Source: Schizochytrium sp. TIO01
Lineage: Eukaryota; Protista; Bigyra: Labyrinthulomycetes
Assembly (NCBI GenBank): GCA_004764695.1
Contig: SMSO01000031.1
Location: forward strand, 4,564,436 to 4,628,435
DNA length: 64,000 bases
Direction: 5' to 3'
Both the position numbers and the translations under genes were made by a program. Below are positions 1-64,000 of the stretch, piece after piece. Under the pieces are notes generated by a model. It did no database searches. It was not told the DNA's origin and saw only the letters and a list, made by a program, of their open reading frames with translations. The first letter of the stretch is position 1. Each line of letters starts with the position of its first letter.

Positions 1-141
1 GCAATCAATATTCTAGGTGACCACACATTGTGGTATGAAACCGTGGGTCTTGACGACGTCTACCTTACGGCTACCTCCACAGGTAGGTCTAACACCTTGC
101 CCGAAAAGTGCTTATGCAGTGTTGTTGGGACCCAGTGCTAA
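1..141 (+). CDS. 3' end of a CDS entering the window; possibly a laminin IV/B-like domain protein
   Basis: Frame 1 is open from base 1 to TAA at 139-141: AINILGDHTLWYETVGLDDVYLTATSTGRSNTLPEKCLCSVVGTQC*. ILGDxTxWYETVGLDxV resembles the last strands of laminin IV type A (laminin B) domains. It is followed by a T-rich 3'UTR-like sequence and is not in the ORF track. Confidence 0.55.
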   Translation, partial: AINILGDHTLWYETVGLDDVYLTATSTGRSNTLPEKCLCSVVGTQC

Positions 142-721
142 AGCGCGCTTTTCAGTCCATATCTTTTTGAAAAAGATGATGATGATCTTGCTGTGTTCCT
201 GTTCCCTCTTCCTCTTTTTCCCTGACGATGATTCGTACGTTATCAAATTTAGAATTATATTTGTGTGTGTTCATATTCGTTCTTATAGTTCAAATTTGCA
301 AGTGAGAACACTGCAATATTTTTTTATTTTGCATTTTGCAATGTATCAGCGTGAATGAAGATTCCATGTATCCTGACGAGGATCTTGGCAAGAGATATTA
401 TGATTTTGCTTTATAAAGATCAGATTTGAGTTATATATAACATTGGCGTTTAAACGGTAGTATTTGGACAAACGTCCACTTGATTTGGGCTCATCATGTG
501 TTTGTGTATGGCTTGAGCGAAAATAAAACACAGAAGCATCCAGTTTTGAATACCTCAATTGGGCCTACTTGAATCTTGGCAAATAGGCCCATAATAAAAA
601 ATACATTCTTGATCCTCTGTTCACACACTGCTTACCAGAAAAAAATGATCATAGGGGAGTGATCAAAAGTCTGGATAGACGATCCTTTTCCTCCTTTTTT
701 TCTTTCCTCTTACTATTTTTT

Positions 722-2362
722 TTAAGTAGCGTCGAGTGGAACTCCACCATGGAGCACCGACCATGCACGGTCAGTATTAGCGGTAAAATCAGCATATATC
801 TTGTCGATAGAGCTTGTTAGGCTGCTCTGAGTATAGCGGTTCACAGTTTCTTCAGATCCATCAGTAGAGTAATCATAGAATTCAGGAAACCCTTTCCCAT
901 CTGAAACCGAATACAGAGTCTCATCCTGGGACTTTGATTGAAGATTTCTCTTAAAGGCCATGTATTTCGTATAGCGATAGTACATCGTTCGTAGTGAGTA
1001 CCCCATAGTTGTTCTCTCAAGTCCATTGTTTTTTTTATGAGCCCAAAATTGTGATACGGCTGCAGAGCGTACTGAAGTTGAAGACGACTTGAGCGTGGGC
1101 ACAAGACTTACTCCCGAGCGTTCTTGATCACTCTGGTCGTCAACGTTGCACAGTTCAAGAAGTGTTGGAAAAATATCGTCGCCTTGCACAGGATACGAAA
1201 CAGTAGATCCAACAGCGTTGCGGAGCTTTGGAGATGCAGCCATTAAATTTGCTGATGGAACAATTGCCATTGGTACGTGTGTCGCACCATCGTACAGCGT
1301 TTTCTTTCCCCAAATCCCATGATCTCCCAAATGAAACCCATTGTCTGAAACGAAAACAATAAGAGTATTTGCTGCCAAGCTCTCCAATGCTGGTTCTTGA
1401 AGAACATCCATGACTCGTCCAAGCTGTGCATCCATAAATGAAACTCCTCGGTAGTAGTGACGAATACGATCAGCGGACGAAATTGACGCATAGTTTTTGT
1501 ATCTTGTAATTTCATAACTACCTGGGTCTGAAAAGCTATTTGCCTCGTCTGTGAAAAAGGTTAAGTTTGTTCCATCAGATGCGCGTTCAACAAGCTCATC
1601 GTCAGGAATGTCCTCAAGGAAGCTAGAATAACTCCTCGGGTAAATCCACGGCAAATGAGGCAAAGAGAAACCTACTGCAAGGAAAAATGGAGTATCAGAG
1701 TTTGCGAAGCTCCGCAATTCATTTTGTGCTGCCGTTGCCGAGCAGTAATCAACTGTGTATTTTTCCTTGTTGTTTGGAATGAGCATATACGCTTTTCCAC
1801 GGTTCTTCTTTTGTTGTTTCTTTTGCCAGGAATATTTTACTTTTGAAATATTGCAAGCGCTTCCATCCTTTTCCATTATTTCCAGGCTCACGTACTTATC
1901 CCATGAACAGTAAGTCGGGTTTGTATCTGTGCAAAGATCCAACTTTTCTTTTGACTTGAATGCACGAGGATCATACACCTTACCAAGTGCCACTGTGCGG
2001 TAGCCTGCCTGCCGAAACAGCCCAGGCAAGGTCATCATTGTAGGATTGTATGTGCGAAGATTGGATTCAAAATCCCACACACGGTTCATGTCTGGAAGTC
2101 TGCCCGTAAACATGGTAGTCCGTGATGGTGCGCATTCTGATTTAATCACATGTGCATTAGTATATTTCGCACCGCTATTCACCAGTTCGTCAATGCGTGG
2201 CGTACTTGCTAAGTCATCCCCAAAGGCACCTACGCCCATGTTGAGGTCATCAATGACAAAAAATAGCACGTTTGTCTTGTTGGCGGTCGCAGCATTTGTG
2301 AATGGCGAGCAAGTGGTGAGAACCCAAACCACTATTGCCACGAGTAACCTTGATGATCTCAT
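722..2362 (-). CDS. Secreted formylglycine-dependent sulfatase, iduronate-2-sulfatase-like (S1 family), copy 1
   Basis: First ATG is at 2362 (the track starts at an upstream TTG). Signal peptide MRSSRLLVAIVVWVLTTCSPFTNA. Motifs: NVLFFVIDDL (metal ligands), CAPSRTTMFTGR (C-x-P-x-R), GKVYD, GFSLPHLPW, SDNGFHLGDHGIWGKKT, MGYSLRT. Intronless. Confidence 0.93.
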   Translation of the reverse strand: MRSSRLLVAIVVWVLTTCSPFTNAATANKTNVLFFVIDDLNMGVGAFGDDLASTPRIDELVNSGAKYTNAHVIKSECAPSRTTMFTGRLPDMNRVWDFESNLRTYNPTMMTLPGLFRQAGYRTVALGKVYDPRAFKSKEKLDLCTDTNPTYCSWDKYVSLEIMEKDGSACNISKVKYSWQKKQQKKNRGKAYMLIPNNKEKYTVDYCSATAAQNELRSFANSDTPFFLAVGFSLPHLPWIYPRSYSSFLEDIPDDELVERASDGTNLTFFTDEANSFSDPGSYEITRYKNYASISSADRIRHYYRGVSFMDAQLGRVMDVLQEPALESLAANTLIVFVSDNGFHLGDHGIWGKKTLYDGATHVPMAIVPSANLMAASPKLRNAVGSTVSYPVQGDDIFPTLLELCNVDDQSDQERSGVSLVPTLKSSSTSVRSAAVSQFWAHKKNNGLERTTMGYSLRTMYYRYTKYMAFKRNLQSKSQDETLYSVSDGKGFPEFYDYSTDGSEETVNRYTQSSLTSSIDKIYADFTANTDRAWSVLHGGVPLDAT

Positions 2363-5300
2363 GACGTCCAAAACGTACGTACTAAGCTCTCCCTCTGTCT
2401 GAGCACGAGGTCACACCCTGTAAGGCTATTGCAGGTCCTTGCGCTAGGGAGTACTTCACAGCAACACAACAACACAACTTAACTTACACAAGAAAAGGTA
2501 GTAAGTTCAAATCGTCGATTGCAGTTGTGTTCTGCCTTAGCTTCTTCGATAACTTGCTTGCTTGCTTGGCTCTCTGCCAAGGAGAACTTTTGTGCAGCGG
2601 CTGCACCCTAAGTGGTGCGCGTTCCTATTGCTTTGCTTTTGGTTTTTGGCTTTGTTCTCTGACTTTCAAAACTTTGTTTTTACTTTCTTGTTTACTACGT
2701 CGATGCCAATGGTAATCAATGCTCGGTGAGTCTTAGTTTTGCTCGGAAAAGACAGTGCTTCGAAGTGTTGACACCAGATGTTCGCAAACGTAGCGTCGCG
2801 AACATCCATACTACGTCTACTCTACCCCGGAGAATCTACAGTACCTGGACTGCGTCTCAAGAGCTCTGCTGCGTACCAGTGCAGCTTATGAGCTTGCACA
2901 AACCTTGGTGGTTTATTTCCATTCTTTGTTGCTGTGGTTTTAAATTCATACTAGCCTAAAAACTCCGCGCTCCGCGGGCTAGCTGGCACAGTCCTATAGC
3001 TCTATACAATGACTGGTAGTCCTTTAGAAATTAAAAAAAAAAAAAATCGAAACATTTTGCAGTCACTTTTTTTGTGAACATTTTTTTTGGTAAACGAGCG
3101 ATTTATTAATTAATAAGTAAAAATGTATATTTAGGCCTAAATAGCTTCTTTATTACCCTTGGCCAACAAAGTACAATGGTTACCGATATATAGGTCTATA
3201 TATATACTAGTATATTAGAAAAGGAAAAGGAAAAGAAAAAGAAAAAGCTCAAAGTCGACATGTAATAAGAATAGTTCGAAAGAGTTTTTGTTTACTTACT
3301 TGATTTATTCCATTTTGGCTTTTTGCTTTGCTCTTCGAATGATCAAGTGAGCCATACTCAGCCACCAGCGCACCAGTGCAACTCAATTACAGAGTAGGTA
3401 GATAAGTCTCATGTCATGCATTAAGTTAAGACACTGACAGAGTCTTATCCTTCTAAACAAACTGCCGAATCACTTTACACGTGGGAGATGTATATAGGGA
3501 TTGCCAAGAGCCATTAAAGAGTCTTCAACGCGCCTCGCAAAGTTTCAGTGTCTTTTGATAGATACCAACATCTCCTTCACCGGTTGTCCGAGTCTTCAGA
3601 ACTTGATGATTTTATCTAATTTGGCAGGCAGGCTACCACGAGGTCCGCAATGAAGTAGATAATCAAAAAGCTTGTCTCTAAAACCTGCTGAAAATCAACT
3701 TACTCGTATATAAAAAAGAGGGATCGTCACATGGTTATAATTTATATATTGCTTTTTTCTCACCATTGGATAGAGATGAAAAGAACCAAACTTGACACAT
3801 ATAGCAGGTACCTAGGTTCTTTTTAAAATAAAATAAAATAAAAACGTCTCGTGGATGTACCGCGCCAAATCATGGATAGATTGCACAGGCCTCGTGCCGC
3901 ACATTGACGTTCATTGCTCTATTCTCACTTATGACACGGCGACGTGACTGCACTTTAGAGTTCATGAGTACCTCCATCAAAGGATTTAGTGTACTCACGG
4001 CCCGGGCCCCTCGCAAGACGCAATTGAGCAGTCAGGTGTATACCATCATATTTCTTTTGGCGCGGAAGACAAATGCACTCAGTCAGTCAGCCATGTTTCC
4101 TACATTAAAAAAAAAAAAAAACTTTTCTTTTTTTAAAATGGCAAACACTAAAAAAGGCAACAACCAAAGATGGTGTTTTTCTAATTGGTGCAAACAGAGA
4201 TGCAGTATTATATTGACTCTTCCCCTAGGTACCTCGGCTTTCAAACCTTAAGTCATCCTCAACCTTATTCATGAAATGGAAAAAATAAATAAATAACAAA
4301 TTCGCTATAAAGATGCAAAAATAAGAACTTATCGATACGTCTAATTATACACTACAAGTAGTAGTGAGGAATTGATAATAATAATGTACATCTTTACTGT
4401 AGCATAGAGTTCTTTAAAAAGCTCTATGTCAACATTAAAAAAGTTTATTTGTCTTCAACGCAGAAAATCAAATTTCTTGAGGAAGCTGGTTGAACTCTTT
4501 CCTGCGGCTCTTACTAACAGCCAAGCAATCCAGAAAGTATGCGGCAATATTGCTAAGATCTCTCTGCGACCTTCGAGCAGCTCACAAGAATCAGAGCTTC
4601 ACTTGACGAGGACAAGTATGTGACTCACGGACAGCCCGGGGTCAGCGACACAGAACACCGAGTTCTTGGTTTGAGCTGCGTATGCGTATGCATGTTTTAC
4701 TATACAGTACTTAGACCATTATTAAACTTTTAAAAATACCATTGTTTCCATACGCTTGAAACCCTTTCAATATTGATCGTTCACGCTGCCACTATCAAAA
4801 TGAAATGCACAAAACAAAACAACGCACAGTCATAGCTATCATTCTTTTGCTCTGGAAAGCCATGTGCAGAAGGCTGCATGCTATGGGACATTGCTATTGT
4901 CCAGAAGGTTCTGAGTAAGAACTGAGCTCAAGCCACTTTTGCACTTCAGTGGAGGTACTAGAGTTTAGACTATATCCATATCAAGGACCATGCTGCGTTC
5001 ATTGCTGACGTTGCCAACGCCAGTTGAATATCCTGTGGTTTAGCGATGCTAACCAAAATTTTATTAATAGAATTCAGATAATAGAATTCAGATTGTAGAG
5101 TATCTTTGTTTGAGTGAGGCACGAGCTTACGTTTGGTAGCACACTTACAGCAATTATTTCAACAGCCAACGCAATAAGTGTAGGAACTTGAACCGATCAT
5201 AAATTCACTGGCTAAGTACGATTCATAGTTTTGCTGAGGCGAAGGCTCAAAGAGAGCATTTTGGTTGAATATTAGTAATGCCTATTAGATACTATTATAA

Positions 5301-7594
5301 AAAGCTCGAAAACCAGGTTTCATCATTCGATTGGAAAAAGTCGAATTCTTATTTGTGAATTTCATTACCCAGAGACTGCTACTACTACTTAGGAAGTCCC
5401 AAGCTTAAAGTAATGAAGCAGAGAGACACTTTTAAAGACGGATAAAAAAGAGCGACAGCCCGTGATCATATACAGCGGTTGGAGTTGTAAATAATGAAAG
5501 ACCCGTCCGTTCATTGTTCTCAAAGTTCAAAAAGGCGAAGGATTGGGTCTCGCTGACAGATCTTATTCTAGCTGAAGTATCTACTCCGAGTTATTTGTAT
5601 CGTGGCCGCAAAGTGCTCTTTTCAAGTTGAAGTTTCTTGCTCCGAAGAACTCCGACAGGCTCCCTGAGTAATACTCCTTTCGTTAGCCAACGCAAGCGTT
5701 TACCTAAGATCATTTTGAGTCAACGGGCGTCCCATTAATCTTTTCATTATATACCTATTTCATAGAAGTTATTGTAGTCAGGAAAAGAGCGAGGTGGGAA
5801 TAACTACTGGCAGTCCGTTAGAATCATGTGAAAACTCATCTCCTCCTCCGTGTCCTGGTCAAATGAAGCACTCTTCAATGTCAACTAAAGATGGCTCCAA
5901 GATGGAGCACCTTTCTTAAAGCAACCTGGCCTGGTTCTCTATACATTAATGATGCCGTCATATGAAAGACGTTGTGATCACAATAGTAGGTTCTTTTGGT
6001 GTGTAGTAGTCGCCCTATTTTAGAATTCTTTGAATTTGGAATAAAAACCAAAGCGAGAATAATAGGTATCTATCTCATTACCGAGGAGCTACATAGGAAG
6101 GTAGGTAACTAGTACCTCGTAAGACGGTCTTTCGCGTTTTCTTTCTCCTGTCAAAAAGAAGACTTGTTTTTTAATTAAAAAGAAGAGCCTCGCGCGGGTA
6201 ATAAGGGGCCTTTCAAAGTAAATTAAAAAATACAGGCCTAATATATTTATTTTTATTGCATAAAAGTTGACTCCGCGTTCAAGTTAGACTTTCTCCAAGT
6301 AAAGGGGTTGTTTTGACAAGTTCTTGGTGTAAACAAGTAAAAAGAGAGAGTGCCACAGGCAAAAACAAGAGCAAAGATAGCAACAAATAAAATAGATAAC
6401 TTGATTTGCCATGTGGCTTTGAAACTAAAGGTACTCAATTAAACCTAACGATTTTACTTTCCAACCCATGCAACGCAAGAGGTCGCGCAAGTCCTCAGCC
6501 TTGACAGAGAGCGAATCTCTATTCCAATTATCCTAGGACTACTGAAGCGCAGAGATGCATGGGTTTCTTTCTAGGAATGTTTTGGAGCAAGCGCGGAGCA
6601 AATAATTGATTTATTCTAAAAGTTGCTCGGGAAAGCAAGAGAACGTAGGTTGCTTCTGGCCAACAGAGATCAAGGTACAAACATTAGTATGATCGATACT
6701 TTTAAACCTTGGTGGGTATGGATGGTGCTGCACACCACTAATCAGATCCAAAGAAGAGCCGGGGCTCGAAACATCCTAGCTTCTACCGCTGATAGCTCGG
6801 ACATGACGTCTATGCCATAACTGCCAACGTGAAACCCTCATGAACTGAAGATGAGCCATGGTGGTGAGAACTTGGGGAAGCTACAGCTCCAAGGGACTGT
6901 GGAGGGTCTCACCTGTCTTGGGTCTGTTAGAGCCACCTAGGGAATAAGGGATATGCGGTATGCCCCGTCTGCTTTCATTTAACTACCTACCTACTAGATA
7001 TGAGGTACCTGGGTATAAGGTACCTTGTTTACAAGGACAACTTGACAGCACCGCTACAACAAGTCAGGAATTGAGCAGTGCACTCAGAAACGAAACGAAT
7101 TACAAGAAAAAAGAAGAGAAAGTAAAAAACGCTGTCTCTATTTTGCCATATTCCATCTTGCCTTTGACAGAAGCTATGCATCCCGAGGTTTCCTTCCTTC
7201 CCTTCGGGGCCAAGTCAGACAACTCTTAGGAGGTTTACGGCATGTTGCTTCTCTCTTCAAGTTCAACATGGTTATCTCCGATGCCCAGTACGTAGTTACC
7301 CGCTCTTGAAAGCCATGTCATCAACCCAACTCGTGTTCGAAACGTTCTTCCCATATAATAGGCCTATTAAAAGTCTTATCAGAGCCTGGATAGCCCACTT
7401 ATGAGAAAGTAGGCCTTCTTAACTATCCTTATTCTTTTTATAGTTGTTCTTTTACCTCCCTACATCTATGAGAATAGCAAAAAATGTTGCCATCGAAAGC
7501 GTTTTTTAAAATTGCCATTTGATTCGTCGTCGTTGATTTCTGACCTCTTTGTGCTCAAATCTTCATCGCGCGGCAAGGCTGCAGCCCGGGCGCG

Positions 7595-9204
7595 ATGGAC
7601 GAGCTACTGGACCAGGCGCAATCTTCGCGCCTGGAGTCCGTCCATAGCCTGTTCGAGGCACTAGCCACGGTGGAGAAGGCTCCTGGAGTTGCTCAGGATG
7701 AGGCTACTCTGTGGCATGCGTACGACACGGCGAAGCGAAAGCTCGCAGAGCTCTTGGATGGCGAGGAAAGCGCCGAAGATGAACCCTTTAGGGCTTCGAC
7801 ACCACGCAAAGGTTCCTACGCAGGCCGCAGGCATGGTCACGATAGCGACTTAGTTTTAGTCCATGGCAATCACAACATGGACGATTCTGAGAGCATGCAA
7901 AAGATAGTTTCGCTCTTTCATGAAGAAAGCGATGTTTTGCATAGAAGGATTTCCGACTTGAAGCAAGAGCTTTATAAGCGCAACAATCTGCAAAAACATG
8001 CAGAGAATTTGAGGAGACAAGAGGAAGAAGAGGCTCGAAAAGCAGCTCAAGCTGAGGCAGAACGAGTCGAAAAACAGCGGAGAGAAGCGGAGGCAAAAGC
8101 AAGAGCTGCTGCAGAAGCTAAAGCAGCTAAGGAAAAAGCACAAGCTGATGCCGAAGCTAAAGCAGCTGCTGAGGAAGCTGCGCAGCTGACAGCAAAAGAT
8201 ATTATTGAACTTAGCCTTTCGAGACGCAAAGCGTATGTGGCTCGCAAACCTGAAGTGGTTGACTTTTCAAAGCGTTTTAAGAAAATGGTCAATGGGTGCA
8301 ATCTGATGGTGCAAATGACGGGCGAGACAGTGCAGGATATGAAAAAACTTGGGTATGAAGGTAACCATCGGAATGCAGGTGCAGGTACATTTCTTTCAAT
8401 GCTTCAATCGAAAAAACCTGAGCTAATGGATGTTGGCATGCATGTGGTGGCCGATTGCATTATTCGCTTTCGGTACGACGCAAACTGCACCTGATAGCAT
8501 AAAGGCAGGTGAGACCAAATTTGCTCTGGTTTATCTTGTTGTGACCCTCAGCGTCAACTTTGATGGCTTTTATGAGCGTTTCATGGAGTCCATGACTCAT
8601 GCGTGTCCTTATATTTGCCCAGGCCTTCGCGAAGCACTCTTAGCTGAAGCCAAAGACGCAGACGCTGCAACGCTACGGTCTTTGTTAGCTTATGGCGCAC
8701 AAGAAACTAACGCAGACTATATTTCCCGCATGCAAGCCCATGTGGGATTTCTTGCTGGCGTTTATCAAACTTCAGTGTCAATGCTATCGAAGGCACCATA
8801 TGAAATGGTGCCTTCTGGAAGCAAACACCCGAGCAAGCAAGGCGGTCTTGTTGAGGCATGGCGTTGGATTGCCATGAGTCTGAATCGCCCTCCTAATCGG
8901 TGGACACCCCATTTGATCCTCGCTTTTGTCGCAGTTTCTGGGCACGAGCTTTCTCGTCACTTTCCGACACAAATGGTCAAATTGATCGATCTCTTGGCAT
9001 CTTCTAAATTCGTTGATAAGTGCAAAGAGGCTGGGCAAGCTCGACCTTGCTGACTCAGATAATGATGTAGATCGGTTCACTACGTACACAGAACTCTTTC
9101 ATGCCTTCGCAAAGGAAAAGAAGGTTCGTCCTCCTGGTCGTGTAGAGGATGGTCAGGATGTCCGCCAGCTCGTGCTCCAAGTAGCCTCGAACCAGGCGCT
9201 GTAA
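7595..9204 (+). CDS. GLE1: mRNA export factor GLE1-like nucleoporin, reading frame broken twice (+1 at ~8468-8470 and ~9033-9035)
   Basis: Three overlapping ORFs (7595-8494, 8430-9053, 9013-9204) join into ~535 aa. An E/A/K/R coiled coil is followed by GLE1 C-terminal motifs: HACPYICP, ETNADYISRM, GLVEAWRWIAMSLN, LILAFVAVSGHEL..HFPTQMVKLI. Confidence 0.85.
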
Positions 9205-10959
9205 TTTCATATAGTCTTCATTCTTATAACTCTTATATCCCTTTTTTAAAACCAATGTAGTCGCGATTTTCTATAATTCTCTTCATATGTATTGGTCACT
9301 TTCATGAATACATATCAAATAACGACACTAGGTGCGGCATTGGAAATCCTGAAATCGACTGGCCTATACCATGCTCTTCTGCTTTTTTCTTAGGAGAAAA
9401 TTTGGATGGGGTGGTTCATCTCTATAGTCTCCTTAATCAATAACATTCTATCACAGAATGATCCAGTGCTGTTTAGAACCACATAAAAATTTGACCATCA
9501 TTTGGACTATCTATAGATACCTCTAGATTTCATAGGGCTGCTGCTAACCATCAAACATAAGAGGTTTTGTTATAAAAAACCAACTTCATGAAATCTCTCT
9601 GATGACTTGAATTTCGTAGAGCGCAAAGCAAAGAATGTAATTCTTAGGTCATTTGATTGCCTTGCACTAGGGTAGGAAGCATGTTGAGTATGCTACTACT
9701 TTGTTCTGTTTAACACATAACCAAAGAGAAGAACTTGCTATCACATAGTTCACTCTTTATATCGTACAATTGTATCTTCTCTTGCCATTTTGTGCATGAT
9801 TTACTACTATTACGGATTTTAAGTCCTATAATTGTACCGAAACCAAATCCTGGTGTATTCAGTGAATACGGACATCTTCACAACTCCTCTGGCATTTTCA
9901 TTTTCCTGGTTGACGGCCTAATCGTACATTGGATATGTCCTGAGCCTAATCTCTTCGGGGCCAGGATGTCATATAAGAAAAATAAAGCAGGGCTTGCAGG
10001 ACTTTACGTTTATTTGATTTTACATTTTGGTACAACATGTTGCAGATGATAGTTGATTCGTGCCAGGAAATTGCATCTCAAAGCATCAGACACAATTTGT
10101 TAGGCATCTACTCGTCCACAAACTCTATCCAACTCGTACCTACCCACGCAGTGGCTAAATAGCAACACATAACATATCATAAGCGAGTCATTTAATTTCC
10201 CAGGAGAAGGTCTACCCTACTTTCTAGGCTAAGACAAACTACTGGCACTTATGGAGTAAATTCAACTCGGGAGTGAGGTCAGGAATCCCCAGCAATATAA
10301 CTTGATAAATACACGGTCCGAGACCACAAGAATAAAAGAGCTTTAATTACCTTTGCCTGGAAGCTCCAAGAAGGGAGTGCTCGCTACCTATCCGACCATG
10401 AAGCTGTAGGAGAGGTCATTCTGTTGCCGGTAAAATGAGGGAGTTGAGTCTGAACGTGCTTGTTGGCAACCGATGGAAAACATGCAATGGGCAGTTAAGC
10501 TCATTTTCTGCACGGTGCTTTCCATGGATTCTTTAACTGTCAGTATAATAAGCACAGCTGAATTGCTAAATAAATTCAGTCATCTTACCTGCATAGTAAA
10601 TCGGCTCAGATAAGAATATTCGTTCTGAAGTGAATCAACAGAGTCTTCTTATGTTTAGGTATTAATCAAGGTCTACCGATTGATTCTGTTAAAATAATTC
10701 ATGTTGAAGAAAGTCGATCGATTGTCACATATGCAAAATCGTGGTTTGCTGGTAGGTTTAGTACCGTTGTTAATGTGTTGCGATATCGCACAATTTCAAG
10801 TGCAAGATTTATGAAGTTCATTTATTATCATGAGACAATAGCAAGAATGTGTCATAGATGTACGGTTTGAAGACACAGAAGAGCTGAAAGAGTCAAACTT
10901 TTGTCGCCTTGCGCCCTTCTACTTATAGCCTGTAGAATTGAGATGGATCATAGCCATTC

Positions 10960-11337
10960 GTATCACTTGAGCTAAAGAGTTTCGTGATAGGCAGCGGCCA
11001 ATCCACAACTCGCTATCTTGGTGACACAAAGTGTTTCAATTTATAGAGGTAGGCAGGCACCACCTTTCTCGTTCTTCAAGTTGTCCAGCACATCGCCAGT
11101 GCCGATGCCAGGCCTAGCTGCGAAAGTGTCATGTACTTACTTGTCCACGGTCCAACCTGAGGCATCTACCTACACGCTCGCGAAGTACAATGCAGGATTC
11201 ATCGTTGTCTTGCCACCCAAATCAAATGATTCCCCAAATCCATCGAATTCAACTGCTGAGCAGCTCATGATTTCCTACCCATCTTAGGCCCATACGAGTG
11301 CGGGGAAACAAAGGCAAGCCAAGATGGCGCCCTCCAT
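10960..11337 (-). pseudogene. Possible decayed gene for a secreted protein
   Basis: MEGAILACLCFPALVWA (signal-peptide-like) continues in frame as protein-like text (EIMSCSAVEFDGFGESFDLGGKTT...GTGDVLDNLKNEKGG) through several TAA/TAG stops. Confidence 0.25.
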
Positions 11338-12045
11338 GAGTCGCCAGAAGCCCCCCTCCCCAACATCACCTGCCGCACTGTTGTTCGAAGCAAAAGGTTG
11401 GAGCGAAGGAGTGTGGGGGGCTTTATGAGACTTTTTGTTCGATGTCATCAAGTTCTCCCAAGCCCAGGCAGGGAGGGCTGGGAAGAAGAGGATCAGGGTA
11501 GATGGGTATAAAAATTGACTGGCGCTATGGGAGTTACCTAATGCCAGGATACTTTGCTCTTCGATGTTCACAGCTACCTGCTTCCGTGGCTCTGGCAAGA
11601 TACGGGCGGTTTTGGCCTCCCTCCTTTCTTCAAGTCGACTCCTCATGTCATCTCTCTTTCGGAAAAGTGAAAATCCGTTATCCACAATCTCGATCGATCG
11701 ATTGCAGAAGGTACTGGTACTAGGCATTGTTTATGTTTTGACAATAACATCCTCGATGAGTTTTTTTGGTTATGTGCTCTTTCGAATAAATAGGCTAATC
11801 AATTTTTGAAGATTTGCCCGAAAGAAGAAAGTTGAAGCTTGGCTGGCCTTCCGCGCAGATTTAGGATGCTATGGGGTTTGAGATCCTTGCCATTATAAGG
11901 TACGCGCGTGGAGGCGCCATGTAGTAAATAAACATTGTACAGAGGTTGAAAAACTGGAGCGGCGTACTCTTACTCTTTGTATCGGTATTAGGTACGCGCT
12001 TATAAAACAATCGAATACTAGGTACTAAAACTAACCCGAAGCCGT

Positions 12046-13640
12046 CTATTCTCTAAAATTCTTGAACTTGCCATACCTTCGAGTCTGTGCCAGGGCATTC
12101 CTGCTGCTGCTGCTGCTGCTGCTGGTGGTGGGAGCACTTCGTGAACCTGCTCTGTTATTGATACTCTTTTCGTGTTTAGCAGCTAGGGGCCTCCATCTTG
12201 GTTTCTTGAGGACCTGTTTGGTTGTCATCTGCTGCAAAGTTTCAACTTCTTTTAAGCTGCAAATTCACCACCATCGGTACCGTGCTTCGGAGGGAGATAT
12301 ACAAATCGGCCTGTAGCACCACATCCTTTCGTAGTCGGCCTCACGCCGAATCAGCGCATGCTTTCTCCATGATGGCAATAATTCGGTCTTTAGTCACCGC
12401 TATTGCGCCAGGCCTCCTGCTTCTTCAAGTTTGTTTACCTGACTGGCTCGCGCCATATTGCTCCTCCAAGTTCAAGTTCTTCTGCGAGACGCTGGCGTGA
12501 TGGCTGTCATTGAACCCATCAGCATCTCGTTGAACCCATCACAGCGAGCGCAACGCTTTCTTTCACTGAGCGATCTCGCGATGACGAGGTTTGCAGTACA
12601 CAGTGTCTTTCCGATGTTATTTATCCCAGAAGGGTGAGAAAATACCTACCAGCTCCTACCTTTCGTTACTATTACTACTACGACTATTACTACTACTACA
12701 TTGCATTGTTTTATAAAAGTTCATTTTTCCATTAAAAGTGAAGAAAGGATTTCTTTTAGTTACTAGTAAAAACTAACTCAACCTTCACTGAATAGTGCCT
12801 ATACATTCGTCTAGATAGCCGTAGCTGGGCAAGTGCGTAGTTTTCTCATTACTTTATTTTTTTTAAATTTAAACATTTGCAATTAAATTTCATAAAATTA
12901 ACATTAAAATAGAAGTCTTAATTGAGACGATGAGAAGAAAACTAACTTCAAGAGAACTAGATGGATAAGATAGGCAGAAGCAGCAGTCTATTCGATTTTG
13001 ACTTCTCCTTACCAGCCTCTTCGGTGCCTGTTGATCGATCTCCGCGGTGGGCTTGGGCGCCGACACGTTCGAGATTGTTGCCAGCAATCGCGCAGACGCC
13101 TCAGAAAGAAACTCAAGCAAAGGTGTTCCTTAAGCAAAGGTGTTCCTTCCTTCCCGACTGGCTGCAAGTGCAGATATATATATATATATATATATAAATC
13201 GGTGATTAACTCTGACCGCTTTAGTTTCACGATCACAGGCTCAGACAGAGGAGCTGACTGTGATGCAGCCGGCTCAAGCGTCACGGCCATCTTCTCTGGA
13301 GAGCATGTACCAGGCAGCTATTAGGTACTTGAGGTTCTTCGGGCTGGAGAGCATCAACCAACTCTTCGCGCGCGCAAGTCATGAGAAACAGGAGACTTTG
13401 CTCTGCACACTCCGTTTGTTGGTTTCTTGTCGCTGTTTTCAGCTTCATTCTGCGAAGTTCGTCGCTCTTCGCGCCCTCTCCTTCCTCTTCGTCGAGGCCA
13501 ACCGAGACCGTGCCTCCCAGCAGAGCTCGAGGCAGGCCGCTAGCTAGCTCCCACCGCCGCGCCTGCCAGGCACACGGCCTCCGCGACGCTCGAGCTTAAA
13601 TGCAGCCGCAAAGCCAAGAATGATGTCCTGGCGTCGCACA
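12046..13640 (-). pseudogene. Possible fragmented coding relic
   Basis: GC-richer blocks give short protein-like minus-strand frames (LEFLSEASARLLATISNV..., DCCFCLSY, CARCDGF). They are interrupted by stops, a (TA)n insertion, tandem duplications and an AT-rich island. No family recognised. Confidence 0.25.
13174..13196. repeat. (TA)n microsatellite
   Basis: Perfect dinucleotide run seen directly. Confidence 0.95.
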
Positions 13641-13685
13641 TTTCGCCTTCGTATCACCCGAACAATCGACGACAGACAGTGCAGT

Positions 13686-13691
13686 AAAGAA

Positions 13692-13743
<52 letters not shown>
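13686..13743. repeat. (GAAA)n microsatellite
   Basis: Near-perfect tetranucleotide run about 570 bp upstream of sulfatase copy 2. Confidence 0.95.
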
Positions 13744-14315
13744 AGAAACAGGGAACCAAGTCCGCTTAGTACAGCATAGACGATGTAGTAGGTAGGTATT
13801 CCTGGGAACGCCGTGAATGCGTGAGATAGGAGTGGAGTAGGTATTCACTTACGGAAAACTGTACCCCTCTGCGGGGCACCATTGTGCTCAGAGTTTTATT
13901 TATTTCGATTTTCCTTTTTTATTAAGAGGAACGAAAGAAATGAGACTCAATACATGGATTCCGCAAACCTTGTTGCCGATTTCCGCAGAGGGACCTTCTT
14001 ACCGTGGGTTTGAAATTCTGGTTTCCCCTCCTCCCGCGTCGTTTTCAATCGCAGAATTAGTAAGCTCACGATTGGGTTGACCACTAAAGATTCTTTCTTT
14101 GGTTCTCACTACTGTTACGCACGTGCGAAAAACTTCGAAAGGGCTATTAAGAAAAAGAAAGAAAATATTCTTCCAATTGGATTTATTTTAATTATGGAGG
14201 AAGCAGCAAAACAAATAGACACATTTTGCAAGAGCAATCGTTGTCAGCTCCGCAAACCGTGAACTCGGGAAGCGCTGGGTTTGCACAAGGTTTAAGATAA
14301 CAGGTCACAGGAGCC

Positions 14316-15995
14316 ATGGTGACCCCTGTAGTGACAAGGATCCTAGCGATCCTCGTGGCCGCTGCTGCGAGCTTGGATGTCGCAGCAGGCGCTAACACGA
14401 CTCAATACAATGTCATTTTAATCGCCTCAGACGATCTCAAGGTTAACCTTGGTGCGTATGGCGACCCAGTGGCAGACACACCCAATATTGATGCTCTCAT
14501 GAACCGCGGCGTTCGCTTTGAAAACATGCACTGTCAGAAGTCAGAATGCGCGCCCTCGCGATCCTCTATGATTGCAGGCCGTAGACCTGACTCGCTCAAG
14601 GTCTGGGCCTTCGATCCTGTATTCCGCGAGTACAACCCAAAGCTCATGACACTCCCTGGTCATCTGCGTTACACAGGGAACTACCGTGCTGTGGCAGTTG
14701 GCAAAATTCTCGATAACAGAAACTTCAATGTTGACGACAGTGTCACGCCGGACCTCTGTGGTCAAGATATTTACCTCAATGCAGACATGGTGCATTGCAG
14801 CTGGGATGAGTACGTTAGCCCCAACATCATTCGCGATGAAGACGTTTGCAATGGTACCAATGCCTTGCGCTGGCCAGTTTCTGAAGCAGAGGAGGCAGAC
14901 TACGACCAAGACGACCACTTTGTCACCCTCATGCTTGAGACAAATAACCAGACCCTCAAACGCTCACAGGACTATTGTATTCGCACCATCGCTGTTGAAA
15001 AGCTTCGTGGTCTTGCACAGAACTACACAGACAATGGTCAACCATTTTTTCTCGGCGTTGGCTTCATGAAGCCTCACATGCCATGGATTGCGCCATACTA
15101 CGATTTTGAGCACTTTCGTACCATTCCAGACAGTATGATGGCACCACCGCCTGAAATTTCTGACCCTCTTGATAACAACACCTTCTGGACCGACCAGTCG
15201 TCTTCGTGGACGAAGAAGTCGGCAAACAGCGAGATCGCGAAATACGCGAACTATGAAGACTACAACACACCTGATCGTGCTCGTGCATACCATGCTGCCG
15301 TACGCTTTGTGGATCGTCAGGTTGGTGAGTTCTTGGACGTTCTCAACAACGAGATCGACCCTATTGTGCGCAACCGTACTATGGTAATCTTTTGGGGCGA
15401 CCATGGTTACCATCTGGGAAGCTTTGGTCTTTGGGCGAAGAAGACTGTCCTGGAACAGGCCACCCGTGTTCCTTTTTCGATCATGCCACCTCCTGAGTGG
15501 TCTGCTAAGAATAACTTCGAGGCTGGCAAGGCAACGTACTCAGTCACAGACACTGTTGACATGTACCCAACCGTCGTGGACATTCTTGGTCTCCCTTCAC
15601 CGAATCACACACTTGCCGGTACCAGCCTTGTCCCGATTCTAAAGAATGTTTCGGCACAGGTTCGTGCTGCGTCTGTTAACGAATACGAATCGTGGGAGAA
15701 CTCTAATTATGTTGGGTACTCCATCCGGACCATGTACTATAGACTTATTGTCTACATGAAGCTGGATACGAGCACCGGTGAATTTGACACAAGCACAGAA
15801 ACGAAAATGGAGCTATACCAGTACAGTCAGCCTGGTGATTTTGAGGCGCTCAACGTAATCGCTAATAGCAGCTTTGCTGATGTTAAAGCAAGGATGCTCT
15901 CTCTTGTTCCTACGAATAGTTCTGACACTGACTGGACAAACCTTCTTAATGTTGACCCGTGGGATGTTGACCAGGGTCCTCTTAGTAGTTTGTAA
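14316..15995 (+). CDS. Secreted iduronate-2-sulfatase-like S1 sulfatase, copy 2
   Basis: GCCATGG start context and signal peptide. Motifs: NVILIASDDL, CAPSRSSMIAGRRPD, GKILD, GFMKPHMPW, GDHGYHLGSFGLWAKKT, GYSIRT. Many N-x-S/T sequons. Intronless. Confidence 0.95.
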   Translation: MVTPVVTRILAILVAAAASLDVAAGANTTQYNVILIASDDLKVNLGAYGDPVADTPNIDALMNRGVRFENMHCQKSECAPSRSSMIAGRRPDSLKVWAFDPVFREYNPKLMTLPGHLRYTGNYRAVAVGKILDNRNFNVDDSVTPDLCGQDIYLNADMVHCSWDEYVSPNIIRDEDVCNGTNALRWPVSEAEEADYDQDDHFVTLMLETNNQTLKRSQDYCIRTIAVEKLRGLAQNYTDNGQPFFLGVGFMKPHMPWIAPYYDFEHFRTIPDSMMAPPPEISDPLDNNTFWTDQSSSWTKKSANSEIAKYANYEDYNTPDRARAYHAAVRFVDRQVGEFLDVLNNEIDPIVRNRTMVIFWGDHGYHLGSFGLWAKKTVLEQATRVPFSIMPPPEWSAKNNFEAGKATYSVTDTVDMYPTVVDILGLPSPNHTLAGTSLVPILKNVSAQVRAASVNEYESWENSNYVGYSIRTMYYRLIVYMKLDTSTGEFDTSTETKMELYQYSQPGDFEALNVIANSSFADVKARMLSLVPTNSSDTDWTNLLNVDPWDVDQGPLSSL

Positions 15996-16652
15996 TATTC
16001 CTCTCGTGCCCTCTGCTCTCTCGCACGTAGATTCTTCTGAATCTGGATCGCAAACAGTTTTTTAGGCTACTTAGAGGAGTAGACCATTTTTGTTTTGACA
16101 ATCCAAACATTGTACTAGCCACTGACTTATTGAATACTACACAAATACGGTTTTAATTTCAATACTATATTAATGGAGAAAATGTTTCTTGAAAAGTATG
16201 CTTTTTTTAGTCGCTTGCTTTGTAGGTTCTATACTATGAGGAACGTGTTTCTGAGGGCATTTGGCTTGCACTGCAAAATTTTCCGTCGGTGATTGATTCT
16301 AAGAACAACTTTATAAGTTGCTTGGGCAAACTCAAAGTTTGGGGTGCATTGTTGCAGCAGCTTACGACGCCTGGGGAGCTTGCTTACGTGCGTGCGAAAC
16401 CTTATCCTGGAAGTTTTTTGCTCCCTCGCATTTCATTTAAAGTACTAATGAATATGCCTCTAGAGTTCTAGGAGGTTGTGTATATACTGCGCTGTCAAAA
16501 TTGACCAGGCGACCAAAAGCTGCACTAAAAATGTTGGTGAATGGATGGGGAAAATCATTATCATGATTTTCTCAGTAATTCTACCTTCTTCAATATATTT
16601 CTTCGTTATTCACAATGAAGCGCAATATGTCTATCTAATATTGTGCGTATTT

Positions 16653-17290
16653 TTAGGAGCCAGCTTGTGGGTAACTTCTAGCAGAAACGAAATTTGGAAA
16701 ATCTAGTTTCTCGATTTTTATGACATCATTGTTCATGCGGCTGAGGAAGCTACTACGATGCTGCGTCTCATAAAGGTCTATCATTGCCCTCCAATAGATC
16801 CTCACGTCAAGCAAAGTCCCCACCGTATCAGGACTCCAGGGTTTGCCCCAGTATTTCTTCTTGGGCTGCCTCAGCCCATCCCAGAGATACATACATACTC
16901 CATACTCCCAGGCCATCTTGCTTCGTCATTCCTCCTTCAAACGACGACAAGAACACCTCGCACAATCCGCAACTCATGGTACCTAGGCGTATTTGTCCTC
17001 CTTTGTTGTAGCAGGCAGGCGGGCGCCGCAGTAAGCAGATAGATCCGCATTCCTTCACGCACGCAGAGCAAGCCAAGGGGTGCCATCTTCCGAGTCGCTC
17101 AGCCCTTCAAACAAACGCCTCGAAGCGAAGACTCCCACGATCTGCATGTTCCATGGCCGCCAGTTCCACAACTTTGGCCCTAATTCTTTCACATCGTGAC
17201 CGGCTGCCACGCCGCCGCAATTCCACCCGTTCTCATTCAGACCGCATCCAATTCAGACCAAGCTTCAAGTCCGCTATACTCTGCCACCAA
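16653..17290 (-). pseudogene. Possible decayed gene (Cys-rich segment followed by a W/Y-rich segment)
   Basis: Overlapping frames CSACVKECGSICL...SCGLC and WEYGVCMYLWDGLRQPKKKYWGKPWSPDTVGTLLDVRIYW read like protein, but they are frameshifted and flanked by stops. Confidence 0.25.
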
Positions 17291-17340
17291 CTAAGCAGCT
17301 AAGCATCCGCCACGATATACACTGCTGCCGCCTCCACACA

Positions 17341-17955
17341 CATTCACTCACTCCCTCACTCACTCCTTCACTCACTCACTCACTCACTCCTTGTGCCGCT
17401 CCAATTCGGTTACTCAGACGAACTACCTCGAGAATCAGCGCAAGTCACGAGTTTTAGCGATGTGCCGAATTCTGAGCGATTGATTTGTCAAAGTGATTGA
17501 TCGACTGCTTCTCCGTTTGTTTGTGGTTGATTGTTTCTTTCACGTGGGTCTCAGAGTCCGTGCTGCTGGCTGGCGTTGTCGCCTCGAGCTGCTGGCGCCT
17601 CGAGAGCGGCCAGCATGAGCCAATGAGCTGCTTCTGCCAAAGATGTAAGTATGCATGTCTGTATGTATGCATGTCTGTATGTATGCATGTATGTATGTAT
17701 GTATGTATGTATGGCTGTCTCAGCAAAGAACCCGCATGTCTCTAGCTAGTACACTCACCAGCTCAATGCTTGCACAGAAGAAGTCACTGTGCATGAGCGA
17801 ACGTCGCATATGAAATGAATGAATGAATGAATAAATGACACAAGAAATGCATGCACTGCCAGTCCTGCATCGGCACGCCAAAGCATCTCAAGCTTCCAGC
17901 CAAGGTGCTTGCCGGCTTGCCCAGAGCTTCTCCAAGCTCGCCAACCAGCATGCAT

Positions 17956-17995
<40 letters not shown>

Positions 17996-18291
17996 CGCCT
18001 GAGCTTTGCAGGGATTCCACCTGCTCTTGGTCACTCGAGTTGGATGCGTCAATCATTCACTCACTCATTCATTCATTCATTCATTCATTCAACTCGCTCA
18101 GAGCAACAGCCAATCTCGCTCCCCGCCTTCACATACAAGCTCCCTCCTGGCGCCAAGCTAACCTGTATGTGCCCAAAGCCCCTCTCCGATGCACCGTTCT
18201 CTACCTCTTGACAGCGAGGCATTCAGCTCGATCCACGAGACTGGGTAGATCTGTCCCCTCGCGCGATTCCCTTAATTTGGGGATTCCTCTC

Positions 18292-18323
<32 letters not shown>

Positions 18324-19076
18324 TTTTTTCTTTGTTTTTTCCCTTTTCTTTTTGGCGCAGAGAACTGCTCAGACAATCAATATGGCGGCACTTCAAGGCA
18401 CGGCACAGGCGCCTGGCCATGCGGTGCATCGATGGGGATGCGCAGCGAGCGAGGACGTGGAGATGCTCTAGAGGCTGGCCTGGTCGACGCCCGATCAGAG
18501 CAGCAGGAGGGAGGAAGAAGAAGAAGAAGGAGGCTGGCAGGCAGCCGGCCGGTGAGCCGAATCCGAGGGCGCTTGCTTCTTTGTTATTTTCTTACACTGG
18601 CGAGGAGTGCTATGGTTTAGGGTAGCAGGGCGGGCTTTCAAGGGAGCCATTGAAAGTGCTTGTTCGCTGTTTTTGGAGCAGGCGTGGCAACGATATGGAC
18701 GCAAGATGGTACAAGACTCGGACTGCGTAGATATGATGGCTATGGAATTGCAGTAGGCATGCGGATTCAGACATCTGCGCTGGGCAGCGAAGAACGTGGA
18801 GAAAAAGAGGTCGTAAGCCGGCGACCATTTCACGCGTTGCGAGGAGGAGTAACTGATGTTTACATAGATCATAGGTACTTAATGCGACGAGAACTAAGTG
18901 GACCAGCCTGCCTGGAAGCAGAGGTCATCTAGCTACACGGGTTTAGAGGAGGCAGCAAATCGTAAACGAAGTTGGGCGGCTCGTGACTCGAAGGGACTTG
19001 CCGAGCAGGCAGTCTCGAGGAGTTACTTACTTACTTACTTACTTACATACTTACATACTTACTTCCTTACTTACTT
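17341..19076. repeat. Cluster of different tetranucleotide microsatellites: (CACT)n, (TATG)n, (GAAT)n, (GCAC)n, (CATT)n, (TTTC)n, (TTAC)n
   Basis: Runs at ~17341-17389, 17650-17713, 17812-17832, 17956-17993, 18053-18090, 18293-18321 and 19023-19076. Confidence 0.93.
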
Positions 19077-19109
19077 GCTTTTGCGGTGGTGGAGGTGGTG
19101 GTGACTTCA

Positions 19110-20819
19110 ATGCAGCACAGGATGCTTGCAGGACGACTTGTGTCGGTGATTGTAACCTTGATTGTGGCTTTGGGTCAGCAGCAGCAGCACCAGTTTGCAG
19201 CGGCAGCGGATACCAAGTACAATGTTATCTTCATTGTAGCAGATGATCTTAAGGTAAATCTCGGAGCCTATGGCGACCCTGTTGCTGACACGCCCAACAT
19301 CGATGCACTCATGAGCAGGAGTGTTCGCTTTAATAACATGCACTGCCAGAAGGCAGAGTGCGCGCCCTCGAGATCCTCGATGATTGCTGGACGCAGACCT
19401 GACTCGATCAAGGTGTGGAACTTCGACCCGGTGTTTAGAAAGTACAATGAAGAGCTGATGACCCTGCCTGGTCACCTTCGTAATGCTGGCGGATACCGTG
19501 CTGTTGCAGTTGGCAAGATTCTTGATAACCGAAGCTTCAAAGTAGGTGATAGCGTCACCCCTGATCTTTGTGGACAAGACATCTATCTTAACTCAGACAT
19601 GGTACACTGTAGCTGGGATGAGTACGTCAGCCCGGATAGCCTGCTCGATGAAGATATCTGTGATGGCACCAGCGCTTTGCGTTGGCCGGTTTCTGCATCG
19701 GAAGAGGCTAACTATGACCAGACTGATAAATTCCTAAGCCTTGCTTTCGAAACCAACAACGAGACGTTGAAACGGTCTGAGGACTACTGTGTCCGCACCA
19801 TCGCTGTTGAGAAGCTCCGTGCGCTTGCACAGAACTATACTGAGCATAACCAACCTTTTTTTCTTGGCGTGGGTTTCATGAAGCCGCACATGCCGTGGGT
19901 TGCTCCTCATGAGGATTTTGAGTATTTTCGCAGAATTCCCGATAGCTTAATGGCTGCACCGCCTGAGATCTCAGACCCGCTTGACAACAATACATTCTGG
20001 ACTGACCAGTCATCATCCTGGACCAAAAAGACTGCAAATAGTGAAATTGCGAACTACGAAAACTATGAAGACTACAATGAGCCAGACCGCGCTCGGGCTT
20101 ATCATGCCACAGTTCGTTTTGTCGATCGCCAGGTTGGAGAGTTCATGCAGGTGTTTGATAACGAAATTGATGAGGTTGTACGAAACCGAACGATGATCAT
20201 TTTCTGGGGTGATCATGGTTATCATTTGGGTAGTTTCGGACTTTGGGCAAAAAAGACTGTTCTGGAACAGGCTACTCGCGTGCCTTTCTCGATCATGCCG
20301 CCAGTGGAATGGGCAGCGCAGTCGGGGAATGAAGTTCAGACGGGCAAGGCCACGTACTCCGTGACAGACACCGTGGACATGTACCCGACTGTGGTTGATA
20401 TTCTTGGCCTCTCATTGCCTGATCAGACGTTTGCAGGCACAAGCTTAGTCCCAATCTTGAAAAACACTTCAGCTCAAGTGCGTGCAGCTTCTGTTAATGA
20501 ATATGAATCATGGGAAAACTCAAATTACATGGGATACTCGATCCGCACCATGTATTACAGATTGATCGTATACATGAAACTCAGCTCAAGTACTGGAGAA
20601 TTCGACACGAGCACTGAGCAGATGATGGAGCTTTACCAGTACACCCAACCTGGTGATTTTGAAGCGATTAACGTTATTGACGACTCCAATTTTGCTACTA
20701 TTAAAGCTAAGATGCTCTCACTGATCCCCACGGACAAGACAGATACTGACTGGACCAATTTGCTTAACAAAGTGCCCTTTGATGTTGACATGGGTCCCCT
20801 TAGTAGCCTGCAACAATAG
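19110..20819 (+). CDS. Secreted iduronate-2-sulfatase-like S1 sulfatase, copy 3 (close paralog of copy 2)
   Basis: First ATG is at 19110 (the track starts at a GTG); hydrophobic leader LVSVIVTLIVALG. Motifs: NVIFIVADDL, CAPSR, GKILD, GFMKPHMPW, GDHGYHLG. Long stretches are identical to copy 2. Confidence 0.95.
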   Translation: MQHRMLAGRLVSVIVTLIVALGQQQQHQFAAAADTKYNVIFIVADDLKVNLGAYGDPVADTPNIDALMSRSVRFNNMHCQKAECAPSRSSMIAGRRPDSIKVWNFDPVFRKYNEELMTLPGHLRNAGGYRAVAVGKILDNRSFKVGDSVTPDLCGQDIYLNSDMVHCSWDEYVSPDSLLDEDICDGTSALRWPVSASEEANYDQTDKFLSLAFETNNETLKRSEDYCVRTIAVEKLRALAQNYTEHNQPFFLGVGFMKPHMPWVAPHEDFEYFRRIPDSLMAAPPEISDPLDNNTFWTDQSSSWTKKTANSEIANYENYEDYNEPDRARAYHATVRFVDRQVGEFMQVFDNEIDEVVRNRTMIIFWGDHGYHLGSFGLWAKKTVLEQATRVPFSIMPPVEWAAQSGNEVQTGKATYSVTDTVDMYPTVVDILGLSLPDQTFAGTSLVPILKNTSAQVRAASVNEYESWENSNYMGYSIRTMYYRLIVYMKLSSSTGEFDTSTEQMMELYQYTQPGDFEAINVIDDSNFATIKAKMLSLIPTDKTDTDWTNLLNKVPFDVDMGPLSSLQQ

Positions 20820-22771
20820 TAGCTTCTGAGCAACACCGGTAATACCCACCCCGTTCCCGCATCTGAAAAGGGGAGCTCAAAAGTATATCTCCCCGACTGA
20901 AAGATTCTGACTTTGGAAACATTTCGCACATCTCAAGCAAGGCCCGTCCGTTTTGATGCGAATTGACACCATGATACGAGTATATGTGTCTCCACTTTGA
21001 CCTTTTTGTCTAGCTCTCTGTTTGGTAACTAGATTTTGTTAAACTAGCTAGTAGAATTTATTGCCTTCTCCCTCTCTACTCGAATCTCGTTATTTCCCTC
21101 AGGGCTTCCCGCCCGACTTCGTTTGTATGCACTGCATACAAACCATATTTTGCATACTGCATTTCACGTCTTTGCACTGAGGTGTGCCGCTTCTTAGCCT
21201 GAGACCAGTGTAAGTGATATGCTTTGATTTGAAGTTTTGCCTGACCGAAGGATTACCTCTAAACCGTGAGAGAGGCCCAGGACGGTGTTTCGCAAATCAT
21301 CATTATTGGGCTATTCGGTGCGAGCGCTTGCTGGTGAGATACTGTTCGCGATAGCATGCCATCAGTCATCTGCTGTGACTTGGTCTACAGAAGCCTGTGC
21401 CCACCAGCATTCGCTTGTTGCCTCGGTTGCTGCAATCACGCTGCACGAGGCCTGGAATCGAATTCAAGGTTTACTGGGACCCAACGTCTTGAGGTTCCCG
21501 AGACCGATAAGAGTTTGGGTATCACCGCAAAGCCGCAGCTCGGTCTTAGTTCCCCTTCGTGTTTAGCATAGAAGGCACCTACCTGCACGCTTTGCTAGTC
21601 CCTCTAGAGGTAAACTTCGGCACTTGAATCGTTTGACCAAATTTGCCAATCGGGCAACTAACAAATCCAAGAGTGAGTAGCAAACAATCAACAGCAACAA
21701 TTGCAGTCCTGGTCCTTTCAAGGTTGCAGTGCCAGTGAATGTGCGCAACTAGCTGTCCACGAATAGCAGCGCCTCGCGAGAACCTTGAACACTGCTGAGA
21801 AAACTACAGAATAGCACGTGACCGGAAAGAAGACATAGACAAACAATCTTCGATTGAAAGAGCCCTCAACACTACAAAAGTAGGTAAAACAATATAAACT
21901 AAGACTTTTTTATAATTAAAACTAAATCACTATTTAATAATGAAAAACAACAAAGAATATAAAAGAAATAAATAATAAATAATAATAAAGGAAGAAAAGA
22001 TAGGCCATGAAGGAAGGACTTAGAAGAGGAACTTCAAGTTGATCCGGAAGTTGAACTGCCACGGACTCGCAGAATGAAGGGCTGAGCAACGCATGCGCTT
22101 ATGAGCCGCCTCTTCGAGCTCATCAAATATGCCCAAACCATTTCCGGATAAAGTCCCGCGCGTTTCTTCGCTCTTTTGCAGCCGGTTTGCAAGCCCAGTT
22201 TCTTCCGTTAGACGGCAGCGCAAAATGGAGTTTCAACATCCCAAACAGCTTTTTTCATATTTCCCCCTTTTCCCAACAATTTTTCCTCATTCGAAAGATA
22301 GCAGTTCCAACTGTTCTGCTCTCTGACCCTTACGAGTTTACAATATGAAAGCGCTAACCAAAGGTGTGCGCCAAGTCAAGTGCCCTCGCGGTTCCTGGAA
22401 ATGGACTGTCTCCTAGCGCTGCAGGTGAAAGGAAGCGCAAGTGAATTCAAGTAAACTTTCCACTTATATAAATTGCCCCGAAAGTGGAGTATACTGGGCC
22501 CTAGTGGAGTATAGGCCTTCGAAGACCAAGAACGGGGCTCCATCATGGTTCCTCTGAACTGATGGACACGGCATGAACGAACTGAGGAAGAGAGGCAACG
22601 AATTGAGCACAGCTTTATGGAGTGGAATCAAAGCCTTCTGTGAGCTTCCCTCTGCTCGTTGGCACCGGAGGCGGGGATCTGCGAGAGCGCCGCAGACGAG
22701 ATTGCAGGCAGGCCATGGCCAACTTTGGGGAATGTGAACGAAAAAGAGCGACGCGGATCACGGTGAGCCTG

Positions 22772-22773
22772 GA

Positions 22774-22829
<56 letters not shown>

Positions 22830-22830
22830 A
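22772..22830. repeat. (GAAA)n microsatellite
   Basis: Perfect run seen directly. Confidence 0.95.
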
Positions 22831-23873
22831 CACCTCTCGAGGGTTTTTCTTTTCTCTTCTATTCCACAGACAATAAGGTGCAGCTATCATTTACGGTAGG
22901 AGGGGACTTTAAAAGAAATCTTATCGCAGTTTAGAAAATACTGATGGGAGTAATAAAGAAAACATTGAAGGAAAGAAACAGCTGAAAGAGGAAAGCGCCG
23001 CGTCGAATGGATGCACAGGCCCCTAAAGTCGGCTCCCACGGCCATTCTCGCACGTTGGGAGAAGTGGCGCGAGTACCTGCAGAGCAAGCTCTTGGTTCTC
23101 CTGAGCTTTGACTTGGCTGCCTTAGTCTGCGCTGTTGTCTTCGATCAAGCGGCTTCCTTCTTCGTGTTAAGGGAAAACAGTGCCTCACTCCACAATTGAT
23201 TGATTGATTGATTCTACTTTATTATATTCTATGATATTATATTCTTCTGTTCTCTTTTCTTTTCTTTTCTTTTCTTTTCTTTCCTAATAGAATGCACAGA
23301 TACCCTGAATTAATGAAACAGGCACTCTGAAAAGATGGGAACTAATGAAAATGGGGATAACTATGATGAAATGAGATTAATGGGTCATACTAAGAAAGTA
23401 CAGAATTAAAAGAAAATGGTGTGGAATGGAATGGAGGACCGTGCTGCAAAATCGCAATCTCGAGGCGCTGCAGGGGGCGCTTCAGGAGCAGCTCGCGAAG
23501 GCCCGCCCAGTTGCTGCTGCTGCTACTTCCCGCCTTCAAGGGAGTCTTGTTGCCCGGGAGCAGCTGAACTCAATCATTCGCCTGCTAGTACAACGCTCTT
23601 GGGAGGAGCAGACACGCGCCGCAGAAGAGCTCAGCAGTAGTTAAATATTATTGGATCACTCACTGAGGCGATAGCTTATGAGGTTGGGGAGGAAATAGAA
23701 GAGTTCGAGGAGGCAATTAACTTGCTTTAGGAACCCGATCGCACGTTTGTGCCTTCACCTTTCCACAGCGTATATAGTAAACGCGTGCACAGCGGCAGAG
23801 TTTGATCAATCGATTGAGATTGATATAAGAGGCCAAACAGCAATCATTTAGTTTCAAGACTATCTCATCCAAA

Positions 23874-25568
23874 ATGGCAACTTCAATCCTTGTCACCGTG
23901 GTGATGGTGTTCGCCATACTTGTCGCGTCTGTGCAAGCTGATTCGGAGAGGCCTTACAACATTCTTTTCGTCCTGGTCGATGACTTGCAACCTGTACTCG
24001 GTGTATATGGTAATGAGGTTGCTCAGACACCCAACATTGATGCATTGCTCAATCGTGGTATTCGCTTCGAAAATATGAATGCCCAAAAGTCAGAATGTGC
24101 CCCTTCACGAATTTCCATGATCACTGGCAAGCGTAACGATGCGATTAAGAGTTGGGCTTTTCTGGGAGACTTCCGCACGAACAACCCGTACCTTCATACA
24201 TGGCCCGGCTGGCTCCGCAAGGACTCAGGCTACAAAACAGTTGGAGTTGGCAAAGTTGTAGATACACGCAGCTTCTTCTCCGAGACGGGAGGCGAAGACA
24301 GTGACGAAATCAACTTTCCAGATCTTTGCGAGAGCTCAGCAGATAAATTTTGTTCTTTTGATGAGTACTACCCCCCTGCTCTTATGCGCAGTCAAACAAG
24401 ATCCGATAACCCTTGTGAGAAATATGTCTTGCGCTGGCCAGCTGATCCACCCAACGAAACTTACGAGGCAGACAAGACGACATTTCTTGAGTATGCATTC
24501 GACACTTCTGTTCAGGATCGTCATCTAGACTACTGCATTCGCAAAGTTGGTGTCGAGAAGCTGAAAGAGCTTGCTAATGACACTAGTACTCCATGGTTTC
24601 TCAGCGTTGGTTTTGTTCAGCCTCACATGCCGTGGGTAGCCCGACATGAAGACTTCGACATTTACCGCACTGTCCCTGATAGCCTCTTGAATCCGGATCC
24701 TTTGGTTGCAGACTCTGTTGGTTGGTGGACCGACAAGACTTACAGCTTTCGCAATAACACCGAACTTGAAAAATACGGTAATCAAGATGACCTAGACGAT
24801 AGCGACCGCGTCCGCGGTTACTATGCCGGAACACATTTTATTGATACACAGGTAGGAGAACTCATGAGTGTTTTTGACAGTGATGAAATATCCGAGGAAG
24901 TCCGTAACAACACGATGATTCTCTTTTGGGGTGACCACGGTTTCCACCTGGGAGACCATGGTTTATTTGGCAAGAAGACTGTTTACGAGCATGCAACCCG
25001 CGTCCCAGCAGGCTTTATTCCCCCTCCTGCTTGGGTTGCGCTGGATTCTTCTCGCCAAAATAATATCGGATCTTACACGTCCTGCCCCTTGGACACCGTT
25101 GACTTCTACCCTACTGTACTCGACATCCTCGGTTCCACACTGCCTCCTGCAGTTGGCTCAAGTGCTCGCCTTGTACTAGCAGGAACCTCCCTGACTGAAC
25201 TTTTCAGTGACAGAGATGCTTGTCCGCGTTCAGTATCCATCTCGCAGTATGAAAAGGATGGCTCTAACATGTCGGGTTCAAAAGTCACGATGGGATATTC
25301 TCTTCGGTCCAAGTGCTACCGTTTCATTGTTTACATGACTTTGAATATGAAGGCGGATGAACCATTACCTTCTGTCAGTACCATGTCTGACGAGGAGCTC
25401 TACCGTTATGCTGAGCCTGGTGTTTGGGAATATGATGATGACATTGATGATACAGATTCTGACAGTGTCAATGCAGAGAGTAAGCTTACTGCAATCGCTT
25501 CCGCTGTGACCGATGGCGACTGGACTCATGTCATTGGCAGCTTGCCCTTCGATATGAACGAATGCTAA
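23874..25568 (+). CDS. Secreted iduronate-2-sulfatase-like S1 sulfatase, copy 4
   Basis: Signal peptide MATSILVTVVMVFAILVASVQA. Motifs: NILFVLVDDL, CAPSRISMITGKR, GKVVD, GFVQPHMPW, GDHGFHLGDHGLFGKKT, MGYSLRS. Intronless. Confidence 0.95.
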   Translation: MATSILVTVVMVFAILVASVQADSERPYNILFVLVDDLQPVLGVYGNEVAQTPNIDALLNRGIRFENMNAQKSECAPSRISMITGKRNDAIKSWAFLGDFRTNNPYLHTWPGWLRKDSGYKTVGVGKVVDTRSFFSETGGEDSDEINFPDLCESSADKFCSFDEYYPPALMRSQTRSDNPCEKYVLRWPADPPNETYEADKTTFLEYAFDTSVQDRHLDYCIRKVGVEKLKELANDTSTPWFLSVGFVQPHMPWVARHEDFDIYRTVPDSLLNPDPLVADSVGWWTDKTYSFRNNTELEKYGNQDDLDDSDRVRGYYAGTHFIDTQVGELMSVFDSDEISEEVRNNTMILFWGDHGFHLGDHGLFGKKTVYEHATRVPAGFIPPPAWVALDSSRQNNIGSYTSCPLDTVDFYPTVLDILGSTLPPAVGSSARLVLAGTSLTELFSDRDACPRSVSISQYEKDGSNMSGSKVTMGYSLRSKCYRFIVYMTLNMKADEPLPSVSTMSDEELYRYAEPGVWEYDDDIDDTDSDSVNAESKLTAIASAVTDGDWTHVIGSLPFDMNEC

Positions 25569-25927
25569 GACCCCATAGTTTAGTTCTCTCCCAGGTTTTG
25601 TAATGTTTTGTTTTATCTTGATTTGCTTTGCCCACTTCATTTGCCTTTAAAAATTAACTTTTTTGTAGTTTACAGCATCAGTTATTCTTCATCACTTTAT
25701 AATTTGATCACCTTGGACAAAACTTGCTGTTCGGGTTTGAAACAAGTTGTTTGAGACGAGAACATTATTACTTATATTCCTCTGAGTCCAACCGTGCCCA
25801 TGAGCATCATATTTTGCTCCACACCTAAAATTCAGATAATACAACCTCTTTATTTCTCAAGTTGATTACAGTTGTTGATAAGCTTGCTACTTAGTACAAT
25901 GAATGGTAGAAAATAAAATTAAGAGTA

Positions 25928-28462
25928 TTAGAGTGCTTGGTGAAAGATGTTTTCCACTAAAAGAGCGCAAGAAAGCTTCCCCGTTTGCTGATGATCGTAA
26001 GCATCGAAAATTGCGTTAGCATCCTGCTCCCAGCAGTTAACTTGTGCCATAGCTCCACGAAACTGATTCCGGGTAATATCATGGCCTGCGCCTACGCAAG
26101 CGTTTTGAAGAAGCCTTTGGAGGGCCCTTTTTTGTTGATGCAGCTCACCAAATTGCGTTGAAACCTCCATTTTGTTCCGAATCGATTGAATTAAACTCTG
26201 CACACGAGATGTTAAGTTCCCGGTGTGTACGATCAATTCATCTTCAGAGCTGATTGAGCCGGTGGAGAGTAAAGGAACTGGTGTAGCAGAAACCATCACT
26301 GGCGCTTCGCGATGATCATCACCATATACAGCACTAATGATTGTTTGGGCTGTAATGTCAGAACCCTGAACAGCCTGGAGACGTTCATAAAGAAACTCAC
26401 AATCTGATCCAAAACATGAAAAGCCAGCCATGGCCAGAGTGAAACCCTCACGATCCAGAAGCCATGTGCTTTCATCTTTGTCACTTGGCACTGCGAAGCG
26501 CTTCAGGTAGGCACGCAACATGCGTATTTGGTCAAATCTTGTCCCAAAACGAGTACGCTGTTCGGTCGTGGCACGAACCGCTTCTAGAATTTGATTTAGC
26601 TTCTGGTCAACAGCATCACTATATAATCCGAGCGGAATCGTGAAAGGTGGGCAGCCCTGGAGGGAAGTTCGATGCTGGATTTGAGCATCCTTCTGCTCTG
26701 ACGGAGAGAGTTCAGAAGGTAAGCCGCAAGACTCAAGAAATCGTTTCGCATACATGTCACAGTTGATAATCCGCATTGCCCGGCCAAAAGCATTGATTAC
26801 AGCACCCACGTAGAGGTCTTCTGGACGATAGGGAGCACAGTCGTCATTCATAGGGTTGGGCAACGCTTGGCGGTTTAAATTCAAGAGCGCCTGCCGCTGG
26901 CGACCTGAATTTCTTTCATTTACTTCGCGCAGCTCCATAGTATCATCACTCAGATAGTACAGAAGCTTAAATGTTCGACGTCCACCCCCCACGCCAGGAT
27001 CGTTCCACTCAACAGCAAATTGCATCACTTTACCATCATTTTCGATAAATTTTCGAGACGTCTTTGATGAAGAAGAGATTTCCGGAGTTGAAATGCGACG
27101 ACGAACTGGAGAGTCTTGGGCAAAGTTTTGCTGACGCAATTCTTCTTTACATGGAGGGTCTTCGGGAACGGACAATGCTGGAAGCATGCGTATATCAGGA
27201 TAGGTTTGCTTCATGTAGTCGCGTGCTTTTTTGTCTGCATCAACAATATGCATCATGAGCCCCTTCAATTCAATCTTGCTACCAACCAGCATATCCTTGA
27301 GCAGTACTGGACTTTTGCGCCGTCCCAGAAACTGCAAAGGCCGACCTTCTCCAGAGGTGTTTTCACTCACAGTTATTGTGTCATCTTCTAGAAAATAGCG
27401 AAGCACAAATGTCCTAATGCGAAAACTACGTTCCTCCTTGGTGTCAAAAGTCCTTGTTTTGGGGTCAAATAGGCCGGCGTGTGCTCTGGTAATTTCTTTG
27501 TAATAAAGCGAATAACACAGTGTTATGCCATCAAAGCGAATCCACTGAGGCACAGTAGGCTTCCCAGGCCGTGGGGCGTCAGGGTGACGTTGTGCTCTCG
27601 TTGCCTCAGTCTCGTAGATGCCCTGCTGGGGAATTTGTTTTTGTACAAACTGCTGAGATCCGATGCACACCTGAGAATTTGCCATACCTGTGCTATTTTC
27701 AGATACGCTGGATTCATATTTAGTCTTAGCATCTATCTCATTAGATATAGGAATGCGCCAAAGTGCGTAAACAAGAGCTATGAACTCCTCATCACGCTCA
27801 ACCATAGCACTCAAATTTTTATGATACTGCATAAATTCCTCGTCGTTCACCTCAGTCTCGTCCTCAAGATGATCCCACTGACGAAGAAAGTCTCGTAAAG
27901 CTTGAGCTGCGGACTGTTTACCAGCCTCCACCGCTGGATGGCGTGAAGCATCATATACTAATTCTAGTTCCTCAAGAGTAACACATCCATCACGCGTCTT
28001 GTCAAGACTTGCGAATGCTACCTCAATTGCGTTCTCCCGAGATTTGCACAGAGGACCACGCAAACCTCGCAAGAACTCTGCTTGGGAGATTGCACCGTCG
28101 TGGTCTCGATCAAAGAATGCAAAGACTTCTTGTACTTCTACTGAGTTCATGCGTACACCAAGGTCTTCGAGTCCAAACTGAAGCTCATCCTTTGTTAAGA
28201 CGCCATCTCCGTTATCATCCATGATACGCAAGAGCCTCACGAAGTCATGCATGCCATGAAGGCCTCTAGAGGCAATTTTGGCTCGAAGACGTCCCACAGC
28301 AGGTGGTTCTAAGCGAGTTTTGTTGTTATTACGAGACATTCCAAAATTCGCCTTCGCAAGGAAAGTTGCAGAGGTGGCTTGCGGTACTGGCCCAAGACCC
28401 ATGAGCATTGCGTTCGTCTTTTCACGCTGCCTTAGCATCTCTGCTTGCGCATAGCGAGACAT
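25928..28462 (-). CDS. Calcyphosin-like EF-hand plus DM10-domain (EFHC/RIB72-like) protein, probably flagellar
   Basis: ATG at 28462 in a GCCACCATG context (844 aa). EF-hand loops DDNGDGVLTKDE, DRDHDGAISQAE and DKTRDGCVTLEE sit in a calcyphosin-like module (LRAKIASRG..., YDASRHP). Two DM10-like repeats follow (FVLRYFLEDDTITVSE; FKLLYYLSDDTMELRE..NSGR...DLYVGAVINAFGR), plus a degenerate C-terminal EF-hand. Confidence 0.85.
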   Translation of the reverse strand: MSRYAQAEMLRQREKTNAMLMGLGPVPQATSATFLAKANFGMSRNNNKTRLEPPAVGRLRAKIASRGLHGMHDFVRLLRIMDDNGDGVLTKDELQFGLEDLGVRMNSVEVQEVFAFFDRDHDGAISQAEFLRGLRGPLCKSRENAIEVAFASLDKTRDGCVTLEELELVYDASRHPAVEAGKQSAAQALRDFLRQWDHLEDETEVNDEEFMQYHKNLSAMVERDEEFIALVYALWRIPISNEIDAKTKYESSVSENSTGMANSQVCIGSQQFVQKQIPQQGIYETEATRAQRHPDAPRPGKPTVPQWIRFDGITLCYSLYYKEITRAHAGLFDPKTRTFDTKEERSFRIRTFVLRYFLEDDTITVSENTSGEGRPLQFLGRRKSPVLLKDMLVGSKIELKGLMMHIVDADKKARDYMKQTYPDIRMLPALSVPEDPPCKEELRQQNFAQDSPVRRRISTPEISSSSKTSRKFIENDGKVMQFAVEWNDPGVGGGRRTFKLLYYLSDDTMELREVNERNSGRQRQALLNLNRQALPNPMNDDCAPYRPEDLYVGAVINAFGRAMRIINCDMYAKRFLESCGLPSELSPSEQKDAQIQHRTSLQGCPPFTIPLGLYSDAVDQKLNQILEAVRATTEQRTRFGTRFDQIRMLRAYLKRFAVPSDKDESTWLLDREGFTLAMAGFSCFGSDCEFLYERLQAVQGSDITAQTIISAVYGDDHREAPVMVSATPVPLLSTGSISSEDELIVHTGNLTSRVQSLIQSIRNKMEVSTQFGELHQQKRALQRLLQNACVGAGHDITRNQFRGAMAQVNCWEQDANAIFDAYDHQQTGKLSCALLVENIFHQAL

Positions 28463-29861
28463 GGTGGCCCCTTGAGGCCCTTCTCTTCCCTTCACAACTT
28501 GCGAGCCCACAGGTCCAGGAGCTGTCTCTTTCGAAGGAGTTGCTGGTTTACCGCTTTAACGTAACTAGCCGCCTGAGCTTTTGACCTCCTCAACGTTGAT
28601 AGTAGCGCCGTCGTCGTTAAAATCTTGTCTTCTGTTATTGTAGGACTGCTGGGTTTTCCTCAAACAGAACCTGCATCGATGATTTTGCGCAACAGTACTA
28701 ACCCAATTTTTTCGTTTCATCCACGTGCTGCTTATAAATGTCGGTTTCGTGAGGGTACACACCTCGGCTATCCCATTGTTCTCAACCCCCCCTACTTGTA
28801 TCTAATAAGTAGCCTGATATTACTGAAATGACTAGTAAAACCGAGTAGAACATAGTTTTTTTGGTTTAACAGTTGTGTTGTAGCATTTAAAGCGTACTGA
28901 AACCAAATACGAAGATGCGGTGTAGGCTATATCAGATCGTTATTTTTTAGGCGTTCAATCATCTATTCACAAATTACATAGGAAGCATAGAAACTAGATT
29001 TCACAACGGTTTCCTATACATTGATTTAGCCTACTCAAGAATATTTTCCTAAAATTTCTACACAGCTTTATTAAACACAGGTCATGGAGTGGACTAGGTA
29101 TGTTGTGCAACAAATTTGCTCATGCATATTGAAAGCTTTCTTTACAAATTTACAAATACAAGTTTTGCCGCCCTTAGTGTTTTGTGGAAATCATTGCGAC
29201 ATATAATAGACGCAAGGGAATTATATACTAGTTGACAAATTTGATTTTTTTTTAAATAGCAAAAACGAAACTAACTCATTTAATTATAATAAAAATCCAT
29301 CCCAAAATCGTAGCAGTAACAGAACAACTAGTACTACTACCATGTTAGCATCATTCAAAAACTTTTGCTAATTTGTTTACAGGATGAACTCCCTCCCTAA
29401 GTCTCTAACAACAAAAGTGTTGTATGAATAATAAGTAACAACTTTGCCAAGGCGAGCAGAGAAAAAAAGCCGTCGTACGAGAAATAATATGCATGTATCA
29501 TGAAGCTGCCTATCATAGCGAGAAGACATCGACAACTTTTTCGTAATTTATATACCAGCTACAGGGGCACAAGCAACAATGCAAAAACCCACTCCATTCC
29601 ACTAAGGAAAAGATTGTAGAGTTTAGAGCTTAGAACACCTGACATACGATGCACGGGAGTAATACCCCTTCGGGCTTGCACAATTAGAAGGCGACTTGGA
29701 CTTTCAATAATCAGTTTAAGTAATAACTAAACTAACATCTTTTCATGCCACATAATGCACTGGTTCAAAAGAACGGAGGGAAAATCAAGTTGGGGAGTAA
29801 TCCAAGTGTTAAAAGAAAGAAACAGAAGGCACGTAAAATAGGAAGCAGAGAAGAAGATTGT

Positions 29862-30787
29862 TTACTCAGCAACAATATCAGAGTCACCAGGGTCAGTGAT
29901 AGCGAGCATGGAGACACGGAAGTAGCGACCGCAGGAGGTACCGAGGTCGGTGTTGTTGCCGTTGTAGTGGGTGACGTTGCACTTGCCGAGCATGGCGTAG
30001 TACTCAACCTCAGACTTGCGGAGGGGAGGGCAGTTGCTCGAGATGATGACGAGCTTAGCCTTGCCGCTGCGGAGAGACTTGATGGTGGACTTGTAGCCGA
30101 GGCTGTACTTGCCACTCTTCATGACAAGCGCCAGCTTGGCGTTGATGTTGTCCGTCGTCTTCTTCTTGTTCTGTGTGTTTCAATATATCAAAGCAAATTT
30201 GTACAGTTAGATCTCCATCATAAGTATAAATACCAGTTGTGTTTCGAAGAGCTCCACTTTACGGCTCCAAGATATCAAGTCCCAACATATTTCTTCAACC
30301 CGTGCCATAAGAAACAGAATGCGATGAACTTGAAAAACAGTCACTGTTGGATTATCCAATCTGAACTGATTCAACACAACACAAGACGTATAATATTCTT
30401 GGTTGATGTCAACTCCAGCCAGTATGAACTTATTAACCACAGGTGACCATCGTGTCCTTCATAGTTTATGCAGCATTTCCATAGGTCACCCCACCTAGCA
30501 TGAGCTGCACAAATAAGCGTGCTAAATCTCTGGTGTTGCAAGTGCGAGCTTCCCCCAGCTCTACTCGCACAGATGCACATCCAAAGTATTCACAGTGCAG
30601 TACAGCCCAAGACGTTCAAGTGAGAGAAGAAGCACGACTCATGACCTTGCATGGCATGATGTCGGAAATGTTGGTCCTCAAAGATGTCGCCTGGCGGTCC
30701 TTTCGCGTGAGAGAGCAGCGGTGTCGCAGAGGAGCTCCGCGGCAGCAGCGTGCGAGCGCTGTAGTCCTGACGTACCTGCTTCGGCAT
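29862..30787 (-). CDS. RPL30: 60S ribosomal protein L30 (eL30); exons 30787-30776 and 30170-29862
   Basis: Spliced product MPKQ|[27 protein letters not shown]...[15 protein letters not shown]...[23 protein letters not shown] (106 aa). GCCACCATG start context; strong C/G-ending codon bias. Confidence 0.97.
30171..30775 (-). other. Spliceosomal intron of RPL30 (605 nt, phase 0)
   Basis: Donor CAG|GTACGT at 30775, branch-like CTAAC at 30210-30206, acceptor ACAG at 30171. Splicing restores the conserved eL30 N-terminus. Confidence 0.9.
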
Positions 30788-33700
30788 GGTGGCGAGTGTT
30801 GGGTCTCAGGGATCTCAGGAATGGCCTCCCCCTGAATGCTCGATGTGCTGCAAGAGCTCGTTGGTTTCTGGTCGAGTAATCAAATGAGAGGATGGATGGT
30901 TCTCAGTGCTAATTAGGATAAGCACATGGCGCCACCCATTGATGTAATTTAGGGGTTCCTATATTACCGCGGATTCACAGCACACTGTAGAACCCCTCAT
31001 TCGGAAATAGGTATTTACTCTATCCGGCGCATAGTAGCGCCGTAAAAAGACGGGAGTGAATGTAGGAAGTTATAAAGTAGTAGATTAAAGGTTAGATATA
31101 GGGCTAGATGAGGAGGAAGTATCGAGCGATGAGTGGCGGATGAAGAAGTGCCAGTTGGGTTGGCTTGAGAAAGATGAATGGCGACCTCGTGCTACTGCAA
31201 CAACTATTTGGCAGAATTCTGTAGATTGGCTCACAATAGTAGCACTGATAGCTTGATACCATACTAAGATTGAATGGCAATATGATAGGATTCAATTTCC
31301 ATGAGCTGAAAAGAGTCCAATGCTGTGATTTGAGTGTGTACCAGAATGAGTTTTCTTAGTGGTAATAATACAGGAGTACCTGATCATGCCATCTCGGAAC
31401 TCTCATCATTGATGACTTGGAGTCGCGGGCAGCCAACAAAGAGTACCGAGGTTATAAGCCCGAAATTGGGTTGCGGAAATTGTGATCTTGTGCTGTCTGG
31501 AAGCCCGAAGTACTACTGGTTGTAAGTAAATAGATACGGGTGATGAGATGACTTACTGTTCAGGATATGATAGATTTGAAGATTACTCTGTAAGATTATC
31601 AAATTCATTGTGTATAAAACACACTTAAACACCTACAATATCTGTATGTTTGTATCTAATGATTGAAGAAGTCTCTTTAGTTACAAATAAATGAACTCAT
31701 TTCACCTAGCTTACTGCGTGACTACATTGATACAGCGCAACTGTATAAATTCGAGCCATATGCCAATACCTCATACTCATGCTCATCTTTTCGAACGATG
31801 AACCTCTAGCTAGGCGGGGCCTCCTTCGAGCTTGTGCTCAACCAAAAGATGGCTTGGTTTTATATTACTGCCTTGCTAAGAACAGAGCTCTCCAGCAGGA
31901 ACATCTTGACAGGAATTAGCCTATATGCAACGTCATAAACGGTCGAAGTAAAGAAGGGCTAGTGATCATAGCTGACTTTCAAAAACTTCCTCTACTTGAT
32001 GCGAACCATAATCAAAGGAGAGGATTCAAATGGCAACTTTGACAAGTTCGCTATCACTTGAGTTTTCACGAGTGACATCAGGTTTAGGTGTGCTATATCA
32101 TCGCTAGATGTCTTTGATCGCAATTGATCTGAATAGTAAATTTTTGGTCAACACAATGGATCTTACAGTTTATCAAGATACGCTAGGGGGGGGAGATAAG
32201 ACGATTAAAATTCATGATCGAGAATGAGACCAGGGAGTTTAAAGTATATGTTTTCAATCAAGATTTAAATTTGATGTTTTCTAAAATGATTTTTTTAATA
32301 AAGCCCGAATAATGTGTAGGTACTTCTGTCTGAGATGCTAGGTTATTGGTCAACAGAATCATCTTGTATTTTTGTGTAATATTCTTCGAAATAGCTATTT
32401 CTTCTTATGGTTCTAATTCAGAGCACTTTCTTTATTTAGATAAAAGGCTATCAATACCTTGTCGGGGTTGAAACAAAACATTCAATTAATTCGGGAGACT
32501 GCTGAAGATTGTCAAAGATTTAATTACTCCGTGGTGCTATGGATTAGCTTGATAGTTCTTGATCATAGCTAGAAGTTGAATGTTTTGCTTTTACTAGCTT
32601 CGCCAGCTTGCTTCATGTTTACACGAAGATAATTACCTGATGATGTTCGTGCCTTGTAGATATCTTTGAGAGACAGACATTCATCTCATCCTCAATCCTG
32701 TCAGGTGATATGATTGATTCAAGATTCACCTGATGGCATATGCGCAACTTTTCAAACAGGACTAGATGAGAAGTTATGGAAGGTGATGCGTGAGCTTACT
32801 AAAGACAGCTTGAAGTTGCTAAATTCACTGGATTAAGCGTTGGTGCTTTGGTGAATGTAAAGGAAGGTACGAATGCCTTTCAATGAGATACTTCTAAGAG
32901 TTCGTACCTTTTTTCTCAACTCTTCAACTATGGCTTGAATGTCGCCCAGTATTTGGCATGAGAACATGTTATTGTTACGAAATCGACATTAAAGAGGGAT
33001 GGTATATCCACTCACCAATTGTTACTGCCGAGATACATTACAGGTGATTTACAGTAAACGAGCCAGCGTTTACTTATTCAACAAAATAGCGAAGTCTCGT
33101 GTGTTACCCATCAATAGAAAGAACAACGTTGAATATTAGATGCGGGCGACGTTCTTGCAAGGCATATTCATGTAGAAGTTTGCTAGGGATCTTACTGGTT
33201 AGATTAATCGAATCTTTGCTGTGTATATTCTTTGCTAAAGGTGGAGATTAATTTCATGAGATGTCCCAGAGCTGAGTGGCACTGCCACACTTCCCTCAAT
33301 GTATCTTATGCAGGTATTCTGCTTGGCACCCATAATGGTTTTGTTTCGACGAATATATAAGTAAGCACGAAAACATAAATTTGGCAATGAAACAGAAGCT
33401 TCTATAATAGCACCTAAGCGTAAAATGTAGAACAGAGCGCTGTTTCGGAAAAATCCAACGGCAGAAGAACGAGAGAGGTTTTAGACTAATTATATACGAT
33501 GTCATTAATACCTGAGACAGTGTGTCCAGTTAAATGGACACGTCCATTCGGGATACTCATACATACAACCATTAGATTGATATTGATAGAAATCAGTCGT
33601 ACTGAAGCGTTTGGTTTATTAGTTTCGAAATGGTATGGGCTTGATTACATATTCCTGGACAACGTTCCTGGGCAAAGTTTGTGCATTAAAGCAACCTCTG

Positions 33701-36700
33701 TGTTCTAGCATTTACTACTAGATGGCTCACATTTCAGTGGCTTGCAATGAGAGTGTGTGGCATGCTCAACCGCAAAAGCACTTCCTGTTCATAGACTTAT
33801 TACTGTATTGAATCCTCTCTCAATTCTACGTTACAAATATTTCCAGTTATAGAACCTTAGTGCTCCTGCTCTAAAGCCGCATAATTTAGCTAGTTTTGTA
33901 AAGAAAGTATTCGCGAACAAGCTTCCTTTACTGAACAATAACGTAAAGCCTGACTAATGTCTTTAGTCAACGAGGTGCTCACCTCAAGGGCCTACGTAAG
34001 ATCGTGCGTTCAGAATATAAGTCTTACACCCAACATATCTAGTCTTAAGAATAGAAAGTATCTACATGATCGTTAACGCAAAGCGATTTTATACCAAGTG
34101 CTGGAGTAAAAGATCGCTCAAAGTACTGAGTTTTAAGTTACATGAAAGCATTTGAATAGCAGGCTGCAACTTTAAAGTTAGACATTAACCCTACTTTGGA
34201 AACCATGGAGTAATACAGGAAAAGGGGGGTATTTTTCAGTACAAAGGCACCATACAATGGCCTGAGATGATTATCTTGTTTAATTGACCATTTTCAGTTG
34301 CTCATGTATTCCTTTTCCTCAACACAAGCCCAAATGACTTCCTTTTTAGCTTCAATCTTATTCTGTGAAATTTGTACTGACTATCTTTGTTACAGGAAAA
34401 CATAGTTTATAGTAAAGATTATGCCTACTCTTATGGTACGGTACTTCTGGTTGTTTAGACGTAGTGTGATGTATGTAACGCAATGATCTTATTTCTAACG
34501 TTTTCTCAACTCCTGGCCAGCTTTTTACATGGTGATGTTATATGTGATAATTGAACACAATTATAAAATGCGACATGCTGGCAATAATTATGGAACTCCA
34601 TGGCATACCCATTGCGTCCTAAACCACTAAACACAATCCTTAAAGCGTCTATATAACCGTAAAAAATCAAGACTTATTTTTGCAGAAAGAGTGCATTTAA
34701 ACTAATAAAATTGTAGAGAATGATGCAAGCTAGATGCGTATGTAAAAGAAATAAAGTGATATGTTGCGACTCCACTTTTCGAGGGGGGGGGGGGAAGTCC
34801 ATATGTTCTTCTTTATTTATTTATTTGAAAGACCTTTTCCAGATAACTGAGCAACTAGAGTGTAGATAGGGTAAATTTCGAGTTAAATTCTGAATTTTTG
34901 AAATGTACATTTGAAAATTTGCAAAGTTTTATTTTTGACTTTTGTCAAGTTTTGCAATTTAATTGATGTACCAAGGTCAATCCCTTTTCGATGGCATTTA
35001 ATTGACGAGCTTTAAAGAGCAGTTGCCAAAAGGTCAAACCCATTAGAAATTCTTGGTGGAATAAATAAACACTTTCCTTTTCAAAATCTTATTATGTTAG
35101 AATCAAAGAGTTTCTTTGCCAGCCAACAACTTTTCAATGTGCAATACACGTCTTTTATAGATTTGTCTCCAACCGACCGTATTGCCGCAGTACTTTTCTG
35201 CTACTTTGGCATCGGGACTATGATCTCACTATCTCTCCCACCTCATTTTCACTTTGGATTTTAGAGTATTTTCGAAAATAATATTTTAAAATTCTTATTA
35301 TAATTGTTATAGTTGAAAAAACATAGGTACCAAGTGGGTAAACTTTCTTAGCAAGGCTCACTGTGTCCAGCGCCAAGTGGGGAGATGATATACACGACGC
35401 ACGAAACACAAAAAGGAGGTGCTCTCCCTTTGTTTACCTCGTTGCCAGTTGACCTATTAAACGAAATTATCAGTTGTTTTGGATTGCACTTGTGGCTTCC
35501 GCCACTACGACCACAAATGTGCTCCAAAAGGGACAAGCAAGATCTGTCACAAGATGGCAGAATAAAAAATTGAGTAAGACCCGATAGGAATGGCAAAGAG
35601 AATTAGTTGATTCCTAAGATGCTATAAGAGTAGGTCCTACCTATTGCCCAGTTAGGCACTACTAGGCATTCATTAGCAATTGGCCACATTTCGAAGTGAC
35701 TTGGGGTGTAGGTGCGTGCTACTACAAGTGTCCAGGCCTTGCACTGACTTTATGGTCTGCCTGGCTACGATTGCAGCAAATTGCCTATATTTACTGCAAG
35801 CTTTCATGGGCTGCCGTTAGTGACTTTAGAATAAAACGCCACGAATAGCTCTTCAAGAATGGAAGATGTTTCAATGCGCTGGAAAAAGGACAGTCGAGTT
35901 TTACATCACACAGTTGCTTTTGTAATTTGTAATTCTAAGGGCCTCCGATATCTGTAAGGCAACACGTGAGAATCCTTACGTAGATTGAGGCCTGGTTCTG
36001 TTGCGTTGGTCTACGTTTAAAGAGGACAATGCATTGGTAATTCGAGGTGAAAGCCAAGCTTTGCGCAGAGCATCGCGAGCTCAAACATTCCTCTGTCCTT
36101 GCTTTTATTATTTTTAGATGACGTATTCCGCTTCTCTCTCGCAAAGCCTGATTTGCAAACTACTAGTAGTACATTATCATCTGGACTAACTAATACATGT
36201 ATGAAGTATTTGGCAGCTTGCTCCAAATCCAAGTGTCTCTTCATTCCAATTGAGCGGTGTCTGCATATGCCACGTGTAGCAGACTGCGCCGTTGAACATC
36301 GCCGGAAACGATGATTCACATTCGGCTTTTTGAATGACTGCCTCTTTGATTCTTATGGCGGCATCAGAACAACAGGTTAACTGAAGATTTCGCTCTTTGC
36401 TATGAAGCAAAAGTCTGATGCGCTATGAGATATTTGCAAGCATTGGCCGAAGACTCCGGCAGTTGCCTTGGTGTTTCTGAATTGCAAATGCTCCTCCTGC
36501 AAATGCTTCTTTTTTATATATTTTTATGATCAGAATTGGCCCACGACTCGCGCCCTCGAGCCATACCATGTGCAGCCTGATGTATGTGCACGACATACCG
36601 TTATCGTGCGCCACGTGCCTCGTGCCCTCAAAAGTGGATAACATTGGCCAACTCGGCGAGCATTTCTGTTGCGTCTCAAATGCTATCATGAGCAAGAACA

Positions 36701-38464
36701 AATATTGCAAACGTTCTTTTTCTTTTTATTCTCTCGGGGAAACTATCACCTCTACTTACTTATAGAAAGAAAGTGGACTTTTCATTCATTCTATCACACA
36801 CTATACGCAAGTTTGTACCTACTAGTACTGGAACTTTGAGTGAAAGAAAGCTTGAAGACGAGATAAAAATGGAATATTGTAAGTAAAACAAATAAAAGGG
36901 CGGAGAAACCAGACCATCTTGAAAAAAGCTGGTGACTTATTCCCCAAACTTTCAAAAGTAGCTTGGGATCATACTCTAGAGAGTAGTTTGTGAAGAATGA
37001 AAGTAATTTTCATCGCTTGGAACCTGTGAAGAGTCCGCTTTGCGCTCCTCCAAAGTCCTCGCACTCAGTTTCTCTATCATGCCAGCGATGTGAGACTGCT
37101 TTGCAGAGGGCGATCTCAGATCTATCCTCCTAGACTGTGGAGAGTACCTCACACCAGCTTAGTCCACATTCATTGGCCCCGCGAAAGCTGCTGGTGCCAT
37201 GGTGGGAGCGAGCGACCGCGTTCTTGCTTTCACACTATTGTTACTAAGAGCGTTATGTTCTGCCGCACTTTTAATGTTATGAGTTATTTTTTAAATTAAT
37301 TAATTTAAAAACATAATATAATAATAATTGCAACAATAACAATAAACATGAAAAGCTCGATAAAATTTAGTTGTGACGCTATTTTATTTTAAATTGATTT
37401 AAATAAAAATGTTTTTCAAATTTAAAAATGTTCTCCAAAAGTCGTGCTTTCAACTCTAAAATTGTCACGAGTTAAAAAAACTTGGATAAATAAATAGAAC
37501 AACAACACTTTGAAAAACACAAACTAGATACTAGTACGTTCTAGTATTTGATTTTGTAATACTGGCCCCTCTTATTTATTTATTTTCTTTAGCAACGATG
37601 TCAAGAGCGTAGCTAGCTAGCTAGTAGCTAACTAGTGAGCCCCTAGATGATGCGAAAAGGCGTCTTTCTTTCTCCAAACTAGGGTGTAAGAGCACACTGC
37701 CATAGCACGAATAAATCACAATGCCAAATCGAGAACGAAAGCTTAGAAACCATTGGCATGGTATCCATGACAGGCCGTGCTGATTGATGCTCCCTGAAGT
37801 CTCGATGATAATTACGAGCATGCCAGATGAAACCGTGCACGATTCCGAGGAGATCCTACCCCGGAGCCTGCTTCCAGCACATTAACCATCTCGAAGACAA
37901 TCCAAGATTTGAAGAGAGCCTTTGTGGTGAACTTCTTCGGGTGATCCTGAAGTCGAATGTTGAAAGTTGAAAGCTGAGGTGCCTCAATGCCTCTCTTTGG
38001 CAGTTTCGAAACCCCTTCTTGGTCAGTTGTGCCCAGGTTTCAAAGCGGACAAGATTGACTAGCTTTGTTTCGCTTCGAAATTGCACTTCGACTTTCAAGT
38101 AAAACCTAGCTTGGCAGTAGATCCTGGCCGATCCCCTCTTCAGATTGCTCAGAAGAAGTCCTTCGGGTTTAGAGGTCCTCCAGGTTTGACATAATTTCGA
38201 AGCCGTCCCATCCATTTTCGAGGTGCGTCAAATCTTGAGGTGTGCTCTCTCGACCATCCCGTGGAGCTCAAGGCATGCGAGTCGGGTGTCCCTAAGACGT
38301 GACACAGGTCGAGGCGACCGAAAGAGCTGTCCTGAAGCCGACGGGGAGCAGGCTTTTTCGTCTCTATCGACGGCCTTACAGTGTTTGCATCGTACGAGAA
38401 GAGGACCACGCCGAACAAGAGACCTTTCGAAAGCTTCCGCCGCCGAGTTGACTCTGAATCGTTT

Positions 38465-38881
38465 AACTAACCAACCAACTAACTAACTAACTGACTGACT
38501 TACTAACTAACTAACCGCGGCGACCACTTCAATGCATGCAGTTACTATGGAAAAGGGGAGGAAATCAATCCTTAGAGAGCGCAAACTTTCGGTCGATCGA
38601 TCGATTGATGGATGGATTGAATGATTGATTGATTGATGGATGGATTGAATGATTGATTGATTGATTGATTGATTGAAGGAAACGACAGAAGGCTGCCATC
38701 AGTGAGTTCTTTTCCAAGGCCGTAGAGAGCGAGTGATTGGTCGCTTTGACGCTTCTTTGCACTCGGTTTCCAAGCTTGTGCTAGCTAGTACTCATTGAGT
38801 GCTCGCTTGAGGAATTCGGTTGAAAAGAACTAACTACCCAGAAAGGAAGGAAGGAAGGAAGGAAGGAAGGAAGGAAGGAAG
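38465..38881. repeat. Microsatellite cluster (AACT)n, (GATT/GATG)n, (GAAG)n
   Basis: Runs at ~38465-38514, 38596-38674 and 38843-38881. Confidence 0.92.
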
Positions 38882-41800
38882 TGGTTTCTTTCAACGCGCG
38901 TTTCAGGCAGAGCTGAAGAGTCCCGGCAGCTTTGCGCTTAGTGTGGAAAAGAAGAGACTTCGGGATAGCAGGTACGTAGCGCTTCTTCGGCAATCAGTGA
39001 TGGGTTAGTTTTCCGCTGCGAACAAACTTTCGCGGGCCCACTTGAGGTGCGAACTCTGCCTCTGGCGAACGAACCTCTGCTCTTACATCTTAAAAAGAAA
39101 AGAAAAGAAAAGAGAAGAAGAAAGACTATCTGATACTATGATTGAAAATATTAGATAACACAGAGTTCTCTGTATGTTTAAAAATGTTTATTCATTTCCT
39201 TGAATACATGTTTTCTTTATCTTTCCCCCGCACCTTTTTATTATTTTTATAAATAAATAAAATTAAACAAGTTAAAATATTTTTTAATTAATTAAAAAGG
39301 TTAAAGCTTAAAGAAATATATATTAAAACCTACCTCAACATATAGTTGAATAGTATGGCGGTCTTGCTATAGACAGGTTTGCGTATCAATGCTATGACTG
39401 GGATTATTGAAAAGAGAAAGCGCGGTAGTGCTCTGTGCGAAAGGAGATGCTGGAAGCAGGCGAGCAGCAACGCGTGCTTAGCTTCTTCATATTAACAAAT
39501 GTTGATGTCGAAGGAAGTCAAAGAGAGGATACCTCCAGAAAAGCTTCAAGGATGTGTCAAAGAAACAGAGCTAGGAAATCTACGCCCCTACCATACAGAA
39601 GAGAGTCACATCAGTATCAAAGTACATCCTCACTAATCGAAATTCCGTCGATCCTTCTGCTTGGTTAAAAATCTTAGTCAAAGCAAATCACTCATAGGTG
39701 CCATCATCGTTGTATCGGCACATGAAACTAGGATGAATGAATATTTCACCAGCTAGAAAAGAGAATCTCGAGAAATCTCGAACTAAATGGTCTTCTCCCT
39801 CGCGCAATCCAAGATACCAGTTCCTTCGAGCCTTAAATCCAGAGGCCTCTATTCTGTTCGGCGCAAGATGGCCAATTGTCGAATTCTGCAAACGAAGGTA
39901 GCGGCTTAGAAGGCAGCATTGAACCCTGCAGTAGCTTTCATGAAACTCTTCGAATGAACCTCCTAACTCCGCGACGCCTCTTACTGCACGCCTGAAAACT
40001 CTCTAGCTAGAGAGAGAAAATCTGAATACCTGACTACGTGCGGAGATATTATCAGAGGGTGGGTGCGTGTTTGCTTGCTTGCTTGCTTACAAATGGAACG
40101 AAGTAAACGTGTTTGGCAGCGGAAGCTCTGAGCACTGAGTCTCCGAAAGCATGCTCTGTTCAGCTCTTACAGCCTCACGCTGCAGAGAAAGGTCTGTCGA
40201 GCACACAAAGCGATGGCTCCAGGTACCTTGGCAACGAAGAATAGGCCCTCAAAATGGCAGCCTCTATCCAGTTTTGCGTTGCGTAGTGGTGTTAAATAAT
40301 CGACCTCTTGGAATCGTGACTTTAAAAGATGTATGAAGTCTGAGAGTCTGAGGTTACGAGGAGCCCACATCATGATGTCGTGATGTAGTTATGTATATGA
40401 AAGGTATTCAAAGTCTGCACAGCGTATAGGCTGGCTGCCAGCAAATTGATGATTAGTAGCCAGATCTCGCGATGCTTACAATGCTCCTGCTCAGTCACTC
40501 GTAATGCTCGGGTAACTTTTCTCCAGCTTCGTTCGAGCAATCGAGCCTTGAAGAGGTTGATGATACTTAGACTGATACTTGCAATAAGAAAGAATGCCAA
40601 CAAGGATAAGAAGAAAATGTTGCCAAGTAGCAGAGCGCAGATATTTGTAGTACGATGAGCTTTGGACTCTTCGAAGTTTACCTCTTGAAAGTTTTCTTTA
40701 GAAAACGAGTGTATGAGAGAAAACAAACATGAACGCTTTTTTTCATTCGAAATACGTAGCAGCTTCTAAATTGACTAAGCACAAGAAGCTAAAGGATTTC
40801 CTTGATAGCCTTTACCAACCGCAATCGAGCTTTAGGAATGCATTTATATCTCGAGCTGAGCATCATTGTTGTCTTTTAAGGCATGAATTCTGAGGTTGAA
40901 ATTGAGGATATTTTCAAGACAAAATGATGGAGATACACACGGGAAACAAAGCTTTATTCGTTCAAGAATATGTAAGGCCTGTTTTGAGAACAAACTTATA
41001 AGGTTCTGTATTCGATATTTCGTTGCTTGCAGGGTGCCGGCTTGGTCTCCTCTCCTTCCCCCTTGGAATCCAGTATTACAAGAACATCGATGTTCGCCGT
41101 AGACACTCGACTAAGATATATATATATTATGTTGAGCATGAGCAAGAGAGAAAGTTTTATAGAAAGTTGAAGCAAGCGTCGGTTTGCTTAATGTCTTGAG
41201 CATAAAGCGTGGTTCGCTTATCTAGAGAGGTACAACGCCGCATTTTGCAAAATCTTTCAGGAAGGGTCCTTACAGAAGGTGACTGTGTACTGTGACATGC
41301 CATGCTCAGCGGCTCGCAGCTAGTCATTGCCAAGAAGTATTGACAGCGCCCAGACCGAAGTCTTGAGCATTAAAAAAACATTAACTGCAATGTTATCTTT
41401 GAGAATGTTGACCTGTTCATCAGCTCAGGCGACGCTGACAACGACTACTGTGACCAAGATGTCCGGTCTCTTCACGTGACGATTCTGGCAATGGATCTGC
41501 GAGGACACTATCCTCGATGTCAATATTTGTTTAAGCCTGTTAGCATCTTTATCGATGGAACTGCACGAAAATCTTCACGACGTAATTGCCATGTTTACAA
41601 CAATCCAAAACCCTTGTGGAGTAGTCGACCAAATGGCAAATGTCACGACACTCAGCCGATAAACACGAATTGGAGATTCTCAAGACGCTCAGTTTGATGC
41701 AAACAGAATTACGCTGCGAACGCATACACACGAAGTCCGAGTGTATAGGGTACAGCTTGTCAGCGGTTTGTTTCTCTAAACTGGGAAGCACATATGTTGG

Positions 41801-42302
41801 GACGATATCATTGCCATGATGTATGATGATGGTAAAAAGTCTGGGTGCTTCGAAAACTTACTCAAGCTCAGAATTGCGTATGTTGACATGTTTCCACGAA
41901 AATCTCCAAATTACTGATCTTGGCCGTACCAGCAAAGGCGCAGATGGCCCGGAAGCTCTCAGGTTTTATAAATAAAAACCTTAAACTAGAAAAGGGTGAC
42001 TAGATATGCTACCAATATCATGATTTTTCAAACCTCATAAAAAAACAAAAACATTTTAACCTTTTAAATTAATATGAATTAAAACATTTTAAAAAAGGAG
42101 GGGAAAGAGAGAGAGGATACGAAGAAGAAAAGGAAAAAGAAATTTGAGATTCGAGGCCTAAGTAAGAGTAGGTACCTGACCTTTATGCAGTTTAGTTACG
42201 CTTTTTTTTAATAAATGAAATGAAATGTGGGAACCCGCAATAGTGGCCAAAGTTCCCTGAGGGCGAAGACAGTGGTTGATCAATGGGCGAAGACAGCGAC
42301 CA

Positions 42303-42704
<402 letters not shown>

Positions 42705-42747
42705 CCGCAAGCCGCTTCAAGTTTGACCCGTTTTCTCACGATCTCTA

Positions 42748-42810
42748 CAGACAGACAGACAGACAGCCAAGCCAAGCAAACCAAAGCAAACCAAAGCAAA
42801 CCAAAGCAAA
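42748..42810. repeat. (CAGA)n followed by (CCAAAGCAAA)n short tandem repeats
   Basis: Seen directly, just downstream of the long AATC run. Confidence 0.85.
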
Positions 42811-45481
42811 GCGAAGAATAACTCACCAACTTCAACCCACTACAGCGGCAACAAATCGTGCCAGCGGATTATCGTAACGCTTGGGTCAACTGCGGACCCA
42901 CAAACGTTAAAGAGAGATCGCCAGTTCAACTTCGATGAAAGATAGTCAGAGCGACACAGAGAGAGAGAGAGAGAGACCCACCGGTCAGCCAAGTAGCGGC
43001 TAGCTAACGAGCAGGTTAGAACTGAGGGAAGGATCAACCTCTAGCTCACTAGCTCACTCTCTAACTCACTCACTCGATCACATATTCACGAGATACTTAC
43101 TACCGGGTAGGACTGCGTTCGCGTGAAAGTTTGGGAGGCGAGGAGCTAGAAACCACCTGTTCGGTGTATCAGGTCAGTCGCCCAAGTTGCCTTTTGCAGC
43201 TCCTTTGACGACCTCGTCGCTGGCTATTATGCTGCAGCCGTGAGGATAGTTGCACGGAGAAGAGAAAAGCACCAATGGTGGTGATGGATGTTCTCGAGGT
43301 CCCCAGTCTGAACCTGTGGACCGTCATCCACGTCGGCGAAGTTTCATTTTCGATTTCGATGAAATTAAAAAAAAGTTTTCTGTTTTCTCTAGAGCACTAC
43401 GGCTGGGGCAAGAAGAAAAAGGAAAAGCGGCATCGAGGCATTGGACAACTAGTTTTGCGAAAAGAACGTACTGAGCATTGCCTGTGACACAAACCGAAAG
43501 CGCTAGGTGCTACCCTTTACTTTTATACTAGATCCAACAGTACTATTAAAAACTAGGGAGGTGCCATTATAAAGCTACCTAGTTGGTACCGCAGTGGAGA
43601 AAAGAAAGATTTTTATTTTATTTTAAAATAATAAAAATTAAATTGTGAATGGTGTATTTAAATAATAAAAATAAAATTATAATTATAAAGAAAGAAAGAA
43701 AAAAACTTATTCATATATAAAGTCCTGTATGTTGTTTTTAAAAGTAAAGTTCTTCTTCGCTTCTTTACTTTATTTAACAGTTTCCCCGGTACTTGAGGTA
43801 TTTCCGAGCCAGGTCGGAGTGGAGTGGACTAGTGCGGCAGAGCCTGGGTTTTGGTTGCGCTTGTCGCTTAACCTTCACACCACCTGATATATACAATATG
43901 ATGAAAACATGGAGCGCTTATGTTATCGCGCCGGTGTATTCCGACGCGTGGAGGGACCTCCATGGATATTGGCAAACGAAGAGCAAAGACGCACAAGCCC
44001 CTATACACCAAGGCTTCTTTCTGCGAAGGCAGCCGAAAAGATAATTACAAGTAAAAGCGCTGCTACCTAAGAGTGGTTAGGTAGGTAGGTATTCATCAAC
44101 TGAGTGGAAAGGCTGCTTTTCTAACTATAGTATGTTAGTCTCTGTGTTCAATTTCGCAGCGAAAGGACTTCAAAGTTTCTTGTTTGCTTTTTTCCCTCCA
44201 ACGTAGCAGCGTCAATTTGTTTGTTTAACTCGGTTCTTCTGGGTACAACGCCTAGTCCTCCTCTAGCTTTCTCCCTAAGTGGCGCCTAGGACGCAACTTG
44301 AGATGGTCTTGTAACTTTCTTTCCTCTTCTCTATAATCTAAGAAGAAGCAGGAAGGCACTAAGGAGGTAGTAGCACTGCCTACCTCAGCAGAAAGCAAAG
44401 AAAGCACTCAAAGTCTTTGATTCGATCGCTGTGCAGTCTGCGCATCTTTGACACGAATTGGAGTTCACGGTTCTGCTGAGGCGGTCGAAGCTTGGGGACA
44501 GTTCAACAAAAGGAAGAGGAGAGAAGAGAAGAGAGCCTCAGCAATCCGTTCATCGTCTCCGCCCTACTGCTTTGCGCTGCTGTGCTGTAATATTCGGGCT
44601 CTGCGAAGGTTGCCTGCCATGGCTCCCTCCTAAGCCCCAGCTCAAGCCTTGCCTTCGCCAGGATACTCTCAGCGCGTGAAGCGGACTGTGAGTGAGTGAG
44701 TGAGTGAGTGACAACGCTTGGGTTTGCAAGCCAACTTGAAGGGACCGCACGATTCTATCAATCAAATCGAGCTCTGTATCTGCGCCGCCTGTCGAATGCG
44801 GCCTCTTCTTATCTATCGAGCTGGCGATTTAGGACTACTTGTACGAAATGCCTGTGAAAGCAAACTGTACCTGTGTAAGCAGCAGGCAGCAGGGAGTCCT
44901 AGCCAGCCAGCTACAGCTGTGGCTATGGAAGGCGGGGTGGGGACCCCGAAGTTACAGCCAAATGTAGAAACGAGCAGATCTACGAATGAAGTTTGTTGGA
45001 CTTTAGGACTTTAGGACTTTAGGACTTTCTTTCTTTATTTCTATCAGTCGCTTGGCAAACACGCGAGCGGCGTGGAAACTAACTGTACATGGCCAGCCAC
45101 TGCAGAGTCCACCGAGATCACATCTCGCAGGCCAGCCAGGGAAGGCACCATCCATCCATCCATCCATCGATCCGTCGATCGAAGGTGGACGAAAGCTTGG
45201 ATTTTGGCTTCGAGGAGAGAAAAATCTCATGGGCGCTCTGAGATTTGCGAGTTGTGCCTCCGCGTTCTAATTGACCTGTTAGTTCTTCTTTGCATCGACT
45301 TTAGCCCCTCTATGAGGAGGGTAGCACTCACTATGGCTGTTTCTCTCATCTCGTCGGATTCTTTTTCGCACTGTTTCTCACTTCTCGTTCCCACTCGCAC
45401 TACATATACAGTCTTTGAGTTATTTATTTGTCGGCCGAATCGCCCTCAAAAATCTTCGGCGTATCATGCATTGGAGCGGAT

Positions 45482-45531
45482 TTGATTGATTGATTGATTG
45501 ATGGATTGATTGATTGATGGATTGATTGATT
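45482..45531. repeat. (TTGA)n imperfect microsatellite
   Basis: Seen directly; same repeat class as 42303-42704 on the opposite strand. Confidence 0.9.
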
Positions 45532-46816
45532 GTGCTTTCGAGAGAAGATGCTGCTTTCGGGCTGGGCTAGTAGACCAGTAGGTTTATCAGTTTACATGAA
45601 CATGCGGAAAGAGGCAGATTGTTATGTTCTTGTCGAGTGGGTGGTTGCGTTGGGCGAAGTGATACAAGTTTACGAGATCTGTAGTGGCGGCAAGAGGTTT
45701 GAGAACTGTAGTAAGTAGTACCTACTTAGGAGAAGCGCGAGCACACAAGACAGTTCTTCACTGATTTAATTTAAAAACAAAACAAAAAACATGAAATGCT
45801 TCTTTTAGTACCCAAGCTCACTATTTTCAATTTCAATTTAAACAAATATATATATTTAATTTAAAAAATAAATTAAAAAACACAGAGGAATAGTGTGGTT
45901 TCTCCGAAAGCGAGATCAGCTAATGTTTTGTTTCTAGCTTCTGTTGATTTCTCTAAAGCAAGCTGGTTGTGAATGAAGAACTCGCCCCTTTCTGCGCCTA
46001 GGAACCCGCTCGTGCCAAGTTGCCGGGGTGGAGAGATAATGAGAACGAAGTTAAAATGCTGAAGCTGGTGCTGTCAGCCTTAGTCTGGAAGAGGAAGAGC
46101 TCTTGAGGAACTCGGAAAAACTAACTCTTATTTATCCATTCACTCATTCGAATCAGTCAATCAATCAATTAACATAATCAATCGATAATCGATGAATAAC
46201 AGCAAGAAGGGGAAAGGAAGGAAAAGTAGTTCCTACATGTGTGATTTGAATTGCTTTTTGTAGATAGAAGAAAGTTGAAAGTTAGGAACAGCGCTCGAAA
46301 AGAGCTAATATAGGTTTCACAAAGATATACGTCAGGTACTCCAGCCTGAAAAGAGACGGAGGAAACCACAACGAACAATCGCCAAACGTGACTTAATATG
46401 GAAATAAGTCCAACACAAACAAACAGGCGCTGCTTCTTTACTCGTCGGCTTGGCATCGGAACAATTACCTTTTTATTTAATTTGAAAAAGTAAAGCTTTC
46501 CAATTACAAAAGAAAACTTGAAGAAAAAGGTAGATCATTAAAGTATTAGTTTAAAGAAGAAGAAGAAGAAGAAAAAAGTTGGAGGTAAGGTTAGTAAGCA
46601 AATAAATGAGTTTGGCAGAGTGTTTTGTTTTATTCTATTTTATTTTGAATTGTCAATATCTCTTATATGTATGTACAATCACGTTTTAATTTTGAATAAA
46701 AGTGTAGGAGGGAAAAGTTTTTTTCTTTTTTTCTTTTTTTCTTTCTTTAAAAGTTCTTTGACATGAAAGCATAAACATTGAAAGAGAGTACTTAGTACTG
46801 ATCAATTAACAGGGAG

Positions 46817-46818
46817 GA

Positions 46819-46866
<48 letters not shown>

Positions 46867-46868
46867 AA
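46817..46868. repeat. (GAAA)n microsatellite at the edge of a GC-rich promoter-like block
   Basis: Seen directly, about 690 bp upstream of the ATG at 47556. Confidence 0.95.
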
Positions 46869-47555
46869 AGAAAGGGAAGGGAAGGAAAGTAACAGGCAGG
46901 CAGGCAATCACCAGCACCGGGCCGCGCGCGGCAGAGGACGCAGCGGAGCGGTCGTCAGCTCGATAGAGCGGCACTCAGAGGCAGCGGGAACCTTGCGGAG
47001 GGACTCTGCTGCGGAGCCAGTGAACCAGCGAGCGCTGGGCGCTCCAAGAGGCGTGTGCCTACTCTCTTTTAGTCATTCATTCGCTCATTCACCTCTCCTC
47101 ATCCTTTTCCTCGCTCTTGTCTCTGTGACGCCTCACCAGACCGCGGAGACTTACAGCGTACGCTTGGGCGAATTCTGCTAGGGCGCCTGGGCCTGCACGG
47201 GCCCTCACTGCCCCCGTGGCCTCGCTCTTGGTCTGAGGGAAGTGGGGTCTCCACTGTATTACTTCTCGTGTCAAAAAGGGTCTCTTTTCCTCTTCTTTGC
47301 TTTCTTTCTTTGTGTATCACTACTCTGTACAGAACGAAACCCGAAGACTTAAGAATTAAAGCCTTTCGCACGAACGCAGACCCAAACAACTGTCTTTGCA
47401 CACTCGTCAAGCTAGCGTGGCACTTCTGGGCTTGAAGAAGACCTACTTCGAGTTTAGTTGGGGGAATTCTTTTCCAGATTGAGAAAGGAGAAGATCATTT
47501 TATTAAGCCTCGCTCATTAGATCTTCGTCGTTGGGAGGTTGTTCTGATTGCAGAA

Positions 47556-50500
47556 ATGCAGCATCAGCAGCAGATGGTGAAAAATGAGGCAGGAGCCTGC
47601 TCGGTAGTGCCGGGGACATCAGTGGACTCAATCATCAAAGATTCGAATCTGGAGTTTTGCTTTGACGGAAAATTTAATACTTCGTACCAGCGTAACAATA
47701 AGACTGGAGGCAAGAAGCACCTGCGGTGTTTTCCGTGCTGTGGACCTGATCACAAGAGCTCACGAGCCTGCGAAGTTGCACTTCGCGTTCGTTTCGCCAA
47801 CCCGAACATCTCGCCGCAATCCGACCGCATGTATATTGCTCTTGCTCGTTTCTTGCCCCTTAATGAAGATGGAAAAACTGTCTGCGAAGAAGACCTCACT
47901 GATCGCCTCGGCGACATTGAACTTGGCGCAGATATTACCACAGAACGGATTGCACAATTCGAACGTTCGCCCGATGCCCCCTTTGAACCATTGTACAGTG
48001 CTAAGTTGGTCCAATTCTCCCCCTCTAGTGTACTTTTTGAGTTCAGGGAGCGCGCCTGGCACTATGGCTGGAAAGGCGGCCGCTACAAACAGAGCACAGA
48101 ACATCTTTTGCGCGTCTATGTGCTTGAGGGTTCTATGTCTATGATTAAAAACGGAAAGCTAAATGTCGCATCAAACGAACCCTTGCGTTGCATTGCGAAA
48201 TTGTCGTCTCCTTCGTTCACCGTGTATTCAAGTCGTAGCGCACCCTCAAAGACCGGCAAACAGAAGGAAGCCTTACCTAGCCAGTCACAAGGGATGCATG
48301 GCGGCCCTCAGCAGCACTTCAACACAGCTATCCCTCGCCACGACTCTCATTCCCTTCTTACATCTGCCTCAAGACCTCTGGATGCTTCCTCTATGTCGTA
48401 TCATAACTTTCACCCGGGCCGTGAACAGCCCACAGGGGAACCCAGCGGCTTCTTTGGGTTTGAGGCCAACACTCCTCTGCATCATGCATCCTCCAACGAT
48501 TTCAATATGATGATGTCCAACATGGACCCGCTTCAGCCTACAGAATTTGATACTTTCTACTCCCAACCACAGCTCCCGGACGACCTCGATGTAATCAAGC
48601 GAAGGAGAAAGGCAGACACCTTTGAGTCCACTAATGAAACAGGTTCTGATGGCACCTCTACTGTCCCCTCCTCTAACATGCGCGACCATACTGCGGATTA
48701 CTCATCCTCTTCGCCGTTTGATTCGCCCGACTCTGAGGTTGAGATGTCAGACCACTCGCATGCTTACTCTTATAACAATGATGATCACGTTATTCCTCGT
48801 TCGATGGACTTGAACGAAAAACAAATGGCCAATGTTGACTACTTCCAGTTTAATGGTCAAGCCAACGATTCAGCTCCCATGCCTTCTTCGGCTGCATTTG
48901 GCAGTGCCATCAGACCTAATGATGTAAATATCAAGTCAGAGCCAGGTGTGCAGCATGGATATAATATTCAATCGCAACATGATCATCAATTTCAGCAGCA
49001 GCAACAGCAAGCAGCAGCAGGACACGAAGCTGTGTACACCCCTTTGCACACTCGACCTGAGGCATATTTTGTTCCCGCTGTAGACCCGCCAGCTGCTTCC
49101 GTGTACAAGATGACCAACAATAACAATAACACCAACAGTCAGCATCCGCCGTGCCCAACTGATGACTTTGTAACCAGCAACGGGGCCGAGGTTTCTGATG
49201 ATATATTTTCCCTCTTTATACCCCTCGAGGGAGACGAAGTTGTCGAAGAACCGCGCAACCGAAAACGGAACAACCCCGCCAATGCTGTTTTGCAGAGCTC
49301 TGCTCGACCTTTCCACCGCCACACCTCCAATGGGAGCGCACACGCCATCCTGGCTTCCGTCAATGGCTCCAATAAGTCACTGGGATTGTCCTCTGTGGAC
49401 GGCTCCGCAATCTTGGATAGCTTTGACGGTCTCGATTCCCTTCTCACAAGAGATATCACTATGCTGGATGGTAATGACGGCGTAATGCCATATCCCGACA
49501 TGACACACCACAAAGATGTGTCCAACATGCCAATCCTCTCCTCTGAAGACCTTCACGAAACGGACTACATTATGCAGCGCATGGCCCCGAGTATCATGTT
49601 GCACACGCCTCTCACAAAGGCCGCCCCGAAAATAGCACCAAACACAGCGGAATCCCTCACAAAGGCCGTGGACCTGAAGCCCAGGACTGAGACCCCAAAG
49701 AAAACTCAATCTGAAGAGGAAGAAGAGGAGGAAGAAGACAAGGATGCGGAGTGTGACAGCAAGGTTGTGCAACATCCCTTGTTAGATGTAAATGATGAAG
49801 AACCTGATCAGGAAAATCCGAGCGTGCAAGATGGAAACCGTAGTGTTGATGAGGAGAAGTCTGTCAATTCAGCACGAGGAGGAGATTCTTCTGATGGAGA
49901 TTCTTCCTCTAATGATGGTAGCGACGATGATGAGGGCGCGTGGCGGGCAGAAGCTAACATGGTGGAGGTGAAGCGTGTTCAGATAGAACAGGACGCACGC
50001 ACAGGCGCACTTCCGTTTCCGTCTGCTCCTTCATCATTGCATGTCGAACCTGAGACTGGCCAAGAGTCGGTGCGACTTCACCCGCGTAAGTCCTCGGAAG
50101 AAGAATCCCCGTCGCATACTGTTTCTATCCGACAAACTTCATCTGGAGCAGTCCAAGAGCCACACCACCTTGATGGCATTCCACAAGCCCGGGTCATCTT
50201 AGAGGGAGACGCTGACGACCATGAATCTCACCACTCTCACCGAACAATAGCGGAGCTGACTTATCACATCAAGATCCTCTTCATCAGGTTATGGCAGGAG
50301 AATCCCTTTTTTCTTCTTGCAATTGCGTTTGGTATCGTGATGACCTTTATGTTTATTGGCAGTGCTCTGGTTCACATTCCAATGGAGCCCAAAGATATCC
50401 CTCGCGATTGTGAGCAATACCTGTACGATACCGAGATCGACCCGTACGCGCAGTCTAATAATAACCTTTTCCGAAGTGCAACTGTTGCTGGCGGGGTTTC

Positions 50501-50996
50501 CTTTGAGGATCGTCCTCACCCTATTTTGGATCTTCTCCATGAATTTTACAATGGCCGGCCAGACAACCGTCTGCTTCTTCGCGGCGGCTCCCATCCTTTG
50601 AGAAGGTTTATTGGTCCAGAAGGCGAGGGGCCCTTTCATGGCTTTCACGGTGGTCCACCCGGGCCTCATTTTGGACCTCCGCCACCTCCTGAGCGTGGCC
50701 ATTTTTTTCATGGCCGCAACCTTGGTGCCAACGATCTTGTTACCCAATGTGTGGGTGAAATCAATGTGTATGAGCAGAAAATCGCAGCTCGTGCTCACCA
50801 GCTTCGAAAGAAGGATCGTTTTCAAAACTCTGGGTACGGTTTTCTTGCTCTTTTCGTGTTGTCAGGTGCGGGCGCGCTCTACCGCCACTGGCAATGTCAG
50901 CGTCGGCAGCACCGTCTGCCACAAGCTTCGCAGGAGCTTGAGACTGGCGCTGTAGAGTTGCAAGTGCATTCGAGTCACAACATAGCGACAACCTGA
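47556..50996 (+). CDS. Uncharacterised 1146-aa protein; putative membrane-tethered transcription factor
   Basis: Globular N-terminal domain at aa ~30-228 (YQRNNKTGGKKHLRCFPCC...WHYGW...HLLRVYVL...SSPSFTVYSSR). KRRRK at aa 348-352. Long S/P/Q/acidic low-complexity region. TM1 at aa ~918-939, TM2 at aa ~1093-1109, then a basic tail. The CDS itself is secure; the function is inferred. Confidence 0.8.
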   Translation: MQHQQQMVKNEAGACSVVPGTSVDSIIKDSNLEFCFDGKFNTSYQRNNKTGGKKHLRCFPCCGPDHKSSRACEVALRVRFANPNISPQSDRMYIALARFLPLNEDGKTVCEEDLTDRLGDIELGADITTERIAQFERSPDAPFEPLYSAKLVQFSPSSVLFEFRERAWHYGWKGGRYKQSTEHLLRVYVLEGSMSMIKNGKLNVASNEPLRCIAKLSSPSFTVYSSRSAPSKTGKQKEALPSQSQGMHGGPQQHFNTAIPRHDSHSLLTSASRPLDASSMSYHNFHPGREQPTGEPSGFFGFEANTPLHHASSNDFNMMMSNMDPLQPTEFDTFYSQPQLPDDLDVIKRRRKADTFESTNETGSDGTSTVPSSNMRDHTADYSSSSPFDSPDSEVEMSDHSHAYSYNNDDHVIPRSMDLNEKQMANVDYFQFNGQANDSAPMPSSAAFGSAIRPNDVNIKSEPGVQHGYNIQSQHDHQFQQQQQQAAAGHEAVYTPLHTRPEAYFVPAVDPPAASVYKMTNNNNNTNSQHPPCPTDDFVTSNGAEVSDDIFSLFIPLEGDEVVEEPRNRKRNNPANAVLQSSARPFHRHTSNGSAHAILASVNGSNKSLGLSSVDGSAILDSFDGLDSLLTRDITMLDGNDGVMPYPDMTHHKDVSNMPILSSEDLHETDYIMQRMAPSIMLHTPLTKAAPKIAPNTAESLTKAVDLKPRTETPKKTQSEEEEEEEEDKDAECDSKVVQHPLLDVNDEEPDQENPSVQDGNRSVDEEKSVNSARGGDSSDGDSSSNDGSDDDEGAWRAEANMVEVKRVQIEQDARTGALPFPSAPSSLHVEPETGQESVRLHPRKSSEEESPSHTVSIRQTSSGAVQEPHHLDGIPQARVILEGDADDHESHHSHRTIAELTYHIKILFIRLWQENPFFLLAIAFGIVMTFMFIGSALVHIPMEPKDIPRDCEQYLYDTEIDPYAQSNNNLFRSATVAGGVSFEDRPHPILDLLHEFYNGRPDNRLLLRGGSHPLRRFIGPEGEGPFHGFHGGPPGPHFGPPPPPERGHFFHGRNLGANDLVTQCVGEINVYEQKIAARAHQLRKKDRFQNSGYGFLALFVLSGAGALYRHWQCQRRQHRLPQASQELETGAVELQVHSSHNIATT

Positions 50997-51811
50997 ATAA
51001 TTGATCACCACCCTCCTTGATCTATTTCAACTTTTTATGTGTCTGACTGATTCATTTTTATTGTTTTGCTAGCTTCTTTCTCCCTTACAACCGTTGCTAA
51101 TTGGCCAGATACAGGCTTATCTCGTTGTTGTTCTCCTTTAAATCTCCTTGGTTAGGAAACTCGTTTGTGTCCAACATATATATCCTCAGAATGTCTTGAA
51201 GGTCCCCCTCGTAGATCTAACTAGTAGTATATTCTTGTGCCTTTTGCACCTTTGAAACCTAGTCTGCTTTTTCTGTTTCTGATTGGAAGTATTTTCCCGA
51301 GTTCAATAAGATCAAGAGAGTGAGACTCAAACAGAGCGTGAAGGAGATTGACGTGATTGCAATATCCTTCCACTACAGAACGATGATTTGACACAATTGA
51401 AACAAGTCACTCTCAATACAAAATCGTTTCTAAATGAAAGGGAGCCTGTGATTTTCATTTGCCAAAACTGGAACCCTCATGTGATGGCTAGCAATTTATG
51501 ATTTCTATAGTTAAGATGTTAAATGGAACGCAGCCCTGTGAAAGCTTCTGAAATAAGAAGTGTTGTTTACAAATCTAATCATAGGGTATCTGTTACATCT
51601 AAAAGGCCCTAATAGTCATAGTACCCTCTTCGTACGATATTCTGTAGAATAAATAATAGCGTATTCATCTCTGGTCTCTTTTTACCTGTGGCCAAAAAAC
51701 AATTAGGATTAGGTAGGCTAGTACTAGGTCAATAGAATAAAAGCAAAGGCCGCGGCGAGATCATCACATTCTTCAGGTCACATAGCTGTATTTTGGGAAT
51801 AGGTCAACAGA

Positions 51812-53419
51812 ATGACTCAACAAAGTCCAGGACAAGTTGCTTCACAAATCACTCCAACTGAAGAATGTGGCGGTAACGCAGCTATAGTGCAGAGCTTGGG
51901 AAACTGGCCAACCGCAGATGCGGCTTGCTGGAAATGTAAAGGCTCGGGACGTGTCAAAGGCAAACGCGGCGTTTGGAAACCTTGTATCATGTGCAGAGCA
52001 AAAGAACAAGCGAATAAAGAGGGGCCCGACGCTGATGTTTTAGCTGAGCGGAAAGCTATCCATATTGTTGTTGTTGGCGGTGGTATTGGTGGCTGTGCAG
52101 CATCGATTGCACTTCGCAAACTGGGCTACACTGTGACTCTCCTGGAGAAGGATGTTAGTTTTGCAGAACGCAAGCAAGGATATGGACTCACTATTCAACA
52201 AGGATGGGGTGCTCTCCGCAAACTTGGTCTAGAACCTCCGAAGATGGAAACACCCTCCTATTCACATTTTGCGTTTGACATTAAAGGACGCATTCTGGGT
52301 TACTTTGGATCCGCCTTTTCTGAATGGTTCGCGGCGAAAGAAGACTATAGTCTGAAACGAAAAGGCAAATTTAATGGCGAAGGTCGATTCAATAGTCATG
52401 TTCCTCGGCAGCACTTGCGCTACATGCTTTTACATCCACTTGCGGGGCTAGGTGTGAATGTCGAATGGGACTCGAGGTTTGAAGGTGTAGAAGCAGAGCC
52501 GGATACTAATCTTGTTAAGGTGACATACACAAAAGCAGGCACACCGGAGTCAACTAAGGCCAATTTAGTTGTTGGAGCAGACGGTATCTTTAGTGGGGTT
52601 CGACGTGCTATTTACGGAGCTGAAAACGACAAACTCAACTTTTTAGGATGCGTTGTAATTTTGGGGATTGCTGTCGTGCGACACCCTCTCACGCACGAAC
52701 GCGTATGCGAGACAATGGATGGTGAAACGCGTCTGTATACCATGCCGTTTACAAGTGCTCATGATGAATCGTTTCAGACAGATCCGAGATTGATGGGCCA
52801 GGATTCAATCATGTGGCAACTATCATTTCCAGTGGCCTCTGAAGATGAAGCGAACGCCCTGTGTATAGACAACGAAACCTTAAAGGCAGAAGCCCTCCGT
52901 CGGTGTGGTGCATGGCACGACCCTTTGCCTGCACTGCTCAGTGGGACAGACCTTGATTTACTCTCGGGCCACCCAGTGTATGACCGACCTGAGCTGGATC
53001 CTCAGGATCTAGAGGCTCATCTAATGAAAGCTGGGCTTTTAGGCCGGGTTGCTCTTGTAGGAGACGCAGCTCACCCGATGAGTCCCTTTAAAGGCCAAGG
53101 AGCAAACCAGGCATTGGTAGACGCCGCGTCGCTAGCTAAAGTCTTGGTAGCTTCCCGCTCGGAGAATTTCATTGAGGCTACGCAGAAGTATCATGCTGAC
53201 ATGTGTTCTCGTACAGCTTCTAAAGTAAAGGGCTCGCGTGCCGCTGTTCAACTTTTACACATGCCTGTTCCTGATCCAAATGCTTTGCAAGACCTCTGGG
53301 ATGCTGGTATCACTGCTCAAAACCACCCAGAAGACCTTAATGAGGCTGTAGTGGCGCTGAGGGGTTATGGCCATCACCCGCATGCGCTCCATAGTATCAA
53401 AATTGCTGCTGCAAAGTAA
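51812..53419 (+). CDS. FAD-dependent monooxygenase (group A, zeaxanthin epoxidase/UbiH/salicylate hydroxylase superfamily) with N-terminal Cys4 motif
   Basis: VVGGGIGG (GxGxxG), VGADGIFS (DG motif), LVGDAAHPMSPFKGQGANQA (GD motif). N-terminal CWKCKGSG...CIMC. Confidence 0.9.
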   Translation: MTQQSPGQVASQITPTEECGGNAAIVQSLGNWPTADAACWKCKGSGRVKGKRGVWKPCIMCRAKEQANKEGPDADVLAERKAIHIVVVGGGIGGCAASIALRKLGYTVTLLEKDVSFAERKQGYGLTIQQGWGALRKLGLEPPKMETPSYSHFAFDIKGRILGYFGSAFSEWFAAKEDYSLKRKGKFNGEGRFNSHVPRQHLRYMLLHPLAGLGVNVEWDSRFEGVEAEPDTNLVKVTYTKAGTPESTKANLVVGADGIFSGVRRAIYGAENDKLNFLGCVVILGIAVVRHPLTHERVCETMDGETRLYTMPFTSAHDESFQTDPRLMGQDSIMWQLSFPVASEDEANALCIDNETLKAEALRRCGAWHDPLPALLSGTDLDLLSGHPVYDRPELDPQDLEAHLMKAGLLGRVALVGDAAHPMSPFKGQGANQALVDAASLAKVLVASRSENFIEATQKYHADMCSRTASKVKGSRAAVQLLHMPVPDPNALQDLWDAGITAQNHPEDLNEAVVALRGYGHHPHALHSIKIAAAK

Positions 53420-53749
53420 GGTAACAGCCTTTGTCAGCTTTAAAAGTAGGGGTAGGAGGGGGCGTCTCTCTATGTTGAACGTGAAAGGCATTGTTTACCA
53501 AGCAAGAGAAGAATTATTGACAATGAAGAATGTATTTTATTTGAACTCTCCATTTCAACTCAGGCCAAGATTGACATGTGCAACTCAGAAGTACCAAGAC
53601 GATTTGAACTAGAAAAGGGATCAGAATCTAAACCCCTTAGAGTGCAAGGTTGGACGTCAAGCAAGCAAAATGATAGATTTTTTGCATTTACTACTACATT
53701 CTGATCTTGTGATCTAATTTCCATTGACCGAGGGGTTCTATGAACGAGT

Positions 53750-54076
53750 TTAGCTATCCCACCACTCAATGGTCTTGATGCCGCTGTAACCAGCAGCCAC
53801 AGCACCAAGAGTAGACACACCTACAGGAATGGGAGCCTTAGTCTTGATGGCGCGTGGGAGCATAGCAGCAAGAAGTGCCGAGGAGAGGCCAAGGTTAAGC
53901 ATGTGGCCGCGCTTGGCATCGTTCTGGCTGATAAGCCAACCACTGATGACAAAACCAGTGCCAAAGCAGCAGCCGGCCACAAGGGAGGGGACACTCTTGC
54001 CCTTCACGTAGCCTGCAATGCCTCCTGCAGCCAAAAGGCCGCCCATCGTAAAAGAGAGGTGCGCTTCACCTGTCAT
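53750..54076 (-). CDS. TMEM14/FAX-family small membrane protein
   Basis: 108 aa, hydrophobic; signature GGIAGYVKGKSVPSLVAG..FG followed by further TM helices. Confidence 0.9.
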   Translation of the reverse strand: MTGEAHLSFTMGGLLAAGGIAGYVKGKSVPSLVAGCCFGTGFVISGWLISQNDAKRGHMLNLGLSSALLAAMLPRAIKTKAPIPVGVSTLGAVAAGYSGIKTIEWWDS

Positions 54077-54966
54077 CCTGAGGTTTCAAATACTCCGGGA
54101 GGAATACTGTGGTGCTCAAAGTAGCCCTGAGCGACGAGGACACTACAAAAAGATTACTCACGACTGCCGAGAAGGGTGATCCAGAGCGGATCGTAGTTCA
54201 CGTTGAGGAATTGGTCGTGACTAATTTCTGGATTTTTCAAGATGTCAATCAAAGATTACATAGCTTGAAAAATATAAATTAAAAATAATTTTTTTACTGC
54301 CCCAACTTCTTTACCTCTTCCGCATTGCGCTTCCACATCCAAGGTGGATGTTCTGGTCGTGCATTGAATTGAATGCACGATGCTCCACTCAGACGACGCA
54401 ATAACTATGGTGAAGCACTAGGTACCTAGTCTCCTTGTTCAAGAAGAAATGCAACGGCCCAGGATTGAAAATTGAAAGATCTCAGAATTGCAATAGCTAG
54501 CTTAGCTTCTAGTTATGCACCTACTTGGAGGTATTACAGTAGATAAGGTTATCTAATAAGCAATTTTCATCGTACGAAAGCTTTGAAGAACCATGCAGAC
54601 TCTGTGGCAAGTTTCATTCGGATGCCGTGCGAATTCACGGGTAAAGTCAAATCATGCGTGTGGAAGTTCTCTACAATTGGTGGCCCAGGAACGACCAAAT
54701 CGTTGCCTACGAAGGCAAAAGGCTCCCAAATATCTGGGAAGATCTCACAACTATGCACTGAGAACTTCGTTGCACTTCAACCAAAAGAACAGAAGAACTT
54801 TGAAGATGTTCTAAAATACTACCTACTAGCCCCTAGAGCTATAGAGTATGCTCTGCAAAGAACGAACTCCAGCGAAGTCTAGGCAAGCGTGTTGAACATA
54901 GAGTCCGCGGAGTCGTTGGAGGGTTTGACGTAGACCTCAACCTCTGAGAAACAAAGAACTGACACC

Positions 54967-55452
54967 ATGTAAGTGAAGTGAAGCAGCCCTTCTGCACTTG
55001 CTGGGATATGGATGGATACTAGAGCTTACCAGCAGATGGAACGTGCCGCTCAACTTGGCCACTGAGACGCCGTTTACAAACCGTTTGTAAGCTTAGAGTG
55101 TTGTCTGGGAAGTACTGCGGCGCCCTTGAAATGACATGACATCTGGCCCAAGAAATACTGACACTAGTAAAATTGGCGAATCTTGAACAGGTCGAATAAG
55201 GTTCAATTCAAGATCACCTTGGCTTCAGACAGCAAGCTCCCTTTCCGAGTGGTCAAGGTTCCCGAAGAAGCTCCATTTACAGCAGTTTTGCAGTTTGCAG
55301 CTGAGGAGTTCAAGGTCCCAGCCGCAACAAGTGCCATTATTACTGCAGATGGCGTAGGCATCAACCCTGCCCAGACTTCGGGTCGAGTGTTTCTCAAACA
55401 TGGAAGGGATCTGCGTCTCATTCCACGTGACCGTGTTGGATCGTCAATGTGA
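54967..55452 (+). CDS. UFM1: Ubiquitin-fold modifier 1 precursor; exon 1 contributes only AT (54967-54968), exon 2 is 55191-55452
   Basis: [71 protein letters not shown]|SSM. Intron 54969-55190 has GTAAGT, TACTGAC (55156-55162) and ACAG. Confidence 0.96.
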
Positions 55453-55910
55453 ATACAACTCAAATTGGATGCCTCACAAATAGCAAGCAACTTATTGACG
55501 GGAACTATACGTTTATAAACAGACTGCTCGCAAGAATCCATATTTTCTGTATTTCGTTGAAGAAGCATATTGGTTGCTTCTTTGGAAGATGAGAAGAAAA
55601 GAATTTGATTTCACCTTTGCATCCTTCCATACCTTCATGACTGCATCTTTAACATATTGGATTGCCTTCCCAGTGGAGAAAACCATCATCTTCAAACCTT
55701 GCAGAACTTATAACATAGCATCAAGGCTAATTTTGTATTAGTATAGTTTACATACGAAGAGCAGCTATTTTTATATGTTCTTTAAAATGAAATTCTATCA
55801 GTGTCGTACATAGGCTCATATAAAGTTGAAGACTGCAGTACAAGAAAAGCGAAAAAAACCTAACGCTATAACATTAATTTAATATCATCACAAGAGTGCG
55901 TGGATTTGTG

Positions 55911-57284
55911 TTATTTTTTTTGTGTTTGTCTCTGTTGATGCTCTATCACAATACTCATCAACCACTCCATAATAGTCCAAGCAATTGGAGACGCCTTGAG
56001 GATTCTATTCCTTGTATCATTATTCACATAAAATTCGCCGATCCATTGATGCAGACGACGTAGTTCGCGAACAGGAACACGAAAATCTTGCATCTGGGTT
56101 CGAAGTTTGTTTGGATTGGCGAATAATGGCCGTAAACCAATCCAGTCGCACTCTTCTATAGGGTGTCCTAGTAATCGGGCCACCTGCTCCCACACGGCAG
56201 CCAGTACTGGAGGAGGTTTTGTTAATGCTCGAAGTTGATGAAAATCTTCTATAGAGAGTTCAGGCGCTGGGCTTTGTACACGAAAAACCCTCCCCTTACG
56301 AGCTCGTTTACCTTGGTCGTCGAGAAGATTATTAGCTTTAGGGCCTTGTAACCTAGAGCCGTTTCCCCCCTTCATTTTAATTTCATTTTCTCGGTCTGCG
56401 AGGAAGTGACCTGGCGCATATGTTCCTCGCATTTGCTTATGCTCCTCCAGCCACGACCTTGTGGGTGGACCTTTTGTCTCTTCGACCATGAGAGTGCTGG
56501 TTGCCACGTTACAGGTTTGCATGTGCAATACTTGGCGTGATACCTGTCGAGAATTGCTATTGTTATCATCTTGAATACTTGGATGTGGCTCAGGCCCCGA
56601 ATGTTCTGCTCGATATGATGAGGAAGAATGAATCGAACTAATTGTCGAGGGCTGATATTTGACATCGGTGGGGTGTTTTTTACGGATATCTAAAGAAGAA
56701 GACATTCTTTGAGATCCATAGATTGACGCAAAGTCAGCGCTGACGGAGATAACGCAAGACCCTGTCGCTTGATAAAAGCATTGTTCAAGAACTTCTTTAG
56801 CACAATCTATAACAACCTTGAAACTTGCTCCTGCAGGGCCCTTTCGAAACCTTGAGCATCCCTCATCCCATACAGATACTATTACAACTACATTGTAAAT
56901 ATCCCACCTTCTGAGCAAGTGCAAAAGTTTTTCTCCACCACCAACATAATCGCTATCGTTGCAATCCTCTTCAACAACCGGGTTATTGGTGCTTTGCTCG
57001 TCTAGCTGGCTCCGAGAAGGATCGGGAAAACACTCATTAGAAGCAAAGGTAGCAACTCGAAAAGCTGAAGGCCAGCAAGTAACATCACACCATTGCGATT
57101 CATTTTGTAGCGAAGAAATCACGTGCAAGACATCCCCACCACGTGAGACTGGGGCTACATGAGCTTGTAATCTTCGATTACCAGGAAGACTTCTAATTGG
57201 TCCATGTGTAACCTCGAGGTCAAATGTCATATTTACAGGTTCATGGATTTGTCTTGCAAGTTCTTTCTCAGCGTCAATATCCAT
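55911..57284 (-). CDS. IMPACT/UPF0029-like domain protein with a C-terminal dynein microtubule-binding-domain-like module
   Basis: First in-frame ATG is at 57284 (AAGATGG context; 457 aa). N-terminal part: RLQAHVAPV...AFRV...DCNDSDYVGGGEKLLHLL..WDIYNVVVIVSVW...FKVVIDCAKEVL. C-terminal part: LSIEDFHQLRALTKPPPVL..V.E.V..LLG...DW...R.LF.....KAS.IA..I.EW. Confidence 0.7.
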   Translation of the reverse strand: MDIDAEKELARQIHEPVNMTFDLEVTHGPIRSLPGNRRLQAHVAPVSRGGDVLHVISSLQNESQWCDVTCWPSAFRVATFASNECFPDPSRSQLDEQSTNNPVVEEDCNDSDYVGGGEKLLHLLRRWDIYNVVVIVSVWDEGCSRFRKGPAGASFKVVIDCAKEVLEQCFYQATGSCVISVSADFASIYGSQRMSSSLDIRKKHPTDVKYQPSTISSIHSSSSYRAEHSGPEPHPSIQDDNNSNSRQVSRQVLHMQTCNVATSTLMVEETKGPPTRSWLEEHKQMRGTYAPGHFLADRENEIKMKGGNGSRLQGPKANNLLDDQGKRARKGRVFRVQSPAPELSIEDFHQLRALTKPPPVLAAVWEQVARLLGHPIEECDWIGLRPLFANPNKLRTQMQDFRVPVRELRRLHQWIGEFYVNNDTRNRILKASPIAWTIMEWLMSIVIEHQQRQTQKK

Positions 57285-58891
57285 CTTGCTTATCTCGATT
57301 ACGCGTTGCCTTTTCAGATTTTGCAAAAGCTTAAGCACAGCGATGAACTCTTCAACAAGTTCGAAATACCATTCCACGAGTCCTACGTCGGAGCTCCTGA
57401 GGAGTCATAAGCACTAGCTACATACAGCGTCTTCCAATGTGAAACCCTTTCAATATGTAGAGCATTCATCTTTATCCCTAGACTCATACTCAGCTTCTTC
57501 CAGGCACCATCTATGTTCTCAAGCGCTGCTCAGAGGCTCACCAACGGTACAGTACACACCAATGGTCAAACGAGACTTGTGTACTCAGCAGAAAATCTTT
57601 GTGACATCACTACTGGTTGCTGACAATAATGGTATGTTCTTTCGTTGCGTCCTTTTTTGGAGTTACTTACTCGTTGCTTGCTAGCGAAGCATGGGGGCTA
57701 TGTTTTAATGACTGCTTCTGAGAGGGGGGCGAAACCATCACATTGGCATTGGGTGGCCAAATGAATAAGATATCTTTCGCAGCATGTAATGCATATAGCT
57801 TGGCTAGCTAGACAACTAGTAATACCTAGCTAGTACTACTAATAATAGTACTGAGGAGTCATGTCCTTGTCTACAGAAGGTGGTGCAAGTAGCCAAATAG
57901 TACAAATGCTATCAGGCCCTCTGAGAATCAGTGAGCTGGCTTTGAAATTAGATCAGCCACGCCTCTTCAACAGCAAAGAACGTGGACACCAAGATCAACA
58001 CCATCTTTAGCAACACACTTCATCGCTAAGGCCTGCGCTGTCAATTCATGGCATCATCCCATCTCCACTGCTAACCTCCTGCTACCCCAAACTCTACCTC
58101 TCCCCTTCCTCTGGAGTACATAGGCTTAGGGCTTCTAGCCTCCAGAGGGTAGTAAGGTGCCGTCAGCGTTAACTATAGCACCGCCGCTCCACTATACGCG
58201 CCTAAATCACAGTTATGATAAGAGTTTGATATCCGCCGATAGGATCATGCCAGCCGCAAGATCGCAAGATCGATCATGGTGAAGAATCCGCAACTTGGAG
58301 CGCATTGCGGAGAACTTGGAGGATAAAATCGCGTGCAACTGCCTGGTAGGATGGTGTCAGCAGCCGAACAGTCGAATACGCACTAATCCACCACGTGGCA
58401 GCCATTATTGCTCCCCCTACTTCGTGCCCATGTTTCTCATAAATCCTATCTCCCGCTTACTCCTCTTCTCGTCGCCGCCACCATCACCTTCCCGTGAATA
58501 TAACTGCAGGACCCCTTTGCTACCACCCTAGATCCGCGTCTTCCAGGGGTCCCAAAGTTACGTGCCCAGACCTTCCCGCACCCTACAGTAAACTCTATAT
58601 GTGCATTAAAACTCACCTTCACCACGGCACCCTCCGCCCTAGGGTTAGGGCTTTCCCCAGCGCCATCGGTGGTGCCACTATACACAGACCCCTCTTGTAT
58701 TGATGCGAGTATATACATTCAATACACCATGTTTTTTGCTAAGGGATTTTAGAAAATAAACGACCAAGTGCGAACGTGTATTCTTCGTAAGATTATATTA
58801 TCCTTTGTCTTGTACAGAGAGGGGCCAGGACGCAGAAGGAGCGGCGCAGGACGAGACAGACTCTTAAGGCCACGCGTGGAGGCGAGGCAAG

Positions 58892-59431
58892 GTACGTGCA
58901 GCACGACAGCGACACCGGGTGCGCAATGAGGACGCGTGGGAAGCATCCAAGGCATTACTGAGGTCCTCTGCAGTGCAGTTGTAAAGGTTCTAGTCGCTCG
59001 CTCGCCCGGACACTCCGGCATGGCGTTGCTCCATGGAGCCTCATTCTGTAGCAGCCCTTTCTCTTAGTGTTGTGTGGGCAAGCCAATCTTCAGGATCATG
59101 AAGAGTGCAGCGATGCTTACTCCCCTAGGATGCGAGAATACGAGCCCGCCTCGACTGGTGCATCTAAACTGAGATAGGCGGACGTCACCTTGGCAACTCT
59201 TGGACCCTTTATATCTATACAAGAGATCAAGGGAATGATGTCCAAGCTTTCCAGCACTGAGATGTTTGATCAATAGGCAAGACTTTGGAGCTTGTCTGTT
59301 GTTCATGAAACATTTTGGCGACAACAGATGCTACTATTTCTGCCTGGTAAAAGGTTTCTGTTTTAACTTCACAATCGTGGAACATGAGTTGACTAACGAT
59401 TTATTCGCTTGTACAATAATTATGTAAACAG
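58892..59431 (+). other. Probable 5'UTR intron of RPL41
   Basis: AAG|GTACGT donor at 58892, GACTAAC branch at 59391-59397, and AAACAG acceptor ending directly before the ATG at 59432. Confidence 0.7.
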
Positions 59432-59551
59432 ATGGCGCACAAAAATAACCCATGGAAGAAGTCCAAGGCGAAGATGCGCTGGAAGTGGCGCAAGAAGCGC
59501 ACGCGCCGCTTGCAGCGTAAGCGCCGGAAGATGCGCAAGCGGTCGAAGTAA
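59432..59551 (+). CDS. RPL41: Ribosomal protein L41 (eL41/eS32), N-terminally extended form
   Basis: MAHKNNPWKKSKAKMRWKWRKKRTRRLQRKRRKMRKRSK* (39 aa). The core matches eL41 MRxKWRKKRxRRLxRKRRKMRxRSK. Below the ORF-track size cutoff. Confidence 0.95.
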   Translation: MAHKNNPWKKSKAKMRWKWRKKRTRRLQRKRRKMRKRSK

Positions 59552-60217
59552 ATTCGCTCCGCGCGAGTCTGCTCCACTGCTCCGCTTCCTTATGAGCACG
59601 CTATAAAATCAATTTTTTCTCTTTTGAGACTCTTTTTGCATTGCTTTTCTTGACTTGTTTTATGTTACCGCCTATGAGCCTTGTGACCCAAGAGAGTGTT
59701 GATTCTTCTGTCTACTTGTTAACCTGCAGTAGTTCAAAGCTGATTTGTGGAACTTATCATTTGGCAAAAAAAAATATATCTATTCTTTCTTCATTATTAT
59801 TATGAATAGGCTTGTTCTTCTTTAGAAGTTTATGCATGAGGCTTTGTGTTGGCGGAGCACGCAACATGATCTTTGCAAACACAATATAAGGTTCTCTAAA
59901 TCGATCGCAGAAGTCCAAAGGGATTTACTAGTTGCCACGACATACAATAAGCTCCCTGCGAACGGTCAAAGTGTACGACGCTTTTCGCGTTCTCTCCACA
60001 CCTCAAAAACTAGAACTAGAAGAAATGATTCTACTTGAGCATGAAGGAGGCGCGAGAAAATTTGGCACTGAAATCAAAATGCTGTCATAGCAAAAGATTT
60101 TCTTAACTTGTCATTGCGACTTTTTTCTTCAATTAGCAAGCCAGACTATGTCAGAGAATCATAGAAACAAGGTGTTCTTCAACAACTGAAAAATCTAGCA
60201 AAATTTCAGAGAAAGGA

Positions 60218-63200
60218 TTAATTTCCGGTGCCCAATACTGCGCTAATGCAACTCTTAAGCTTTCGTGAAAATTGGTCGTAAGGTACGATGACATCTTCCT
60301 TGATGGCGTTGTTGGAGTAAAGGGAGTTGAACTTGACGCCTTCAAGCGTCATTGTCAAGTCAACACGATGCCACTCTCCAATGAAGAGGCGCAACCGCAA
60401 ATGCGAAAGCGGCAACATTTGTACAATGCGTGCACCCTGGTTGATAGCAGCCTTTTGCGCAATGATACGCATGGATAATCCAAACTTGCCGCCTCCTGTG
60501 CGCCCACCTGGGCCTGGTGTACCTCCTGGGGTGTTTGATGGCAAAGGAGTTTCGGGTTGAGAACCAAGCAGTTTGTCTGGCCGCGACGTGAGAACCTCAC
60601 GAATGGCCTTCACAGTTGGGAAGACCATAGGCGAGGGAGGCAAGAACCTGTCGAGCAACTTGCTGCGCAATGTCCCAGTCTACATGGAGAAGATCTGGGC
60701 GAATGTGCTCGTTCAAGAGCGTCACAATCTCATGAACCCATGGAAGAGAAGGCCCATCCACAACGATGAGGTTGAAGGCTCCATCCGTAAAGTTCACTAA
60801 TGCATCCACAGTTACACCATGATGCGAAGCATGGACAGCAACACCGTCAGGACCAGCGTACATCAGCTTGGCAGCAGGAGAAGTAGCATCCGATCCAAAG
60901 CGCACACACCCGTCTGCTTCACCGCCTTGTAAAGTGAGAATTGCTCGAGCTAATATCTCGTGCATTACTGCCATTATTGTGTCCTCATTAACACCTGAGG
61001 TTCCTAGAGATTTCATCGCGGAAGTGACAGCCGGGGCGCGAACGTACCGGAGACGAACGCGGATATCACTTGTTGGTGGTTTCACAAACTGGCCATCTCT
61101 TTCTGTAGCAGCCATGATAAGTAGCGTAGGCGGCTTTCCGAACGGCAAGATTGGCTCTGCCTTTGTACCACGAATATCGAGATGCATAACATCGCCAGGC
61201 TGCAACTGAAAGCATAGTTCAGTTGATTCACCGTACACGGCAGTAATGAGGCGAGGGGCAGGAATGGCCACCGTGTCAGGAGCAACGCGGCGAGTGGATC
61301 CTTTGAGAAGTTCTCGCAAAGTAGTTGCTTGCATTGTTGTTACATGATTTTCTGCAAGGGTCTTGGCCATTTCCAAAGTAGCCCGAACGGTTGCGTCTGA
61401 GCCAAAGTTTTCGGTGACCCCCGGTAGCGGGCCAGCACGCAAAAGCTCAGAGGGATTGACAGAGATGAGTTGTCCGGCACCGCGCACTGGGCCACCTACA
61501 ACAACCCATTCGAGTTGCGACGTAGTGCCGCTTTCACTTCCACCAGCATTAGCTCGAGACAAAGTTCTACCTTGTTTGCTTTTATCTGTTCCATTGGGAA
61601 GATTCGAACTCCGATGTTCATCGATGGTAGGATTAGACTCAGGAATACCTTCGAAGAGTGCTTGCGAGATACCGCGACCTCCAATGCAGAGGTAGTATGC
61701 ATTGTTGCCGATAGCTGATAAACGTACGAACAGGCAGGGCGGAAGAGAAGATGACGAGCTAGCCTTTGACAAGCGCTGAAGAGCTGACATCCTTGAGCCT
61801 TGTGCGTCAGTGGAGTGAGGGATCTCCAGCATGAACGGCATACAGCGTGACGCAGGGAGCTGGAGCTCCTCACAAGCTAGCTCAATTGATTCAAGAATAG
61901 CATGCATGGAGAGCAAGAAAATAGCACGAACAATACCTTCAGCCGCCTTGCTAAATTCAGCCTTGGCAATCTGCTTCTCTACAGCCGAAAGAAGAAGGAG
62001 ATCGGCAGACGCTCCCCAACGCCGAGCGGAGCGGTAGCCACCAGCGCCCTTGGCTTTGCGAAGCAAAGATAACAATAGACATCCGGAACGCATTTCAACA
62101 GTAACTTCGAGAGTGCGCTCCACTGGCAATTCAATATGCAAGGCCACATCATTACCTTGCGTGACGATGCTAGGGGTATTACGGAATTGTGAAAGAGCCC
62201 ATGCTGGGCGTTCAATACGAGTAGAAGATACGGATGCTTCAAGCTCATACAAGAGTTCATCTACGCACAGACCAATTTGATTCAGCCGACTCTCTGCATG
62301 AGCAAGAGCACCTAGCAGAAGCACCTTCTCAACATTAAGACTTGAGGGGCACAAACCATCTACGAGCCCTCCCGTGAATTGTGTTCCCTGGAAATCTGAC
62401 TCATCGTGACCACTGACCTGAAGCTGGCGGTGACGCAATGAGTTGGCACCGGTGACTAGGGCAGATGCAATACTGGAGCGCGTTACTGAAGTATCGATGG
62501 GGGGGTCTAGCTCAACAAAGAGCTGGCCATCCCGTTGCGCGGGATCAAAACAAATACGCAGGGAGCAAGTGTCATCCCAATGGCGCAATTCCACATTTGT
62601 CCCGGTGTTGCTTCCTTTGACTTGCAATTTCCCGAATTTCCAATGATTCTCAGTGAGCTCTCGAGCTTGCGCTTCGAGCATTTTGATGCAGACCGAAGCG
62701 CAAAAGGTATGAACTACTTCATACACATCACGCAGCGGTGTTGTTGAAGTTAGCAAGCGTTGCTGAAGCACACGCAAGAGGTAAAAAACAGCGGCCTTCT
62801 TTGGACGAAAAGCAGCGGAGGCATCACGCGTGTCGATACGCTTTCGTTTCTTCGATGATGTGCCATTTGCATCGGATGAGGATGAATCAGTTCCGTCATA
62901 GTCGAGTGTTGCAATCACGGCATCTTCGTCACCGTCATCCTCCTCAAGCTGTCGCGATTGTCTACGCTTCTTCAAGTCGTTACCATGCTTAGTATTATGA
63001 GAGCTAGATTCAGCAGCATCCCCACTGCCATCCCCACTACGAAGCACATTTCCATCCGATATGTTGTTGCTGTTATCTTGGTCAGGTGCAACAATATTCG
63101 ATGTACTCGTGTCTCCGCCCACAAAAATTGCAACGCTCAAGACGACCCATGGTGAATCAAGAGCTGCTCCTGAGAGAGTTAAAACGACTTCGAATTCGTG

Positions 63201-63764
63201 TTCAACGCGGCACACTAATGTGCCTTCTTCAACTCGGAAAGTAGTAAACTGTTCAGGCGTCTTTTGGTGCAGTAGCCTCTCCAAAATGTACTGCTGCAGC
63301 TTGCGCAAGGTTTCCGATTCGTCCATCTCAGGCAAACGGTCGTCAAGACGTGGGTTGCCTGAGAGACGAGCAATAGTTCTTGGCAGACGCAAATAGGTTC
63401 CTGTGCTGAGGACATCGACCGCATTAGCGATATCATAGACCGGCGCACGTGCAGTATGCAAAACAATTGCACTTCGACGCAAGGCTGCTACAGTCTCAAA
63501 GACCCGCACCTCGTTCATACCGTAGTCTTGCTGCAGAGCCATGATTTTATCCACTAACTGTCCGCTCTCACAGGCCCATTTGATCAGTACCAGTAGCTTG
63601 GTAAAGCGATGACGCATATGCTTGAGGTACTCGACAATCGCCTTTTTACGCTCTTGATCCTCCAGAACTGCAACAGATCTTGACATAGTTTCGAGATCCT
63701 CATGTGCTGTGAGACAAACTCGCCGCACAATATCGCCTACGGCAACTCTTGGAGTGGCGTCCAT
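60218..63764 (-). CDS. MED14: Mediator subunit 14, with one +1 frameshift near 60620-60618
   Basis: N-terminal Med14 motifs: AHEDL...DQERKKAIVEYL...RHRFTKLLVLIKW, ARAPVYDIANAVDVLSTGTYLRLP, VEEGTLVCRVEHEFEVVLTL...W. ORF 60597-63764 appears to continue in ORF 60218-60670. Confidence 0.85.
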
Positions 63765-64000
63765 CTTTCGTTACGTATTACTAATATTCCCGCACGCCTC
63801 GTAAGATGATCGCACCTTCAAGATTAAAAGTAAACTAAATACGTACTCCACAAACACCACGTTGTTTTGAAAAACTGTCAGCCGGGCAAATTTTTTATTG
63901 CACGTTCAGGTCAGTGTACCCGTTTCCACTCTCGCTCCCAGGTTGTAAAGACTAGATCTGCTTCAAAGGTCGCCAAGTTAAGATAATCAAGAGTGCTAGA

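What the first reader, a model, noticed from the sequence alone, without database searches (positions are those of the whole stretch)
47556..50996. Candidate SREBP/ATF6-like membrane-tethered transcription factor with an unrelated DNA-binding domain
Seen: no signal peptide; a compact N-terminal domain; basic clusters KRRRK (48597-48611) and RNRKR; ~690 aa of Q/S/P/acidic disorder; TM1 (50307-50372) preceded by helix-breaking NP; a ~150-aa loop bracketed by a Cys pair (C952, C1065); TM2 (50832-50882); and a short basic tail. This predicts a hairpin topology with both termini cytosolic. The loop contains R-L-L-L (50568-50579) and two weaker sites (RRFI, RNL). Established: site-1 protease cuts R-x-hydrophobic-L in the lumenal parts of SREBP (RSVL) and ATF6 (RHLL), and site-2 protease then releases the N-terminal factor. 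Inference: a convergently built regulated-intramembrane-proteolysis circuit linking ER/membrane state to transcription in a probably oleaginous protist, using neither bHLH nor bZIP.
Basis: partly seen in the sequence, partly recalled or inferred. Interest (0 to 1): 0.85.

Follow-up and report, generated by a model that had tools for sequence, protein, structure and literature searches.

The report
Membrane-anchored member of putative transcription-factor family
A thraustochytrid gene joins a basic, zinc-type beta-sandwich domain that looks like the DNA-binding domains of NF-kB, velvet and p53 to a two-helix membrane anchor, so it may be a new membrane-tethered transcription factor, but the proposed SREBP-style site-1/site-2 cleavage is not supported.

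Summary
Window 47556-50996 (+) is an intact 1146-aa ORF, apparently transcribed unspliced, with every feature at the stated coordinates.

- **Organism:** a thraustochytrid; the best named relative is a Hondaea fermentalgiana hypothetical protein.
- **N-terminal domain (aa ~30-232):** it belongs to a large family absent from our Pfam copy, with 407 representative clusters and at least 14 copies in this genome. The family is basic and has a near-invariant C-x3-C-x3-H-x5-C motif. Its AF2 model (pLDDT 82) matches mostly velvet, Rel/NFAT, STAT, T-box, Runt, NDT80 and p53 DNA-binding domains, at modest scores (Z 5-6.7).
- **Membrane anchor:** only this orthogroup has TM1, a Cys-bracketed loop and TM2. 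The 12 paralogs read in full have no TM segment, and at least six of them end in a conserved soluble module instead.
- **Against SREBP-type cleavage:**
  - RLLL lies in an insertion absent from every ortholog and is no rarer than chance.
  - No S1P-type subtilase was found.
  - The invariant Cys pair encloses the loop.
- **Proteases present:** S2P-family M50, rhomboid and SPP genes.

Best reading: a latent membrane-anchored transcription factor whose release mechanism is unknown. Rivals are an uncleaved inner-nuclear-membrane DNA-binding protein and a non-DNA-binding module.

The parts
46907..51071 (+). Approximate transcript extent, unspliced. The 649-nt 5' leader has no ATG.
   Evidence: Contigs of runs X4, X9 and X17 (three studies) begin at 46907-46930 and end at 51008-51071 with no joints. 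Zero ATG in 46907-47555.
47556..50996 (+). ORF of 1146 aa including the stop codon.
   Evidence: A near-identical protein, P0001, is present in public assemblies.
47643..48251 (+). N-terminal all-beta domain (aa ~30-232). It is basic (net +6) and belongs to the 'YQRNNK...LRCFP / GWHYGW / HxLRVYV' family.
   Evidence: 407 representative hits; alignment A1; AF2 pLDDT 82, pTM 0.78; fold matches to velvet, Rel, STAT, T-box, Runt, NDT80 and p53; charge.
47727..47771 (+). Near-invariant C58-x3-C62-x3-H66-x5-C72 motif, inferred to bind zinc.
   Evidence: At least 90% conserved columns in A1. Metal binding is inferred, not tested.
48252..50246 (+). Acidic, low-complexity linker with short islands conserved with Hondaea (aa 288-311, 323-383, 533-561, 578-601).
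48597..48611 (+). KRRRK, an NLS-like cluster. It is conserved as KRRR in Hondaea and KRQR in P0004.
49254..49268 (+). RNRKR basic cluster, not conserved in orthologs.
50247..50300 (+). Juxtamembrane helix (aa 898-915) just before TM1, conserved with Hondaea.
   Evidence: Predicted helix 19-36 of model m4e2b3330a399; conserved block 882-912.
50307..50372 (+). TM1 (aa 918-939).
   Evidence: Kyte-Doolittle 2.36; present in all five orthologs.
50373..50831 (+). Loop between the TM segments, with invariant P942, C952 and C1065. Its middle is variable in length (roughly 30-110 aa between the two cysteines in orthologs) and predicted disordered.
50568..50579 (+). RLLL, the proposed S1P site. It lies in an insertion specific to this species.
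   Evidence: gap in all four orthologs; chance level.
50727..50831 (+). Basic helix, inferred amphipathic, carrying C1065 (motif C-x-E-E-I in orthologs) and running into TM2.
50832..50882 (+). TM2 (aa 1093-1109), weakly hydrophobic here but conserved.
50883..50993 (+). Cytosolic tail of 37 aa. It has a basic start (RHWQCQRRQHR) and the motif A-V-E-L-Q (50949-50963), shared as [AVS][VI]EL[TQV] with three orthologs.

Best explanation
The gene encodes the only membrane-anchored member, in this genome, of a large family built around a basic Cys/His-containing beta-sandwich domain. The family is found in labyrinthulomycetes and saprolegnian oomycetes, and probably more widely. The domain's fold class is that of Rel, velvet, STAT, T-box, Runt, NDT80 and p53 DNA-binding domains. 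The first ~900 residues (domain, conserved KRRR nuclear-localisation-like motif, strongly acidic disordered region) face the cytosol. A C-terminal helical hairpin holds them on an endomembrane, most likely the ER. The hairpin's lumenal loop is closed by an invariant cysteine pair. I read it as a latent transcription factor kept out of action by its anchor and freed by proteolysis at or near TM1. The likely route is an intramembrane protease (S2P-family M50, rhomboid or SPP, all encoded) or ubiquitin/proteasome-type processing. It is not an S1P cut at RLLL. Shown: ORF, apparent transcript, family, fold class, conserved architecture, single origin of the anchor. Inferred: DNA binding, zinc site, topology, disulfide, ER location, cleavage.
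For: Orthologs P0002, P0003, P0004 and P0009 all have domain, disordered linker, TM1, Cys-bracketed loop and TM2. P0001-P0004 form one clade (support 98) with P0009 nearby. Twelve own-genome paralogs have no TM segment. The family has 407 representative clusters, and the domain is N-terminal in 118 of 151. Domain net charge averages +9.6 and is positive in 98% of members, while this protein's linker is -61. AF2 gives pLDDT 82. Foldseek's top hits are VosA, VelB and VeA velvet domains (E 1.4e-4). In VIA-align the top 17 of a 995-chain second look are all Ig-fold transcription-factor DNA-binding domains, Z 5.3-6.7. The language-model search also lists LAG1, P53 and NDT80 clusters. One family member carries three Myb repeats and a sub-threshold AP2 match. 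KRRR is conserved. An M50 gene with HEYGH and LDG, eight rhomboid matches and two SPP matches are present.
Against: There is no sequence-level link to any known DNA-binding family. Structural Z scores are below 8, which the tool rates as common for unrelated beta-sandwiches. No binding, localisation or cleavage data exist. No conserved cleavage motif was found. NP before TM1 is conserved only in Hondaea. TM2 is marginal here. The C-terminal model has low confidence (pLDDT 60). The Myb/AP2 fusion may be a gene-model artefact.
Confidence: 0.42

Rival explanations
1. An uncleaved inner-nuclear-membrane protein. The NLS plus a long unfolded linker carries the hairpin protein through the pore membrane, as established for yeast Heh1/Heh2. 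The N-domain then binds DNA or chromatin at the nuclear rim, in the way of LEM2, MAN1 and Src1, and no proteolysis is needed.
For: The order of parts is the same as in Heh2/MAN1: N-terminal nucleic-acid-binding-like domain, conserved KRRR, a disordered linker of ~670 aa, TM1, lumenal loop, TM2 and a short tail. No conserved cleavage site was found.
Against: No LEM/HeH or MSC domain is present. The strongly acidic linker looks more like an activation region. The resemblance is recalled from the literature, not tested here.
Confidence: 0.22
2. The N-domain does not bind DNA. It is a cytosolic Ig-like protein- or ligand-binding module, and the protein is a membrane scaffold, tether or receptor unrelated to transcription.
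For: Z 5-6.7 is within the range the tool reports for unrelated sandwiches, and complement MG, cytokine-receptor and CBM domains also appear. No sequence homology to any known DNA-binding family was found.
Against: The domain is basic across the family, usually N-terminal, and in a minority of members followed by Arg runs (39 of 166 matched proteins; RRR in the A1 consensus). In this protein it is followed by an acidic tail. DNA-binding domains fill the top ranks in three structure passes. NLS-like motif.
Confidence: 0.25
3. One reading: an S1P cut at R1005-L-L-L in the lumenal loop, followed by an S2P cut in TM1, as for SREBP and ATF6.
For: Hairpin topology, type-II orientation of TM1, NP at the TM1 start in this species and Hondaea, and an active-looking M50 protease.
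Against: RLLL lies in an insertion absent from all orthologs and is at chance level. No MBTPS1-type domains were found. The 16 S8 matches comprise one TPPII and 15 others; eight of those were scanned and seven carry a PA domain. The invariant Cys pair brackets the site, so a cut would not separate the halves if they are disulfide-bonded. The tail of 37 aa leaves no room for a SCAP-binding-type domain.
Confidence: 0.05

Closest known systems
SREBP (Sre1/SrbA in fungi)
   Same: Cytosolic N-terminal factor, two-TM hairpin and lumenal loop. Fungal versions are released without S1P, through the Dsc E3 ligase, a rhomboid and SPP (established knowledge).
   Different: No bHLH-Zip. The loop is long, variable and Cys-bracketed, with no conserved RxxL. 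The tail is 37 aa instead of a regulatory domain of about 500 aa. No sequence similarity.
MYRF (NDT80-type DNA-binding domain, membrane-bound)
   Same: An Ig-fold, p53-like-class DNA-binding domain tethered to the ER membrane. The MYRF DNA-binding domain appears among the structural matches (Z 5.1-5.2). Other NDT80-plus-TM orthogroups were recently proposed (PMC13294678).
   Different: No ICA/tailspike self-cleaving domain. Two TM segments instead of one. No NDT80 Pfam match.
Spt23/Mga2 (yeast)
   Same: An Ig-like-domain transcription factor anchored in the ER by a C-terminal TM segment. It is freed by ubiquitin/proteasome/Cdc48 processing and senses lipid packing, which would be a relevant analogue in an oleaginous organism (established knowledge).
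   Different: No IPT/TIG or ankyrin match. A hairpin rather than a single TM segment. Lipid sensing was not tested.
Velvet and Rel-homology DNA-binding domains
   Same: Best structural matches: VosA, VelB and VeA (Foldseek E 1.4e-4); NF-kB p52 Z 6.7; VeA Z 6.6-6.7; NFAT1 Z 6.4. Like them, this domain has a basic N-terminal strand-loop region.
   Different: About 10% identity and TM-scores of 0.33-0.47. A conserved CCHC motif absent from velvet and Rel. No Pfam match. Homology is unproven.
Heh1/Heh2, LEM2/MAN1 inner-nuclear-membrane proteins
   Same: The order DNA-binding-like domain, NLS, long unfolded linker, two TM segments.
   Different: No LEM/HeH or MSC domains. The C-terminal tail is short.

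Membership tests
SREBP | bHLH-leucine-zipper DNA-binding domain | tested here: not met
   No Pfam match of any kind at E<=1. The N-domain is all-beta.
SREBP | Two-TM hairpin with both ends cytosolic | tested here: inconclusive
   Two hydrophobic helices are conserved in five orthologs. Orientation is inferred from the missing signal peptide and the Cys pair; no topology predictor was available.
SREBP | Conserved lumenal S1P site (RxxL) | tested here: not met
   RLLL falls in an alignment gap in all orthologs and is at chance level.
SREBP | Large C-terminal regulatory domain that binds SCAP | tested here: not met
   Only 37 aa follow TM2.
ATF6/CREB3 type | bZIP domain and a single type-II TM segment with a lumenal sensor domain | tested here: not met
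   No bZIP match. Two TM segments, and the loop is predicted disordered.
S1P/S2P pathway | S1P (MBTPS1) encoded in the genome | tested here: not met
   No MBTP1_N or MBTPS1_3rd match (no eukaryotic positive control). The S8 matches include one TPPII; eight others were scanned and seven carry a PA domain, none with an MBTPS1-type domain or a C-terminal TM segment.
S1P/S2P pathway | S2P-family (M50) protease encoded | tested here: met
   Two M50 matches. The 435-aa ORF has HEYGH and LDG and several TM segments. Orthology to MBTPS2 was not tested.
p53-like / Rel / velvet Ig-fold DNA-binding domains | Shared s-type Ig sandwich fold | tested here: inconclusive
   These families fill the top ranks in three passes, but Z is 5-6.7 and TM-score 0.33-0.47.
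p53-like / Rel / velvet Ig-fold DNA-binding domains | Sequence-family membership (Pfam Velvet, RHD, NDT80, P53 and so on) | tested here: not met
   No Pfam match for the query or 39 relatives. No match to PDB sequences with the family profile.
p53-like / Rel / velvet Ig-fold DNA-binding domains | Sequence-specific DNA binding | not testable with these tools
   Needs EMSA, PBM or DAP-seq.
MYRF | ICA (Peptidase_S74-like) self-cleaving domain | tested here: not met
   No Pfam match.
Pfam 38.1 DG1062_N (PF28397) | Match to the family model | not testable with these tools
   An Atlas cluster with this family scored 0.91, but the local Pfam copy lacks PF28397.
LEM2/MAN1/Heh | LEM/HeH and MSC domains | tested here: not met
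   No Pfam match.

The most novel reading that the evidence does not exclude
The domain defines an unrecognised transcription-factor superfamily, seen so far in labyrinthulomycetes and oomycetes and perhaps wider. It would be a basic, zinc-stabilised Rel/velvet-like Ig fold, usually paired with a conserved C-terminal module of ~270 aa that may bind a ligand. In thraustochytrids one clade exchanged that module for a disulfide-stapled ER hairpin. That would create a membrane-state or redox-gated transcription factor, independent of SREBP, ATF6, MYRF and Mga2, which may control lipid metabolism in an industrial DHA producer.
Probability: 0.3. Interest if true: 0.8.

Novelty: new variant of a known kind. 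Interest (0 to 1): 0.55.

Why it matters
Membrane-bound transcription factors are known from only a few DNA-binding families. Surveys find them by pairing annotated DNA-binding domains with TM segments (PMC13294678), so they cannot see a domain that lacks a family model. This gene pairs an uncharacterised, widely expanded, DNA-binding-like domain with a conserved hairpin anchor in thraustochytrids, which are grown for DHA-rich oil and whose lipid regulation is poorly understood. If the domain binds DNA, it opens a large family of stramenopile regulators. If the anchor gates it, it is a fresh case of convergent membrane-to-nucleus signalling, directly testable in transformable Aurantiochytrium strains.

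Tried and rejected
- **Sequence-family searches on this protein.** Pfam found nothing for the whole protein, the N-domain or the C-terminal part. PDB sequence searches with the single sequence and with the family profile found nothing credible.
- **Sequence-family searches on relatives.** Pfam on 39 relatives gave only scattered single hits. Ten paralogs gave none. Nine long relatives gave only the P0056 Myb/AP2 matches.
- **Profile search of the 5.8-billion-protein set.** It returned only family members with no names or Pfam domains.
- **Homology search with the C-terminal anchor (aa 890-1146).** It found only the protein itself, so the anchor is conserved in architecture and not detectably in sequence.
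- **AF2 of the anchor region.** The model has low confidence (pLDDT 60) and gives helices only.
- **PF28397 (DG1062_N).** It could not be searched because it is not in the local library.
- **Literature searches.** Searches for DG1062, for velvet-like domains in stramenopiles, and for thraustochytrid membrane-bound factors gave nothing on this family.
- **The shared C-terminal module of soluble relatives.** It has no Pfam, PDB or Atlas identity.
- **S1P candidate.** The one large subtilase (1239 aa) proved to be tripeptidyl peptidase II.
- **RNA status of the runs.** The runs are recorded only as 'RNA?'. I infer RNA from contigs ending at the gene's limits.
Full report
**Observation**

Window 47556..50996 (+) holds one uninterrupted ORF of 1146 aa.

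These are KRRRK (aa 348), RNRKR (aa 567), TM1 (aa 918-939), C952, RLLL (aa 1005), RRFI, RNL, C1065, TM2 (aa 1093-1109) and a basic tail.
- TM1 is strongly hydrophobic (Kyte-Doolittle 2.36).
- TM2 is short and marginal in this protein. It is clear in the orthologs and lies inside a continuous predicted helix, aa 1058-1120.
- The linker aa 233-900 has net charge -61.
- Contigs from three studies' probable RNA runs cover about 46907/46930 to 51008/51071 with no joints and stop at the gene's limits. This fits an unspliced mRNA of ~4.1 kb that includes both TM segments. The runs are labelled 'RNA?' only.
- The 649-nt leader contains no ATG, against roughly ten expected by my estimate, so 47556 is the first AUG.

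**Organism and orthologs**

The closest named protein is Hondaea fermentalgiana FCC1311_023692 (P0002, 1153 aa; 76% identity in the N-domain by BLASTP, 72% by phmmer). The window therefore comes from a thraustochytrid.

- P0002, P0003 (654 aa), P0004 (929 aa) and the more distant P0009 (829 aa) all share one layout: N-domain, disordered linker, TM1, Cys-bracketed loop, TM2.
- Invariant across all five are a Pro just after TM1 (P942), C952 and C1065.
- Also shared are a basic helix (inferred amphipathic) that runs from the second Cys (C-x-E-E-I) into TM2, and a tail motif [AVS][VI]EL[TQV] in four of the five.
- The stretch between the two cysteines varies from roughly 30 to 110 aa and is predicted disordered.
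- Identity to Hondaea is 67% in the domain but only 24-26% in the linker and anchor. Conserved islands include the KRRR block and the juxtamembrane helix.

**The N-terminal domain**

Aa ~30-232 has no match in our Pfam copy or among PDB sequences.

- It is nevertheless a large family, with 407 representative clusters at E<=1e-3.
- This genome has at least 14 copies.
- Members occur in saprolegnian oomycetes (Achlya, Thraustotheca) and in MMETSP transcriptomes.
- Near-invariant positions give the motifs YQRNNKxGGxKNLRCFPxCxxxHxxxxxCG, GWHYGW and HxLRVYV, including a C-x3-C-x3-H-x5-C pattern that I infer binds zinc.
- AF2 with 40 sequences gives an all-beta model, pLDDT 82 and pTM 0.78.
- Foldseek ranks the velvet domains of VosA, VelB and VeA first (E 1.4e-4, TM-score 0.33-0.47), followed by TEAD and Kir Ig-like domains, p53 and STAT.
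- A Foldseek-independent VIA-align search ranks NF-kB p52 (Z 6.7), VeA (6.6), RelA, p65, CSL, STAT, TBX5, TonEBP, Runx1, MYRF, Ndt80 and Cep-1.
- In the second look at Foldseek's own matches, the top 17 rows are all DNA-binding Ig-fold factors.
- Each score is modest, and the tool warns that Z below 8 is common. The steady enrichment for one fold class is the evidence, and it shows fold class, not function.
- The language-model search independently lists LAG1, P53 and NDT80 clusters, plus a 'DG1062_N' (PF28397, Pfam 38.1) cluster that I could not test.
- Across the family the domain is basic (mean +9.6, positive in 98% of members) and usually N-terminal (118 of 151). In 39 of 166 matched proteins a run of four or more K/R lies near its C-terminal end.
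- One relative carries three Myb repeats and a sub-threshold AP2 match, though this may be a gene-model fusion.

**Place in the family**

- None of the 12 paralogs read in full from this genome has a TM segment or any Pfam domain.
- Among the 151 proteins held at that point (150 plus P0006), only this orthogroup has the two-TM tail. P0093 and P0106 have a single hydrophobic segment each.
- On a FastTree of 149 domains, P0001-P0004 form a clade (support 98) with P0009 adjacent (83). This fits one acquisition of the anchor.
- Many soluble members, including six paralogs here, instead end in a conserved bipartite module of ~270 aa with no known identity. This orthogroup therefore swapped that module for a membrane hairpin.

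**Test of the SREBP/ATF6-type circuit**

- In the five-way alignment RLLL lies in an insertion present only in this species. The R-x-L-type strings in the orthologs are not aligned with each other.
- A strict R-x-[LIV]-L occurs in 15% of shuffled loops, and the looser consensus in 52%.
- NP at the start of TM1 is kept only in Hondaea.
- The genome gave no match to the MBTPS1-specific domains. There was no eukaryotic positive control for these models, although another family absent from every bacterial and archaeal control genome, SPP, was found by the same route.
- Of the 16 subtilase matches, the largest is TPPII. Eight others were scanned and seven carry a PA domain; none has an MBTPS1-type domain or a C-terminal TM segment.
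- The invariant cysteines bracket the whole loop. If they form a disulfide, a loop cut would not separate the halves (inference).
- The tail is 37 aa, so there is no SCAP-binding-type domain.
- On the other side, intramembrane proteases are available: two M50 genes (one with HEYGH and LDG), eight rhomboid matches and two SPP matches.

**Interpretation**

| Reading | Confidence |
|---|---|
| Latent membrane-anchored transcription factor of a new DNA-binding-like family, released by a route other than S1P | about 0.4 |
| Uncleaved inner-nuclear-membrane DNA-binding protein | about 0.2 |
| N-domain is not a DNA-binding domain | about 0.25 |

- For the second reading, the order of domain, NLS, ~670-aa unfolded linker and two TM segments is the known import signature of Heh1/Heh2 and the layout of LEM2/MAN1.

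Closest analogues by principle are MYRF, Mga2/Spt23 and fungal SREBP. By fold they are velvet and Rel. Membership in any of these families is not supported at sequence level.

My structure searches agree at the level of fold class.

Noticed in passing
Own-genome loci L035:7539-8363 (+), L030:6516-7601 (+), L027:2646-3392 (-), L032:6360-7172 (+), L029:5733-6920 (+); also P0005 aa 441-741: More than 40 soluble members of the same domain family, including six paralogs in this genome, share a conserved C-terminal bipartite module. It has a helical part and a ~150-aa part starting 'SGxW' with invariant G, P, K, S, DG and R positions. It has no Pfam, PDB or Atlas identity. By motif alone it recalls lipocalin/FABP-type barrels and could be a ligand-binding partner of the N-domain.
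   Followed up: partly
P0056 (1331 aa; family domain at aa 600-749): One relative combines the domain with a sub-threshold AP2 match (aa 418-465) and three Myb repeats (from aa 968). It is either a true multi-DNA-binding-domain factor or a fused gene model.
   Followed up: no
window 46907-47555: The 649-nt 5' leader of the transcript has no ATG in any frame, against roughly ten expected by my estimate. This suggests selection against upstream ORFs.
   Followed up: partly
window 51812-53419 (+): The downstream gene is an FAD-dependent monooxygenase (FAD_binding_3, E 9e-24). It has an extra N-terminal stretch of ~80 aa containing CWKC...CIMC, a zinc-ribbon-like pair of CxxC motifs.
   Followed up: partly
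G000:C13, about 697-768 kb (L011, L012, L013, L017, L018, L019 and two more matches): A tandem cluster of at least eight subtilase genes. The three members scanned with Pfam are S8 + PA, and four of the six ORFs read have signal-like N-termini. This is likely a secreted protease expansion typical of an osmotrophic decomposer.
   Followed up: partly
window 49638 and 50170: Strain differences in public contigs. A 3-nt TGA insertion after 50170 appears in all four runs and is in frame. A 17-nt gap at 49638 appears in one run, inside the GAA/Glu-repeat region, and is probably an assembly artefact. P0001 differs from the window protein at a few residues (for example D951E).
   Followed up: no
window 55911-57377 (-): A 488-aa ORF with no Pfam match at E<=0.001. 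Another note of the scan (s1-836879) reads it as IMPACT-like plus a dynein microtubule-binding-domain-like module; I did not examine this.
   Followed up: no
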